Assembly: GCF_963676685.1 (NCBI RefSeq)
Contig: NC_092354.1
Span: 68,014,001-68,078,000, forward strand
DNA length: 64,000 nucleotides
Origin: Mytilus edulis
Lineage: Eukaryota
Reading direction: 5' to 3'
Shown: positions 1 through 64,000 of the stretch, piece by piece
Layout: each line of letters begins with the position of its first letter
Numbering within the stretch: the first letter of the stretch is position 1
Translations under genes and position numbers: made by a program
Notes under the pieces: generated by a model
Database searches by the model: none
The model's input: the letters and a program-made list of their open reading frames with translations, nothing else
Told to the model about the DNA's origin: nothing

Positions 1-644
1 GATTCTGATCGTCTTTTAGAAAAAAATTCAGGTTATGGAATATTTTTGTGATTTATCTCCAATCTCAATATTAGCTAAAAAAATAACTGATTTCCAGATA
101 CACAAGCATTTGACACATTTATAAATGTAAAGCAACTTCTAGTGCTGCTGTATCATATGATTACTGAAAGCAAAAACATATATGACCACTTTATGCTTTA
201 AGGACGTTCGCTCCTCTTGTTTTTCTTGATTTTTACCAGATATTCAGAATCCTCTAGTTTTATCCATGTAGTGCCATTATAAATATTTCCATGCTTACCC
301 CTACTTTTCTTTTTAGAATTTTATTACATACAAGGAAAATTCTATAAAATCATTGTTAATTTTTACATATTTTTTTTTACAGAAAAAGGGTGCCAATATT
401 TAATGTCTATTTCCTGAGGTAATTCAGAGAAAAAATGAGAACCTTATTTGTGTCTTGCTGTAACTATCATATTATAAATAAAAAAAATATATGTTGCATT
501 GTTAGGATATTATTTAACAATGAAAATCTGTACAACTTTGTTGAACAGTGATGAAATATGGAGCACTGTCCCTTTCTATGTCTACTTTCTTGTGAAGCAA
601 ATGCTATGCTTTAAACTGAAAACTAATAAAAACAAACTATTTAC

Positions 645-831
645 CTCTCTTGAACATTTCCTTCATGTATATGTACAGGTGGTACTCTCCAAGGACAGTT
701 CCACCTACTGGGAGAAAGACGACCAAAGTCAAACTGACAACAGACCTTAGGGTCTGGACCACAGGTGTGTGGAACATCATAGGAATAGAATGGCATCATA
801 TGGCATAAAATGTCTGTGGAACCTTCCTGAT
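645..831 (-). CDS. MAN2A1: Golgi alpha-mannosidase II exon; the gene continues beyond the left edge of the window
   Basis: Encodes [36 protein letters not shown]...CPWRVPP, the GMII-specific [16 protein letters not shown] motif, phase 1-2. Confidence 0.95.
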
Positions 832-1457
832 CTGCAAAATAATATCTCTGGTATAAAATATTAACATTGCATGCAGTTATTAAATTTCTTCTTCACAAGC
901 TTTATTACTCTGACATGAAATCTTTGAATTCATATTTTCTTGTTCTATAAAGGACTATACCATTAAAATGAAGGTAGGAACATTTCGTTTATAGATATTG
1001 TTATAATTTTTCAGGAGTGTCAATACTGGAGCAGGAATTGCTAAAAATTTCTGAGCACTCCAGTTCAACTATAGTCTTTGGTGGGGTTAAGGTGGTACCA
1101 AAAAACCTAGTCTAAAATTAATTTAGCTAGTTTGATTTTCATAAAATTTTAACAAACTATTTACGTTAATTAGTCTTTGACAAAATATAAAATTTCTAGA
1201 AATTGAACCACACACTAATGAATTTTTTTTATTAGATATATCACAGTTAGACAAACACTTGTTTTGTTTGAATATTAATATTTCCTTTTACAATAGAACG
1301 TGATTAAAATCTTCAGCTGATTTTTACAGAGTTATCTCCCTGTAGTGTGTTCAATCTTCAGTTTCTTTATATTATTAAGTGGATATTTAATTGACATGTG
1401 GTTTATGAATATCCTCTTAGTGTCTTCTTCTTCTTTTTGCTACATGTATACCCCTAC

Positions 1458-2482
1458 CAGGGCTTCCAAAACGGTCATATATTCTGGTCATTTGTATAAT
1501 GTCCGGTAAAAGTCCGGCTTGGCAAAGCATGAAACGGTCATATACTTTTTAGTTTTCAATGTTTTTTCGGTCATTTTTACATAATCATGATCTTTTTAAC
1601 CCAACCTTTTGCCTTTAACATCAACACATTTCTGTTCATAAATGTGACATGATGATTAATTACTATCAAAACAACACCTACTTCAATACTTTCTAATTTT
1701 AATCAAGGCTAATTAGTAGTTGGACAGCTGAAATCTACCTTTCAGGTGACAGGTGAACTATGTTCAGTACTGGACATTGTATAAATTGATTGCTTTATTC
1801 ACAATTATTTTGTTACATTTCAACAGTTTGTATCTTATTGATTTAGTCCAAAAGATTAAAATTATTAGAAATTAGTTTATCAAGATGATTTGATGAAAAA
1901 TTTAAAAAGGTTTTAAATGAAAAATCGTCAGAACTACGTCGTATGAACTAGAACATGTGTGCGCATGTGCACAGGTGGGAAATTTGATAATGCATCCTAT
2001 ATTTCTTCAAAAATGCTAAAATTATCATTGATACATGTTTCTGACATTCATTTCAAGTATTTTGTTGAAGAGATAACGTGGAAAGAGCTTCTTCTCTCAG
2101 TCGTGCTTTGTAAACGTACACAGATTTTAGGTATCTGTTTATGGTCCATGTTTTACCATTGGCAAGTCAACATCCGGTTTGAAAACGAAAGTAAAGTTTT
2201 TGACAATGTCATTTTGCACAAATAAAAAGTCTAAGGCAGATATGAGCACGCTAATTTGCACACTATAAATGATGCACTGCCAATTTAACAGTTACATCCG
2301 AACATCAAATTCATATCATATCAAAGTAATGTATAAAATCGTTTTATTTTTTTAATGTAATGTCAATCATTGGAATGGCCATCTGATTACCATAATTGCC
2401 TTTTGTGACTAAGTCTTAAGGGATTAAAATCGGAATTAGATATAAAATGTTCGGCTGGCTCAAATATTTTTTGGAAGCCCTG
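1458..2482. mobile_element. Non-autonomous hAT-type DNA transposon in a MAN2A intron
   Basis: TIR CAGGGCTTCCAAAA / TTTTGGAAGCCCTG, with a perfect 8-bp TSD ACCCCTAC at 1450-1457 and 2483-2490. Confidence 0.9.
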
Positions 2483-2548
2483 ACCCCTACCTCTAAATAA
2501 AACAACAAATCAGTATGTTTAAGATACAATAGTAATTAATGAAAATAC

Positions 2549-2722
2549 CCCAGTTTTGTCTCCACATAAATTCCAGTTGTTTTTCTTTAGCTAGGGCTTT
2601 CTTAACTGCATAATGCACTCTCTGTATTAACATATTTTTGAAGTTCATTTTCTTTAGCAAGTAAGCCATGGTGGGAGTGTGTCCAAAAGGATCAATGGCC
2701 CAGCCAGATTCTGGTCTAACTC
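2549..2722 (-). CDS. MAN2A1: Golgi alpha-mannosidase II exon (catalytic nucleophile WAIDPFGH)
   Basis: Encodes [58 protein letters not shown], phase 1-1. Translated by hand; not in the ORF track. Confidence 0.95.
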
Positions 2723-3919
2723 CTGTAAAACAATGTAAAAGTAATTATATAGGGAGAATTAATTTATCATTCATGTTACAAGATAATAATCACAATGAAA
2801 ACTTAGTGAATAATCTTGAAGCTTAAATTGGTTATATAGAAATGTGGCTAAAACCAATGAAACTTGCCAAAATTTGATGTCATTAAAAAATATCTTCACC
2901 TCCAACATAGGTCAAGAACAGTAAGTTGTTTGACAATGTTTGAGTATAAAAATGTCATTTTCTGTGAGTTTTTAAAAAGTTTAGCAAATTCTGAACAAAA
3001 GACAGAAAAGTCACTGAAATCAATTCAAAAACTAAAACAAATAGTCCATAGAATAATGTTTATAGTTTTAAACAAGAATGTGTCCCCAGTACAAGGATGC
3101 CCCATCGCACTATTATTTTCTATGTTAAGTGGACCGTGAAAATGGGAGAAAATCTCTAATTTGGCATTAAAATTAGAAAGATCATATAAAAGGGAACATG
3201 TGTACTAAGGTTCAAGTTGATTGGACTTCAACTTCATCAAAAACTACCTAGACCAAAAACTTTAAACTGAAGTGGGACAGACAGACGGACGAAAAAACGG
3301 ACTGATGAACGAACCGACGGGCGAACAAACGGACGCACAGACCAGAAAACATACTGCCCATAAATGGGGCATAAAAACGATTTTACATAATATTGCAAGA
3401 TGGTGCATATTGTTGGAGACTGTGTGTTGTTTAATGGGTTCTCTCTCTCTTTCTCTCTGTATCTGAATTATACTGGAAATGAACTCAAATATTGCTGAAT
3501 AAAACTTATCCAGGAAGTATGTTTGCACAACTGACTTAAATAGTTGCGCGAGATAATTGTCTTTAAGTTTAAATATTTCAACAGTTTTACAGTTCGCTGC
3601 AGTGTTTGGTAATAAGTACCAATCAATAATCATGATAATAGTTTGTGAAAAAAAGAATGTGTTTAAATGTTGATAAAAGTTTTAGTTTGTAATGTTTGAA
3701 GTTCTCAATGGTCTAGTATTAAATTTGATGTGATGTTCCTTTTGGATGGCCACCAGGTTGTTCACTATTTTTTACAGTAGTACCAGGCACTCAACTATAT
3801 TTGATATGTAGCCTACACTCCTTTTTCAGCACATCAACTTTTTCATCATAGATGCATAAATAGAAAGATTGTAGAACTGTTTTATTCATTTCAATGAGAC
3901 ACTGAACTAATTTGCATAC

Positions 3920-4047
3920 CTAGTGTCAAGTTTAGCCATTGGTTGCCTTCAATCATCTGATCAATCATAGCAAAGTAATGTGTATTGGCTTCGTCATTCA
4001 TCACCCAGCCTCCTGTTATTATCTCAAACTGGCCTTTCTCTATCAAT
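3920..4047 (-). CDS. MAN2A1: Golgi alpha-mannosidase II exon
   Basis: Encodes [38 protein letters not shown] (GH38 GGWVMxDEA motif), phase 2-1. Confidence 0.95.
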
Positions 4048-4067
4048 CTGTAAAGAGTACAATAGAT

Positions 4068-4240
4068 ATAAGATGTGGTATGAGGGCCAATGAGACAACT
4101 CTCCATCCAAGTCACAATTAGTAAAAGTAAACCATTATAGGTCAAAGAACGGTCTTCAACAAAGAGCTTTGGCTCACTCTGAACAAAAATGACTAGAGTA
4201 AAACCATTTTAACAGGAAAACCAACAGTCTAATTTAAATA
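4068..4240 (+). repeat. Abundant dispersed SINE-like repeat (AGATGTGGTATGATTGCCAATGAGACAACT family)
   Basis: Further copies at about 5690-5850 (-), 13320-13480 (+), 16420-16495 (-), 39335-39575 (+), 45930-46030 (-) and 58638-58710 (+). Confidence 0.75.
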
Positions 4241-5436
4241 CAACTTTTGCAAAAGATTATTCCATTTTTTTTTTTTTAATCAAAATAGATTTGGGATAAT
4301 GGGAAGAGACTATTATGTCACTATTGTATATAAAAGAGAGTTTTCTCTATTTTGGATCACCACATCAATTTCAAAACCTACTGACATGACTGATGTAAAG
4401 TATTAAACATATGATGATATTCTTGACTACTAAATAGTCTTGTTACACACAAAATAATTCTTTGCATATATAACAAGTAAATAAATAAATAATGTAAATA
4501 GCAATACATTCTTAACACACAATAATAAACATGAATCAATTACTGAAACAAAAGTACCTATAAGTCAATGTTAAGAGTATTTTAAAGAGGTTTTTAATTT
4601 ACACTGAAGTAGTAGAAAGTGCCAAGTAATCTCAATATACATGATGTAAGGAAGTACAAATTAATGATTTAAACAAGAACAAGGTAGAGTTATTATCATG
4701 ATTATACAGGTGTTTCCATGTGCAGTAAATTATGAAAAACATAATATCAATAAAATAATAATTTCAGCAAAATAACACCTTGTTTCATTAGAACACTGTG
4801 TAACATGTGCAATGAATTAAGTTACATGTTTTGAGCACAAGTACAAAACTTCCTATTCATATATATATTTTATAAAACTGTTACATTTATTATATTTTAT
4901 TGTTATAAATGTGATGTGATTAGTCAAAACCGTTGTCATCTTTTTCAATTTTCATATACATATATAGAGATATATATACTCCATGTTGAAGGCCTCACTG
5001 TGACTTTGAGATGAAGACCAGCAATAAAAGCAGTGTTCCTTTGCTTTTTGATTGTTTTTGTTGTTGTACATATACTAACTTTGTGTCGTGAATAGATACA
5101 CTATAACCTTTGTTTTTTTCTATTAAATAAAAAATATATCTACATGAAATGTAACAATACTTTAGAAGAATATTTAAACCAAAGCTAAATGCTTAATGCA
5201 TGTAATGTAAGAGTTATAAGACTTTCAAACATCTAATAATGTTATGTCAGATTCTCCTTGAAAATCTTCTGGTTTCCCTTAGCAATGTTGCCATATCTTG
5301 ACAAACCCCTACAGAAGGGTAAGATAAAAGTACTAAAAGAAGAAAACGTCTTTTTCTTTAAAATATATATGACCTACTTTTTGACCCTGTTCTTTTTTTC
5401 TAATTGATTTTTCCTAAATATATATATATGACCTAC

Positions 5437-5608
5437 TTTTTTACCCTGTTCTTTTTATTCTGGTCAATCTGACTCCACCACATAGAGAAGAACGAGACCT
5501 CTGCATACATAAACTTCATTTTAGGATACGCCTCTAACTTAGCAACCATGTTATCTAATATTCCTTTCACTTGATCATTGAAGTAAGTATCAAGTGTCTT
5601 TACCCAGC
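5437..5608 (-). CDS. MAN2A1: Golgi alpha-mannosidase II exon
   Basis: Encodes GWVKTLDTYFNDQVKGILDNMVAKL...KFMYAEVSFFSMWW, phase 1-2. Confidence 0.95.
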
Positions 5609-6271
5609 CTGAAAAAAAGATAATCATCCCAATTAAATAAAATGACCAACATTTTATTTAACACTATAAAATGAAGTTGACAAATTTCTTAATTGCTTCA
5701 TATTTTTCGTGTTGAGGTCTTTTATAGTCAACTAAATTGTATGGGTTTTTCTCATTGTTACTGACACCTATAATTGCTTGTAAATATACTTCATTTGAAC
5801 TTTGATGGATAGTTGTCTCATTGGCAGTCATACCACATATCCTTTTTTTTATAGTGACAAGCATTATCAAATTCAGATTTCTAACATGTCAAGTAAAGCA
5901 AAGACATTTTTTCTTCCTCTTCTCTTATTATCATGACCCTTCATTTCCCATATTTTAACATTTGAATGCCTTGTCACTAAAATTACTACTATCATCCTTA
6001 GTTTGGGCCAATACATGAAAATATAGTGTCCAATGGTGGATCAAGAATTTTTCACAAGTGAGGGCTCGCTCTGGTCATGCTTCAGTAATTTCCTATATAA
6101 TCAACCAATTTTTTTACAGATATTTTAGGGGGTCTGTGCCCACTGCATAATATCCTGAAATTGCACTTATTAGTCTTGCATATATTTTGTCCATTTTTCA
6201 AAAAATGCAATTATAAAAGCACACAATAATTTCTGAATTTACAGTATATATGTATAGTCCTTATGTATTAC

Positions 6272-6416
6272 CTGGGTCACAATGTGAGTGTGGAACCACA
6301 AACACATACAACTTCTTCTTGTCATATTTATTTTTGTCATAGTTCACATTCCATCCTTGTTTCCATACGCCTCCATCTGGATTTTCAAAGGTCATAAGGT
6401 CAACCAATTTCAACAT
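6272..6416 (-). CDS. MAN2A1: Golgi alpha-mannosidase II exon (Zn-ligand HSHxDPG motif)
   Basis: Encodes [22 protein letters not shown]...[13 protein letters not shown](G), the diagnostic [13 protein letters not shown] and HSHxDPGW motifs, with canonical AG/GT. Confidence 0.95.
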
Positions 6417-7026
6417 CTGAAATATTCACAAAGATAACAATGAAAGATTTCAAATTTTCTGATACTGTAAATGAAATTTCTGACTATTTAGAATTTGTAG
6501 GATCAATCCAGAATTTACATCTTTACGTGTATTGTGTACATATAAACACAATAATTCAAGATTTTTTTCATGTGGTGTTCCAAATTTTTTTTTATATTTC
6601 TAGGTCGGTATTCTTGATTGTTTGATTGTCTTGTTTGAAATAATAATTAATGAATGGTTGATTATATTGGAAAAACATTTGTGATCATATGATTACTTGG
6701 ACAACCCATGAGGGATCTCATGTATTTTATTATGGAACTTAGACTTGCTACATGTCCCTTCCTAATTATTATTATTTTTTCAATTTTGCCCCTTTAATAA
6801 TTTTACTGCTATAACTAGGAGATTACAATTATACTGACATCTGCAGGAGGAAGCCTTTCTCCAAGGGCAATCAGTAGGCTGGCACTTATCAGTTAACATA
6901 TACATTAGTAAGAGAGAAATATATTAGAAAGGGAATTGTAGCAAGTCTATATGGAACTGTACCAATGCATCCTTTTAAACACTTTTACAATTTTGGAAAC
7001 ACTAAGACATAAAATAAAAGTCAAAC

Positions 7027-7347
7027 CTGAACATCGGTTTTGATATTTGGTGCATCAGCTAACGTACAGACTTGATTGCTACCGCTAACTGCTACATTGT
7101 GTACTGGAATCCTTGCAATAGGTTGTTCTGCTTGAATCTTTTCAGCTGGTTTTTGGAAAAGTTCCTTTACTGCCTCTTTTGCCTGATTTAACTTAGAATC
7201 AGCATCTTTGACAATATCATTTAATTTTTTCAGTGATTCTTTGTCACCTTGAGAAACAAACTTCACTGTGTCCTTTATTTCCTTTAATATTTTTTCATTT
7301 TTAGTTAAATCGTTCTCTAATTTTGATAGTTTTCCTGCATTCAGTAC
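7027..7347 (-). CDS. MAN2A1: Golgi alpha-mannosidase II exon (coiled-coil stem region)
   Basis: TAG|GTACTG...GTTCAG|GTTTGA, 321 nt, phase 0-0. Encodes VLNAGKLSKLENDLTKNEKILKEIK...CTLADAPNIKTDVQ. Confidence 0.8.
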
Positions 7348-8408
7348 CTACATGTATATAAAATATAAAAGCTACAGTTAATTGTTACACAATTGTTTTG
7401 ATTAAAGACATGTTGTGGATTAATTTATTTTCTTGGGTACCAACATGACCATTTTTGTGGATTGGGTAAACATGGTAAAACTAGTTTTTCATGAATACTA
7501 GACATTGTTACGTACTGCCAACTCACGGTATTCAATTTTAAAATTCGTTGCTTATTATCATTGATTATACATGTTATTTATGTATAGTTATCCATGAATT
7601 AATGTGAATCCACAGTAATGAGACAACAGCTGCAGGTATTTGTACATGTAAATCTTATATATCATGTATATGTACAACAATCAAATTGCTCTACTGTCAA
7701 TTAGGTGATTATTCAGTCTACGGCAATTACGTTATTTGTTTGTGGGATATTGCTTTAAAATAGTTTGCAACAATTTGGGGTTTTATGACGTAAAATGGTA
7801 AAAATTCTTGCCAATTGTCATTGACAGACTCTGATTTTGAAGAATCAAGATAAATATTTGAGACCTCTGACGAATCATGATACTGAAATGTTGACAATTC
7901 AAGCTAAACAATTTAACCAATTTGGCATTAACAGAAGCTAAAAAAACATTAACAGCTGACGGTAAATGATATTCCTACCCTTACACAATGATGATACATA
8001 TTATTGAGTATATCAATTGGTAATTGCTTATTTTTAAACTTTTGTGAATTACAATATAAGAATTCGAGTCAAATCTGGCTATCATTTTATTTCTGACATT
8101 TTTGCAACCATACTGATTATTTTGAGGGGGGATAGGAACTTTATCAGGACTTCAGGATCGGGTGTTTTTAAGCTTGGGATTTCGGGATTGACCCTTTTGG
8201 GATCCAGGAGTTCTTTTTGGGATTTTGGGGATGCCAGGATTTAAATTTATTTTTAGGTTTGGCACATATTCCACCAAACAGGGAACTATTCCCCAAATGA
8301 GTATCAATCCCTCATTTGAGTAAGCACTTGGTATTGAATAATTGTTCATATAAATATTTTTATGAAAATAACCACTATCTATACATTTTTAATGAAAGTG
8401 TATCTTAC

Positions 8409-8522
8409 ATCATCAGAAGTGACTCTTCCCATGTTGTTCGATACTGTTTCCATCATAAGATACAGCGACATGATGACTACGATGAAAAACATAGAACCCC
8501 ATATTACCATGTATTTCTTCAT
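8409..8522 (-). CDS. MAN2A1: Golgi alpha-mannosidase II (GH38), first coding exon: cytoplasmic tail plus type II signal anchor
   Basis: Encodes MKKYMVIWGSMFFIVVIMSLYLMMETVSNNMGRVTSDD. Acceptor TTTACAG precedes 8528 and donor GTAAGA starts at 8408 (phase 0). Frame is continuous with the downstream GH38 exons. Confidence 0.85.
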
Positions 8523-9664
8523 TTTCCTCTGTAAATTGTAGAAAAGTGCATCAGATAAACACACAGTCAAAAGAACAAGTAGTTCGTCTTCATCAAATTA
8601 TGCAGAATGTTAACAATTAAACATATTAGTGCTTTAAAATTGCAGAAAAGGCATGATATACTTGTAGCCGTAAAAGTTGACAGCACACCAATGTGCTCTA
8701 CGTCATCCAATATGTGTAAATTCTAAAGAAAAAATCGCAGGTCGTCTGACTACGATACAGTTCCGTTTTCGATAATTTGACATCAAGGAAATATTTTTCG
8801 CAGAATTATTATGACACTCTACGGAATACCAAATATTTTTAAACTCGTGATAAAGGTTGCAATGACTTTAATCGCAAAAACAAATATGCGCTGTATATAA
8901 CGATATCAAAATTGACATCACGGTTGCTGATGACACGTTACACAGAGGTAATCTCAGGTACCAGATAGGTGTAAAATTTGCACTTGAAACACAGTATTGA
9001 TGCTGCTGTTCGTTACCTTCTTCCGTATAACTCTACTTATGCGGATTTGTTCCATTTAAAACAAAAATATACTTAAAATACCAATGTTTTTCATATCCTT
9101 GTTTTCGTCACAGTCTGTGGGTATTGTATTTTGAATTTTAAAGGTAAATTATTTATAATATTAATAAAGCTGAAAAATTGAAAAATCGATTTTAAGTCTA
9201 TAAATACATTATACTACCATGTATGGAGTAAAACTGTACCAATCTAGCTGTTAAAATCATCACAACAAGAGGAGATGCATGTAAAGTACAATATGTTTAC
9301 CTTAACTTCTGACCAACAAAACCAGGAAATGACAGTGGAGATACGATCTCTCTTTTTTTGCTGAGAGAAGTGACAAAAATTATGTTTACTACATTGAATT
9401 CTAGATTATATAAATGCCAATTGGTAATCGGAATTAAAGACCTAAATTGAGCAGAAAATCGACTCAAAGAAAGACAAAGTCTTTAAACTATCCTACTGAA
9501 AATATTTGCAATTTCAGGAGCCAATAATTGGCTCTCATTAACCGTTCCTCCTTTAAAAACAATGTTGTAGGTATATCTAATTAAGCATTTCATGGTTTTA
9601 TTTTCCCCTTTTAGCGAAAATAGGAGATATCCATTTTTTATTACTTTCCTGTTAAGTTGGAGTT

Positions 9665-9829
9665 CAGTGGCGGATCCAGGGGGGGGGGGTTCCGGGGGTG
9701 CGCACCCCCCCTTTATTTTTGCCGATCAATGCATTTGTATCGGGTCATATGTTTTGCACCCCCCCCCCCCTTTGCCCTGGGTGCCCTGGGTTAGCACCCC
9801 CCCTTCGAAAATTCCTGCATCCGCCCCTG
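9665..9829. mobile_element. GC-rich MITE (CAGTGGCGGATCCAGG termini) with a 5-bp TSD, hAT5-like
   Basis: Imperfect TIR CAGTGGCGGATCCAGG / CCTGCATCCGCCCCTG, flanked by GAGTT on both sides (9660-9664 and 9830-9834). Confidence 0.75.
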
Positions 9830-12800
9830 GAGTTAAGCGCTAGTCCATCCCAGCTCCCGACATGCATGCATGCAGTCGATGCTGATCTTTATTATATGGT
9901 CCATGCAATTGTGTTAAAAATTTAGAAAAAATAATGTTGAAGCGGTGCTTTGGTTATTACCGTGAAACATCATTTGTGGCAGGTGGACGGATGTAAGGAT
10001 GGACATTTGCATTACTTTATAAGCACTGGTTTCGATTATGTTATTAAAAAAACGTAGAAAGTACAATGACTTAAAGAAAAAAGTAAAACAACATTATTGA
10101 TTGAGTCACTTGAAAACAGAAACAAACTCTGGACTAACGTGTTCCTAAACCTTGGGTATAATGAGTTCAGTTATAGAAGTGGTACTATTGGTGTTTCTCA
10201 TTTAAAGTTAAGTGTAATGGAAACAGCACTTGCCGTCAAACCCCCAATCTATGTCATGCTTAATAAACTTTATATGCATATATATTCATTCAAATTCATG
10301 ACAAATGACTATAACTTGATCAGAGTATTATTTATTTACATTTTTCCTGGTGTAAATAGTTCAGAACGTTTAATAACTTATTTCCAAAGAGACTCAAAAT
10401 ATACCAAAGGGAAATTCAAACTCTCAATGCAAGTCGAAAATAAACTGACAACACGATGACAAAAAAGAAAAGAAAAGACTAAAAGACTAAACACAGCATA
10501 GAATACTGAACAACATGATAAGCTGATAACTACGTGATCACCTGTGCAATGGATGCATTTGCATTGGTATTGATAAAACATGTGCACCAAGAAATTGCTA
10601 ACATTTTCAGACTGTGTTCCGTCCAGAAAGAGAGAACGCATTACAAGGCTTACTATTTATTTTTTAAATACATAACTGAAACCATTGCACATTACATTTG
10701 TATTTTATGAATCTATTCTAATTGATGAGGTATCAATGCAGATAATAGAAATATGTATAATGGGAATTAACAAAATCATCGGAAATAGTTATGAATATTA
10801 TAACAATTAAAAAATTACGAATTCAACACTAGCGTACTCTCTTCATACATCAAATATTTAGTATTATCAATGAGTAATTGTCAAAGGGTAATCCTGTTTT
10901 TTCCTCATAGTTATGATAATATGACGTTTCCGATAATAATTGTTTAACAGTGGATTTAAAAAAAGTCGAGTATTCATACTTAGAAATGCAGGATGTTATT
11001 TTCCATGTATGTACCAGGTGCGTGTTGGTCATCAGCACATCTCTATATTTTGAAATTGAAAATGTTATGGTACTTACATGATCAAGGCTATTTTCCATTG
11101 AAATCATTATATAACAATGAATCGATTTACATGTACTTCTGCATCTAGACTATCGACCCCCAAGATTTTATCTGCACAGTAACAAGTGTTTCTTATTTAC
11201 TCATTTACAAATGTACAATATGCGTCCCCCTAATTTCAAGTCATATTAATTTGATAAATAACGTTTTCTACTAACTAAAGAAAGATTGACATTTGGCAGT
11301 TTTGTTTTTGGCCTTCTTGCCTTCATGTCAAGTTTTCTCCCTGCTACAAAGACCATCGGAGACCGGTGGAGACCCGCGGCTGCATATACTTGTTTTGATC
11401 GATGGATAGAGTGGAAAAACTAACTGAGGAATCATTGACCGATAAAATTGGTCAAACAGTTATGAGATAAATGCTTTTATGGTCTTTTATATATACTCCA
11501 AAACTTTTACAAAATAACAATAAGGGGTACGTACGGAACTTATTTTCCTGAAGTTTTTCCAAAAACAAATTCTTCTATCAAATTTATAAATATAATGTTT
11601 CAAGTTGGGTTTTTTCTTCTTCTGAAAAATGTCTTTTTTTGGATAATCTTGTTTACAAATTTCAAGTTTTAAAAGATGTATCCATTGAATATTGAATGAC
11701 ACTTGAAAAAAAAGGAAAAAAAAGTATTTCAAATTTAAAATATGCCCAGAATTGATGCTCAGAAAAAGATATCTGATCTAACTTAAATTTAAATGTATAG
11801 TAAGTGACTTTATACTAGTAAAACGTTTCAAGTTACAATATGTTTAATGTTTGATATAGTGACTGAAATGGCATTAATAATGATAATAATAATTAAGAAA
11901 TAATTCTTTCATGCCACGCTCTATACGCTCGAAATGTCGCCATTTTGATTTCATGAACAAAAACGTTATAGAAAAATCAACAGTTGATCAATAAAAAAAA
12001 GTACAGAAACATTTAAACTTACTTTTAGAATGTTTTTATTTAATTTCCTAGCGAGCAACACCAACAAAAATGTCCATTTTGATCTCTGGCGTTGTTCAAA
12101 ATTTATCTGACGTTGCAATTTCAATTATGACGTCAATCACGTGCAGTCCATGTTCTATTCAAATCAGAACATGGCTTTGTACCCAAAGCTAAAGAAGAAC
12201 GTCATATTAGAATAGATAATATAAACGCATCAGATATTTAATGTGCGGGATATATACATACAAACAATTCCGGTCGGAATCAGAAAGAGACTTCCTATTG
12301 TTGGTATATGGACATTTCAACGCTCTCTGTAAGTCAAAGAATTATTACAACAACTTTTTTGTATGCTTTCCTAACAAGTCTTGAGTTTACCGATGTAGTG
12401 CATAAGGGGACCACACAAACTGTGTAATATTATGTTGTACTTCTAAATAAAACAAAGAAAAAAAGTCCACAATATATATACAATGTCATTAGCAATTTCA
12501 CATGAAATATATTTCAAGATTTTTATTTGAAGTAGTCATCAACTTAAAATTAAGCATACAGGACCTGTAGTATGATTGCTAATACAACTGAACTATCTGA
12601 GTTCAAATGAAATAAAACAGATCGTAGGTCTTTGTACTGTCTTCAACAATGACCAAACCTAATATCAGAAAGGAATGCTAAAGTATTAAAATTAAAATAT
12701 TTAATATGAATAAATAATCAATGTTTATTGCACACTGAACCAGAAATATGATCATTTGTCATGTAAAAAGTGCAAACAATGTTTCTGTTGACTAACCACA

Positions 12801-13650
12801 GCTATTTGGTCATTTTTTAAATACAGTTTCTCGACCAGATGTATTCCCAACTGTTCACCAATTTAATCTGAATTTGCGTATGGAAAAATAGTTAGAACAT
12901 AGTGAATGACCACTGAAAATCTATAAGACGGAGGATTCTTAACTCGCACTAGTCGCTAAATTTTAGTCTTTAAATGTCTTAGTGACCTAGCTTAACATGC
13001 ATATGATCTAAAAAGTTTAAACAATTTTTTATTTAGTCATGTTCATTCTTTCAATCAATTTTCAGACTTATTTGCTGTCGAAACTGAGTAATGTTCACCA
13101 AATTCGCTTGCAGACAATTTAATATAAATTTAAAATATCTCTTCAGTATGATTTAGATGTGTACAGGGAAAGTATTGAATTAACCGCAGTATATACGTCC
13201 GAAAATTGATTGAAAGACTGAAAATGTCGTAATAATTTATTGTTCGGTCCTTTTACATCTGTTTAGATTAATATAACCGTTTCAGAACAAAATTTCTTTA
13301 CGAGAGACAATATGAAAGATGGAGATGTATTGTGATTGTCAATGAGACAACTATCCACCAAAGTTTAAATGAAGTGGACGTTAGTAAATATAGACAACCG
13401 TACGACCTTCAATAATAAGAACAATTCATACTGTATAATATGTTATCAAAGGTCCCGACATGAAAAATATGAACCAAATAAAAACAAAAACGTTAAAAAA
13501 AACATCATTCCACATAGAAATCAAATAATTAACAGTAAGAAACCCACTACTTAACAGGGATGACATAAGGTGCTCTATACAGGTCAAACATAATCTGGAT
13601 GTAAGTCATAGTTGGAGATTGATGTAACTCATCTCTTTTGTCATGTACGT

Positions 13651-14369
13651 TTAAAATTCATGATCGTCACACCTAGACGTAGTAGATGAGATACTGCTAT
13701 TTCTTTCATTTGTAATTTCAGTGTACTTATGCATTTCTTGACGTTCTTGTAAAACTATTTCGTACGGATTTTCATACCCATCTCCACCGATGCCCACCAT
13801 GGAATAACTTGATGTGCAACTATCAGAGTCAATACTTATTTGACTGTTGATATCGCTTGGTATTTCTTTATTTGTATTTGTGTTACACTGATTGCAATTT
13901 TGGTAATTTGTCGTACTTGGCATAGCAGTTGATGATACTACGGACATATCCATTTTCGAAGCGTCCAAATCATTCGAGGATATCAAAATTCGTTGTCCAG
14001 GTTCTTCTGTTATCTCGGGTTGTAGTAATCTATTCACGAAGGAGTTTTGGATCACTTCAACTGGTGCAACATCCTCATAAACAGTATTTGAGGAAGCTGA
14101 CAAACTTTGGCGTTCTAAATTCTGATCGTGATTTTCGTTGGGGTTAGGAGAACGTACAGTATTGTCAGCCCGTATTGATGTTGTCTCAATTTCATCATAA
14201 GTATGATAATGGTGGTTTTCAGGTTCATCATGTTGTTTGTGAAACCGAGTCCTAATTAGTTTTGAAAAGCAACAGACGTGAACAATAAGAAAGTAAACAC
14301 ATATAACCGTAGATATGCTGTACAGTGTCGCAAAGTACTTCCTCTTACTTTTGCTCAGTGGAATATTAT
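13651..14369 (-). CDS. Ig receptor copy A, last exon: TM helix plus Ser/Thr-rich cytoplasmic tail with Tyr motifs
   Basis: TTTCAG acceptor, phase 1. Hydrophobic YFATLYSISTVICVYFLIVHVCCF. Tail motifs TYDEI, TVYEDV, YENPYEIV and KYTEI. Stop at 13651. Confidence 0.85.
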
Positions 14370-15293
14370 CTGAAATTGTTATAAAAACAAACATTATAGT
14401 TACTTATTTAGTTTTTTCAAGTTGTCAACATGTAATAATATTGGTTTCTTAAATCTGCAGTTGATTCATTTAGACATGCAATTTTTTATGTTGCCAACAG
14501 AATAAAATATAGTAATCGCCATATGACGTTAGATTAGAACGAATTTCTTTAGAGTTGAATATTTATTCTGTTTCGTCTTTTACTCATATGAAGTGAACTA
14601 ATATATTAATTATGTTTGATTAATATCTTTATCAAGGAATCTGCATATAAATTCGAGATAATTAGAAAACAAATTATAATGTTGATTCATTTATGTTCGT
14701 AAGTATAAATGTTCGTGGATTGAGAAAAAGCTTGCATTTTCGTGGATATTAGATAGCCAAGTCTGCATTCATGTGTAATTGTATTCGGGGTTTACCGATA
14801 TCCACGAAATCAACGAAAATTGGTATCCAACGAATAATATTGAATCCACAGAATATAAAAATAAAATATTGTGGAGGAAGAAACTACCGAACACCTAATT
14901 GTGTCAAGTGTTCTAACGAATAAAAGGATATTGGCATGTTTTAAAATCTAATGGAACATCAATTTATGTACAAACATTTATTCCCAATACATTATAAAAT
15001 CGATTTAAGATTGACGAATTTAATCAAAACTTTACGAAAGGCATCACAATTTGCAAATGTCATTTTTGAACAATAAATTACGTAGTTGGATAATAATGAA
15101 GGAACAGATTTGGATTAATTCGAAATAATAATTCCGTGGTACATTTAAGATATAAATTGTATTCTGTATATATAAACGCAAGACTGTCAATTTGATGACA
15201 CGTAGATGCCCCCTTGAATGCAGCAATGCTTTAACAAAACAATATTCAGTAACAAGAGATGTAGCATGACGTCTTGTAAGCTTATCTACTTAC

Positions 15294-15620
15294 TATTGTC
15301 TTTTATTTCAAATTCATAATCGCTTGACCCAAAACGATTCTTTGCTGTAATACGATAGACTTGAAAGTCCAGTACCATATGTTCAATCAAAATTTCATAA
15401 CCGTGTATTCCTAATTGGTAATCAAATTCGGTGTAGTGCAATACATAATTCAAAATATTGAAATTGTTGCGTTTCCTATTTTTCGTTTGATCGCTTCCTA
15501 ATTTTTCAATGTATATTTCTTCTACATCCGGGTAGCTGTACAAGTAGAAGGACAGTGTAATTGATTGTCCAATTTCTCCAATTTTGACATTGCTGTTTTC
15601 TTTTGGAAATACAGGTGGAC
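15294..15620 (-). CDS. Ig receptor copy A, Ig-like domain 5 (I-set-like, Cys-less)
   Basis: 327 nt, phase 1-1, AAG acceptor. Encodes GPPVF...GQSITLSFYLYSYP...DFQVYRITAKNRFGS. Confidence 0.85.
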
Positions 15621-16714
15621 CTTACAAAACACAAAAGAAAGACTAATAAGTACATATTAAAGTAGAAAAGTACTATTGCAAAAAATGTTTGCAATACGAT
15701 ATCCTGACGAAAACAGAGTCAGATTAATTATTTGTGGTCATTTTAAATGTGTTGGGCTTGACTGATTTTTTTTAAAAAGATTGATTTCATTTGAATAAGA
15801 TTTATTACTTTGGAAAATCAAAATCCCTGGATTTGAGACGACATTACCTCATTGTACAAGCACACCACTATGCCGAAACCAAAGGTTACCTCAACTGCCT
15901 TGGATATGTAAGAGGCATCTGTCCTGCAACTCGAAAAACAGGTAAATATCTTGGTATAAGCCATTATAATCCTGTCAATTTGTTCTGTTCCACTCAATGT
16001 CAACAACTTACTTAGACTTAGAAATGTTCAATGAGAGCAAATGTCAAATTACAAAGAGCTTGAATAATTTCCACCGTCTTTTTTTTTATATTCCTGAACA
16101 GATGTCCTTATATACTATTGGTATTGTATTGAAGCGAAGTAACTTGTAATGACACATAGGAAAACATTTGGAAATTGACATAGATGTTATTAAGATATAT
16201 ATGACACAATATTTTTCAGAACGTATATTTTTGGGTAGATCATCTTCGAAAGATATGAATTGTAATAATGTGCATCGAATGCAGTGATATTGGTACCGTT
16301 AATTTTATTAGTACAACAGTGTTAATACATCTGCTGATGAACTGTCAATATATGAATACTGTTTGATAAAAACTTTCTGTTTAAAATCTTGCTTATAATT
16401 TCAAAATAAGGCTTACTAGTTGTTAATGTCTGTGTCATTTTGGTCTTTTGTGGATAGTTGTCTCATTGGCAATCATACCACATCTTCTTTTTTATACTAC
16501 TAGTATTCTCTTTCACACAAAAAAAATATTGTCTGGATTGCCTTGGGCTATATTTAAGTTCCTCTTTTGATACCGTTACTATTATATGTATAGTCGCAAA
16601 AACAAAAATACTTGTAGCAAAACTTCTTTTTGAACTGTTTTAGATACAGTTAGTGACACCCTATACTATAATATTAAAAACAATATATAATCCTCAAAAT
16701 AATTATTTTTTTAC

Positions 16715-16987
16715 CTTCATATTTCACATTTGTTGACCAAGTCTGTAATACCAATCCATTCACAGATGGTATACCATTACTGACAAAACAAACATATTTA
16801 CCATTTCTCTGGTACGGAAAAGGCTCCTTGGACAAGGCGAATACTTTGTTATTCAAATTTACTGAACGAATAAGTTCCCCATTCGTAGATAGTTGATCTA
16901 GTTGGTACGTCGTATAAATTGCCGGAACTCCATCGCAATCACATTCAATCGTTTCGTTCGTATAGCGAATTTTAACTGCAGGAGCAT
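16715..16987 (-). CDS. Ig receptor copy A, Ig-like domain 4
   Basis: 273 nt, phase 1-1. Encodes YAPAVKI...IECDCDGVP...NGKYVCFVSNGI. Confidence 0.85.
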
Positions 16988-17499
16988 CTGTAATTCAGAC
17001 TAAGAAATTTAATCTTGGAATAGGAGTTCTATATATCCTCCTACATAAAAACAATTCAATAAAGAATAAGAATTGTCCGGAATGTTCGAGCTGTTTTCTG
17101 TTCCATATTTGTTGATTAATATAATCGATCATTTGATTTTGTCTGATTTTAATGACTTCCTTTTTTTATTTACTTTTTTGAGAAATAAAGTCTCAATGTG
17201 ATCATATTTGCGAGATAATTTAATTCAATTGCATTAATTAAAAACTTCAAATGTCTCTGAGTCTCGTTGTAACAAACAATGGGGTGTACAGTGCATATGA
17301 ACTTTATGCAAGTCACATCACTATGGTTTTGTCTTTTTAAAGATCTACTGAAACCTTCATTCATATATGAGGTCATATTTCGATATTGTTTACATATTTT
17401 AGTCATTGATTCGCATGCAATATTTGTGACATGTGCCTTTAGCTCACACCAAACAGCAACATGTATATTACCGTGCTTGTATTTCCTATCATTATTTCC

Positions 17500-17950
17500 T
17501 TGATAGAGGGTCGCTGTTCACAAGGAAGCTATTAAACGAACTTCAAATGGGGAAGTTGAAATGATTCCTTCGTAAATTTTACGGACGCCATAACGAGTTG
17601 GTTGACTGTTATGGAATAATCGTTTCAAAGATGATATCGGATATGATTCTTACGACGTCGTAACTACAATCCCCTGCCATTTTCATGAATGTGACCTACC
17701 AAATTAGACTATTTACCGGGTTTGTAAAAACATGAGCAACACGACGGGTGTCATATGTGGTACAGGATCTGCTTACCCTTCCAGAGCACATGAGATCACC
17801 CCCAGTTTTGCTTGGGTTCGTGTTGCTTATTTTTTATTTTGATATGTTGTGTCATGGTTACAATTATTTGTCTGTTTGTCTTTTTTCATTTTTAACCATG
17901 GCGTTGTCAGTTTATTTTTGATCTATGAGGTTGAATGTCCCTCTTGTATC
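17500..17950 (+). mobile_element. 3' fragment of a Penelope-like (PLE) retroelement-derived repeat in an intron of Ig copy A
   Basis: Degenerate ...LRKFYGRHNELVD.YG... plus the conserved 3' tail GCTTACCCTTCCAGAGCAC. Homologous to 33530-34160 and about 40180-40430. Confidence 0.7.
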
Positions 17951-18016
17951 TTTTTTGTTTTGCTGTAATTTGTACAGCAAATAATCTCGTTTTTAATGTA
18001 AATAATTTATATTTAA

Positions 18017-18731
18017 GGTAGCACAATACAAAGATTTTTCATCCCCAATCAGACATCTTTAAACTGATGTAATTCAACTCATCTTTCTTTAAATTTTATA
18101 AATGAGGTACCAAAAGAAAGAAGAAGGAACAATCTTTCAAATTGTGACAATTTCATTATGAAATAATTATTACATAATTAATTGTTATGTAATTAGTTGC
18201 CATTCTGTGATGTCCATACTTGAATGAATTTAGCTTCTTTGTTCTTCATAGCATCCTAAAAGTTTTTTATAGATTCTTGCACAACACAGTTTGACCTCCA
18301 AAACTGTGTCTCAGATTTTTCCTATTGTATTTCATTCTCTCATAAATCTTCAATGAAGTTTGCAACATCAATTCATTAGAGACCACTAAATTCAATTGGG
18401 TATAAAATTTGTTCTATTGATGTTTTTGGAAATCTGAGACACAGTTTTGGAGGTAAAGCTGTGTAGTACAAGAATCTATAAAATATTTTGGGATGCTATG
18501 AAGAACAAAAACGCTAAATTCATTCAAGTGTGGACATCACAATATAGCAACTAATTACATAATAATTAATTATGTAATAATCATGTCATAATGAAATTAT
18601 CACAATTTGAAAGATTAATCTTTCTTCTTTCTTTTGGTACCTCATTTATAAGATATAAAGAAGGATGAAATGAATTACATCAGTTTAAAGTTGTCTGATT
18701 GGGAGTGAAAAAATCTTTGTATTGTGCTAGC
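18017..18731. mobile_element. Foldback MITE with arms of about 350 bp, TTAA-flanked (Kolobok-like)
   Basis: Left TTAA|GGTAGCACAATACAAAGATTTTT; right AAAAATCTTTGTATTGTGCTAGC|TAA. The arms are complementary nearly to the centre. Confidence 0.85.
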
Positions 18732-18775
18732 TAAGTTGTCTAGTAATAAAATATGGTACAGTTTAATGAACTTAC

Positions 18776-19036
18776 AGTTTATGGTTAACTGAACTTCTAT
18801 CATAATCGATGGTTTTGTTTTATCCATACATTGATATTTTGTCAGATGATTTGTACGGTCGGGTACAAAAGTATAGATAACAGATTGATTATCACCAATT
18901 GCAACTGTTGTTTCGTTCGATTCTAATTTTAAGGCAGTAATAAACTGTTCGGTGTCAGCTTTACACGTTATCGTTAATTCCATCCCCTCCTGTCCATCTA
19001 TTGTGTTTAGATAAGTCTTGTTTTCGAACCATAATT
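18776..19036 (-). CDS. Ig receptor copy A, Ig-like domain 3 (C2-like)
   Basis: 261 nt, phase 1-1. Encodes GQEGMELTITC...FVPDRTNHLTKYQC. Confidence 0.85.
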
Positions 19037-19631
19037 CTGTAATAAGATAATGTTAAAAAACTAAATAATTGCCTCAGCAAACAGCTTGCAAAATTAATGT
19101 AGTCTTTGTTTCAAACAACATGTAATTTATAATACCTTATCAGTAGAGTTAAGACTTCATATTGGCGAAGTAAGTTTTTCTCATCACATCCGTTGTTCGT
19201 CGTCCATCGTCCGTCATCATCGTCGTCGTCCTCCGTTAAAATTTACTATAATCTTCTCCTCAGAAACTACTGGGCCAAATTTAACCAAACTTTGCCACAA
19301 TCCTAACTTGAGTCTCTAATGTTACAACATGTATCTAATGACCCCACCTATCAGTCTAGATGGCCGCTACCGATAAAAATAGAACATATGGGTAAAATGC
19401 AAGTACTGTCTACTGTTTTGAAATCGTTATATTAGAGAAAACCCGAAGCGTTATGAGAGACTTTGCTCTTTAGTGACGAATTTTACAATTTTCTGCGGTT
19501 TTGCCTGCCATTTGAAAAATATAATAGACATATATAGACTTTAAATAATCAAAAAAGATCAGCATCAGTTACGGTAAGTACTGTTCTTTAATTCATTTTC
19601 CTTAACATGCTTAAGATAGACAACTACTTAC

Positions 19632-19883
19632 TTGCTACTAAAAGCTTGACTCTAGTACGATAAAAACGTGTATAACATTGATAATCGCCTTCGTCTTCAG
19701 GAGTAACATTGTATATTTTAAGATCTAGGCTATAGTTTCTAATTGTTCTGAAGTTTTCTCTCTTTAAGATCTCCTCTTTGCTCTTAGCACGATAAAGATG
19801 GAGATCGAGTAAAAAAATAAGTGTTGGTGATAATCCTTCATCTGCACAGACTTGTCTACGTGACCGAGATGGACATGACATGT
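19632..19883 (-). CDS. Ig receptor copy A, Ig-like domain 2
   Basis: 252 nt, phase 1-1. Carries the V-set signature LKIYNVTPEDEGDYQC. Confidence 0.85.
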
Positions 19884-20397
19884 CTGCAAATACAATTTTT
19901 GTTTACAATGTATATGTGAGTGGTTACATGACATATTAAATCTAGGACCAATTATGCTGTTAAGTGAGATATTTTTAAATTGTTTTAAAGTTATGAACTT
20001 GTAAATGAAACATACAGGAATCAAGGGTAAATAAACGATGAAAAAGAATTTTGATGGTGCAATCATTGTTTGAAATATTTTCCCGCAATTAATTAATTAT
20101 AAAATCTCCATTCCGTTAAGATTAACCAAAACCCTAACAGCACATTCGACAAGAGTGGTATCCAATTGTACAACATTTATCAGTCCAAGTTGTCCAAAAC
20201 CTTAGGTGTTATGAGTGAACACAAATCTTCTTCTCTTACGTCTTAGCATTTAAATCATTGTTGTTAGACAATCAATGTGCTAACAATTGACCACATGTCC
20301 TTCTAATTGTTTTTTTTATCTTATTAATCAGTAAGATTTTTTCCGTTGAAGATTACAAAACAAATTTGATGCAATGTGGATGTTACAGTAAACTTAC

Positions 20398-20676
20398 TAG
20401 AAATTTTGAGTTCCAATCCAGGATAATAGTTTAGCCATTGGTTCAATTTATAGACTCCAGCATGTTTTGCTGTTGTATTAATGATATGAATTCCTATATC
20501 TTTGGTCAATGCAAAACTATATATACTCATGTTATTCATCTCGCTTATGTAAATTAGTTCTCTGTTCCGTATAAAACGGCATTCTCTAATCTTGTAGGAG
20601 ACCGGAAACAAAAGAATTGACTTGGTCCCCTCCGTTGCGTAAACTTTATTCATTGAATCGATTAGGTTAAAATTTG
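20398..20676 (-). CDS. Ig receptor copy A, Ig-like domain 1 (V-like, no canonical disulfide)
   Basis: 279 nt, phase 1-1. Encodes VYATEGTKSILLF...IHIINTTAKHAGVYKL...LELKI. Confidence 0.8.
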
Positions 20677-21559
20677 CTGAAATGATTAAAAAAAGTACGT
20701 TTGTTTCCTCATTATCGTCGTGATGTCTTCAGTATGCGTTTAAACATATGTATATAATGTTTTGTTCTTTTTATTGTTTTTATGATCTATTGTAAACTTA
20801 TTTTGTTGATTTATGTATGCCTTCAACCATATTGGGAGTATAAAGCATTTATTCATTTCAATAAACATATATTAATCTCATAGTAATTACTTCGGTGATT
20901 CACGCATACGTTTCTGTAAAGGATGTGGCATTTAGGAATCGTAAGATGCATTACACACATTTTCTGTTTGAAGGGATTCAATCAACTCATTTGAACTCCA
21001 ACATTTTTCCACTAATTTGTTATAATGATTTTTCGTAAATATTAAGTACGCAGTATATTGATTTATTATTGGTTACCATACTACATAGATTTATTCGTAT
21101 TATTTTTTCATTAATATGAATACAGATTCAGCTAAATCCCTGCATATTTTAATGATTTTCACATTTAGCTTATTTTTTTGTCTCTCTAAAAAAAACCACT
21201 GTCTTACATTATGATGTTTGGCATGTTTAGGACCACATGAAATGCAAAAATACCGAAAAAAGATCAAAACGGATAGTCCGTAATCAAATGGCATAATGAA
21301 AAGCTCAAACACATCCTACGAATGGATAACAACTTTCATATTCCTGACTTGGTATAGGCATTTTCTGATGTAGAAAATGGACGATTAAACCTGATTGTAT
21401 AGCTAGCTAAGTCTTTCATTTTTATGACAGTCGTATTAAATTCCATTATATTGACAACGATGTGTGATCAAAACAATCAGACATCAAGGTAAAAGTGTTA
21501 AAAGTTAGGATACAGCAGTCAACATTGTCTTGATATCTTAATCACTTTATCGAACTCAC

Positions 21560-21598
21560 CTTGTAACAAAAATAAAACCGGAAGAAAATTACCATACC
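21560..21598 (-). CDS. Ig-superfamily receptor copy A, signal-peptide exon
   Basis: TTTTAG|GG TAT GGT AAT TTT CTT CCG GTT TTA TTT TTG TTA CAA G|GTGAG. Ends in LLQ plus phase 1, as does the paralog B exon at 56895-56934. Confidence 0.7.
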
Positions 21599-24069
21599 CT
21601 AAAATAAAAGGAAATATCGATATTTGATACTTATGTCGCATGATTTGTAATGGTAGAATGACATACACTCCAGAAAAGTAATGGATCAAGCTGCAAACAT
21701 TTTTGTTTTGTGAAATAAATGGTATTGTCTTTTTTTTTAATTCCTGGTCATTTAATTTCTTTTCGTTGAGACTTTTTTTTTTTGGGGGGGGGGGTCCCTT
21801 TGTTATAGTTATACTATTTATATGTTCAGAACTGGTTAGTGAGAATAGTTATTTAACGGGTTCTTGTTTTGGGATAAAAATATATTTGAGTAGTATATGC
21901 ACGTAAAATAATTTGGTGGTTTAAAAGGTGAGATCATCTTATATTATATGAAAAAACCTATGCCTAGAGTTTTGTTTTATTGATTATACCAAGGATTTTA
22001 CTATAGATTTTTTTTTAAATTCAGACGAGGATGGCGAAGGAGAATTGAATTTTGAATTAAGAAAAATCCCCATAGAAACCAGGATTGAAATTTTGTATTT
22101 GCGCCAGAGGCGCGTTATGTCTACAAAAGACTCATCAGTGTCGCTCGAATAAAAAAAAAGCACCGAGGACAAAAATTCTTAAATCTTTGCCAAATACAGT
22201 TAAAGTAATCTTTTCCAGGGATAAAAAAGCCTTAGCATTTCAAAAATTCAAAGTTTTGTAAATAGTTAATTTAAAATTATGACCCTTAAACGTAAGTGAA
22301 CAACTAAGGGAAATGCATATTTTCTAAAAGTAGGACTTCTAATGGGAAAGCGTTTTCTGCTATGTTATATATAACCTTCTTTTAGAATCCAGACACTACA
22401 CATTCAGCTTACTTTCAAATAAGACGACTATTCTGATATTCTATCACTCAAGAGTTAAAAAATATGCACATCAGATTTTTTTGACAGACATCCTGCGAAT
22501 CATTGATTTTATTCTTTTTTTCTTTCCCTGGTGAAGTGGTCTTTTGTTATAATTACAAACTGATGTAGCTGTTTTAAAATGTTCCGATACTGATACAATA
22601 ATTGTGACATCACAAAGAAATATAGAAAATCTTGCTAGAATTTGTTAAGCTTTAACTTTGTACTTGTTTGGCTTTAGAAATATTTTGATATGAGCGTCAT
22701 TGATGAGACTTATGTAGATGAAACTCGTAAATTATAATCCTGGTACCTTTGATAACGATTAAGTCGTTCTGCTCAAAATTGTTAATAACCAATTGTCGAA
22801 ATAGTTGACTACAGTTTTACAAATGGGTTCATCTGATTATCTTTACACACATGCATTTGTATGAAGACGACATTTGATATGGAAAGAATGTTCAATGAAA
22901 AGATCAACTTCATAATTTATCAGGCGTATAATGTATTACTACTAAATTGGAAATCGTAGATGCAAATATCTTTTGAAAAAGTCATGACAAATGATGAACC
23001 AGTCTTTCTATAGTACACATACTCAGAATTAAGATGATATCATCACAATGCTTGAATTTTAAACGACAATGTATTTGTTGAGTTTGGATTAACAGTATAT
23101 CTTTCAATTAGTACTAATTTTTCCCTCACATTGGCCACATATTTTTATTGTCACTTACAACGAACAACTCATAAATAACATTTTCTAAGTTAAAAGCATA
23201 TACTTTTTAACTGATCATGTTTCCTGATAACAGTCGTTGATGGTCTATTTCGTTTATTCATGTACTTATACAACACGAACTTTTAAATGATTTACATTTA
23301 CACTACTAAGACAAAAAGAAATGGTATCTTATTCAGCTTATTACATTTACACTAGTTTAAAGTTAGCACCACATGTTAATGTTATTTCGAATAGACAGAA
23401 CAAATATTAGTTATTCCTCATGTTCCTTATAATTTAATTTAAAATTCCATTTTAAGCCGGAGTAAATCGTGAAAAACGATGATGACATCACGGTCACATG
23501 ACAAAATTTTGTCTATGAGCTGAGAGACAAAATACTTTCAGCCAATCAGAAGACGTGTTACATCCAAAATTAAAGTATTCATCGATAATCTCCCCCCCCC
23601 CCCCGTCATACTTATGCCAACTGGACTGGTATGCCATATTTTGACAATAACGTTCAAACATTGTATAGGACAGCATAAAGAAAAAAATTAGTTCAAACAA
23701 ATTTCAACTATTATCATGGCAAACATGTACAAAATGACAAATACATCAATTTCAATCTGAATATAATTCCTTTTAGTTGTACCAAATACTGGGGCATTAT
23801 ACTATTGCACCAATAACTATTCAATTCTTTCCTTTCATTGTTCATGTTGTTATGTATTCTAACCCTGTTTTTCTCTCTCATATAACCGCTGCCTTTAGTA
23901 AAATTGACCAACTCTTAATATTCTATAGATACCCGAACAGGTCAAATGTGTGTTATTGCATCAAATCAACAGTGCTATTAATTAGGAAAAATATATAAAT
24001 ATAAATATTAAAAGATATCTATGATCATATTGCAAAAAAAATGGAAAACAACACGTTTTATAATTTATT

Positions 24070-24111
24070 GCGTCCGAAGCGCTTTTCTGGATTTACCTTC
24101 ATCAGGAACGC
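24070..24111 (-). ncRNA. Minimal type I hammerhead ribozyme (PLE-associated) in intron 1 of Ig copy A, sense orientation
   Basis: Minus strand reads GCGTTC CTGATGA AGG-TAAAT-CCA GAAA AGCGCT TC GGACGC: core boxes, stem I GCGUUC/GGACGC, palindromic stem III and a UUC cleavage triplet. Confidence 0.65.
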
Positions 24112-24201
24112 TCAAAGCCAAACATTTGAAATCCGAAGATGTATAAGTACCGAAAAATGTACTGTTATAGTAAAATGTTAGAATAAAAAGTTAACCCTTA
24201 C

Positions 24202-24211
24202 CATTCTTCAT
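24202..24211 (-). CDS. Ig-superfamily receptor copy A, exon 1 (start codon)
   Basis: GCC ATG AAG AAT G|GTAAGG. The same ...ATG|GTAAG junction occurs in paralog B at 58304-58306. Confidence 0.6.
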
Positions 24212-25118
24212 GGCTACTTTGTACTGATACATTTATTTCCTTATTGTACTATAAAACATCATTCTGTGTGAAACTGAAGTTGTTGCTTCCGTCATTTGGT
24301 ATGCAGTTTACATACACGTGTTTTTGATAAAAAAAAAACATTAGGAATCGAAAAACATATTTCACTTAAAATACACATCCTTGATTATTTCTGAAAACTG
24401 GATATGTAATTCATATTTAGGAAAAACAATTTTGTTGGCCTTACAGAATGTTTGTATTCAAAATAGGGATGGCAACGAGAACTCGTTTGCCTGTTATAAA
24501 TCTTGAGATATTTCTTCTCACATTACCGCTCACTTAAGTGCAGTTGAACTATCCCTTTCGTAATACTATTTAAAATTCCTTAACAATGTTGATAATGTAA
24601 CGTTAATCCTGCTTATATTATATTAAAATAATATTTTGAGGTAAGTGTTTTTTTTTCTATTCTATAACATTATTCGTTCATTCACTTATTTCAGCAAGTC
24701 AACATAGCGGCTCCTTGGTTACAAAATGTCAACAGTGAATTTGACGGTAGCTTACGAGAAAAAAAAATGTAAATCAAAAATGGAATATGTTTGGTTTGAG
24801 AATTAAATAAATCAATATCGCTTCCATGATTTTTTTTTCAAAACAATTAATGATGTGACATTAACATCATTTCCTAATTAATAAAATTTTTATTCAGATG
24901 TGACACGAAACATTACATTAGATTTCTGTTTACATGATGTGTGATCAGTCAGTTCCAAAACGGCTATCCGTCTATTTATATCAGACGGATATTCCGTCTT
25001 ATCAATACGGATCTCAGTTTTTCTTCCGTTCGGTATATATATATATTGAGCGTACCTATTATTAGAAATATATTGGAAACCCCCTTGTCTAAAGTAGTCT
25101 CCGTTCGAGTTTTACGAG

Positions 25119-25130
25119 ATCTCGCGAGAT
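25119..25130. promoter_or_regulatory. TCTCGCGAGA palindrome (BANP/'CGCG-element'-type promoter motif) just upstream of the transposase exon 1
   Basis: Perfect 12-bp palindrome ATCTCGCGAGAT in a locally CpG-rich patch, 32 bp before the ATG at 25163. Confidence 0.55.
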
Positions 25131-25162
25131 TTCCGGCTATTTTAATCCAGAATTGCACCAAA

Positions 25163-25187
25163 ATGGAGGACACAAGTGTCGATATCG
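25163..25187 (+). CDS. Putative shared first coding exon (MEDTSVDI) of the transposase and the accessory protein
   Basis: AAAATGG context and donor G|GTGGGT in phase 1, matching the phase-1 acceptors at 29079 and 32172. Confidence 0.55.
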
Positions 25188-25364
25188 GTGGGTAGAAAAG
25201 TCCAAATATTTTATGTTTGCGTGTTTCTATCAATTTGATAATTGCAAATCAGAAAGAAAACATTCCAAATTAATGAAAAAATCTAATACAAACGGCATTT
25301 AAATGTTTTAACACAGCGACCGAAGCCGACCGAATTGAACAAAAAACAGAGATAAAAACAACTG

Positions 25365-25516
25365 TACGGATTCCCCGTCTACAACATAAAATAAACAATA
25401 CGGATCTTCCGTCTACAACTAAAAACAAACTAGACAGGATTTCCGTCTACAAATAAAAGCAAACTATACGGACTTTCCGTCTACACACTAAAGCACACTA
25501 GATGGATTTACCGTCT
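25365..25516. repeat. Five-unit tandem array with a 34-bp period, built on the palindromic ACGGA-N3-TCCGTCT motif
   Basis: CCGTCT starts at 25375, 25409, 25443, 25477 and 25511, separated by A-rich linkers. Confidence 0.9.
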
Positions 25517-25790
25517 TCTCAAATTAAATCAATGTAGACGGATAATCGTTCTTAATTTTTTAATTATGTTTACGTTACTCAGAGTCAGCATGGACGTGCC
25601 TTTCCATTACATTTTGAAAAGGGGGAGGGCTGCATTAAAATAGTATGAGGTCCTAAAGGATGAAATGCATAGGCACCAGATGAAGGCAACAGTTTCAAAC
25701 TGAAAAACAGACAATGGGGACCTTTTGTTCCCCATAATTTTCTGTGAATCGGGGGGTTTTAAAGACAATAAAGTTTCACTAAAGTCAAAA

Positions 25791-26618
25791 GTTTGGAGCA
25801 AACCATAATCTGTTATGTCATATATTATACCTCAAAATAATTGTCTTTACTCATGAATACTACATGAATATGACATTGAAAAACCATAAATTCACAAACA
25901 TAACTTATTGTTGAGGAAAACAGCCCCCCTTTTTTGCAAAAAATCCAGAGCAGTTTTGAACTATTCGTTTTATTTATCAAAATATGATAAATGTGTTGTT
26001 TAAAAATCCATACAGGGCAAGCTGTCCTTTTTTAGACATTTTTAAAAATTGCTAATTAGATCACCAGAAAGAAAAACAATATGTTAACATGAAAGTGAAA
26101 GTAGGTTTATATGTCAGCCCCCTTTTTTTGCAAAAAGTCCAGAGCAGTTTTGAACTATTCGTTTTATTTATCAAAATATGATAAATGTGTTCTTTAAAAA
26201 TCCATACAGGGCAAGCTGTCCTTTTTCAGACATTTTTAAAATTGCTAATTAGATCACCAGAAAGAAAAACAAAATGTTAACATGAAAGTGAAAGTAGGTT
26301 TATATGTCCTTCAAATTGTACTTTCATTTTAGTATTCAACACATTTTTCGTTTGACTGACTTTAAATAGGTTTTATTTCTAAAAAGGACAGCTTGCCCTG
26401 CATTGATGTTTTACGAACACATTTTGCATACTTTCACAAGCAAAAATGATAATATAAATGCTCTGGATTTTTTTTTTTTATAGGGGAGTGCATTTTTCTG
26501 AATAATAAGTTATAGTTGTGAATTTATGCTTTTTCAATGTCATATTCATGTAGAGTGAGTAAAGACGATTATTTTGACGTATAATATATGATATAACAGA
26601 TTACAGTTTGCTCCAAAC
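25791..26618. mobile_element. Foldback MITE with arms of about 250 bp and an internal direct duplication of about 194 bp
   Basis: Termini GTTTGGAGCAAAC / GTTTGCTCCAAAC. The segment 25921-26114 is repeated at 26115-26308. Confidence 0.8.
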
Positions 26619-27402
26619 AGACATTATAAACAGGCCGGGATTTTGACCAAAGAAGAACCTTAAGTTGGTGGTAGGGTGGGGCTCCGGAAAATGCAAAGGG
26701 GGATTTTTTTTTTAATTTCATGGTTGATTGACTTTTTTGTTTGGATCTTGATATGTAGATGAAGATGCATTAATTGATATATAGTCGGAAACCTTCATTT
26801 TTTTTTATAGGGGGAAGGACCATTTTTTGATACTTTAGTTCAAGGCATACCGGTATATGGTGACAATGGCAGATTAAGCACCCGCCACGCCCCCCCCCCC
26901 CCCCCCCCCCCCCCCAATTTTTGTGAGTGAACAAAATTGTTTTGAAACAATAGAAAATCATTTTTAAAGTGTGACACTTGTCTGGGTTTTTTGAAATTTC
27001 TGTATCCGCCCCTGGGTGGATTGCTATTGGGTGGAACAAAACCCTGTTTTAATATAATACAATTGTACTATACTATAGTCTATAGTATATATATAAACAT
27101 AACATATTCCAAAATTCTTTTTTTTATTTGGTTCTTTGGCACATGTCAGGTCAGAATAAAGGGTTTTATGTTAGTTCCGGTAAAGGGAGCTCTGGAGGGG
27201 CAAAAAGGGGGAGCATAATTTTTTCAACTTTTTTATTTCTGGGCCGGTTTTCAAAATTCTTTTATTATTTTGATCCTTGACACATGTCAGGTCAGAATAA
27301 AGGATTTTATGTTGGTTCCGGTGGAGGGGGCTTGGAAGGGGCAAAAAGGAGAGATTAATTTTTTCACCTTTTTTTATATCTAGGCTGATTTTCAAAATTC
27401 TT

Positions 27403-28365
27403 TTTTTAGCTCACCTGGCCCAAAGGGCCAAGTGAGCTTTTCTCATCACTTGGCGTCCGTCGTCGTCCGTTAACTTTTACAAAAATCTTCTCCTCTGAAA
27501 CTAACAGGCCAAATTTAACCAAACTTGGCCACAATCATCATTAGGGTATCTAGTTTAAAAAATGTGTCCGATGACCCCACCTGCCAACCAACATGGCCGA
27601 CATGGCTAAAAATAGAACATAGGGGTAAAATGCAGTTTTTGGCTTTTATCTCTGAAACTAAAGCATTTAGAGCAAATCTGACATGGGGTTGAAAATGTTC
27701 ATTAGGTTAAGATCTATCTGCCCTGAAATTTTCAGATGAATCAGACAATCCGTTGTTGGATTGCTGCCCCTGAATTGGTAATTTTAAGGAAATTTTGCCG
27801 TTTTTGGTTATTATCTTGAATATTATTATAGATAGAGATAAACTGTAAACAGCAATAATGTTCAGCAAAGTAAGCTCTACAAATAAGTCAACTTGACCAA
27901 AATGGTCAGTTGACCCCTTAAGGAGTTATTGCCCTTTATATTCAATTTTTAACCATTTTTCGTAAATTTTTGTAATTTTTTACAAAAATCTTCTCCTCTG
28001 AAACTACTAAGACAAATTTAACCAAACTTGTCCACAATCATCATTAGGGTATCTAGTGTAAAAAATGTGTCTGATGANNNNNNNNNNNNNNNNNNNNNNN
28101 NNNNNNNNNNNNNNNNNNNNNNNNNNNNNNNNNNNNNNNNNNNNNNNNNNNNNNNNNNNNNNNNNNNNNNNNNNNNNACTGTAACTACCGGGCCAAGTTC
28201 ATTATGGATAGAGATAATAGTAAGGAGCAAGAATGTTCAGTAAAGTAAGAGCTACAAACACATCACCTTCACCAAAACACAATTTTGTCATGAATCCATC
28301 TGTGTCCTTTGTTAATATGCACATAGACCAAGGTGAGCGACACAGGCTCTTTAGAGCCTCTAGTT
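27403..28365 (+). mobile_element. Helentron/HINE-like bivalve repeat with internal tandem core; spans the assembly gap at 28078-28177
   Basis: 5' TTTTTAGCTCACCTGGCCCAAAGGGCCAAGTGAGC hairpin, a CGT microsatellite, and 3' AGGTGAGCGACACAGGCTCTTTAGAGCCTCTAGTT hairpin. A related fragment lies at about 19150-19560. Confidence 0.75.
28078..28177. other. Assembly gap (100 N)
   Basis: Run of N inside a tandemly repeated element. Confidence 1.
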
Positions 28366-29078
28366 TATTTCTGTGCAGATTTCCAAAATTTTGTTTTTAT
28401 TTTGTTCCTTGGCACCATGTCGGGTCAGAATAAAGGGGTTTATATTGGTTCTGGTGGAGGGGGCTCAGGAGGGGCATTTGTTCAATATATTTCTAGGCCG
28501 ATAATGTTCTGTTATTGCTAAAAGATATCTGATTAGTTGTATAAGATATCTCATAATGTTCCTGAGATACCTAATATATTTTATAAGATATCTCATAAAT
28601 TTTATAAGATACCTTATAAAACAAATATATTAAATGTAAATACAGCTTGCCATAAATCTTATATATTTTCTTCTTTTTTTTTTAAATATCTTAATAAAAT
28701 TGAGAAAGGAAATGGTGAATATGTCAAAGCGACAACCACCCGACCATAGAGCAAACAACAGCCGAAGGCAACCAATGGGTCTTCAATGTAGCGAGAATTC
28801 CCGCACCCGTAGGTGTCCTTCAGCTGGCCCCTAAAATATGCATAATAGTACAGTGATAATGGACGTCATACTAAACTCCGAATTATACACAAGAAACTAA
28901 AATTTAAAATCATACAAGACTAATAAATTTCAGAAAATGTGAGATATCTTTTATGAAGTATTATAAGATATCTTATACTTTAGTCAATAAGGTATTGGAT
29001 TATCTTTATAAGATGTCTTATAAACAATTTTGAATAAAATATCTGATAAAGTATAATTTTGAAATCAATTTTTTTCAG

Positions 29079-32000
29079 ACTTGTGTGTGCATTCACACCA
29101 AATTAAATTGAAAGAGTTGTGTAGATTATGTGGTCAAGGGGTCAAACAAGAGAGTAGTTGTGAAAAAACATGCTTTGCTACCGAATTGCTGCAACGCCAC
29201 AACATTGATATCTATTTAGACAGCACAAGTATTCATCCAACTCAACTATGTAATGCATGTAGATGTTCCTTAAGACGATATCGAAACACACCTACTAAAA
29301 AAAGGAAGATTTCACAACAGCATGATACACCAGTGACATTTGTGGAACACTCACATAACTGTGATTTATGCTATCCAGACTGCAATGTGGATTCATTTTC
29401 AGACCAAACCCCTTTATCGAAGGTAGATAAAATTTTCACAGAATTTAAAACACTTTCTTTTGACGAAAAGAAAGACTTGTTGCAAAAACAAATTGACAAT
29501 GTCAAAGAAGAAATTGATTTGAAATCAAAAATAGAAGAATTTAAAGGACTGCATCCATACAATGATAAAACCTCACTTTCAAAATTTGATCTAAAGGAAT
29601 ACTTTGATTGCTTTGACGATTTTATTGTAGAACTACTATTTTGGTTGTTTGGAAAATCAAAAGTTATGAACAGTTTACCAGAATCAATCACAGTCATGGA
29701 ATGTATGTATCGTCTGTTTGATAGTTCATTTATAGGCCAGTGGTCATTTTTACAAAACATTGTTATTTTCTCAGCTTCAAAAAACAAAAATGTCTGCAAT
29801 ATCTTTGGAACTTCTGTACCAGCAGCCAAATTTTCCACACTGTCAAATTTTTTATCAGATATTGAAAGCACAGAAGAAACTCCTTGCCCAGAAGGAGATG
29901 TCATATTTATGTTTGACAATGAGCAAGTAATTGGACGAAATTGGAACATCAGGGTAAAAAATCGAATCAAATCCTCAATTATTACAAATGTTGCAGTAGC
30001 TGCTGTTCATAGCCATGATGATACGGAGAGTATTCAAACAGTAGAAGAACTGATGCCCGGGAAATGGTTAAAATCAGCAGGCAACGAAGATACAATATTA
30101 AAGTTATGTGATGAAACTCTCAAGGAAGAAGTTGGTGATCAAGACAATGATACACCTTTTTTTGAAAAATTGAAAAGCGTTCATTATGAAGAGCTTTATC
30201 GACAGATAGACTTTGTCATTAATCTAACTGAAGAACAGTTGTATCTAGATGACAAAACAGGTAACTTTATGGACAACATTGACCAAATTGTTAAAGAGTT
30301 GGAAGAATTAAATGAGTCAGTAAGATGTCCTAAATGCAATTTATTGCTGGAAAAGAATAAGAGGAAATGTCCAGTGTGTCACATTCTTATGTCAGAATAT
30401 AGAAAAAATCAAGAAGTAGCTCAAAAAGAATCTGAAGAGGAAGAAAAGTCAAAGAAATGTACAGCAAAATTATACGAGAAAAGAAACAATAAGGGGCTTA
30501 ATGAAGACAAACAATCATTAGAGTCTGTTTATCGATATGAACATATTACTAGCAATCATATTTCTGAGGGTGTTGATGTAAGTGTACTTGACCCGGTTCT
30601 TGCTAATCCAAACTCTATCGAAAACATTCTCTATGTTTTGCGGCATATTGGTAAGAAAGCGGGCATAAAGCGATATGTTAGTTCTGGTAAGAGATATTGG
30701 ACAGTCATTTGCTGTGATGGGCTTCCTCACAGTTTAGTTAGAAGGCTTATTGAAGAATATCTACATTGTTCTGAATGTGATGTTGGTTGCCTTGGTATAA
30801 AAGAAATGGAAAAACATGCTAAGAAAGTGCATGGAGGTAAAGTTTCATTCTACTACGAGTTTGATTGGGTTTTATTGTTAACTGGTGATGGACACTACGA
30901 GATGAACCTAGTTAAAAGTTTTATGGAACTAAATTGGGAGGTTTTCATGAAAAACTTTGCCCAAAAGATGGGATGGATAAGTGAAGCTGCACAGAAATCG
31001 GCTAAGAAATGTTCTGACAATCACAAAGCATGGCAAATGATCCTGACATTTCACATTGGCACAATGTGTGAACTTGTTATACCATATGTAGCATATGAAA
31101 AGGGAAGAAATGAAAACCCATCGGCAGAAGGATATTTAACTTATGTGAAGAAACAAGGATATAATTCCAATTATATGTACCTTTTTGAAATGGTTTGCAA
31201 GTATACTCAGGGAATAGTAAATTTTCGAATGGCTACAAGGCGGAACAATTGGACCCTCCTACAATCTGCAAAATGGATGACTAAGGAACTGTTCCATGGT
31301 CGGAGTCATCCCAAGTACCAAGACATTGAGATATACGACCAATTTGTTCAGCATATTATGCCTGAAAAGGTTAAACAGTTTGTTAGGTTAAATGCTACTA
31401 TGTCAAAAACAGGACACCCTAGCAAAGGTCAGGGATACGACTTTATTTTAGAGGAAGAAAACAAATCTTTAAAGATATGGTTGAAGAGGGGAACTCCGAC
31501 AGACAAAATGTGGTTCAGCACATGTAGAAATCACCAGTACTTGAAGCAAATAAGGGATCATGTGTTCTCACAAATTAAATCTCAAAGTATCACAGATGGT
31601 AGAAATATAAATCTTGATGAAGAAATATTCGAATGGAGGTTACAGCTAAGGAAAACAGGTTTCCTTTACAAATATGTTGCCTTGACATCCATATCTGGAG
31701 ATATCCTGTGTCCAGATCTTTCAAAATTCACCTCAGATGCAAGCAGAAAACGGTCATACCGAATTTTAGACATGCTTCTTCAACAGGAACCGCCATCTGA
31801 TCCAACACTAAATTTCCCTGTATATGTTACTTATGCAGAGCAGGCAGAATACCTATCATTTCATAACTTGTGCATTAGAGACATTGATGTAAAGATCAAG
31901 GAAGGTTTGGAACGTATCCAAGATGAGGAAGCTAAAAAAACAATGGAGGAGTTTTTTCAAACAACAATAAAAAAGAAGAGGTGTTTGAAGGAGGACCATT

Positions 32001-32116
32001 TACATGTGCTACAAACAGTGAATGAAATAATAGAAAATCAAACCGAAATGACTATCCAACAACCTGACTATAATGATAATGATAATGACGATCTAGATGA
32101 GGGATTTTCTGTTTAA
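29079..32116 (+). CDS. Large transposase-like protein: RAG1-N-terminal/Chapa-type Zn module, Academ/DUF6589-like DDE core, and inserted zinc ribbon and C2H2 finger
   Basis: Intact 1011-codon ORF preceded by a TTTTTTTCAG acceptor. N-terminus HQIKLKELCRLCG...IDIYLDSTSIHPTQLCNACR...EHSHNCDLC. Core motifs FMFDNEQ, ICCDGLP, TGDGHYEMN, LFHGRSHPKYQ and GYDFILEEENKSLK. Zinc modules CPKC-x10-CPVC and CSEC-x12-H-x4-H. Confidence 0.75.
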
Positions 32117-32171
32117 TTAAGTGGTAAGTGAAAATTAACTATTTATAAGTCTTTTTTTTTAATTATTTCAG

Positions 32172-32303
32172 ATTTCGGAAAAGAAAATACTCCTCAATCA
32201 ATGCCAGTACCAGAAGATCATTTGTATCCCCTCATTTTCGATCATCTTGACATTACAGACATTACAGACATTACAGATATCACAGATATTGCTGGAGTCC
32301 ATG
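32172..32303 (+). CDS. Accessory-protein exon a (phase 1-1, DIT repeats)
   Basis: TTTCAG|AT TTC GGA...GTC CAT G|GTGATT, 132 nt, open frame. The donor is weak. Confidence 0.55.
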
Positions 32304-32649
32304 GTGATTTATTACACCCCCGCTTATTTAATCAGTTCATAAAATTATAATATAAAGATATTTGTTTGAGTAATCAATGGTAATAGTTACTAGAAAAAAT
32401 ACATTGACGTTTTTCTGAACAATTTTATTATCAATAGAAATTTATTGAAAAATGCACAGATCTGGGAAAACGCAACAAATGCAGCGATATGCTCAAGAGA
32501 ACAAACTAAGTTGAAAATGGCAATCATAAAAATATAAAGCAGAGACAAATTGGTCACAATGCACATTCACCACATGCATCTTAAATTTTCCTTGAAAAAT
32601 CATAAGGTTTTTATTGCTTTTAAGCGGGATATTAAAGTATCACTATTTC

Positions 32650-32731
32650 CATCTTCGCTAGCCAAGGGTTCCAATTCCACCTACTCCTCTTGTAGGAGTG
32701 GACAGATTAGAACCCTTGGCTAGTGAAGATG
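32650..32731. mobile_element. Palindromic mini-MITE of about 80 bp
   Basis: CATCTTCGCTAGCCAAGGGTTC ... GAACCCTTGGCTAGTGAAGATG. Confidence 0.8.
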
Positions 32732-32908
32732 CACAAGTGCAGGATATTCTGATCTCATTTCATTGCTAACTATATTTTTGTTTGGGGATTTGAGGTTGCA
32801 GATTCGGAGGAAAAATGTTTTGACCCAATCATCACAAGAAATTTGAAATATTTTGCAATCAACTTGGAAGTTATAAATCAGTCCTATCTAATTATAATTC
32901 TATTTCAG

Positions 32909-32971
32909 TTTCATCAGAATTGGTACTTAGTTCCAGCAGTGCACATATAGAAGCTTCAACATCTTCAATAG
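32909..32971 (+). CDS. Accessory-protein exon b (phase 1-1, Ser-rich)
   Basis: TTTCAG|TT TCA...TCA ATA G|GTAATA, 63 nt, open frame. Confidence 0.6.
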
Positions 32972-33333
32972 GTAATATATTTAAAGTCAAAATTTTCTAA
33001 AACTGTGAGTCTGTCAAAAAAAGAATGATTAATATAGATTTTCTTGTTTGTATTCTTTTTGAGACAGAAATTATCTATGAGGGACAATCTTCCACAATAT
33101 TCATGCAATGATCCTTTTATTGTATGGGAATATATTGCACGCTATAAATTTAACATTGACGTCTATACAAAAAAACAACATATCAACAGTGATAGCCAAA
33201 TTATTTGATTACAAGAAAAAAATTACTTTTAGCATGTTACACTTTCATAACGAAAATGCTCAACTCTGATTTTAGTTCTGCATTTTTTAATTTTGAAAAA
33301 ATACTGTGAAAGTGTTATTATTTTATTTGACAG

Positions 33334-33432
33334 GTAGCATCATCACACCACCACCATCCTCATCACATTCATCATATGCTGATCATGATTATGATCCATC
33401 TCTAGAACTGTCCCCTGTACTTCCAAAATTGG
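33334..33432 (+). CDS. Accessory-protein exon c (phase 1-1)
   Basis: GACAG|GT AGC...AAA TTG G|GTAAGA, 99 nt. Encodes SIITPPPSSSHSSYADHDYDPSLELSPVLPKL. Confidence 0.65.
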
Positions 33433-33529
33433 GTAAGAAGAACTGTTTTAAGCATCATATCAATGTGCAATACAAGCAGACTTTGTGCTCAAGGAAAAAC
33501 ATACATTCGAACTCCTATAAAAACCAGGA

Positions 33530-34160
33530 GTGAACCCAGGTGCTTTGGAAGGGTAAGCAGTTCCTGCTCTGTCAACAGCACCCGTCGTGAGGTCTAACAA
33601 AGTCAATCCGATATGTGTCACAATCAGGATAGGAACAAGACATGTTTATGACAATGGAAGCATGTATAATGTCATTTGTGTCACTGTTACATTGTAACGG
33701 TCAATTAATTCGTGATGACGACCGTAAAACTTCCGCAATGAAGAAGCCAGCCATTCCCTGACAAAACCCTGACTGAGCAGTTTTTGTGATAACAGCAACC
33801 CTCTCTCTAGAAAGTCATGATAAGTAATACATGCTCTAGAGTGACGGATAAGCTGAGAAATGTAAACACCATATGCTGGTAAAGCTGGTATGTTGCCACT
33901 AAGGAAAGGGAAATTGACAATGGGAAAGTTGAAGTCATCACACTTATTGTATAACTTAGTTATGAGATATCCCTCGTGGTCAGTTTCGAGAAATAAATCC
34001 AAATATGAAGTTGACTTTGGTGTGTCTGTTGTGTCCTTAATTTCAAGTTCAATAGGATACTAGTAGACAGATGAGATGTTAAAAGTCTTGAAATCTGTTG
34101 TTATTCAAGGACAAACGTCATCTATGTAACGGAAAATGAAATTAAAGGATAGGGCTAGTT
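33530..34160 (-). mobile_element. Penelope-like element RT C-terminal fragment inserted in an intron of the accessory gene
   Basis: FRYIDD-containing region near 34120 and the ORF LITKLYNKCDDFNFPIVNFPFLSGNIPALPAYGVYISQLIRHSRAC...LRKFYGRHHELI. Confidence 0.85.
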
Positions 34161-34395
34161 TCTACTTATCTACAAGTTCACATAATTGATGCAATTAATT
34201 GTTAAGAAAAGATGATATAATATCATTAACCCATGTTAAGATCTGGATTTATTTATTTTTTTACAAATACAGGTTTTTGATATTTTTTACAACTAAAGGT
34301 TCAAGACAGCCTGAATCACTCATCTTTTTTGTAAAATGTTCTGAAATAAAGTTATTGGAATGAAATAATATGTTTGATTTTCACTATTTTTTCAG

Positions 34396-34482
34396 GATCT
34401 TCAACAATGATAGGTGATCCTATAGTAGAACCACTAGCAGAGATTCATGTAGATGAAAATGAAAAAGCTAGCATGTCAAAAG
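34396..34482 (+). CDS. Accessory-protein exon d (phase 1-1, acidic)
   Basis: TTTTCAG|GA TCT...TCA AAA G|GTAAGC, 87 nt, open frame. Confidence 0.65.
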
Positions 34483-35450
34483 GTAAGCACTAAATTAATT
34501 CCTAGTTTTTCGGATTCACTAGCTACCTAAATTTGAAGATTGTGAAAAAAAAACCATTATTTTGGCCTTTTACATTTTCTTTGAGGTTTTTCCCTTCATT
34601 TCACAACAATTTACACTTTGAAAAATAAAATTGATCACAGGTGGTCATGTTTAAAATACATGATATACCCACCAACTTAAGTTAGCTTGGTACTAAAATG
34701 AAATAATCCCTAAATATTAAACAGGTCCTGTCCAAATACATTTTAGCGACATAAGCAAAATCTAGCAAAAATTGTGATCCAGTACTTTCACAGTATGATG
34801 TTTATTATTCTAATACTATTTGTTTGTAACAATGGATGTGATTGGCTATCCTTTTACTAAAAATTCGCGATTGTCTTGCCGTAACTAAGCTGCAGCCTTT
34901 CACACAGCCACCATTTTGAAATGATAAAATCCAAATGCAATATTTCTGCCACTTTGGCAAAACAAATGAATTTCATACTTTGAATAATACCTTTTGTGAG
35001 ATTTCATGAACATTTGAAGCTACGTGTCGCTAGGTAAACTCAATTTGCGACAGCAAAGCTTAAAATACAATACAATTATCTTCCCAGTTTGCATAATTAT
35101 CTCCCATTTGCAAGAGTTGTCTTTCTAATTTTAATGCCAAATTAGAGTTTTGACCCCAATTTCACGGTCCACTGAACATAGAAAATGATAGTGCGAGTGG
35201 GGTATCCGTGTACTATGGACACATTCTTGTTTTACTTTCTTTTAATGGTCCAATAAAAATCTACAGTAGATACATATCAAAGGAATTTAAACATTTTTAT
35301 ACACAATTTTTCAGAAGTGTTATATAATATGATAAAGATGCATTTCACAGAAATAACCAAGATAGAGACATTTAAGGTAAATTATGACAAAGGGGGATAG
35401 CTAAAACATATTTGGACCGAACCTGTTAAATATGTCTTTCTATTTTTCAG

Positions 35451-36073
35451 ATACCAAAAGAGATGGAAGAACTGGGCGGTTTGCCGTTAAATCTGGGACG
35501 CCAGAACAGATGAAAAGAAGGAGACAGATGGCTGACAGAAAAAAATTTATTAGAAATGTGGACTCCCTAATGGAGAAGGTTACAAAGTTTGGGGAGGATC
35601 ATGATGAGTCAGAATATTTCTTAGTTGTGAAGCACAAAAATGAGGTGCATTATACTGGCTCTACAAATTTACTTGATAATTTTAAATCAAATAATGTTAT
35701 AATGCCATTTAATGATACAATGTTCCATGCTAATCAGGAATCTATAATTCAAAGGCTAAATAAAGCCAAAATACTGAAAACTGCAGTGCAGCCATCCCCA
35801 ACAAAAGGTCCTGATCAGATGGGATTTCTGCCTGGACAAAATGTCAGACAATCCCAGCTGATCAACCTACAGCTGCTGGATATTCAGTCACCTCCTGAGG
35901 AAGATCATGTCAGCGTAGAGTCAATGAAGAAGAGAATATTTACCAGAAAGAAAAGACAATTACAAAAACCCAAACCAGTAGAAGTGGAAGGAAGTAATAG
36001 AGGGAGAGGTAGGGGAAGAGGGAGAGGGAGAGGTAGAGGGCGAGGTAGAGGGCGAGGTAGAGAGGTTGACTAA
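35451..36073 (+). CDS. Accessory-protein last exon: basic helix plus beta-hairpin (MADS-like?), NLS and (GR)n tail
   Basis: TTTTTCAG acceptor, phase 1, 623 nt to TAA. Contains KRRRQMADRKKFIRNVDSLMEKV...SEYFLVVKHKNEVHYTGS, KKRIFTRKKR and RGRGRG repeats. Confidence 0.7.
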
Positions 36074-36094
36074 ATATCCAGCAGCTGTAGTATA

Positions 36095-36242
36095 TCAGTT
36101 ATCTATGCTTAAAGCCGTGGGTATTGATATTGTACCACCCTGAAGCACTTTTGTGCAGCCTGAGGCGTAGCCGAAGGTTGTACAGTTGTGCTGAAGGGTG
36201 GTACAATCTCAATTCCCATGGCTATATGGGTAATTAACAGAT
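36095..36242. repeat. Long imperfect hairpin with a GAGGCGTAGCCGAAG centre (non-autonomous palindromic element, possibly Crypton-type)
   Basis: AGCCGTGGGTATTGATATTGTACCACCCT...AGGGTGGTACAATCTCAATTCCCATGGCT. Confidence 0.7.
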
Positions 36243-37089
36243 TTATCCCCGGCTTGGCTTCAATACGGAAAGTACATGCATCATAAATGAAATGTAAGCG
36301 ACGCAATTCCAACGTCTTTTTCATTACGCGTTGAAATAAATATTCCGATATATCTTTATAAAGGGAAAAAGTTTTTACCGATGTTAAAATCTCATAAAGT
36401 TGATTTCAAAGACAAAGCAAGGTAACACATAAAAACTTAGAGAATCACATTGACTCTGATCAGAGCGAAACAGGGTGCGTGAACTGGTCTCCAGTGATGC
36501 ATGCATTACCGTCTATGCGAATCCATACTCACTCAAAATGTCAAACTTGGGAATGTGAAACAATCGAAAGTCCAATAGATTAGACGACTATTCAAGTATC
36601 TACAAAATAAAAACAATGTAAGTAATAGGGATCGATATATCAGTTAACCATGTCGTGGTGGTGACCGTATAACTTATGTCGTATCGATTCAGTCAATCCT
36701 ATTGAAAAAAAACTTGTGGAGCCTTTTTTTATTTTAACTCAAAACCATTTGACTGCCAAAAACGTATGTATTATATGAGCATACATCAGTGTATCACAAC
36801 AAAACGATAGCATGGAGGGGAATGCACTGCCGCAAAAAAGAAACGTTGATAACGAGATGTCTGACGCAGATGCAAAGTTTTGAGACGTTCATCGATCATC
36901 TGTGTCAATTTCGAGAAAAAAAGATATGTAGATTTTGATCATTATTATGGAATTTTAAACAATCAGTTTTTGTGTTTCAGTTTGTTTCTACTCATATAAG
37001 AACAGAGTCGACCAGAAAGAGTGCACATTTAGTACCCATGTGTGTACCAGTAATAGAACAAACTTTTTGATTATTAAAATGTCTAGCAT

Positions 37090-37770
37090 TTTGATGCATA
37101 GTTGAAGAGCATAAGTGACCCAAAATTCCCCAAAATTGTGCCAAATACGGCCAAGGTTATCTATTCCTGGGATAAAAAAATCCTAAGTATTTCGAATAAT
37201 TCATGATTTTGCAATCAGTAATTTTGAATGTAAAAAATACCGTTTAATTGATATTCATGTCAACAACGAAGTACGGACTACCGGGCTGGTGATATCATCG
37301 GGAATACACACGTCTACCAGTAGTGGCATCGACCCAGTGGTGTTAATAGTTATCAAAGATACAAGGCTTATAATTTAATACCCTAAACTTACGTTTCGTT
37401 TATATAAGACTCTTCAATGACGCTCAGATCAAAAAAGTTGAAGACAATTGATGACTCAAAATTCCAAAAAATTGTGCCAAACACTGCTAAGGCTATCTTT
37501 TCCTTGGATAAGAAAATCCTTAGTATTTCAAATAATTTATACTTTTGCAAACAGTAGATTTATAAAAATGACTATTTAATTGATATTCATGTCAACACCA
37601 AAGTACTGGGCTGGTGATAACCTAGGGGACGAAACGTCCACCAGCAGTGGCATTTAACCTGTCGTGTAAATAGTTATCAAAAGTACCAGGATTATAATTT
37701 AATCCGCCATACTTGCGTTTCGTCTACATAAGACTCATCAGTGACGCTCAGATTTAAAAAGTTAGAAAGC
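37090..37770 (-). mobile_element. Tandem dimer (unit of about 336 bp) of a hammerhead-containing repeat, non-LTR retrozyme-like
   Basis: Equivalent positions in the two units are 37121 and 37457. The minus-strand HHR GCGTCA CTGATGA GTCT-TATGT-AGAC GAAA CGCAAGTA TGGCG lies at about 37704-37748. The copy at about 37385-37425 is degenerate. Confidence 0.75.
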
Positions 37771-38265
37771 TCAACAATAGTTTTATCGATGTTCATGTAT
37801 AATATCTATTTAACGAGAAGACCTCATTTTGTGTGTCGCGTCCTATTCATCCCACAATAAACTGATCATCATGCATCTGTGTCTTATAGGTACCATACAT
37901 AGTCGCATTTGTCATCCATTCTTATGACTATTCAGTTTGGGTTATTTTGGGAGAAAAACGAAATCAAAAGCGTCCGGATATTAATTCCGTCATCAGACCA
38001 ACTTTCATGTCAGACATAACTACCGGTTTTAACATTGAGAACCAATGGTATGAAAGATAACAAAAATGAAAAATAAATAAGCCAATCAGAGTGTTGTCCA
38101 TATCGTGGTATTTAGATAGTAAGAATCACTACTATTATACCTCGGTTTTAACGTACACATAATTTTCATAAGTACTCGGACGTGGACAGGACAAATATTT
38201 TTGCGTTAATCTGCATGTACTCTATATACTATGATTAATATACTACTATAACATATATATAGACA

Positions 38266-39012
38266 CTCTATGTAATATAGCAGTGATCGCCATGGAGAAG
38301 AAACTTAGAATTAATAGTTAATAGAAAATTAAATACACTTACATATTTAATAGTTACGTATGTTCATAGCAGAGACATTGAATGTATCATATGTCTCTGT
38401 TCATAGTACAGAAACGCGAAAATAATGGAATATAACAGAAAAACAAATGATAACGGACTTTGAAAAAAAGAGAGAGTGCTTTAAAATATTGTCCTGTCTC
38501 CATGTACCTATATGACTTTTGATATCATTTCTTAAATTCTCCAGACATAAAATCTTTTACAAAAATTCGTTCTAAAAGAGATAACATACTTTCAACCAAG
38601 CTTAAAATGCCCGCGATTTCGTTCTTAAGTCAAACAGGACTCCCGGTTTTAAACGTGCACATAAATTTCAAAAGAGTGATCGGGAATAGCACAATAATTA
38701 TCGGGTTGCTAGAGACTCTCTCTATAATATAGCAGTGATCGCCTATAAGAAGAAACTTGAAATTGATAGTTAATAGCAAATACACTTTATTTATAGGATA
38801 CGTATGTTCATTGTAAACAGAAACGCGCAAATAATGAACAGAAAAAAAATAATAACGGACTTTGGAAACAAGGGAGAGGGCCGAAACTGTTTCCAAGTAC
38901 CTTTGAATTTTGATAACTTTTTACTGAAATTCTCCAGACACAAAATCTTTTATAAAATCTCTCCCTACAACAGTGTACATACTTTCAACCAAGCTCTAAA
39001 TTCCCGCGATTT
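38266..39012. repeat. Diverged direct duplication with a period of about 450 bp
   Basis: TAATATAGCAGTGATCGCC...AAATTCTCCAGACA...ACTTTCAACCAAGCT...CCCGCGATTTCG occurs at about 38273-38621 and about 38726-39013. Confidence 0.8.
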
Positions 39013-41420
39013 CGCTGGTGTGTTCCAGTATCTCATAAATTAAGTAGACACATTAAGGTAATGCAAACTATAGAAATCGTCTAAGTTGCTATGGTTGCTT
39101 ATCCGAATGAAGGGTTTATTAAATAACGTTAAAAACGGAAGGATACTGACAGCTGAACAAAACCAGACTTCCAAGTAATAAAATTAAAAAAACATTCTGA
39201 AATCTGGGGTAGAGAAACATGAACTTTACTTCGGGATGAATAATGGTATTTTGCATTAAAACAGTGCGGATAACTACGAGCACACTTCCGGTAATTTTTC
39301 ATATACGCTATTTCAATATAACATATTATTATACAAGAAGATATGGTATGATTGTCAATGAGACAGCTCTCCATCCAAGTCACAATTTGAATAGTAAACT
39401 ATTATAGATCAAAGTAAGGTCTTCAACACAGAGTCTTGGCTTACAACGAACAGCAAGCTTTAAAGGGGTCCAAAAATGAATAGTGTCAAACTATTCAAAC
39501 GAGAAACCAATGGTCTAATCTATATAAAAAACGAGACACTACAAACATTTACGAACCTCACCAACAAACGACAACAAGACTATTTAAATGGAAATCCCTC
39601 TAATTGCCGACATATAGTATGATAAATCAATTAACGCAGAACAATATTCTTCGCGATTGTTTTTCTGGTACAGATTGATACTAACTTCAAACTGATTTGA
39701 TACTTTCCCTGTTTAATATTGTTCCAGATATATCTAACAGGAAATCGGCAATTGGTGTTATGCATTGTTTATCTTGATTGTAGTATAACAACTAAATTTC
39801 AAAGTTGCGGCATATATACATTGTGAGTTTTTTGTATGAATACAAAAAATGACGAGGTGCAGTCTGCTTGTTAACTACTTAACAAACCATATTACGTCTA
39901 CCTGTCAACAAATAAAAAATTACAGTGACTTTTAAAAGTTGTGTATAAAACATGCTCATTTTTCGTGTCTTCATGAGTACTCTTCTTTTAAACACATATT
40001 TGGAAAAAAGCCACCCGTAGACAATCATTCATGCTTTCAAAATATAAAAAAAGAGGTATTCGAGACTATTTTGACATTCGGACCAAATACACTGACAATG
40101 ACTCGGCTAAAAAAGAAAAAGGCCAGCAACTAATATTACACAACACAGATTATTGAATACTGAAGACTGAGCAACAAGGACTCAACAAAAACTTGGAGTA
40201 ATCTCAGATGTTCCGGCAAGGTAAGCAGATCATGCTCCACATGCGGGACCAGTCATGTTGCTCGTGCAGGAACACATACTGTAATACGACTAATAAAGTA
40301 CGTCACAGTAGGGGAAACGGGGGCGGGATTGTTGTTAAGACATTTGGAAAATATCCGCTGTCTTATATGAGATGAATGAATAGTCCATAACAGTCAAACA
40401 ACTCATGTAATTTCAACTTCACCACTTCAGACTCTTGGTTCTATACCTTCCTTGTGTGCAGCAACTATCAAATCAACTAGATGATATACCGGGTATACTC
40501 CGTATGCAGGCTTTACTGAAATGTCGCTACAAAGAAATGGAAAGTTCAGAACTCATCTCTTTTGTCGTTAAGTTTTGTTTTCAGTGGACCCTCATTGTGA
40601 ATTTCTAGATGTAAGTCAAGATATAAGACAGACTTCACTTTACAGACTAGCTATGAAACCAGGCTTAATCTTCAATTTTCTACTTGAGAAAATGTCTACA
40701 CCAAATCAGGTATATGACAGTTGTTTTCCGTTCGTTTTGTGTATATGAGCTTTTGATTTTGCCATTTGATTAAAACATTCCGTTTTAAATTTAACTCGGG
40801 AGTTTTTTTTTAGTATTTTTGTGATTATACTTTTTTTTTTACATGTAGCATCTTGATAATGTCAGTTCCAGAGGATTCTTTGTTTGAATCAGAGTGGTTT
40901 TTTTTTTACAATGAATGATTTATCGCTTGTTTAGAACAGAAACTTGTATCTGCGTTTGGCGTCTTTTTTTTTTTTTTTTTTTTTTTAAAGCACAACCAAC
41001 TCTTTTAATTTGTCCTTTAGTTTAGAATGGGGGATATATGTGTAAAGTTTGCAAACTATTTTTTTGTATCCACACCTCTAGAATACGTAGTTTTACAATG
41101 AATTTGAAGCCCGGCTTACTTTGATAAGTGATCACATTGATGTTAATAATTCAATATTGTTAAAGGTTGAACACATTGAGGGCCTGTACTACTATGTTGT
41201 TTACACTGAAGCTATCTTCTAGAATTGAGGCTTTCTATTAAATTGGCGTGTTACGGTGACCTTTCTGTGTTTCTATTCGCTTATCGTAAATTTAAATATT
41301 GATAATGATTGAAATTTGTTTAATCAAATAATATTTTTTAATTCGTCATACATATTCTTATTAAGATCTTATGAAGTCTTTCTCTGTTGATCTCATTATA
41401 CTTGTGAATTTCCGAATGTT

Positions 41421-42106
41421 TTATAAAACTGTTTCGTATGGGTCTTCATTTTCATCTCCAACACTTGTACTAGATAATTCATTACCAAAATTGTTACAGA
41501 GTTGGCTATTAAGATCGGGAATTGAATCGTCATCAGTCTCCGAATGACTCTGATTAGAGCTTCGGACCTTTTCTATGCTTGGTAAGTCAGCTGACGATAT
41601 CCCTGAAGCACCCGTATTACAAATGTGCGTATCATTCGAAGGAACATACGTCAGTGCGCTTTGTACGTCTGTTGCCTCAGCTGTCGATATTCCTGAAACA
41701 ATCATATTAGAAATTTTCGTTTCCTTCGATGGAACACACTTTAATTCACTTTGAACGTCTGTTACCTCAAGCTGTGGTAGCGTACAATCGGAAAGATTAT
41801 TTTCACTGGATACAATAACTAACTGTTGATTATCGACAGTTGAGATACTAGATTCACGAAGGTGTGTATGTCTACCGTTTTCATTTTCGGTGTTGTTGAA
41901 TGACTGCGACTCGTTAACTGAACCAATGTCGTCATAAGTAAGATAATGCTGGTTTTCAGGCACAAAAGTATGTTCCCGGGCTTTTTTTTTCTCATGTCTT
42001 ACACAGATACAAATTTGAACGATTGTGGTATAAACAAAAATAACCGAAGCTAGACTGCTAAGTATCCAAACATATGTCATCTTTTTCTCACTCCATTGAA
42101 GATTTT
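41421..42106 (-). CDS. Ig receptor copy B, TM plus cytoplasmic exon (truncated by a premature stop)
   Basis: TTGCAG acceptor. TM YVWILSSLASVIFVYTTIVQICICV. Motifs LTYDDI and PYETVL*. Confidence 0.75.
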
Positions 42107-43107
42107 CTGCAATAGTAATTAAAGTAATTTTATATAACTGTTATATTTATCACGTCTGCAGTATCCTCAACGGTACAGTATTTCTGCATCACAGTTTCCC
42201 TATGACCGTTGAAAGCAGTACACCTACATGTAGAAAATTCAAATTTCCCAATCTTGAATGAACTGGTAAAAAATAAAAAAAATAAAAAAAACCCCAAACC
42301 TATGGAAATAATTAATCTGAGAAAAAGATAACATGCATTTCGCTTTATTTCTATCCTATTATTTAGCATGAGCCCAAACATTTCGTTATGGCGTACTAAA
42401 TTATAATCCTGGTACCTTTGATAACTACTTTAACTTTGTATCCATGCGACTGTAATACAACTTAGATGTTTCGCTAGGTATAAAACCAGGTTCAATCCGC
42501 CATTGTCTACATAATGGAGTGCATGTAGCAAGTCAGGAATATGACAGTTGGTATCCATTCCTTTGATGTGTTTAAGGTTTTGCCATTTGATTATAGACTT
42601 TCCGTTTTGAATTTTCCTCTGAATTCAGTATTTTCATGATTTTACTATTTTGTTTAATTGCTACTTGCTAATTAGGGCTCTGCTTGGAGTTGTAGAGCAA
42701 TAATATCAGCACTATTTCTTAACCGTTTGTGTTAAGGAGCCCCCTCTGAAGAAAAAAAGACAAATGATAATCTAAATCATAATATACAGAAAATGCACTT
42801 TGAGTAACATAAAAGTCTACTGAAATATTAATATATACTTGAGTGATTTTGACTGAAGAATATTCATATCGAATGCCACTGACGAATTTTTAGAAGACGA
42901 GACTCCTCATTGCATTCGGAAGATTTCATCAACCTGGCATATTTAGTAAGACAGACACTAGATCAATGCCACTTTAGTAAAATATTTGTCTTCATTAGAA
43001 ATAATGACCAAGTGCCAGCACATTTTGCTTGCATGATAAGTCATTTATACGATCATTGTCTGTTTTTTTTTATAATATGTTAATAATTTGAAACTTGTAT
43101 TTATCTA

Positions 43108-46100
43108 CAGACCTTCTAAAATTCAAACTGACCATTATTCCGTGCGTTCATCGTGTATCGTGCGTGTTGCGTGCGTGCATCGTGCGTGTATCGTGCGTGT
43201 ACCAATCGTGCGTTCATCATTCATCGTTCCGTGTATTTTCCGTGTAACGTGCGTGCATCGTGTATTCTTAATCGTGCATCGTGCGTGTATCGTGCGCTCA
43301 TCAATCATTCATTCTCAACCGTGTATCGTGCGTTCATCAATCATTCATTCTTAACCGTGTATCGTGCGTTCGTCAATCGTGTATAATTGTGTATATCAGA
43401 TAAAATGTCCATTTGTCAAACGTTCATCTCTAATTGTGTAACGTTCATACATTGCGGTTATTATTATGATAGTCGGTTATAGAGCTCACCAAAGCTTATA
43501 TTTTTTTCTCGCGGTTAAAGTATATATATTTGTTCCGACTTTAAATAAAACTTACAAATATTATACATTTTAATGAACATTTTAACCTATCATTATCAGA
43601 TGGCGAAAGTTTTATATTTTTATTTAATAACGGCAATGTTGCTGGTTTAGTCGCCAAAACACAAACAATATTTTATTTAAAAGAAACTATACAAATCCTT
43701 GGTTGAACTATGCTAGATTATAATTCTTCGCTTATTTGGCCAATTCATATGCTACTAAGATATTTTCAAAGGAATTCCAAGTTAATAAGTAAGAATTTCA
43801 AGAAAACAAGTACACATTTTTTGACAATAAGTATACTTAATTTGTACCATATACGCTTCCATATTTAAGTTTTGATAAATATCATTATAAATATTTTGTC
43901 TTAGTTTCTGATGGTCACATGCATGTAATGTTATTCCATTGAGAAAATACAATGTACAAGATTGTCGGAAAATGTGGTCTGATTGCGGATTAAAATGTTA
44001 AATGTCAAACTTGAATTAACAAATTAAACTGAGGTGAATTAACACGAATATGTATATCCTCTTCAAAAGTGTCTGAATTCTCTGTTCTGAATTTCATTTA
44101 AACTAAGCTAAATATGTTTTGTGGAAAATTGAATAAAAATAAACATTATATGAAGGCATTATTTAATTTTTAATTAAACAAATATAGGATCAGGCAAGTA
44201 TATCATGTATCATCATATTCCTTAAGAAAGATTTTAAATTGAGGAACTTTTAAAACTTGAAATTGAATTTACAAGTTAAGATATAATCTTGGTTTTTTTT
44301 TATAAAACAGTTTAAAATATGGTATTATTATAACAAGTCTTCATTTGAATGGAATAAACATGGAACACTTTCACGGATTCATTTTTCTTTGTGTTCATGG
44401 TTGCCTATCAATGACACCGTTTTTAATGTACATTGTATGTCTAAAAGATTATTATCCGAAAAAATAATTCACAATAGTATGTTGTTAGCTAGGTTGGTCC
44501 CCTCCGTAAAACATTCAGTATGCCTTCGGAATATACAAATATTAAGGTATTGTCAAGAATTTCAATAACGGCCGGGAAACAGACGTCTAAACACTGCTAA
44601 GAAGTCCTTAGTGCACTAAGGCCTTGACTATGCTACTAAGGACTAGAAGGAGTGCTGTTATATGTATTATTTTGATATATCATGTTAGAGAATGATATTT
44701 AATGCATAAATTTAAATTTTACAGAAAAATATTCGTAAATAAACGAAATATTCAACATTATTTAGACACGTGCCGGTTTTTCTTTGATATGCCGAAAATC
44801 AATGAACCGATTGAAACGTGCCAATTAACATAGCAACTGATTAAACAATCACGATCTTTTTATTTTAAGTAATTTAAAACAATTGTATCGAACAATCACG
44901 ATCTTTTTATTTTAAGTAATTTAAAACAATTGTATCGAAAATATTTATGCTTCAAATATTTATAATTAAATGTGTTGTTCTTTCTTAAAATAATAAAAAG
45001 GACAAATAATTTTGCTGTTGTTTTATTTTTTTCCCAACAAAATTGTTTGCCATATGAGCACGACTTTGATGTGCGCTAACTTATAAGTAAGAGTGTGGTC
45101 AGCTTGTTAAAATGTTTATGTAAGATATACGAACTTCAAGACAAAAGGAATATATATATATTTATAAGTGTTTTGTTTTTATTTTAATTCCGACAAAGAT
45201 GCGTGCATATTCTGTACAAATGGTTTCAATAAAAACCGTAAATTCCGAAAACCATCATAAGAAACAACTATGTTAAGTGTCATGAAATGAATAAGCGGTT
45301 CTCAAGTTACAGCGCGACGTGTGAAAGCCCGGCGGACGGACGTACGCCGTACATTTGTATACTATAATACATCCCGTCAAAATGTTGACGGGCGTATATT
45401 TTTTACGGGCGTATAAAAAAAGCGTATTGCGCCCGTATGTCAGAAGGAAATCTGATTTGTATGTTTTTTGTCGAGTCTTCGACTTTAGTCGAAAAAGCGA
45501 GACTAAGCGATCCTACATTCCCTCGGTTTCGGCGGCGGCGGCGTCTACAAATATTCACTCTGTGCATGGTTAAAGTTTTTGAAATTTTAATAACCGTTTC
45601 TTAAACTATCTTGGATTTCTACCAAACTTGGACAGAAGCTTGTTTATGATCATAAGATAGTATCAAGAAGTTTTTAAACATTTATTAGATTCATAAACTG
45701 TTCTGGGTTTTTACCAAACTTGGTAATAAGTTTCTTCCAATGTAAAGATAGTATCAACAGGAATATTTTATTGATTTATTTCCTAATTTTTGTCGAGCCT
45801 GCGATTAACAGAAAGAATAGGCGAGACACTGGGTTCCGAGGAACCCTTACGAATTTTTTTTAACAAATTGTCTGTTTAACATATTGTATGAGATAATTTA
45901 TGAAATAATGACTGTGGTATGTTCATTACTTACTGTTGAAGGTCGTGTGGTGACCTATGGGGAAAACTTCTGTGTCATTTTATTTCTTGCGATGAGTTGT
46001 CTCATCCCCAATCATACCACATCTTTTTCTTGTTATCAAAACTTCAACACGTACTTTCAAAAACTTAAAGAACGATTGTACGATCGTGTATTACCTCGTA

Positions 46101-49100
46101 ACCGGCATGAACATGTTTAATTGTGGACAAGTATCATTTGCGAATCTGTAAAACACGTATTCAAAATGGCGATTAACTGGAAACCACAAAGTATACCAGA
46201 ATTTGTGAAAACGCTCTACGAACAAGTCAAACTGACGACGGACGACGACGAAGTAATACCATTATACGAACGCAAAATTTGTATGCGGTCTTTTAAATAC
46301 CGACATTAGATATATTGCTCTGTTGACAAATTTATTATTTACATGAAATATTTACAAAATACACTTGAGAAAATAATTCTTCGTTCTGGATTTTTTTAAC
46401 AACTATTCATTTATTTTAAATATTATATAGTATCCAACCTTAATCGATCAACGTTAACAGAACAGATAGGAGGATCCCCGCGTAATCAGACCAGACAGAA
46501 GCTAGCGAACAATAGCTAGCGAACAATAAGCCAGCGAACAACAAACGACAGAACCACCATACAAGCATTTATAGTCAACACAATTAGAAAGAGTTCCCAT
46601 CGTCGGGGAATAAGAAGGCTTCCAAGAATGGAAAAGTAACATGTCTGACTCTGAACAGTTAGTAAACGGACTATCGACATCGACCGCTTGTTCTTGATAT
46701 TTTAAAACTGCATTCATATACGTATACGTTTATGATAGTGATGAGCTTTTGTGTCTGACGAAAACTAAATTCCTGCATGGTTATATCTTGCCATACAGTA
46801 CGTTTATATTGGTTTGGTAGGTGATCACTCAAAATCGTTATTTAAAAATCCTGTTTGTGAGATGTAGATTCACTTCAATACCGAAATTTCAGTTTATAAC
46901 ACGGTGAAGCTTTGAAGGTACATCACTCCCATTTTGTTTGGGTGTAAACCATCGATGTTTACAGCAATATCAGAGATTAAGATGATGATGGTAGAAAGAA
47001 CTATGGGCGTCATGTGGCAAATATTACATGCAGATCGGACCATGAGTTATCAATCTGTAATAAAAGATTTCCAATACAACCATATTGAGAAGGAATGTTT
47101 ACATGCTATACTCTCGTACTAAAGTATGAAGGGGTTCTTGTGTCGTTCACCTTAGACACACATCTTTAACGATATTTAAAGAAAAAAGACAGAACCAATT
47201 TAATGTCATTTTCCCTATTTTTTTATATAACTATAAGTCTTTAATATGGCACGAATACCCCTATTTAGCGGACAAACAGTTTATTCTTTTTTCTGTTATT
47301 GAATACCAAGAAAGAAAATAAATCCCGTGATGACGAATTCCTTCCTTTGTTAGAGAACAATCTTATTGAAATAGAAATCTGTGATTTTACTATGTCCATA
47401 TAACTAAAGTTTGGTGAACCAACTGATGAAAGCAAGTTAAATATCGACCTGTATTTAATTCAAAATGGTTCTCTTTTTCTTCTTTTGGTATACAATAGTC
47501 CATCGATATCCCATGATAGCATACTGTTGTCATGCGATGACTAGTCTCTTTACAAAACTTTTAACCCAAATTAAACAACATGTATTTTACTTTCTTATGT
47601 TCAATCTAAAAAATGCCGGTATATAATTTTAAATTGCAACTATCTATAGTTCCGTAACGTTCTATCCAGGCGAATGGTTGACAAGTGCGTATATTTTTGT
47701 TAAATCTATATTTCTTTTATGTTTCAAACTGTCCTTCACTTTTGACAACGAGACGAGTACTTACATTTTCTCAAATGTACCCTCGGAAAAAAATGTGTAA
47801 ACAGAGTTTTATTTTATCAAATCTTTTTTTTTAAATTATTTAGATTTTTATAAATAATGTTCTTTACACCAGAAATGTTATTTATAAACAAGCGTATGAG
47901 TTTTAGAAAAATTGACCAGTATATATCACTATCAGACACGCAAGACAGAGATGTATATTATACACCCGACAGGAAATCGCTTGAATACCTGGACGTGTCA
48001 CCTCACAATACCTTTGGGAGTAATACCTTTAGCCATGCAGGTGATCGGACAAGGGAAGGTCCGAATTTATTAAAATAAGTTTATTACATAAAAGAATTAT
48101 GAACAAATTAGATTTTCGAAAACAATTTTCACGGAACACTTATTTTTGTTCATTTATGACTTTGAACTATAACTTTTTAACCAATTCCCATATAAACAGT
48201 TAAAAACGACATGCAGACCTTGGTTACTTACAAAAAAAAACCATTTTCCGTATCAAAGTCGGATAATACAACCGTACGATTGACAAGATATCCACTCGCA
48301 ATTACGACTACATTAGGTTCCTGCTTTGGTCTTTTATGGTTCAAAGACATATCGTGGCTAAAAACGGAAAAGATGGTCAAAGATGGTCAAATTGGCGGCA
48401 CACAGAGTATTGATACTCTAATTTTAAAATCGATTATGATCTCTTGTCTAGCAGAATAGATTTAATATCAATGAATTTGAGCATTTTTATACAGAATGGA
48501 CATAATATCAATTTTTGATTTTTTTTGCGGAGTTTCCCTTTAAGCAAATGGTTAAATCTCGAGGAAAAAATGCATCTTTTCCCGATATTTCACAGTTTGA
48601 CGTCGCGCAAAATATAATTTACGGCAGCAATTTCAAATGTGTCAAAAAGAACGAATGCTTCAATTATTAAGTAAGAAAATTTCTGTCAAAAATCATTATA
48701 TAGGAAACTTTTATTAAGGTCATATAATATGTGATAAGACTGATAATAAAATACTTTTTCAATGTCATGCAATAAGGTTTAAATGCAAAAAGTTTTTAGA
48801 AGAAAGAGTTTAATGTCTGCTTTTTAGATTAATTCTGCGAATTGTTTTTGTCTGTAAAAACATCAAACAGAGAGATAAAGAAATAAAATGGAGGATTGAA
48901 ATGGAGAATGTGTCAAAGAGACAACAATCCGACCAAAGAGCAGAAAATGGTGCGTCTAAACACGACTAAGGACTCCTAAGTGCAATAATGAGTTATAATA
49001 TGGTACTAAGGACTGAAAGGGGGGCTGTACAATGTACACATTTCTTATCTAGATAGATATTGATATATAATGCATATATTCAAATTCAATCAATAAAAGA

Positions 49101-51124
49101 TCACAAATGATAATAGAACAATGCCTGTGCCAGTTTTCGTTAATTTTTCCGAAAATCACTGTACTATAAGGCACGTGTCAAATTACATAACTGATAACAC
49201 TATCACCTTAAAAAATGAAGAAAAAAAATATTTGGATAAGAAAATTACCCTGACATTTAGATATATTTACAATAAAAATATGCTTTAAATTTTTAAAATA
49301 TCATTTAATATGCATCGGTTTATGATTAAATGAAAAAAAATAGAAAATTGTTAAGCTGTTTTTTATTTCAGGAAGGAAAATAATGTTTGCATCAAGAAAA
49401 ATAGCCCCTCCTCTATAAATGATCATTAATTTACCTAAGTGGGGGTTTAAATTTGGAGCCTGACTGCCATAAACAACAGATTACGAACAGCAAACAGTGG
49501 ATACACCAATGGATATGTACAATGTATGAAAGACAACGACGGACACAAAATGATTGCACTGTAAAATTTCAACTACCATTAAGATCGATTTTTTTCAAAT
49601 CTCCTTATCAAATTAGACCTGCATTTAAAAAAGACATGGGATATCTATTACCGTTTGGTTTCAAATTGGAATTAAAAATTGTATTTTCCCTAAGAGTTTT
49701 AGGTAAAACCCCGAGAATCTCACCTCCTAGAAATTTGAAGTGTCAGAATGTTTGGAAATATGTATGAATTTTCTTACATACTTGAAATTGTATAAAAGGA
49801 ATAAAAACAAATTCAGTATGTTTACTGTACAAACAAACAACAGACACCAATTGTGTCAGTTCTATTGTTTAATTCATTTTTACTGAGAGAAAAATTTGAT
49901 TAATTGATTATTCAGTGGTTGTTTAAATGTCCAGTGGCAAAAGTTTCATGCATATTCAGGACGAAAAGTCCTTTCAGAAGTATATAATAAAGTATTTGGT
50001 ATAACAAATGTTTAAATTATTTGGTAAATGTCATTTTCTTAGCTAGTTCTAATTAATTTGTACGAATCAAATTTTCTAACAAAATAATATCTTTTGCTCT
50101 AAATTAACATATACGATTCTGATAACAATGGATAATATAAGGAACATTGTAACTTACATAAAAAAGAGATTATGATTGTTTAATCAGTTGTTTTGTCAGT
50201 TCGCTCGTGTCAGTCGGATCACTGATTTTCGCCAATATCAAGGAAAAACCGACACGTTCTAAATAATGTCCAACTACCGATTTATTGGTGAAATTAACCT
50301 AATATGTCCTGTTCATAAGTATATACAATGTATGTACAGAACTACAAAAATTTGCAGTGCATGTTAACATAAAAGAATCAAATAATTTCTGCTATGCTTG
50401 TAGTGAATACGAAAACAGCTTACTATTTTTTTTAGATATATACATACATGTATAAACCGTCAAAGTGAAAAATTATATAACATGAAAATAAAAATACATA
50501 GATCATTCATTTATTGCAATCAGTTATATCAAACATGTAGTTGAAATAATTTCTAGAACCAGTCACTGTCTATAGATATAATGCGTCGGATATTGTATGC
50601 ATATAAATAAAATTAAGATTTTAACTGTATGAAATAAAATTAATTTAGGGTTTCGCGGAACACAATGTCTCGCCTTCTTTTGCCGCTTCTGTCTAAGTTC
50701 AGAAATATTTCCGGTGCATATAAAATAGCCGACTTTAATTTAGTTATTTGAATCTGAGCTGGCTACAAGTATTGCCTTTAATTACAATGCATATAAATTT
50801 TAAATACTATTCTAAATATAAAAGCTTTGAGAATCGTGTAAAAAGCGTTCGTTGTTCATTCGTCAATGAATCATTCAACGTGCGTGTATCGTGCGTGCGT
50901 GTATCGTGCGTGTATCGTGTATTTATCATTCATCGTGTATCGTGCGTGTATCGTGCGTTCATCATTCATCATTCATTTTGCGTTAATCCTCCGTGTAACG
51001 CTCATCGCTCATCGTGCGTGTATCGTGTATCGTGCGTGTACCGTGCGTGTATCGTGCATTCACCGTGCGTGTATCGTGCGTGCGTGTATCGTGCGTGTGG
51101 TCAGTTTGAATTTTAGAAGGTCTG
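43108..51124. mobile_element. 8.0-kb non-autonomous DNA transposon: perfect 27-bp TIR, TA target duplication and subterminal minisatellites
   Basis: TA|CAGACCTTCTAAAATTCAAACTGACCA ... TGGTCAGTTTGAATTTTAGAAGGTCTG|TA. (TATCGTGCGTG)n arrays at about 43135-43385 and about 50875-51097. Confidence 0.85.
46040..46235 (+). pseudogene. Degenerate Mutator/MULE-like transposase fragment
   Basis: FNTYFQKLKERLYDRVLP...*LWTSIICESVKHVFKMAINWKPQSIPEFVKTLYEQVKL resembles the MULE-type TNN-x-x-ES-x-N-x-x-LK region around the catalytic Glu, and has an in-frame stop. Confidence 0.5.
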
Positions 51125-51779
51125 TACCACACACAGCTGTTCATCATGTCACTAGTTTAGATACACCTTTCATAATCTTCTCTTTTATATTCTCTTGAAC
51201 TTTGTTTTGTCTTCAAACTATTTTTATAAGAGCATCCCTTATTAATAACCATAAAAAGACAAAATGTATAGGTGATTGATTAAAATCACAAGGTATTTGT
51301 TCCGGATTCAAAAATAGACGCGAGTCATAGAGGTCTAAAAACGCTATGATATGCTGTCGGAAGAGAAGTCATAATTGATTGGGAATGGAAATATGGTGAC
51401 TTAAACGTCATGGCGGTTTCTGTAAACTGCAATAATGAAGACTATCTTTAATGTTAAGGTTGCAATTCTGTAAATATAGACAATGCAATTTCCCTTTGCG
51501 ACTTAAACTGTGAAACTTTTACTATGAAGTTTCGTGAAAAATAATATCCCAGAACAAAAAGTAAATGTGCACTACTATTTTATTAAAAGGTCAAAATATA
51601 TGGCTGTGTGTCATATTTGAATCAATGAATATTATTTATCTCCCCAAAAGAGGCGTGGTTTGAGACACAGCTGTATTTACATAGTGCAACCTATAGGCTA
51701 TTTTTCATTAGTAAACAACTGATAAAACATAAACATGCATGTACATGCAATCGTTTCCATAGTATTTTGATGGCCTTAC

Positions 51780-52115
51780 CATTGTTTATAATTTCGAAAT
51801 GATAATCACTTGCACCAAGGCGATTCTTTGCTGTTATACGATACTTTTGAAAATCACCAATGTCCAATATTGTATATTCAACTAAAGTCTCATAACCTTG
51901 AATTCCTATTTTATTTTCATATTCTGTGTAATGCAATGTAGCCTCTAGAATGTCGTAGTGGTCCATCGTTATATTTTGCGATCGGTTGAGTCCTAATTTT
52001 TCAATATATATATATCCAACTTTAGGGTAACTGTATAAATAAAATTGAAGTGTAATTGATTTTCCTACTTCACCAATGTTTACATTTCTGTTTTCTTTTG
52101 TAAATACAGGTGGTC
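51780..52115 (-). CDS. Ig receptor copy B, Ig-like domain 5 exon
   Basis: 336 nt, phase 1-1, AAG acceptor. Encodes GPPVF...DFQKYRITAKNRLGA. Confidence 0.75.
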
Positions 52116-52850
52116 CTTAAAGAAAGATACAAACATACTATAAACAGTCTTGTAATCTTAGATGCCATAAGAAATTATTTTACATTTAATTCATATTTCT
52201 TAAACAATGCCTTTCTAGTGAGAATCAAGGCCAAACATTCTTCAACGAGAAGATTCTGTTTTAAAAAGGATCAGCCATTAAGTTATTATGATTTAAAATT
52301 CGAATAGAAATTAAGCGAATAAATTATCAGTACTTCTTAAAAAAAGGGTTAAACCATAGTTTTCGATATCCTTAGCTTGTACAAAACTATCCTCAAGTGA
52401 TTTTGCCATTTGATAAAGGACTTTCCTTTTTGAATTTTCTTTGGAGTATTTCTGTTATTTTACTTTTTGTTACTCAGTAAATATTGATCATTTTCATTTT
52501 GTTTTGTTTCATTGGGTACGTATTCTTAATCTGACTCGGACTTCCTCAACTGTGCGTATTGCTGAGTTTCTTAATTCAACATTGGCTAGATTAAACGAGG
52601 CGGAGTTGAAAGCTTACATAACAGGCAAGACCAAACCTTATTGTCAACCTGATTGTCTTATACGGTTATTTTATGCAAATTTTTGTCTTAAAAACAATGA
52701 ATAAGAGGTAAAGTAAACCATGATGTTTAGTTCTAACAAACTTGTGGTAATGCTTTCATAATAGGAAAACCTATAAAACTAATTTAAAGTCAAAACGAAA
52801 TAAAATATGCAGTAAAAGTAAATAATTGTAGTCTGGTCTTAAAATTTTAC

Positions 52851-53123
52851 CTTCATATTTCACATTTATTGAAGTAGTTTGTAATACCGTTCCATTCAAA
52901 TCGGGTATACCGTTACTGACAAAACACACATATCTACCATTCAGCTGGTACCACAAAGCCTCTCTAGATAAGGTGAACGCTTCATTATTCAAATTTACTG
53001 AACGGACTAGTTGCCCATACTGCGATGTTTGATCTAATCGATAAATCGTATAAATTGCTGGAACCCCATCGCACTTGCACTTTATAGTTCCAGTTGTATA
53101 ATTGATACTCAATGTAGGGGCAT
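52851..53123 (-). CDS. Ig receptor copy B, Ig-like domain 4 exon
   Basis: 273 nt, phase 1-1. Encodes IKCKCDGVP...NGRYVCFVSNGI. Confidence 0.75.
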
Positions 53124-54119
53124 CTGTAATTCAACTTTATCAATTAATTTTGGAATGTATGTAGCAGTATGTCATTAAAGCATATTGGTTCAAAAGCTTT
53201 CTTTCAATAAGCAGCCTGATAAAAATACGATAGCAAACAGAAACAAAAAATCATAACTTTAAATAGGACATTCATACTCTATATTTAAAGCTTTGCAATA
53301 CATTGAATTGAAGATCACAAGTTGAAAAACTATAATGACTTGGAAAACAATTAGTGGTATTCCGTACTTACATTTAATGATTAACCCAACTTCAGTCATT
53401 ATCGACGGTTTTATAATGTCCATACATTTATATTTTGTCATATGATCTGTTCTGTCTGGTATAAACGAATAGTTCACATTTTGTTCCATTTGACACTAAA
53501 TTTAAAGACGTAATATTCATCACATCAATGTCAGCATAACACGTGATTGTTAGTTCTATCCCTTCCTGTCCAACTATCGTACTTTGATATGTTTGGTTTA
53601 TAAACCTTAACACTGCAATAAGAGAACTATTTAGCAAATGAAATTACATTTAATGAGAAAAAAAAAACCGAGAAAAATAGTGTCGTCTTATTCTGTTTCA
53701 ATTTATCTACTTTGCGTTCTATATTTATTGTATTACATGTTCTAGTTACATCTACTTGATGTTCATATCCTTTTAAAATCATCCATCTCTATTAAACTAT
53801 ATACTATCGGTTAAATGATACAACGTAATATTGCTATATATTATAATCCTGTACAAACAATTTCCTTTCAAATGCAAGAAAATACTTAATCAAGTCGAGC
53901 TAGACAGCTATTGCAACCCATATAAACTTGAAAACCTGCTTCTACACAACGGACCATACGCTGTTGACGAATTCGGTCTATCTGCGTTTTCAGTTGATTC
54001 TATTTCATATGTTTCATTTGTTACTTTGATATTTCACTTCAGAAATAGATTTACGAAATTGTTGCAACGGTAGACTATTGTCGCCTTAATTACTAACAGT
54101 CAAAGACAACAATACTTAC

Positions 54120-54380
54120 TCCTGTGACTGGCTACTTCCAGCATCATACTAGTATGATCAAAATGGGGAAAACATTGGTAAATGCCTTCGTCGTCAGAAG
54201 TTACATTATGAACTGTAAGTTTTATATCAAAGTTACTGATTTTTCTGATGTTTCCTCGCCTGTAAATGTCTACGTTGTTATTGACATGTTGAACATCCGT
54301 TTCGAACATGAAAGTAAGCAATGTTGATGATCCTTCTATTGAACAGACTTGTCTATTTGTAAGTGATTTACAGGACGAAT
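54120..54380 (-). CDS. Ig receptor copy B, Ig-like domain 2 exon
   Basis: 261 nt, phase 1-1. Encodes LTVHNVTSDDEGIYQC. Confidence 0.75.
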
Positions 54381-54769
54381 CTATAAAAACACAAAGAAGG
54401 GAAACAATATGTTTTAGCAGTAATTACAATTATCTGTTATACCTTTTCAAATGGGTTTTTAACAATCATATTCTAATTTGTAATAGTTGTTATCTTTTTA
54501 TTTTTAGCCATGGCATTGTCAGTTTAATTTCAATCTATGAGTCTGACTATCCCTCTGGTATCTTTCGTCCCTCTTTTACAATTTTCAATACCTCAGATCT
54601 TGGAATAAAATAAAACTGGGATAATAATAATTAAAACAAACTTATTATTAATAAGATAATTTATTGCGATCTGATTATGACGTGATATTTGCTGCCCCAA
54701 ACATATATAACTTGACAACTATGAAGATCATTCAAATAAAAGTTAAGGCGTTAATAACTGTAAACATAC

Positions 54770-55054
54770 CAGTTGATTTTAGTTCCAATGTAGGATCACG
54801 ATCAAATCGGGAATAAACCATTCTGTACACTCCACTGTCGCTTTTTGTAACATGACTTAACCGAAATTCCAAAATCTGTTTGCTCACTTTAATGGTATAT
54901 TTGCTCGTATTATTTCGGTCAATGTTTTTAAATATACGACTGTCCCTTGCAAAAATGCATTCTGTTTTTTCGGTGATTACTTTAAATGTGAACTGTAACA
55001 TTGATCCTTCCGTAGTATTAACTGTTGTGTTTGAATCAGCCACTATGGGTTTGT
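54770..55054 (-). CDS. Ig receptor copy B, Ig-like domain 1 exon
   Basis: 285 nt, phase 1-1. Encodes VNTTEGSMLQFTF...FRLSHVTKSDSGVYRM...LELKS. Confidence 0.75.
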
Positions 55055-55429
55055 CTGGAAGAAAAGATGTCGTATAGAGAACAACACATATCTTGATCAT
55101 CAAGATGTTCAACTTAACATCTTTATAATGGGATGATTACTATACGTTCTACAGTTAAGATGGTGCTGTCAATCAGATGTGGATTCTTAAAAATTTGAAA
55201 GATTTATTGCTTTAACTTGGATCACAATCTCTGCAATTTTGCAGCAACATTAAGCCTTTGATTGTCTACTCTTTATGTTTATATTCCTCATGCTCAATTG
55301 CAAAATTGACTCACCATCTCATTTCACATTAAAGTCATCTTTTCTATAAAATTTGTATTCATACTTATTAATTTTTTAGTTTTAGTGTAGTTTTAGGTTA
55401 TTGTAATTCTTATTTTGTGAAGAACCATT

Positions 55430-55765
55430 TACCCTAATTCTATCAGAAGTTGATGTTATCAAAATGTTTGATCGACAATACATTTGTTGAGTTTAGAGAA
55501 TTGATATTTCAACATACAACCGGTATTTCAATGGGTAGTAAATGTGCACTCATTCTGGCACGCCTTTTATTCTATTTGTTTTTATACTTGTATGAAACAA
55601 AATTCATTACAAAACCGTCTAAAAGATAGAAAGAAAAAGCACCTTACTTAATTCCCTTATTTTACTTTCAGATATATTGATGGTGTCCTACCACTGAATA
55701 ACCCATATTTCAGTCAGTACTTGCATCTCATGTATCCACGTGAACTTAAAATTAGGAATACTAGA
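55430..55765 (+). mobile_element. Degenerate Penelope-like RT fragment in an intron of Ig copy B
   Basis: ...IFQHTTGISMGSKCA... and ...FTFRYIDGVLPLNNPYFSQYLHLMYPRELKI (decayed GIPMG and YIDD motifs). Confidence 0.7.
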
Positions 55766-57559
55766 TGGACTTATTCATCCATTAGAAAGTATCAGTAGCA
55801 AGTCAGGAATATGACAGTTATTGGTCATTCGTTTGATGTGTTTAATCGTTTGCTTTTGCCATTTGATTCGATACTTTCTGTTTTAATTTTCCTCGGAGTT
55901 CAGTGTTTTTGTGATTTTATTTTTTAGTGGGTTCGGTTGGATATTTGTTATGTCTTATCGTTTGTCGTCTCCATTGTCGAGTAAATTGCCATGTTCTGGG
56001 ATAAAGTAGTGTGTTTTTTCATATAATTATAACGTCGTCACAGCAATAGTCCTTCAAGACCGTCATAATCATGATAATTTTTTAGACTAGTATGTATATA
56101 AACATAATGTAAAATTTGTGGATCTTGTTTCATATAATTGTATGAATTTGCAGCTTATATATGCTTCACAAAAATATGTCCTTGTTTAATGTGTGTCGTG
56201 CTGTTGTTAAATAGATGTCCGTTGTTAATACGACTGTTTTTTTATCAAATAGTACGTTTCTATGTTATTGACGTATTTTTGTAACACTTTGGTGTTTCTG
56301 TTGTTCCACCGTTGATATAGTTTATGTGGTTGTCTCGGTTTTAGTTTTTAATCAATCGATTTTTATTACATTTGAACATCGGTACACTGTTGCCGTTATG
56401 AGTGTATTTATTCTAGTATTTGTTATTGTTTCGATATACTGTTAATTGATGACATTATTCTTACAATAAGCGAATCAGTTATCTTTTGACAGTGTACTGG
56501 TCTAGAGTAGGACCTAACATGGATTAACTTACGGCAAATTCATATCTAGCGTTTACTAAATGATTTAGTGAAATCGGTCGTAAACATTTGTTTTAAAAGA
56601 CTATGGCACATTATATAAAGTAAACATGATATCATCCTGCAATGAAATATACAATTCTTGCTATTAAACGTAAAGAGCCTTTAATTGTGAAATGTTACTG
56701 CAAGTTATTGATTTAAATCAACAGCTGAGAATTTTTTGAAATTGAGCCTTCTTGATGAAGAAGAATTAAGAAAAGCAACAACAGCATAAAGTGTCATATT
56801 AACTTCATCATGTTCATATTCAACTATATTCCATAAAATAGTGCTTTGAATACACTATGATAAGTTTAGCCTACACGATTAAATGTGAACTTACCTTGTA
56901 GCAATAGCAAAACTAATAGTACTTTCGTCACCACCTAACATTAAAAAATACGTTTTAAGTTAAACGTAAGCATTATAGAGTGAATGTAAAATACACAACA
57001 CACTATATTTTTGTAATTGTTTTTATTTGGTTGGTTTTATATACACACAACTTAAGATTGTACGAACATTACCGGATAACATTACCAGATACTGACTGAT
57101 ACAGAAAACGTGTATTTTAAATGAATGAATACGCTCATGAACAAGAAAACATATTACCCCAATTAGAACCAATACAGCAGAATTCTGTTACTATCACAGA
57201 TAGCAGGTAAAAGTTGTTTAACGATATTTAAAACGCGTAAATACAGTTATATATATTCATGTAGTAATAACAAAACAAAATTTAAAAAAAGCATCAAAAT
57301 TTTATCACAGAAATATTGTTTGTTTAGGTTGTTTAAATTTGAGGCAATATAATGTCAGAACATCTAAAGCTTCCAGTCTCAAACGTTTTTTTAACTGCCA
57401 CTCGTTCGATATTGCTGCAATGTACTAATAGACAGTCTGTAACTCCTGAAAAGTACTGAAGAGTTTTTGATTTATCTGATTAATTAATTACATGATTAAT
57501 CCTTGTTAGGAATTTCCATTTTTGAAATATTTATTATTATATTAGGAACAAGGATTTAA

Positions 57560-58145
57560 TTAAGAATATGTGAAAATGTATGTTTTGAAAAATTTAAGGA
57601 AGAATGGTATGACAAGATTATGTCAGATGATAAAAATAAATTACGTACATATAAAATGTTCAAAAATGTATATGGCGTAGAAAATTATTTAATTTTTAAT
57701 ATACCAGGTAGATTCAGGAGTGCTTTAGCAAAATTTAGATGTGGTGTAGCATCCATCAGAATTGAAAAACATGTTTTGTTAAACTGTCCTGTATATTCAT
57801 ATATTCGTAATGTTATTTTTAACCATGCTAGTATTCTTGATGAGAATGTTTTACATATGACTGATAATGAAAAATTTATATTTCTTTTTACAAATGAAAA
57901 TATGGTATTTTATACTGCCAAAATCTGTTATGAAATTTTAATAAAGCGAAAATGTATTTTATATTCATGATAGTTGACTTAAGTTGTATTTGTATTATAA
58001 TTTAAGAAAAATTGTTTTATATATAGTCTCTCATAACTCTTTATAGAGTGGCTCTTGTTGTTAATTTGTGTTTTAAAAAGCTGTATATTGTATATGTATC
58101 AAGTGGTGAGACTTTAATAAAGTATTTGTCTTGTCTTGTCTTGTT
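57560..58145 (+). mobile_element. 3' end of a CR1/L2-group LINE in intron 1 of Ig copy B
   Basis: KLRTYKMFKNVYGVENYL...RSALAKFRCG...HVLLNCPVY, followed by AATAAA and a (TTGTC)n tail at about 58115-58145. Confidence 0.75.
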
Positions 58146-60824
58146 TATAACAAAATCTCTGTGAGCATATTCTTCAAAATAGCAGAATATTAAAAAAAAC
58201 TTCAAATGGCTATCAATACAGATGATTGATTTGAAATGTAGTAGCAAATCTCATTTAGCGTATTTGAAATATAACAATTATCAAAACAAAAATGTACGCT
58301 TACCATTGTTGATGAGCAGTCATATATTGTATTTGGTGTAATTATTTCCTTGATTTACATTGTACACTGACATGAGTCACTACCAATTCGTATTTCCGTT
58401 TATTTTAATTAAAAGTTCAGAACCAAATAAGGAAACTAGTATATACCTTAACTGTATATCTTTAAATAATGGAATTTGAAAGCTAAGTGTGAACAATAAT
58501 GAGTATTCAAATACAACATGCAGTGTTTCTTGACAGTTTTGCACAAATAACTTATATCTACATGTATAATATATTTCCTTTGTCATTTAAAGTTTATCTA
58601 ATTTTAATGTAAACATCATATATGTAAACATAAAAAAAAGATGTGGTATGATTGCCAATGAGACAACTCTCCACAAGAGACCAAATGACACAGAAATTTA
58701 CAACTATTTGTGGTCCGAGTACACTGTTATCGTCCTTTGATTTTCATGTCCATGAATATAGTCCCTAGTGTGGACAGTGTGTTACTTGCCAACTCTTTTT
58801 ATACCCCTTCTGAATGTATTTCGTCATGTTTTTGTCTCAAATAGCAAGTAGGGGGATGAATTGATATGTAAAAAAATTGGGTCATGACTTTTAAAGTAAG
58901 GAAGTGATTTGGTCCAGCTGAAAACAGGTTAAAAGTTAGCACTTCGGAAGCTGTCAAAAGATTCCAAGAACCCCTTAACACAAAATTGTCCATTGTTTGA
59001 GTTAGAGCCGATGAAGTTTTCTTTAATTTTGATATAATTTGTCCCTAAAGTAGTACAACACACTGTAAAAATATAATTGAGAAAGCACATGTGGGATTTT
59101 TTTATTTTCATTTATTGTGTAAAAGAAATGCAGTACGAAATAACTGTGTACTCGGACTAGGTCACCGTACGTTATTTCCAATTTCTAGTATATTCAATAT
59201 AATCAGTAAAACAAAAAAAAACAACAACTGTAGATTAAGTGTTTAACTTATAATAAATAAATATCATGGGTGTAGATAAATGAAGAAAGCATCTCAACTA
59301 CAGAATATTCAAATTAAATTGAGAATAGAAATGTCATTGAAACAACAATCTGACCAAAGAGCAGATAACAAACGAAAGCCAACAACGGGTCTTCAACGCA
59401 GCGAGAAAATACCACACCCGGCGTCGGGCCTCAGCTGGCCCCCAAGTGAAAAAAATGTTAAAGAATTTTCTTTTCTGTCATAATATCCTCTGTTAAGATG
59501 CACATTGTTACGCCTCACCTTTTCAACATACTGACGGACTTTTATGTTTAATTTGTGAGTCAATGGCATATTTATACATTGTCACAACCTCAAGAGTGTT
59601 TTTTGTCATTGTGACTCTATGTAGTTAAATCCACATTCGTTGTGTCGTAACTTATGATTGTGTCGGCTTATAAACTTTATAAAACCAATAAAAGTTTGAT
59701 TTACGCAATAGATTTTAAGAAAAACACCTACCTAAAATTCTTAATGAAAAAATATTCAAATGTAAAGCGTTTATGTAAGGAACCGTTCAATATATACAGA
59801 TTGATGGACCGCTGAAAACTGAAGCGGGACAAATACTTTTCACGGTATATATTTTGCCTTTCTGAATATGCATTGTATTGGTCAAAATAATGCGATAAGT
59901 GAGGGAATCAACCTTTTTTATTTTTTTCATTCATTATGTACATTATGGACAACTAGTACTTCAGCAGGTTTAAACATAAAAAAGTGTACCGTAATATCAG
60001 TTATGTTCTAATTCATAACTTCAAGAAAACATAAATTATTTACAAAATGAACTCAACACCTGTGTATGGGATTAGAACACCTGACAGTGTGCAGCAATGC
60101 TTTAATTTAAAGACAAATGAAATATAAAGCGCATCTGTTACTGTCTGCCTAGAACGCTACAGGCTACAAACACAAAAACCAATCTACAAAAATAAAAACA
60201 AAATTCTTCTTTATATGTACGCAAATACATGTTATGAATCAAATTAAAAATTCTCTTCTTACACACATTGTTATTCACATTAATAAAATATAATACAAGA
60301 ACAATGTATTTAGTCGGTCGGAAGGATTGGCAACTTTACTGCACCAAATGCAAACCTCGAATGACACTATCTTAAATTCAAACAACCGCCAAAAGTATAG
60401 CACGAAATATTTGAATTGACCTATAGAATATTCAAATATCACGGTCAGTTTTAACTCGACCAATGCAAACATTTAACCTATTATTTACTTTCAAGACGAT
60501 ATACTGATGAACGAATACACTTGCTAATGTTTACATACAGGTGTACATATACCTTTAATAAATATATGTATCGCTATTTTACGAATGGTTTCTTTTGATC
60601 TTGCTCACTGATAATTTCCTTTCCCAGAGGAGTCGAGAGATATGAAAATTTTTATGATATTATCACCAGAAACTTAAGAAAATTAGCAACGTATTCATAG
60701 GTAAAATAGTGATAAACAGATTATCATTGGTCATCGCAACTCGATTCCTTTTCTCACTTGTGCCGTACCGGCTCAAGCGAGAAAATCAATCACGTTGAGA
60801 GAACCAATGACAATATATAGTTAT

Positions 60825-61800
60825 GTTTAATAATAATATCTTTATTTAAAGAGAGTAGCTCATTTGGATTAAACCAATTTTCAATAAGGCTCTCTACGTA
60901 TACAATGTTAACAATATGAATAAAAAATAATTAATCTACTATTACACACATGTAAACAATAGACGTATATAAAGTAGTATAACAACAACAACAAAAACAA
61001 CAAAAACAACTATGGTATACATTGTGGCTTAACTTATAAATTTAAAAATAAAATGACTTGTAAGAGTTTTTGAATGCAGATATACTTTTTGATTTTTTAA
61101 TTTCATTGTATAATTCTGTATTTGATTTAGGGACAATGAAATTATCCGATGATGAAAGCCGAGTATTGTACGATTGTTTACTACTTGTAGGCACAATAAG
61201 ATTGGATAAATATTTTGGTGCCAGTTGGTGTTTTGATTTATACATTAATAATGATTTGTGGTAAAATATTCTCTTAGTAACAGGAATAATTCCAGATTCC
61301 TTAAATACAAAAAAATGAAATAGTTCAATAGATGGTTTACGAATATCGTGTTCGTTTAAAATAATTCTAGCTGCCCTTTTTTGCAATTTTAGTAAACTGT
61401 CAACTAAAAACTTGTTACAGTTTCCCCATACTGAACAACAGTAATCCAAATGTGGAAGAATATACGCATTGTAAAAAAGAATTCGTGCATTGTGATTCAA
61501 GTATTTCTTGATTCTTTTTAATAAAGCTAATGAAGAATTAACTTTTTTGATTATATGATTAATTTGATCATACCAAGAAAGAGTTTTGTCAACAAAAATA
61601 CCCAGGACTTTTTCACAGTGACTTTCATTAATCTTTTGGCCATTAATGGATACATTTAATGTGTCATTACACATCACAGACAGTTTTTGTTTTGAACCTA
61701 TACACATTGTCTTAGTTTTTGACACATTAACTAACATTTTGTTTTCATCAACCCATTGACAAATATTTTCTAATACAACATTGAGTGTCTGACTTATATG
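60825..61800 (-). mobile_element. 5'-truncated CR1/L2 (Crack-like) LINE, RT C-terminus
   Basis: NVSKTKTMCIG...KVLGIFVDKTLSW...FYNAYILPHLDYCCSVWG...KLQKRAARIIL. AATAAA and a TTA-rich tail lie near 60826-60845 on the minus strand. Confidence 0.85.
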
Positions 61801-61914
61801 TTTGAAATCATAAATTCAAGTGAATATAAATTATTTACAAAATGAACTCAACATCTTTGTATTGGATCAGCACGCCTGACAGTATGCAGTTTAAGAAAGG
61901 GTAAAAAAGTACAT

Positions 61915-64000
61915 AAATAAATTCCAACATCATGGGTTACAGAAAGCCGATCCCTTAAAGACTTTTTAGCACAATTGTATTTTGCTGTGTCACTTTGCAA
62001 TCGACCATGCTTTTTGAACAATCGGTCCTCTTCACCAGCCGCTGCAGCAGCCGATGCTCCTCCTTAACGGAGACTATGCAGTCCAAATTGCTTGACTATC
62101 AAAGCCTATACTCTGTACGCTTGTAAATAGTATTTCCCGAGCTATCTAGTATGACAACGGACATGTACGTCTAAGTTAAGAAGTATGATCAGATTTACCA
62201 AAAATAACAGATGTAAATATAAATTCATCAGAATTTGATGTAATACTAGATAATTTGAGATAACGTTCAAACGTAGAGACAAGACAAGTTACAATATAAG
62301 TTCAAGAAATAACCACATACCTCCCTTCTCCTTAAAACATATAACTAGTTTAATAAACACATACAAACAGTTCATATATCTTTAAGATTACTATAAATTG
62401 ACCAAAATGTCAGGTGTAATAGGATCTTTTCTAGTAAACAAATGTTCTTATTCTCTCTGTGCTCCTTCATAAAAAAATGTTACTAATTCAAAGTTACAAA
62501 GATTATTGAAGTTAATCTGCCCAGCTAATGACGTATATCACTTCATTTATCTTGCTAGCCGATTAAGCACTCTGTGAAATGTAAATCAAATATAACGTAA
62601 ATGTGAAATCAGATGATGGTAATGGAGTAATCTGTTAAGTTCACTTACAGAAAGCATTAAAGGCATACTTGTGTATTTTACGATTGTTCAGAGAACATGA
62701 GCTCAAGTAACACTCTAGTAATCTAGCTTTTAATGTAGAAAGTTCATCCGAAGAATCTGAATTCTGTATCCATCTACCAACTCGAAAAATATCTGGAAAA
62801 TGTGCAATCGTGAATCAAACATTATAAAATATCAAAACCTGAGAACTTAATACAAACGAACAATGCCACTGTAAAATTAACAGGACCGTGTTTAATATTT
62901 TTTTTAAACGTGCCAGCTACAATGTTATAAACATTAGGGCCGTGTGGAATGCAACAATGCTTTCTACAATTTATATATATACATTAGGGCTTTATGAACA
63001 ACGACCGTATCTGCTATAATACACATTAGTGCATTTAATTTTACTGATAATACTTGAGCAATAAAAGTCTTAGTGCCAAACATGAATTTTTCTAATAACA
63101 CTACTGACACAAATACCGTTTGTATTTTTAAATTCATTAACATCCGATATGTAATCTCTGTAATTCATATCTTTTTCAAAAAACAGTCTACAGCTCCTGT
63201 ATTAACATTCCAGAATAAGGATTTCAATCTTTCTCATTTTCCGTTTCAAGAAAAAGCAAAACGATTGACTGTATATTAAAGGACCCCAAAGGCCGATAAT
63301 AAAAGTTTAGAAAATTTTGAAACGGCCCAGTCCTCATAATCAATGATTTGACTGATATAATCAGCTTTCAAATTTTTACCTCTCGGAATCCATTATAAGC
63401 TTAGGATTTTCATATTCCAGGCATAGATTACCTTAGCCGTATTTGGCACATCTTTTTGGAATTTTGGATCCTCAATGCTCTTCAACTTTGTACTTGTTTG
63501 GCTTTATGAATATTTTGATATGAGCGTCACTGATGAGTCTTATGTAGACGAAACGCGCGTCTGGCGTACTAAATTATAATCCTGGTACCTTTGATAACTA
63601 TTATGGAGATTCCCTTTTGTAAACAAATACAAAAACAAAAAGTGAAAATTGCCATATCTTGCAGTTTTGCTTTCATACTTCCTGCTTGAACAATTCTGAC
63701 ACAATTTTGATGATCAGTTAGCCATTGTAAGGATTTTCCCAAAAAATGGATGTAGATAAGATATCAACGCCAATTGTATGGCCTTAAATTTCCTTCATCA
63801 TGTTCATGTGGAACTCTCTAACATTTCAGCAGATTTTAACATAGTGTGCAAATTTTTACTTTCCAACTCTACTGTACATGCTCTGGCAGCTATGCTGCTA
63901 GCATGAGAATATATCAGAACAAGTGACTGACTACATTAATTTAATGTTTTAGAAATGACACTTGAAAAGTTATCAATCAAAAACTTCAATTATGATATAA
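61915..64000 (-). mobile_element. Decayed DIRS/Ngaro-type tyrosine-recombinase retrotransposon (RNase H, methyltransferase-like and YR remnants)
   Basis: Minus-strand translations. RNase H at about 63610-63930: ...FKAIQLAL...LQWLTDHQNCVRIVQAGSMKAKLQDMA. About 63180-63395: WIPRGKNLKADYISQIIDYEDWAVS...FWNVNTGAVDCF. YR at about 61920-62110: FGLHSLR*GGASAAAAAGEEDRLFKKHGR. Confidence 0.85.
63524..63567 (+). ncRNA. Intact minimal type I hammerhead ribozyme within a retrozyme/PLE-type repeat (about 63410-63602)
   Basis: GCGTCA CTGATGA GTCT-TATGT-AGAC GAAA CGCGCG TC TGGCGT: all core nucleotides present, stem I GCGUCA/UGGCGU, stem II GUCU/AGAC, palindromic stem III and GUC cleavage after 63561. Confidence 0.85.

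What the first reader, a model, noticed from the sequence alone, without database searches (positions are those of the whole stretch)
29079..32116. Transposase that fuses a RAG1-N-terminal (Chapa) zinc module to a non-RAG, Academ/DUF6589-like catalytic core
Seen in the sequence: residues ~5-97 read HQIKLKELCRLCG...HNIDIYLDSTSIHPTQLCNACR...FVEHSHNCDLC. Established knowledge: this matches the pattern of the RAG1 non-core zinc region (HQANLRHLCRICG...[21 protein letters not shown]...WHPHTPSCDIC), which RAG1 shares with Chapaev and molluscan N-RAG-TP transposases. The rest of the protein shows no RAG1/Transib core or RING that I can recognise. Instead it has FDNEQ, CDGLP, GDGHYEMN, FHGRSHPKY and DFILEEENK, the D..D..GxxH..H-x-x-Y..DxxxE-x-x-N pattern I associate with Academ/DUF6589 transposases. 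A CxxC-x10-CxxC ribbon and a C2H2 finger are inserted in the core. Inference: the RAG1 N-terminal module was shuffled onto a different transposase superfamily, which bears on how RAG1 was assembled. The 3-kb ORF is uninterrupted, so it is either young or under selection.
Basis: partly seen in the sequence, partly recalled or inferred. Interest (0 to 1): 0.88.

Follow-up and report, generated by a model that had tools for sequence, protein, structure and literature searches.

The report
Mussel transposase with RAG1-type finger
This is a young, transcribed copy of a large mussel DNA transposon whose cut-and-paste enzyme begins with the same two-zinc finger as the immune recombinase RAG1 but has a different, non-RAG catalytic core; published work places that finger only in RAG1-like and Chapaev transposases, so this would be a further home for it.

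Summary
Window 29081-32116 is an uninterrupted 1011-codon frame, and every quoted motif is present and conserved across a very large family (4354 cluster representatives).

- **N-terminus:** residues 6-97 match the RAG1 N-terminal zinc domain (family profile against PDB 21WB, E 1.6e-7), far better than ZAD (E about 1).
- **Core:** a confidently modelled RNase H-fold DDE transposase (D279, D546, E791). It shows no sequence match to RAG1, and its fold sits nearer hAT and P (Z 9.4, 8.8) than RAG1 (Z 7.0 or less).
- **Nearest Pfam family:** DUF6589, only marginally. In this genome, canonical DUF6589 genes sit beside convergent helicase genes, the AcademH layout.
- **Element features:** 17-20 kb long, CAGTC termini, 5-bp target duplications in two subfamilies, no helicase or XPG gene. 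It therefore fails published Academ and Chapaev hallmarks.

The ORF has no ATG of its own. RNA contigs show it is one internal exon (29079-32122). This copy has lost its 3' end. The frame is intact because the copies are young (0.3-0.8% divergence, dN/dS about 0.7).

The scan met this family before on other DNA of this genome (s1-832263). I could not compare it with Repbase Chapaev or N-RAG-TP, so prior cataloguing is not excluded.

The parts
24946..36343 (+). This copy of the transposon. The 5' end is intact. The 3' end is truncated at 36343, so about 3.8 kb, a convergent small gene and the 3' TIR are missing.
   Evidence: Similarity to three other copies (97-99.6% identity) starts at 24946 with unrelated left flanks. 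The other copies run on more than 3.8 kb past 36343 to a 3' TIR.
24946..24972 (+). 5' terminal inverted repeat, 27 bp, beginning CAGTCAGTTCC
   Evidence: Its reverse complement (26 of 27 bases) ends the full-length copy G000:C3:12697229-12714120, which is flanked by the 5-bp duplication ATTAC. The genome holds 3 left ends and 7 right ends.
24968..25540 (.). Subterminal ACGGAT / CCGTC repeats, including a 34-bp tandem array at 25352-25487. Candidate transposase-binding sites (inference).
   Evidence: Repeat family D8; motif positions.
28694..28927 (.). Short interspersed repeat inserted in this copy only, inside the intron upstream of the transposase exon
   Evidence: The other three copies lack window 28708-28921. 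RNA and contig depth reaches the thousands here, with loose ends at 28694 and 28927.
29079..32122 (+). Single 3044-nt exon holding the whole transposase frame. The acceptor AG is at 29077-29078 and the donor GT at 32123-32124.
   Evidence: Contigs of runs X1 and X3 begin their match at 29079 with 29-30 unmatched bases upstream. Both join 32122 to 32908 across a GT..AG gap.
29081..32116 (+). Transposase reading frame, 1011 codons plus stop. There is no in-frame ATG before codon 196.
29096..29371 (+). N-terminal two-zinc module (aa 6-97) of RAG1 NZD / Chapa type. Proposed ligands are C14, C17, C57 and C60 for one site, and H6, H90, C94 and C97 for the other.
   Evidence: Family profile against PDB 21WB, E 1.6e-7. 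PF12560 is hit by 8 of 14 members. Model pLDDT 88. ZAD structures cover only residues 12-77. Ligand conservation. Language-model features.
29912..29926 (+). FDNEQ, with the first catalytic Asp (D279) on strand beta1
   Evidence: Invariant in 47 sequences. Lies on strand 74-85 of the core model.
30326..30379 (+). CxxC-x10-CxxC zinc ribbon, inserted between strands beta2 and beta3
   Evidence: Nearly invariant cysteines. A weak RanBP2-type zinc-finger match, Z 3.1.
30713..30727 (+). CDGLP, with the second catalytic Asp (D546) at the end of strand beta4
   Evidence: Invariant. Strand 342-346 of the model.
30767..30832 (+). C-x2-C-x12-H-x4-H finger, 17 residues after D546
   Evidence: C563, C566 and H579 are invariant or nearly so. 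Hairpin plus helix in the model.
30884..30907 (+). GDGHYEMN (H605, E607), at the start of the alpha-helical insertion domain
31292..31318 (+). FHGRSHPKY, an H-x3-H motif followed by Tyr. It lies inside the stretch that matches Pfam DUF6589.
31439..31465 (+). DFILEEENK, with the catalytic Glu (E791) on a helix beside D787 and N794
   Evidence: Invariant. Helix 587-599 of the model.
32908..32969 (+). Downstream 62-nt exon of the same transcript
   Evidence: GT..AG joints 32122>32908 and 32969>33332 in contigs of X1 and X3.
33332..33400 (+). Start of the next downstream exon. The contigs run on beyond the stretch that was laid.
   Evidence: table 8.
35432..36073 (+). Second ORF of the element, 213 aa with a Gly-Arg repeat tail. 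Function unknown.
   Evidence: Conserved in the other copies. No Pfam family.

Best explanation
The ORF encodes the DDE cut-and-paste transposase of a large terminal-inverted-repeat DNA transposon (17-20 kb when complete) in what is probably a Mytilus mussel.

Shown: the family's ends read 5'-CAGTC...GACTG-3' and insertion duplicates 5 bp of target. The protein has an RNase H-fold catalytic domain with invariant D279, D546 and E791, interrupted by a large alpha-helical insertion domain as in hAT, P and RAG1, and carrying two inserted zinc modules. At its very N-terminus is a two-zinc module homologous to the RAG1 N-terminal zinc domain (NZD, or Chapa domain). The transposase frame is one internal exon of a spliced transcript. 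This copy is young, keeps an intact frame, and has lost its 3' end.

Inferred: the three acidic residues bind the metal ions that cut the element's ends and join them to target DNA across a 5-bp stagger. The N-terminal module is an accessory DNA-, chromatin- or protein-binding module that helps to recognise or pair the ends. The catalytic core is a distant relative of the DUF6589 transposases, which in this genome belong to AcademH-type elements. It is not a RAG/Transib core. The RAG1-type finger therefore occurs on at least one transposase lineage beyond RAG1-like and Chapaev. Lacking a 3' TIR, this copy cannot move by itself and could at most supply enzyme in trans.
For: - **ORF and motifs:**
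- **Family conservation of the DDE residues and zinc ligands:**
- **Family size:** 4354 cluster representatives at E 0.001 or better, 609 at 1e-30 or better. Named members come from Mytilus, Saccostrea, Owenia and Amphiura, all uncharacterised.
- **N-terminal module:**
  - Profile against RAG1 NZD 21WB gives E 1.6e-7; against ZAD 7po9 it gives E 0.99.
  - PF12560 is hit by 8 of 14 members, zf-AD by 1 of 14.
  - The model has pLDDT 88 and three main helices.
  - ZAD structures align only to residues 12-77, leaving H6 and the H90/C94/C97 stretch as an extra site. This is the layout that the NZD preprint describes.
  - The nearest named language-model clusters carry PF12560 (0.92, 0.91), while zf-AD scores only 0.79.
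  - All 7 PF12560 matches in the genome lie in this family's loci.
- **Core:**
  - The model has pLDDT 90.7 and pTM 0.90.
  - VIA Z-scores are Hermes 9.4 over 285 residues, P element 8.8 over 345, ISCth4 7.5, RAG1 7.0 or less over about 360, and BbRAGL 5.5.
  - No RAG1-core or CMC Pfam hit, and no PDB sequence hit to the RAG1 core.
  - DUF6589 scores E 1.3e-6 at 27.9 bits against a cut-off of 27. It is hit by 4 of 14 members and annotated on 7 of 45 database relatives.
  - A molluscan DUF6589 cluster is the nearest Pfam-annotated cluster.
- **DUF6589 marks helicase-bearing elements here:** searches compared by coordinate.
- **Ends and TSDs:** ATTAC at the C3 copy and TTAGG at the C2 copy of a subfamily about 35% identical.
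- **Transcription and splicing:**
- **Youth:**
Against: - The DUF6589 match is marginal and covers only the last quarter of that Pfam model.
- All structural Z-scores are middling. The 2-unit gap between hAT/P and RAG1 is not decisive for a 701-residue multi-domain model.
- The order D...D...C(2)C...H(3)H...E, the CA...TG termini, the 5-bp TSD and a spliced multi-exon gene are all features reported for the CMC/Transib clade. A deep affinity to that clade, Chapaev included, is possible.
- The solved NZD structure was not in the structural libraries, so the fold comparison with RAG1 rests on sequence and on the published description.
- No in-frame ATG precedes the zinc module in this subfamily. 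In the one junction I could read, the frame is closed by a stop three codons upstream. Translation of the full-length protein from this copy is therefore unproven.
- No activity assay exists.
Confidence: 0.68

Rival explanations
1. It is simply a member of the Chapaev group of the CMC superfamily (the group that includes Aplysia N-RAG-TP / Chapaev_ACa). That group is already known to combine a Chapa domain with a core distantly related to Transib. The DUF6589 hit would then reflect only remote DDE similarity.
For: - The Chapa-type N-terminus is the signature of Chapaev.
- The host is a mollusc, as for N-RAG-TP.
- A C(2)C motif lies 17 residues after the second Asp, and an H-x3-H lies before the Glu. 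This is the order given for the CMC/Transib clade, whose members have CA..TG termini and 2-5 bp TSDs.
- The gene is spliced and the element carries a second ORF.
Against: - Published Chapaev hallmarks are a 3-4 bp TSD and invariable CAC...GTG termini, with TWA TSDs and transposases of about 500 aa for Chapaev3. Here the TSD is 5 bp in two subfamilies, the termini are CAG...CTG, the proteins are 1000-1160 aa and the elements 17-20 kb.
- The family profile gives no hit to RAG1 cores in the PDB sequence set even at E 10.
- The fold is nearer hAT and P than RAG1.
- The only Pfam relative is DUF6589.
- No Chapaev sequence could be obtained, so the direct test was not run.
Confidence: 0.2
2. The N-terminal module is only a generic ZAD-type single-zinc domain, and the likeness to RAG1 is superficial.
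For: The best solved-structure matches are Drosophila ZAD domains: Foldseek E 5.8e-3 and VIA Z 6.8 with rmsd 1.9 over 61 residues. One of 14 members hits Pfam zf-AD.
Against: - ZAD covers only residues 12-77.
- The conserved H6 and H90/C94/C97 ligands lie outside that match and follow the one-plus-three pattern described for the second zinc site of RAG1 and type I Chapa domains.
- By sequence, RAG1 NZD scores E 1.6e-7 against 0.99 for ZAD.
- Language-model features favour PF12560 clusters over zf-AD clusters.
- The NZD structure itself was absent from the structural libraries, so it could not compete.
Confidence: 0.05
3. The ORF is a domesticated host gene and not a transposon gene.
For: It is transcribed and spliced with canonical GT..AG introns in contig sets from several studies. 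Its frame is intact.
Against: - It lies inside an element bounded by a TIR that is shared with copies elsewhere.
- Three of the four copies carry stops or frameshifts.
- dN/dS among the copies is about 0.7.
- The insertion sites differ between copies.
- The one upstream exon that could be read belongs to another chromosome and is out of frame.
Confidence: 0.03

Closest known systems
[quoted passage not shown]
   Same: It has the same ligand order: one N-terminal His, then CxxC, then HPxxxC..C/H, then H..C..C. It has three helices corresponding to H1, H3 and H4 and lacks the vertebrate H2. Profile similarity is significant.
   Different: No RING / ZDD follows it. It is attached to a core that does not match the RAG1/Transib core by sequence. 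No RAG2-like partner gene was seen in the element.
Chapaev / Chapaev3 transposons of the CMC superfamily, including Aplysia N-RAG-TP
   Same: A Chapa-type N-terminal domain sits on a DDE transposase in an invertebrate TIR element. A C(2)C motif follows the second Asp.
   Different: The TSD is 5 bp, not 3-4 bp. The termini are CAG..CTG, not CAC..GTG. The protein is about twice the size of Chapaev3 transposases and the elements are 17-20 kb. The core's Pfam affinity is to DUF6589.
Academ superfamily (AcademH with a helicase, AcademX with an XPG nuclease); Pfam DUF6589
   Same: The C-terminal catalytic stretch (H-x3-H ... DxxxE..N) matches DUF6589 just above Pfam's cut-off. Canonical DUF6589 genes in this genome belong to transposase-plus-helicase elements. 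Academ is reported to be expanded in bivalves.
   Different: The match is marginal and partial. The TSD is 5 bp, against 9-10 bp (AcademH) or 3-4 bp (AcademX). There is no helicase or XPG gene. I found no report of a Chapa/NZD domain on Academ transposases.
hAT (Hermes) and P element transposases
   Same: They are the best whole-core structural matches. They share the RNase H fold split by an all-alpha insertion domain, with the catalytic Glu on the helix after it.
   Different: No sequence similarity. The TSD is 8 bp in those families. They lack the zinc ribbon, the C2H2-like finger and the NZD.
Transib / RAG-like transposons
   Same: A 5-bp target-site duplication, and a DDE core with an insertion domain and a C(2)C just after the second Asp.
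   Different: No detectable sequence similarity of the cores. The structural Z is lower than for hAT and P. The termini do not carry the CAC-type heptamer.

Membership tests
RAG1 NZD / Chapa domain | Significant sequence similarity to the RAG1 N-terminal zinc region | tested here: met
   Family profile against 21wb_A gives E 1.6e-7; full-length RAG1 chains match at residues 143-272 only. PF12560 is hit by 8 of 14 members, best E 7.6e-8. The window protein alone is below Pfam's cut-off, at 20.9 against 23.3 bits.
RAG1 NZD / Chapa domain | Two interleaved zinc sites: a ZAD-like ZFa, plus a ZFb built from one N-terminal and three C-terminal ligands (type I) | tested here: inconclusive
   The ligand residues H6, C14, C17, C57, C60, H90, C94 and C97 are present and conserved. 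ZAD structures cover only residues 12-77. Model coordinates and zinc ions could not be inspected, and 21WB was not in the structural libraries.
RAG1 NZD / Chapa domain | Helices H1, H3 and H4 without the vertebrate-specific H2 | tested here: met
   Model helices at 2-10, 29-40 and 58-69, plus a short one at 100-104, compared with the description.
Chapaev (CMC superfamily) | 3-4 bp target-site duplication (TWA in Chapaev3) | tested here: not met
   5-bp TSDs: ATTAC and TTAGG. Hallmarks taken.
Chapaev (CMC superfamily) | Invariable 5'-CAC ... GTG-3' termini | tested here: not met
   The termini are 5'-CAGTC ... GACTG-3' in both subfamilies.
Chapaev (CMC superfamily) | [quoted passage not shown] | tested here: inconclusive
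   C563-x2-C566 is present. GH (H605) stands where LH would be. There are both an H-x4-H (579-584) directly after the C(2)C and an H-x3-H (739-743) before E791. Equivalence cannot be judged without Chapaev sequences.
Chapaev (CMC superfamily) | Core alignable with Chapaev / Chapaev3 transposases | not testable with these tools
   No Repbase or Dfam access. The papers with the sequences are not held.
Academ superfamily | Transposase core of the Academ type (taken here as Pfam DUF6589) | tested here: inconclusive
27.9 bits against a cut-off of 27, covering model positions 303-403 of 410 only. Hit by 4 of 14 members. Atlas score 0.86 with 181 shared features.
Academ superfamily | TSD of 9-10 bp (AcademH) or 3-4 bp (AcademX) | tested here: not met
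   5 bp in two subfamilies. Definition taken.
Academ superfamily | A helicase gene (AcademH) or an XPG nuclease domain (AcademX) in the element | tested here: not met
   No Helicase_C or XPG_I match lies within the window or within the complete C3 copy.
Transib / RAG-like transposons | 5-bp TSD | tested here: met
Transib / RAG-like transposons | Core homologous to the RAG1/Transib core | tested here: not met
   No Pfam RAG1-core hit at E 10. No PDB sequence hit outside the N-terminal region. RAG1 structural Z is 7.0 or less, below hAT and P.
DDE (RNase H-fold) cut-and-paste transposases | RNase H fold with Asp on beta1, Asp after beta4 and Glu on a later helix, all conserved | tested here: met
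   Model. Matches to integrases, Hermes, P element, Tn5, Mos1, MuA and RAG1. D279, D546 and E791 are invariant.

The most novel reading that the evidence does not exclude
A very large, unnamed lineage of DDE transposons carries the RAG1-type two-zinc N-terminal domain as its standard N-terminus. The lineage has CAGTC ends, 5-bp TSDs and 17-20 kb elements, occurs in molluscs, annelids and echinoderms, and has a core related to Academ/DUF6589 and not to Transib or Chapaev. If so, the domain is a module that has been exchanged among at least three transposase superfamilies. This lineage, and not only Chapaev, would then be a candidate source or sister of the RAG1 N-terminus.
Probability: 0.45. 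Interest if true: 0.75.

Novelty: new variant of a known kind. Interest (0 to 1): 0.6.

Why it matters
The origin of the RAG1 non-core N-terminus is an open point in the story of how V(D)J recombination arose. Kapitonov and Koonin 2015 state that the Chapa domain is encoded in no transposable elements other than Chapaev, Chapaev3 and TransibSU/RAG1. A 2026 structural preprint calls Chapaev the only lineage that consistently retains it, and it dismisses scattered other hits as not forming a coherent group.

If the core here is truly not a Chapaev core, this family is such a coherent group, and a very large one. It would add an independent lineage to phylogenies of the domain. It would also provide many natural sequences for asking what the domain does for a transposase, and it would make the direction of domain transfer testable. 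If instead the family proves to be what Repbase already files under Chapaev or N-RAG-TP, the finding reduces to a well-characterised young copy of a known element.

Tried and rejected
The 4451-nt contig holding the identical protein could not be read.
- **Papers not held:** Panchin and Moroz 2008 (N-RAG-TP), Kojima 2020 (AcademH) and Yuan and Wessler 2011. Their defining features were taken second-hand from papers that cite them.
- **Foldseek against the PDB** gave no significant match for either model. The solved NZD (21WB) appears in the sequence copy of the PDB but not in the structural libraries, so no direct superposition was possible.
- **XPG test:** the genome has only 4 XPG_I matches, none near a DUF6589 hit. 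This gives no support for an AcademX reading.
- **The small convergent gene in the complete C3 copy** was scanned exon by exon. Neither exon hits Pfam HIRAN.
- **The 30-nt sequence upstream of the acceptor** is absent from the window and from all fetched copies. It occurs once, on contig C9, so the native first exon of this copy was not found.
- **The A/B paralog pair dN/dS** was mis-registered and is disregarded.
- **Earlier-findings look-ups by sequence** were blank.
- **The literature search for Academ plus RAG1** mostly matched 'academic' and similar words.
Full report
**The observation.** One search lists an open frame at 29081-32116 (+) of 1011 codons. The window is 30-36% G+C. It belongs to a 1.37-Gb eukaryotic assembly with 14 chromosome-sized contigs. 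The frame starts at TTG. The first in-frame Met is codon 196, and the frame is preceded by a run of T followed by CAG.

**It is a transposon gene.** The protein has three near-identical copies elsewhere in the genome (97-99.6% DNA identity). There are also at least ten intact paralogs at 33-42% identity with frames of 1041-1159 codons. Similarity among the close copies begins sharply at window 24946, with unrelated left flanks.

On the right side, the window copy diverges at 36343. The other three copies continue for more than 3.8 kb to the reverse complement of the left end, matching at 26 of 27 bases. The only copy with both ends, G000:C3:12697229-12714120, is 16.9 kb long and flanked by ATTAC on both sides.

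A subfamily only about 35% identical in protein gives a second, independent case. It is a 20.4-kb copy on C2 with perfect 23-bp TIRs that also begin CAGTC, flanked by TTAGG on both sides. The genome holds 3 left and 7 right ends of the window subfamily. So the family has CAGTC...GACTG termini and 5-bp target-site duplications. The window copy is truncated at its 3' end.

**The N-terminal module.**
- The window protein alone hits Pfam RAG1_imp_bd below its cut-off (20.9 against 23.3 bits). It hits the solved mouse RAG1 N-terminal zinc domain, 21WB, at E 0.0012.
- A profile of 14 family members raises the 21WB match to E 1.6e-7. Full-length RAG1 chains match only at residues 143-272. The best ZAD chain scores E 0.99.
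- Eight of the 14 members hit PF12560, and one hits zf-AD.
- Across 29 diverse members, C14, C17, C57 and C94 are invariant, and H90 and C97 nearly so. A His lies eight residues before the first CxxC.
- The AlphaFold2 model is confident (pLDDT 88.1), with helices at 2-10, 29-40 and 58-69.
- Structure searches return only Drosophila ZAD domains, and these align to residues 12-77 (Foldseek E 5.8e-3; VIA Z 6.8, rmsd 1.9, 61 residues).

This is what the 2026 preprint on the NZD structure reports. It describes a ZAD-like first zinc module, plus a second module made from one N-terminal His and a C-terminal His and two Cys, with helices H1, H3 and H4 in invertebrate and Chapa versions. The entry 21WB was not in the structural libraries, so it could not appear as a hit.

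Language-model features put PF12560-bearing clusters nearest (0.92 and 0.91), with zf-AD at 0.79. All seven PF12560 matches in the genome fall in loci of this transposase family (compared). I conclude that the module is an NZD/Chapa-type domain and not merely a ZAD.

**The core.**
- In 47 diverse sequences, D279, D546, E664, R720, Y746, D787, E791 and N794 are invariant. The ribbon cysteines, C563, C566, H579, H605, H648 and H743 are nearly so.
- The model of residues 200-900 is very confident (pLDDT 90.7, pTM 0.90). It places D279 on the first long strand and D546 at the end of a strand. A zinc hairpin and helix follow, then a long all-helical region, and then a helix carrying D787, E791 and N794.
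- Foldseek finds nothing significant.
- VIA finds the RNase H-fold DDE enzymes. Integrases score Z 9-10 over about 130 residues. Hermes scores 8.6-9.4 over 276-285, P element 8.5-8.8 over 345, ISCth4 7.5, RAG1 7.0 or less over about 360, and BbRAGL 5.5.

The Z-scores are middling. However, the top rows are all transposases with the same split-RNase-H architecture, and they cover several hundred residues. By sequence there is no hit to the RAG1 core, to CACTA-type families or to any other Pfam family except DUF6589. That match scores E 1.3e-6 at 27.9 bits against a cut-off of 27, over residues 737-834. DUF6589 is hit by 4 of 14 members and is annotated on 7 of 45 database relatives. A molluscan DUF6589 cluster is the nearest Pfam-annotated cluster.

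**What DUF6589 is in this genome.** More than 100 places match PF20231 far more strongly (E down to 4e-28), none of them at this family's loci. Comparing those coordinates with Helicase_C matches, at least 30 have a helicase hit 1-7 kb away on the opposite strand. Transposase plus helicase is the published AcademH layout, and an earlier follow-up note reports a 9-bp TSD for one such element. No XPG domain lies near any of them.

The window family, however, is only a distant relative. It has a 5-bp TSD where Academ has 3-4 or 9-10 bp, and it has no helicase or XPG gene.

**Chapaev as the alternative.** The literature gives Chapaev a 3-4 bp TSD, invariable CAC...GTG termini and the motifs C(2)C, LH and H(4)H. 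Chapaev3 has TWA duplications and transposases of about 500 aa. The element here fails the TSD and terminus tests.

That is the order Kojima gives for the whole CACTA-Mirage-Chapaev-Transib clade, which also has CA...TG termini and 2-5 bp TSDs. I could not obtain any Chapaev or N-RAG-TP sequence, so this rival stays open at about one in five.

**Expression and gene structure.** Fourteen small contig sets from ten studies hold 78-89% of the ORF's sampled words. Contigs from two of them match from exactly 29079 to 32122. They then skip to 32908-32969 and to 33332 onward across GT..AG gaps, which shows that these sets are RNA and that the transposase frame is one internal exon. A true RNA-seq run gives sparse coverage on one strand.

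The 30 bases upstream of the acceptor in run X1 are not in the window or in any fetched copy. They occur once in the assembly, at C9:80861477-80861506, directly followed by gtaagt. No copy of the ORF lies on that contig. That transcript is therefore a chimera with an exon of another locus, from a copy not in this assembly. In it, the transposase frame is closed by a stop three codons before the junction, and the only ATG is out of frame.

The native first exon of this copy was not found. Many relatives do begin with Met two to four residues before the conserved His.

**Young or selected.** The four copies differ by 0.3-0.8% in the ORF, with dN/dS of 0.66-0.78 on 8-21 substitutions. The other three copies carry stops or frame-breaking gaps. 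The frame is open because the copy is young. A pair from another subfamily gives dN/dS 0.19 on 16 substitutions, a hint of purifying selection along active lineages.

**Other genes of the element.** A 213-codon ORF with a Gly-Arg tail lies at 35432-36073 and has no Pfam match. The part missing from the window copy carries, in the C3 copy, a two-exon gene on the opposite strand (L022 6491-6748 and 5554-5874). By eye it resembles the 'HIRAN-like' partner gene reported in note s1-832263. Scanned exon by exon, it hits no Pfam family.

**Comparison and novelty.** Kapitonov and Koonin 2015 write that the Chapa domain is encoded in no other known transposable elements. The 2026 preprint calls Chapaev the only lineage that consistently retains an NZD-like N-terminus. 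'Chapa domain' occurs in only those two held papers, and the two RAGL surveys of protostomes do not mention this family. Database members are all labelled uncharacterised.

The family is very large, so it may well sit in Repbase or Dfam under some name, which I could not check. The scan met the same family before on other DNA of this genome (s1-832263). I had found the CAGTC ends and the 5-bp TSD independently before reading that note.

I rate this a new variant of a known kind: a DDE transposon family whose combination of an NZD-type N-terminus with a non-RAG, DUF6589-related core, 5-bp TSD and CAGTC ends I could not find described.

Noticed in passing
window 28694-28927: A short interspersed repeat of about 230 bp, inserted in this copy only. 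It is very abundant in RNA and contig data, with depths in the thousands and sharp loose ends at both borders.
   Followed up: partly
window 27400-28078: A repeat of about 680 bp, partly duplicated in tandem, inside the element upstream of the transposase exon. It has more than 40 copies at about 90% identity across all chromosomes.
   Followed up: no
window 35432-36073: The element's second ORF, 213 aa, basic, with a (GR)n tail. It is conserved in the sister copies and has no Pfam family. Another first-reader note calls it MADS-box-like; I did not test that.
   Followed up: partly
L022:5554-6748 (minus strand; G000:C3, the complete sister copy): A convergent two-exon small gene in the 3' part that the window copy has lost. 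Scanned exon by exon, it gives no Pfam hit.
   Followed up: partly
L048:4478-4507 (G000:C9:80861477-80861506): The end of an exon (...ATGGC followed by gtaagt) that in run X1 is spliced onto the transposase exon, although the assembly has no copy of the element on that contig. This suggests a polymorphic insertion inside a gene, with the transposase exon trapped out of frame.
   Followed up: partly
G000:C3:12668077-12670770: A DUF6589 match and a convergent Helicase_C match (AcademH-type layout) lie about 27 kb upstream of the complete sister copy. At least 30 such pairs are spread over the genome.
   Followed up: partly
P0168: A family member is filed in NCBI under a bacterial MAG, 'Candidatus Thiodiazotropha sp.'. 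It is most likely host (bivalve) DNA binned with the symbiont.
   Followed up: no
L036-L039 (G000:C13:23664000-23683999 and C11:6688000-6707999): The 1159-aa subfamily sits in elements longer than 17 kb that carry a long internal tandem array with a unit of about 760 bp.
   Followed up: no
window 13651-58306: Another first-reader note (s1-839106) says the element lies inside a tandem cluster of Ig-type receptor genes. I did not examine the flanking genes.
   Followed up: no
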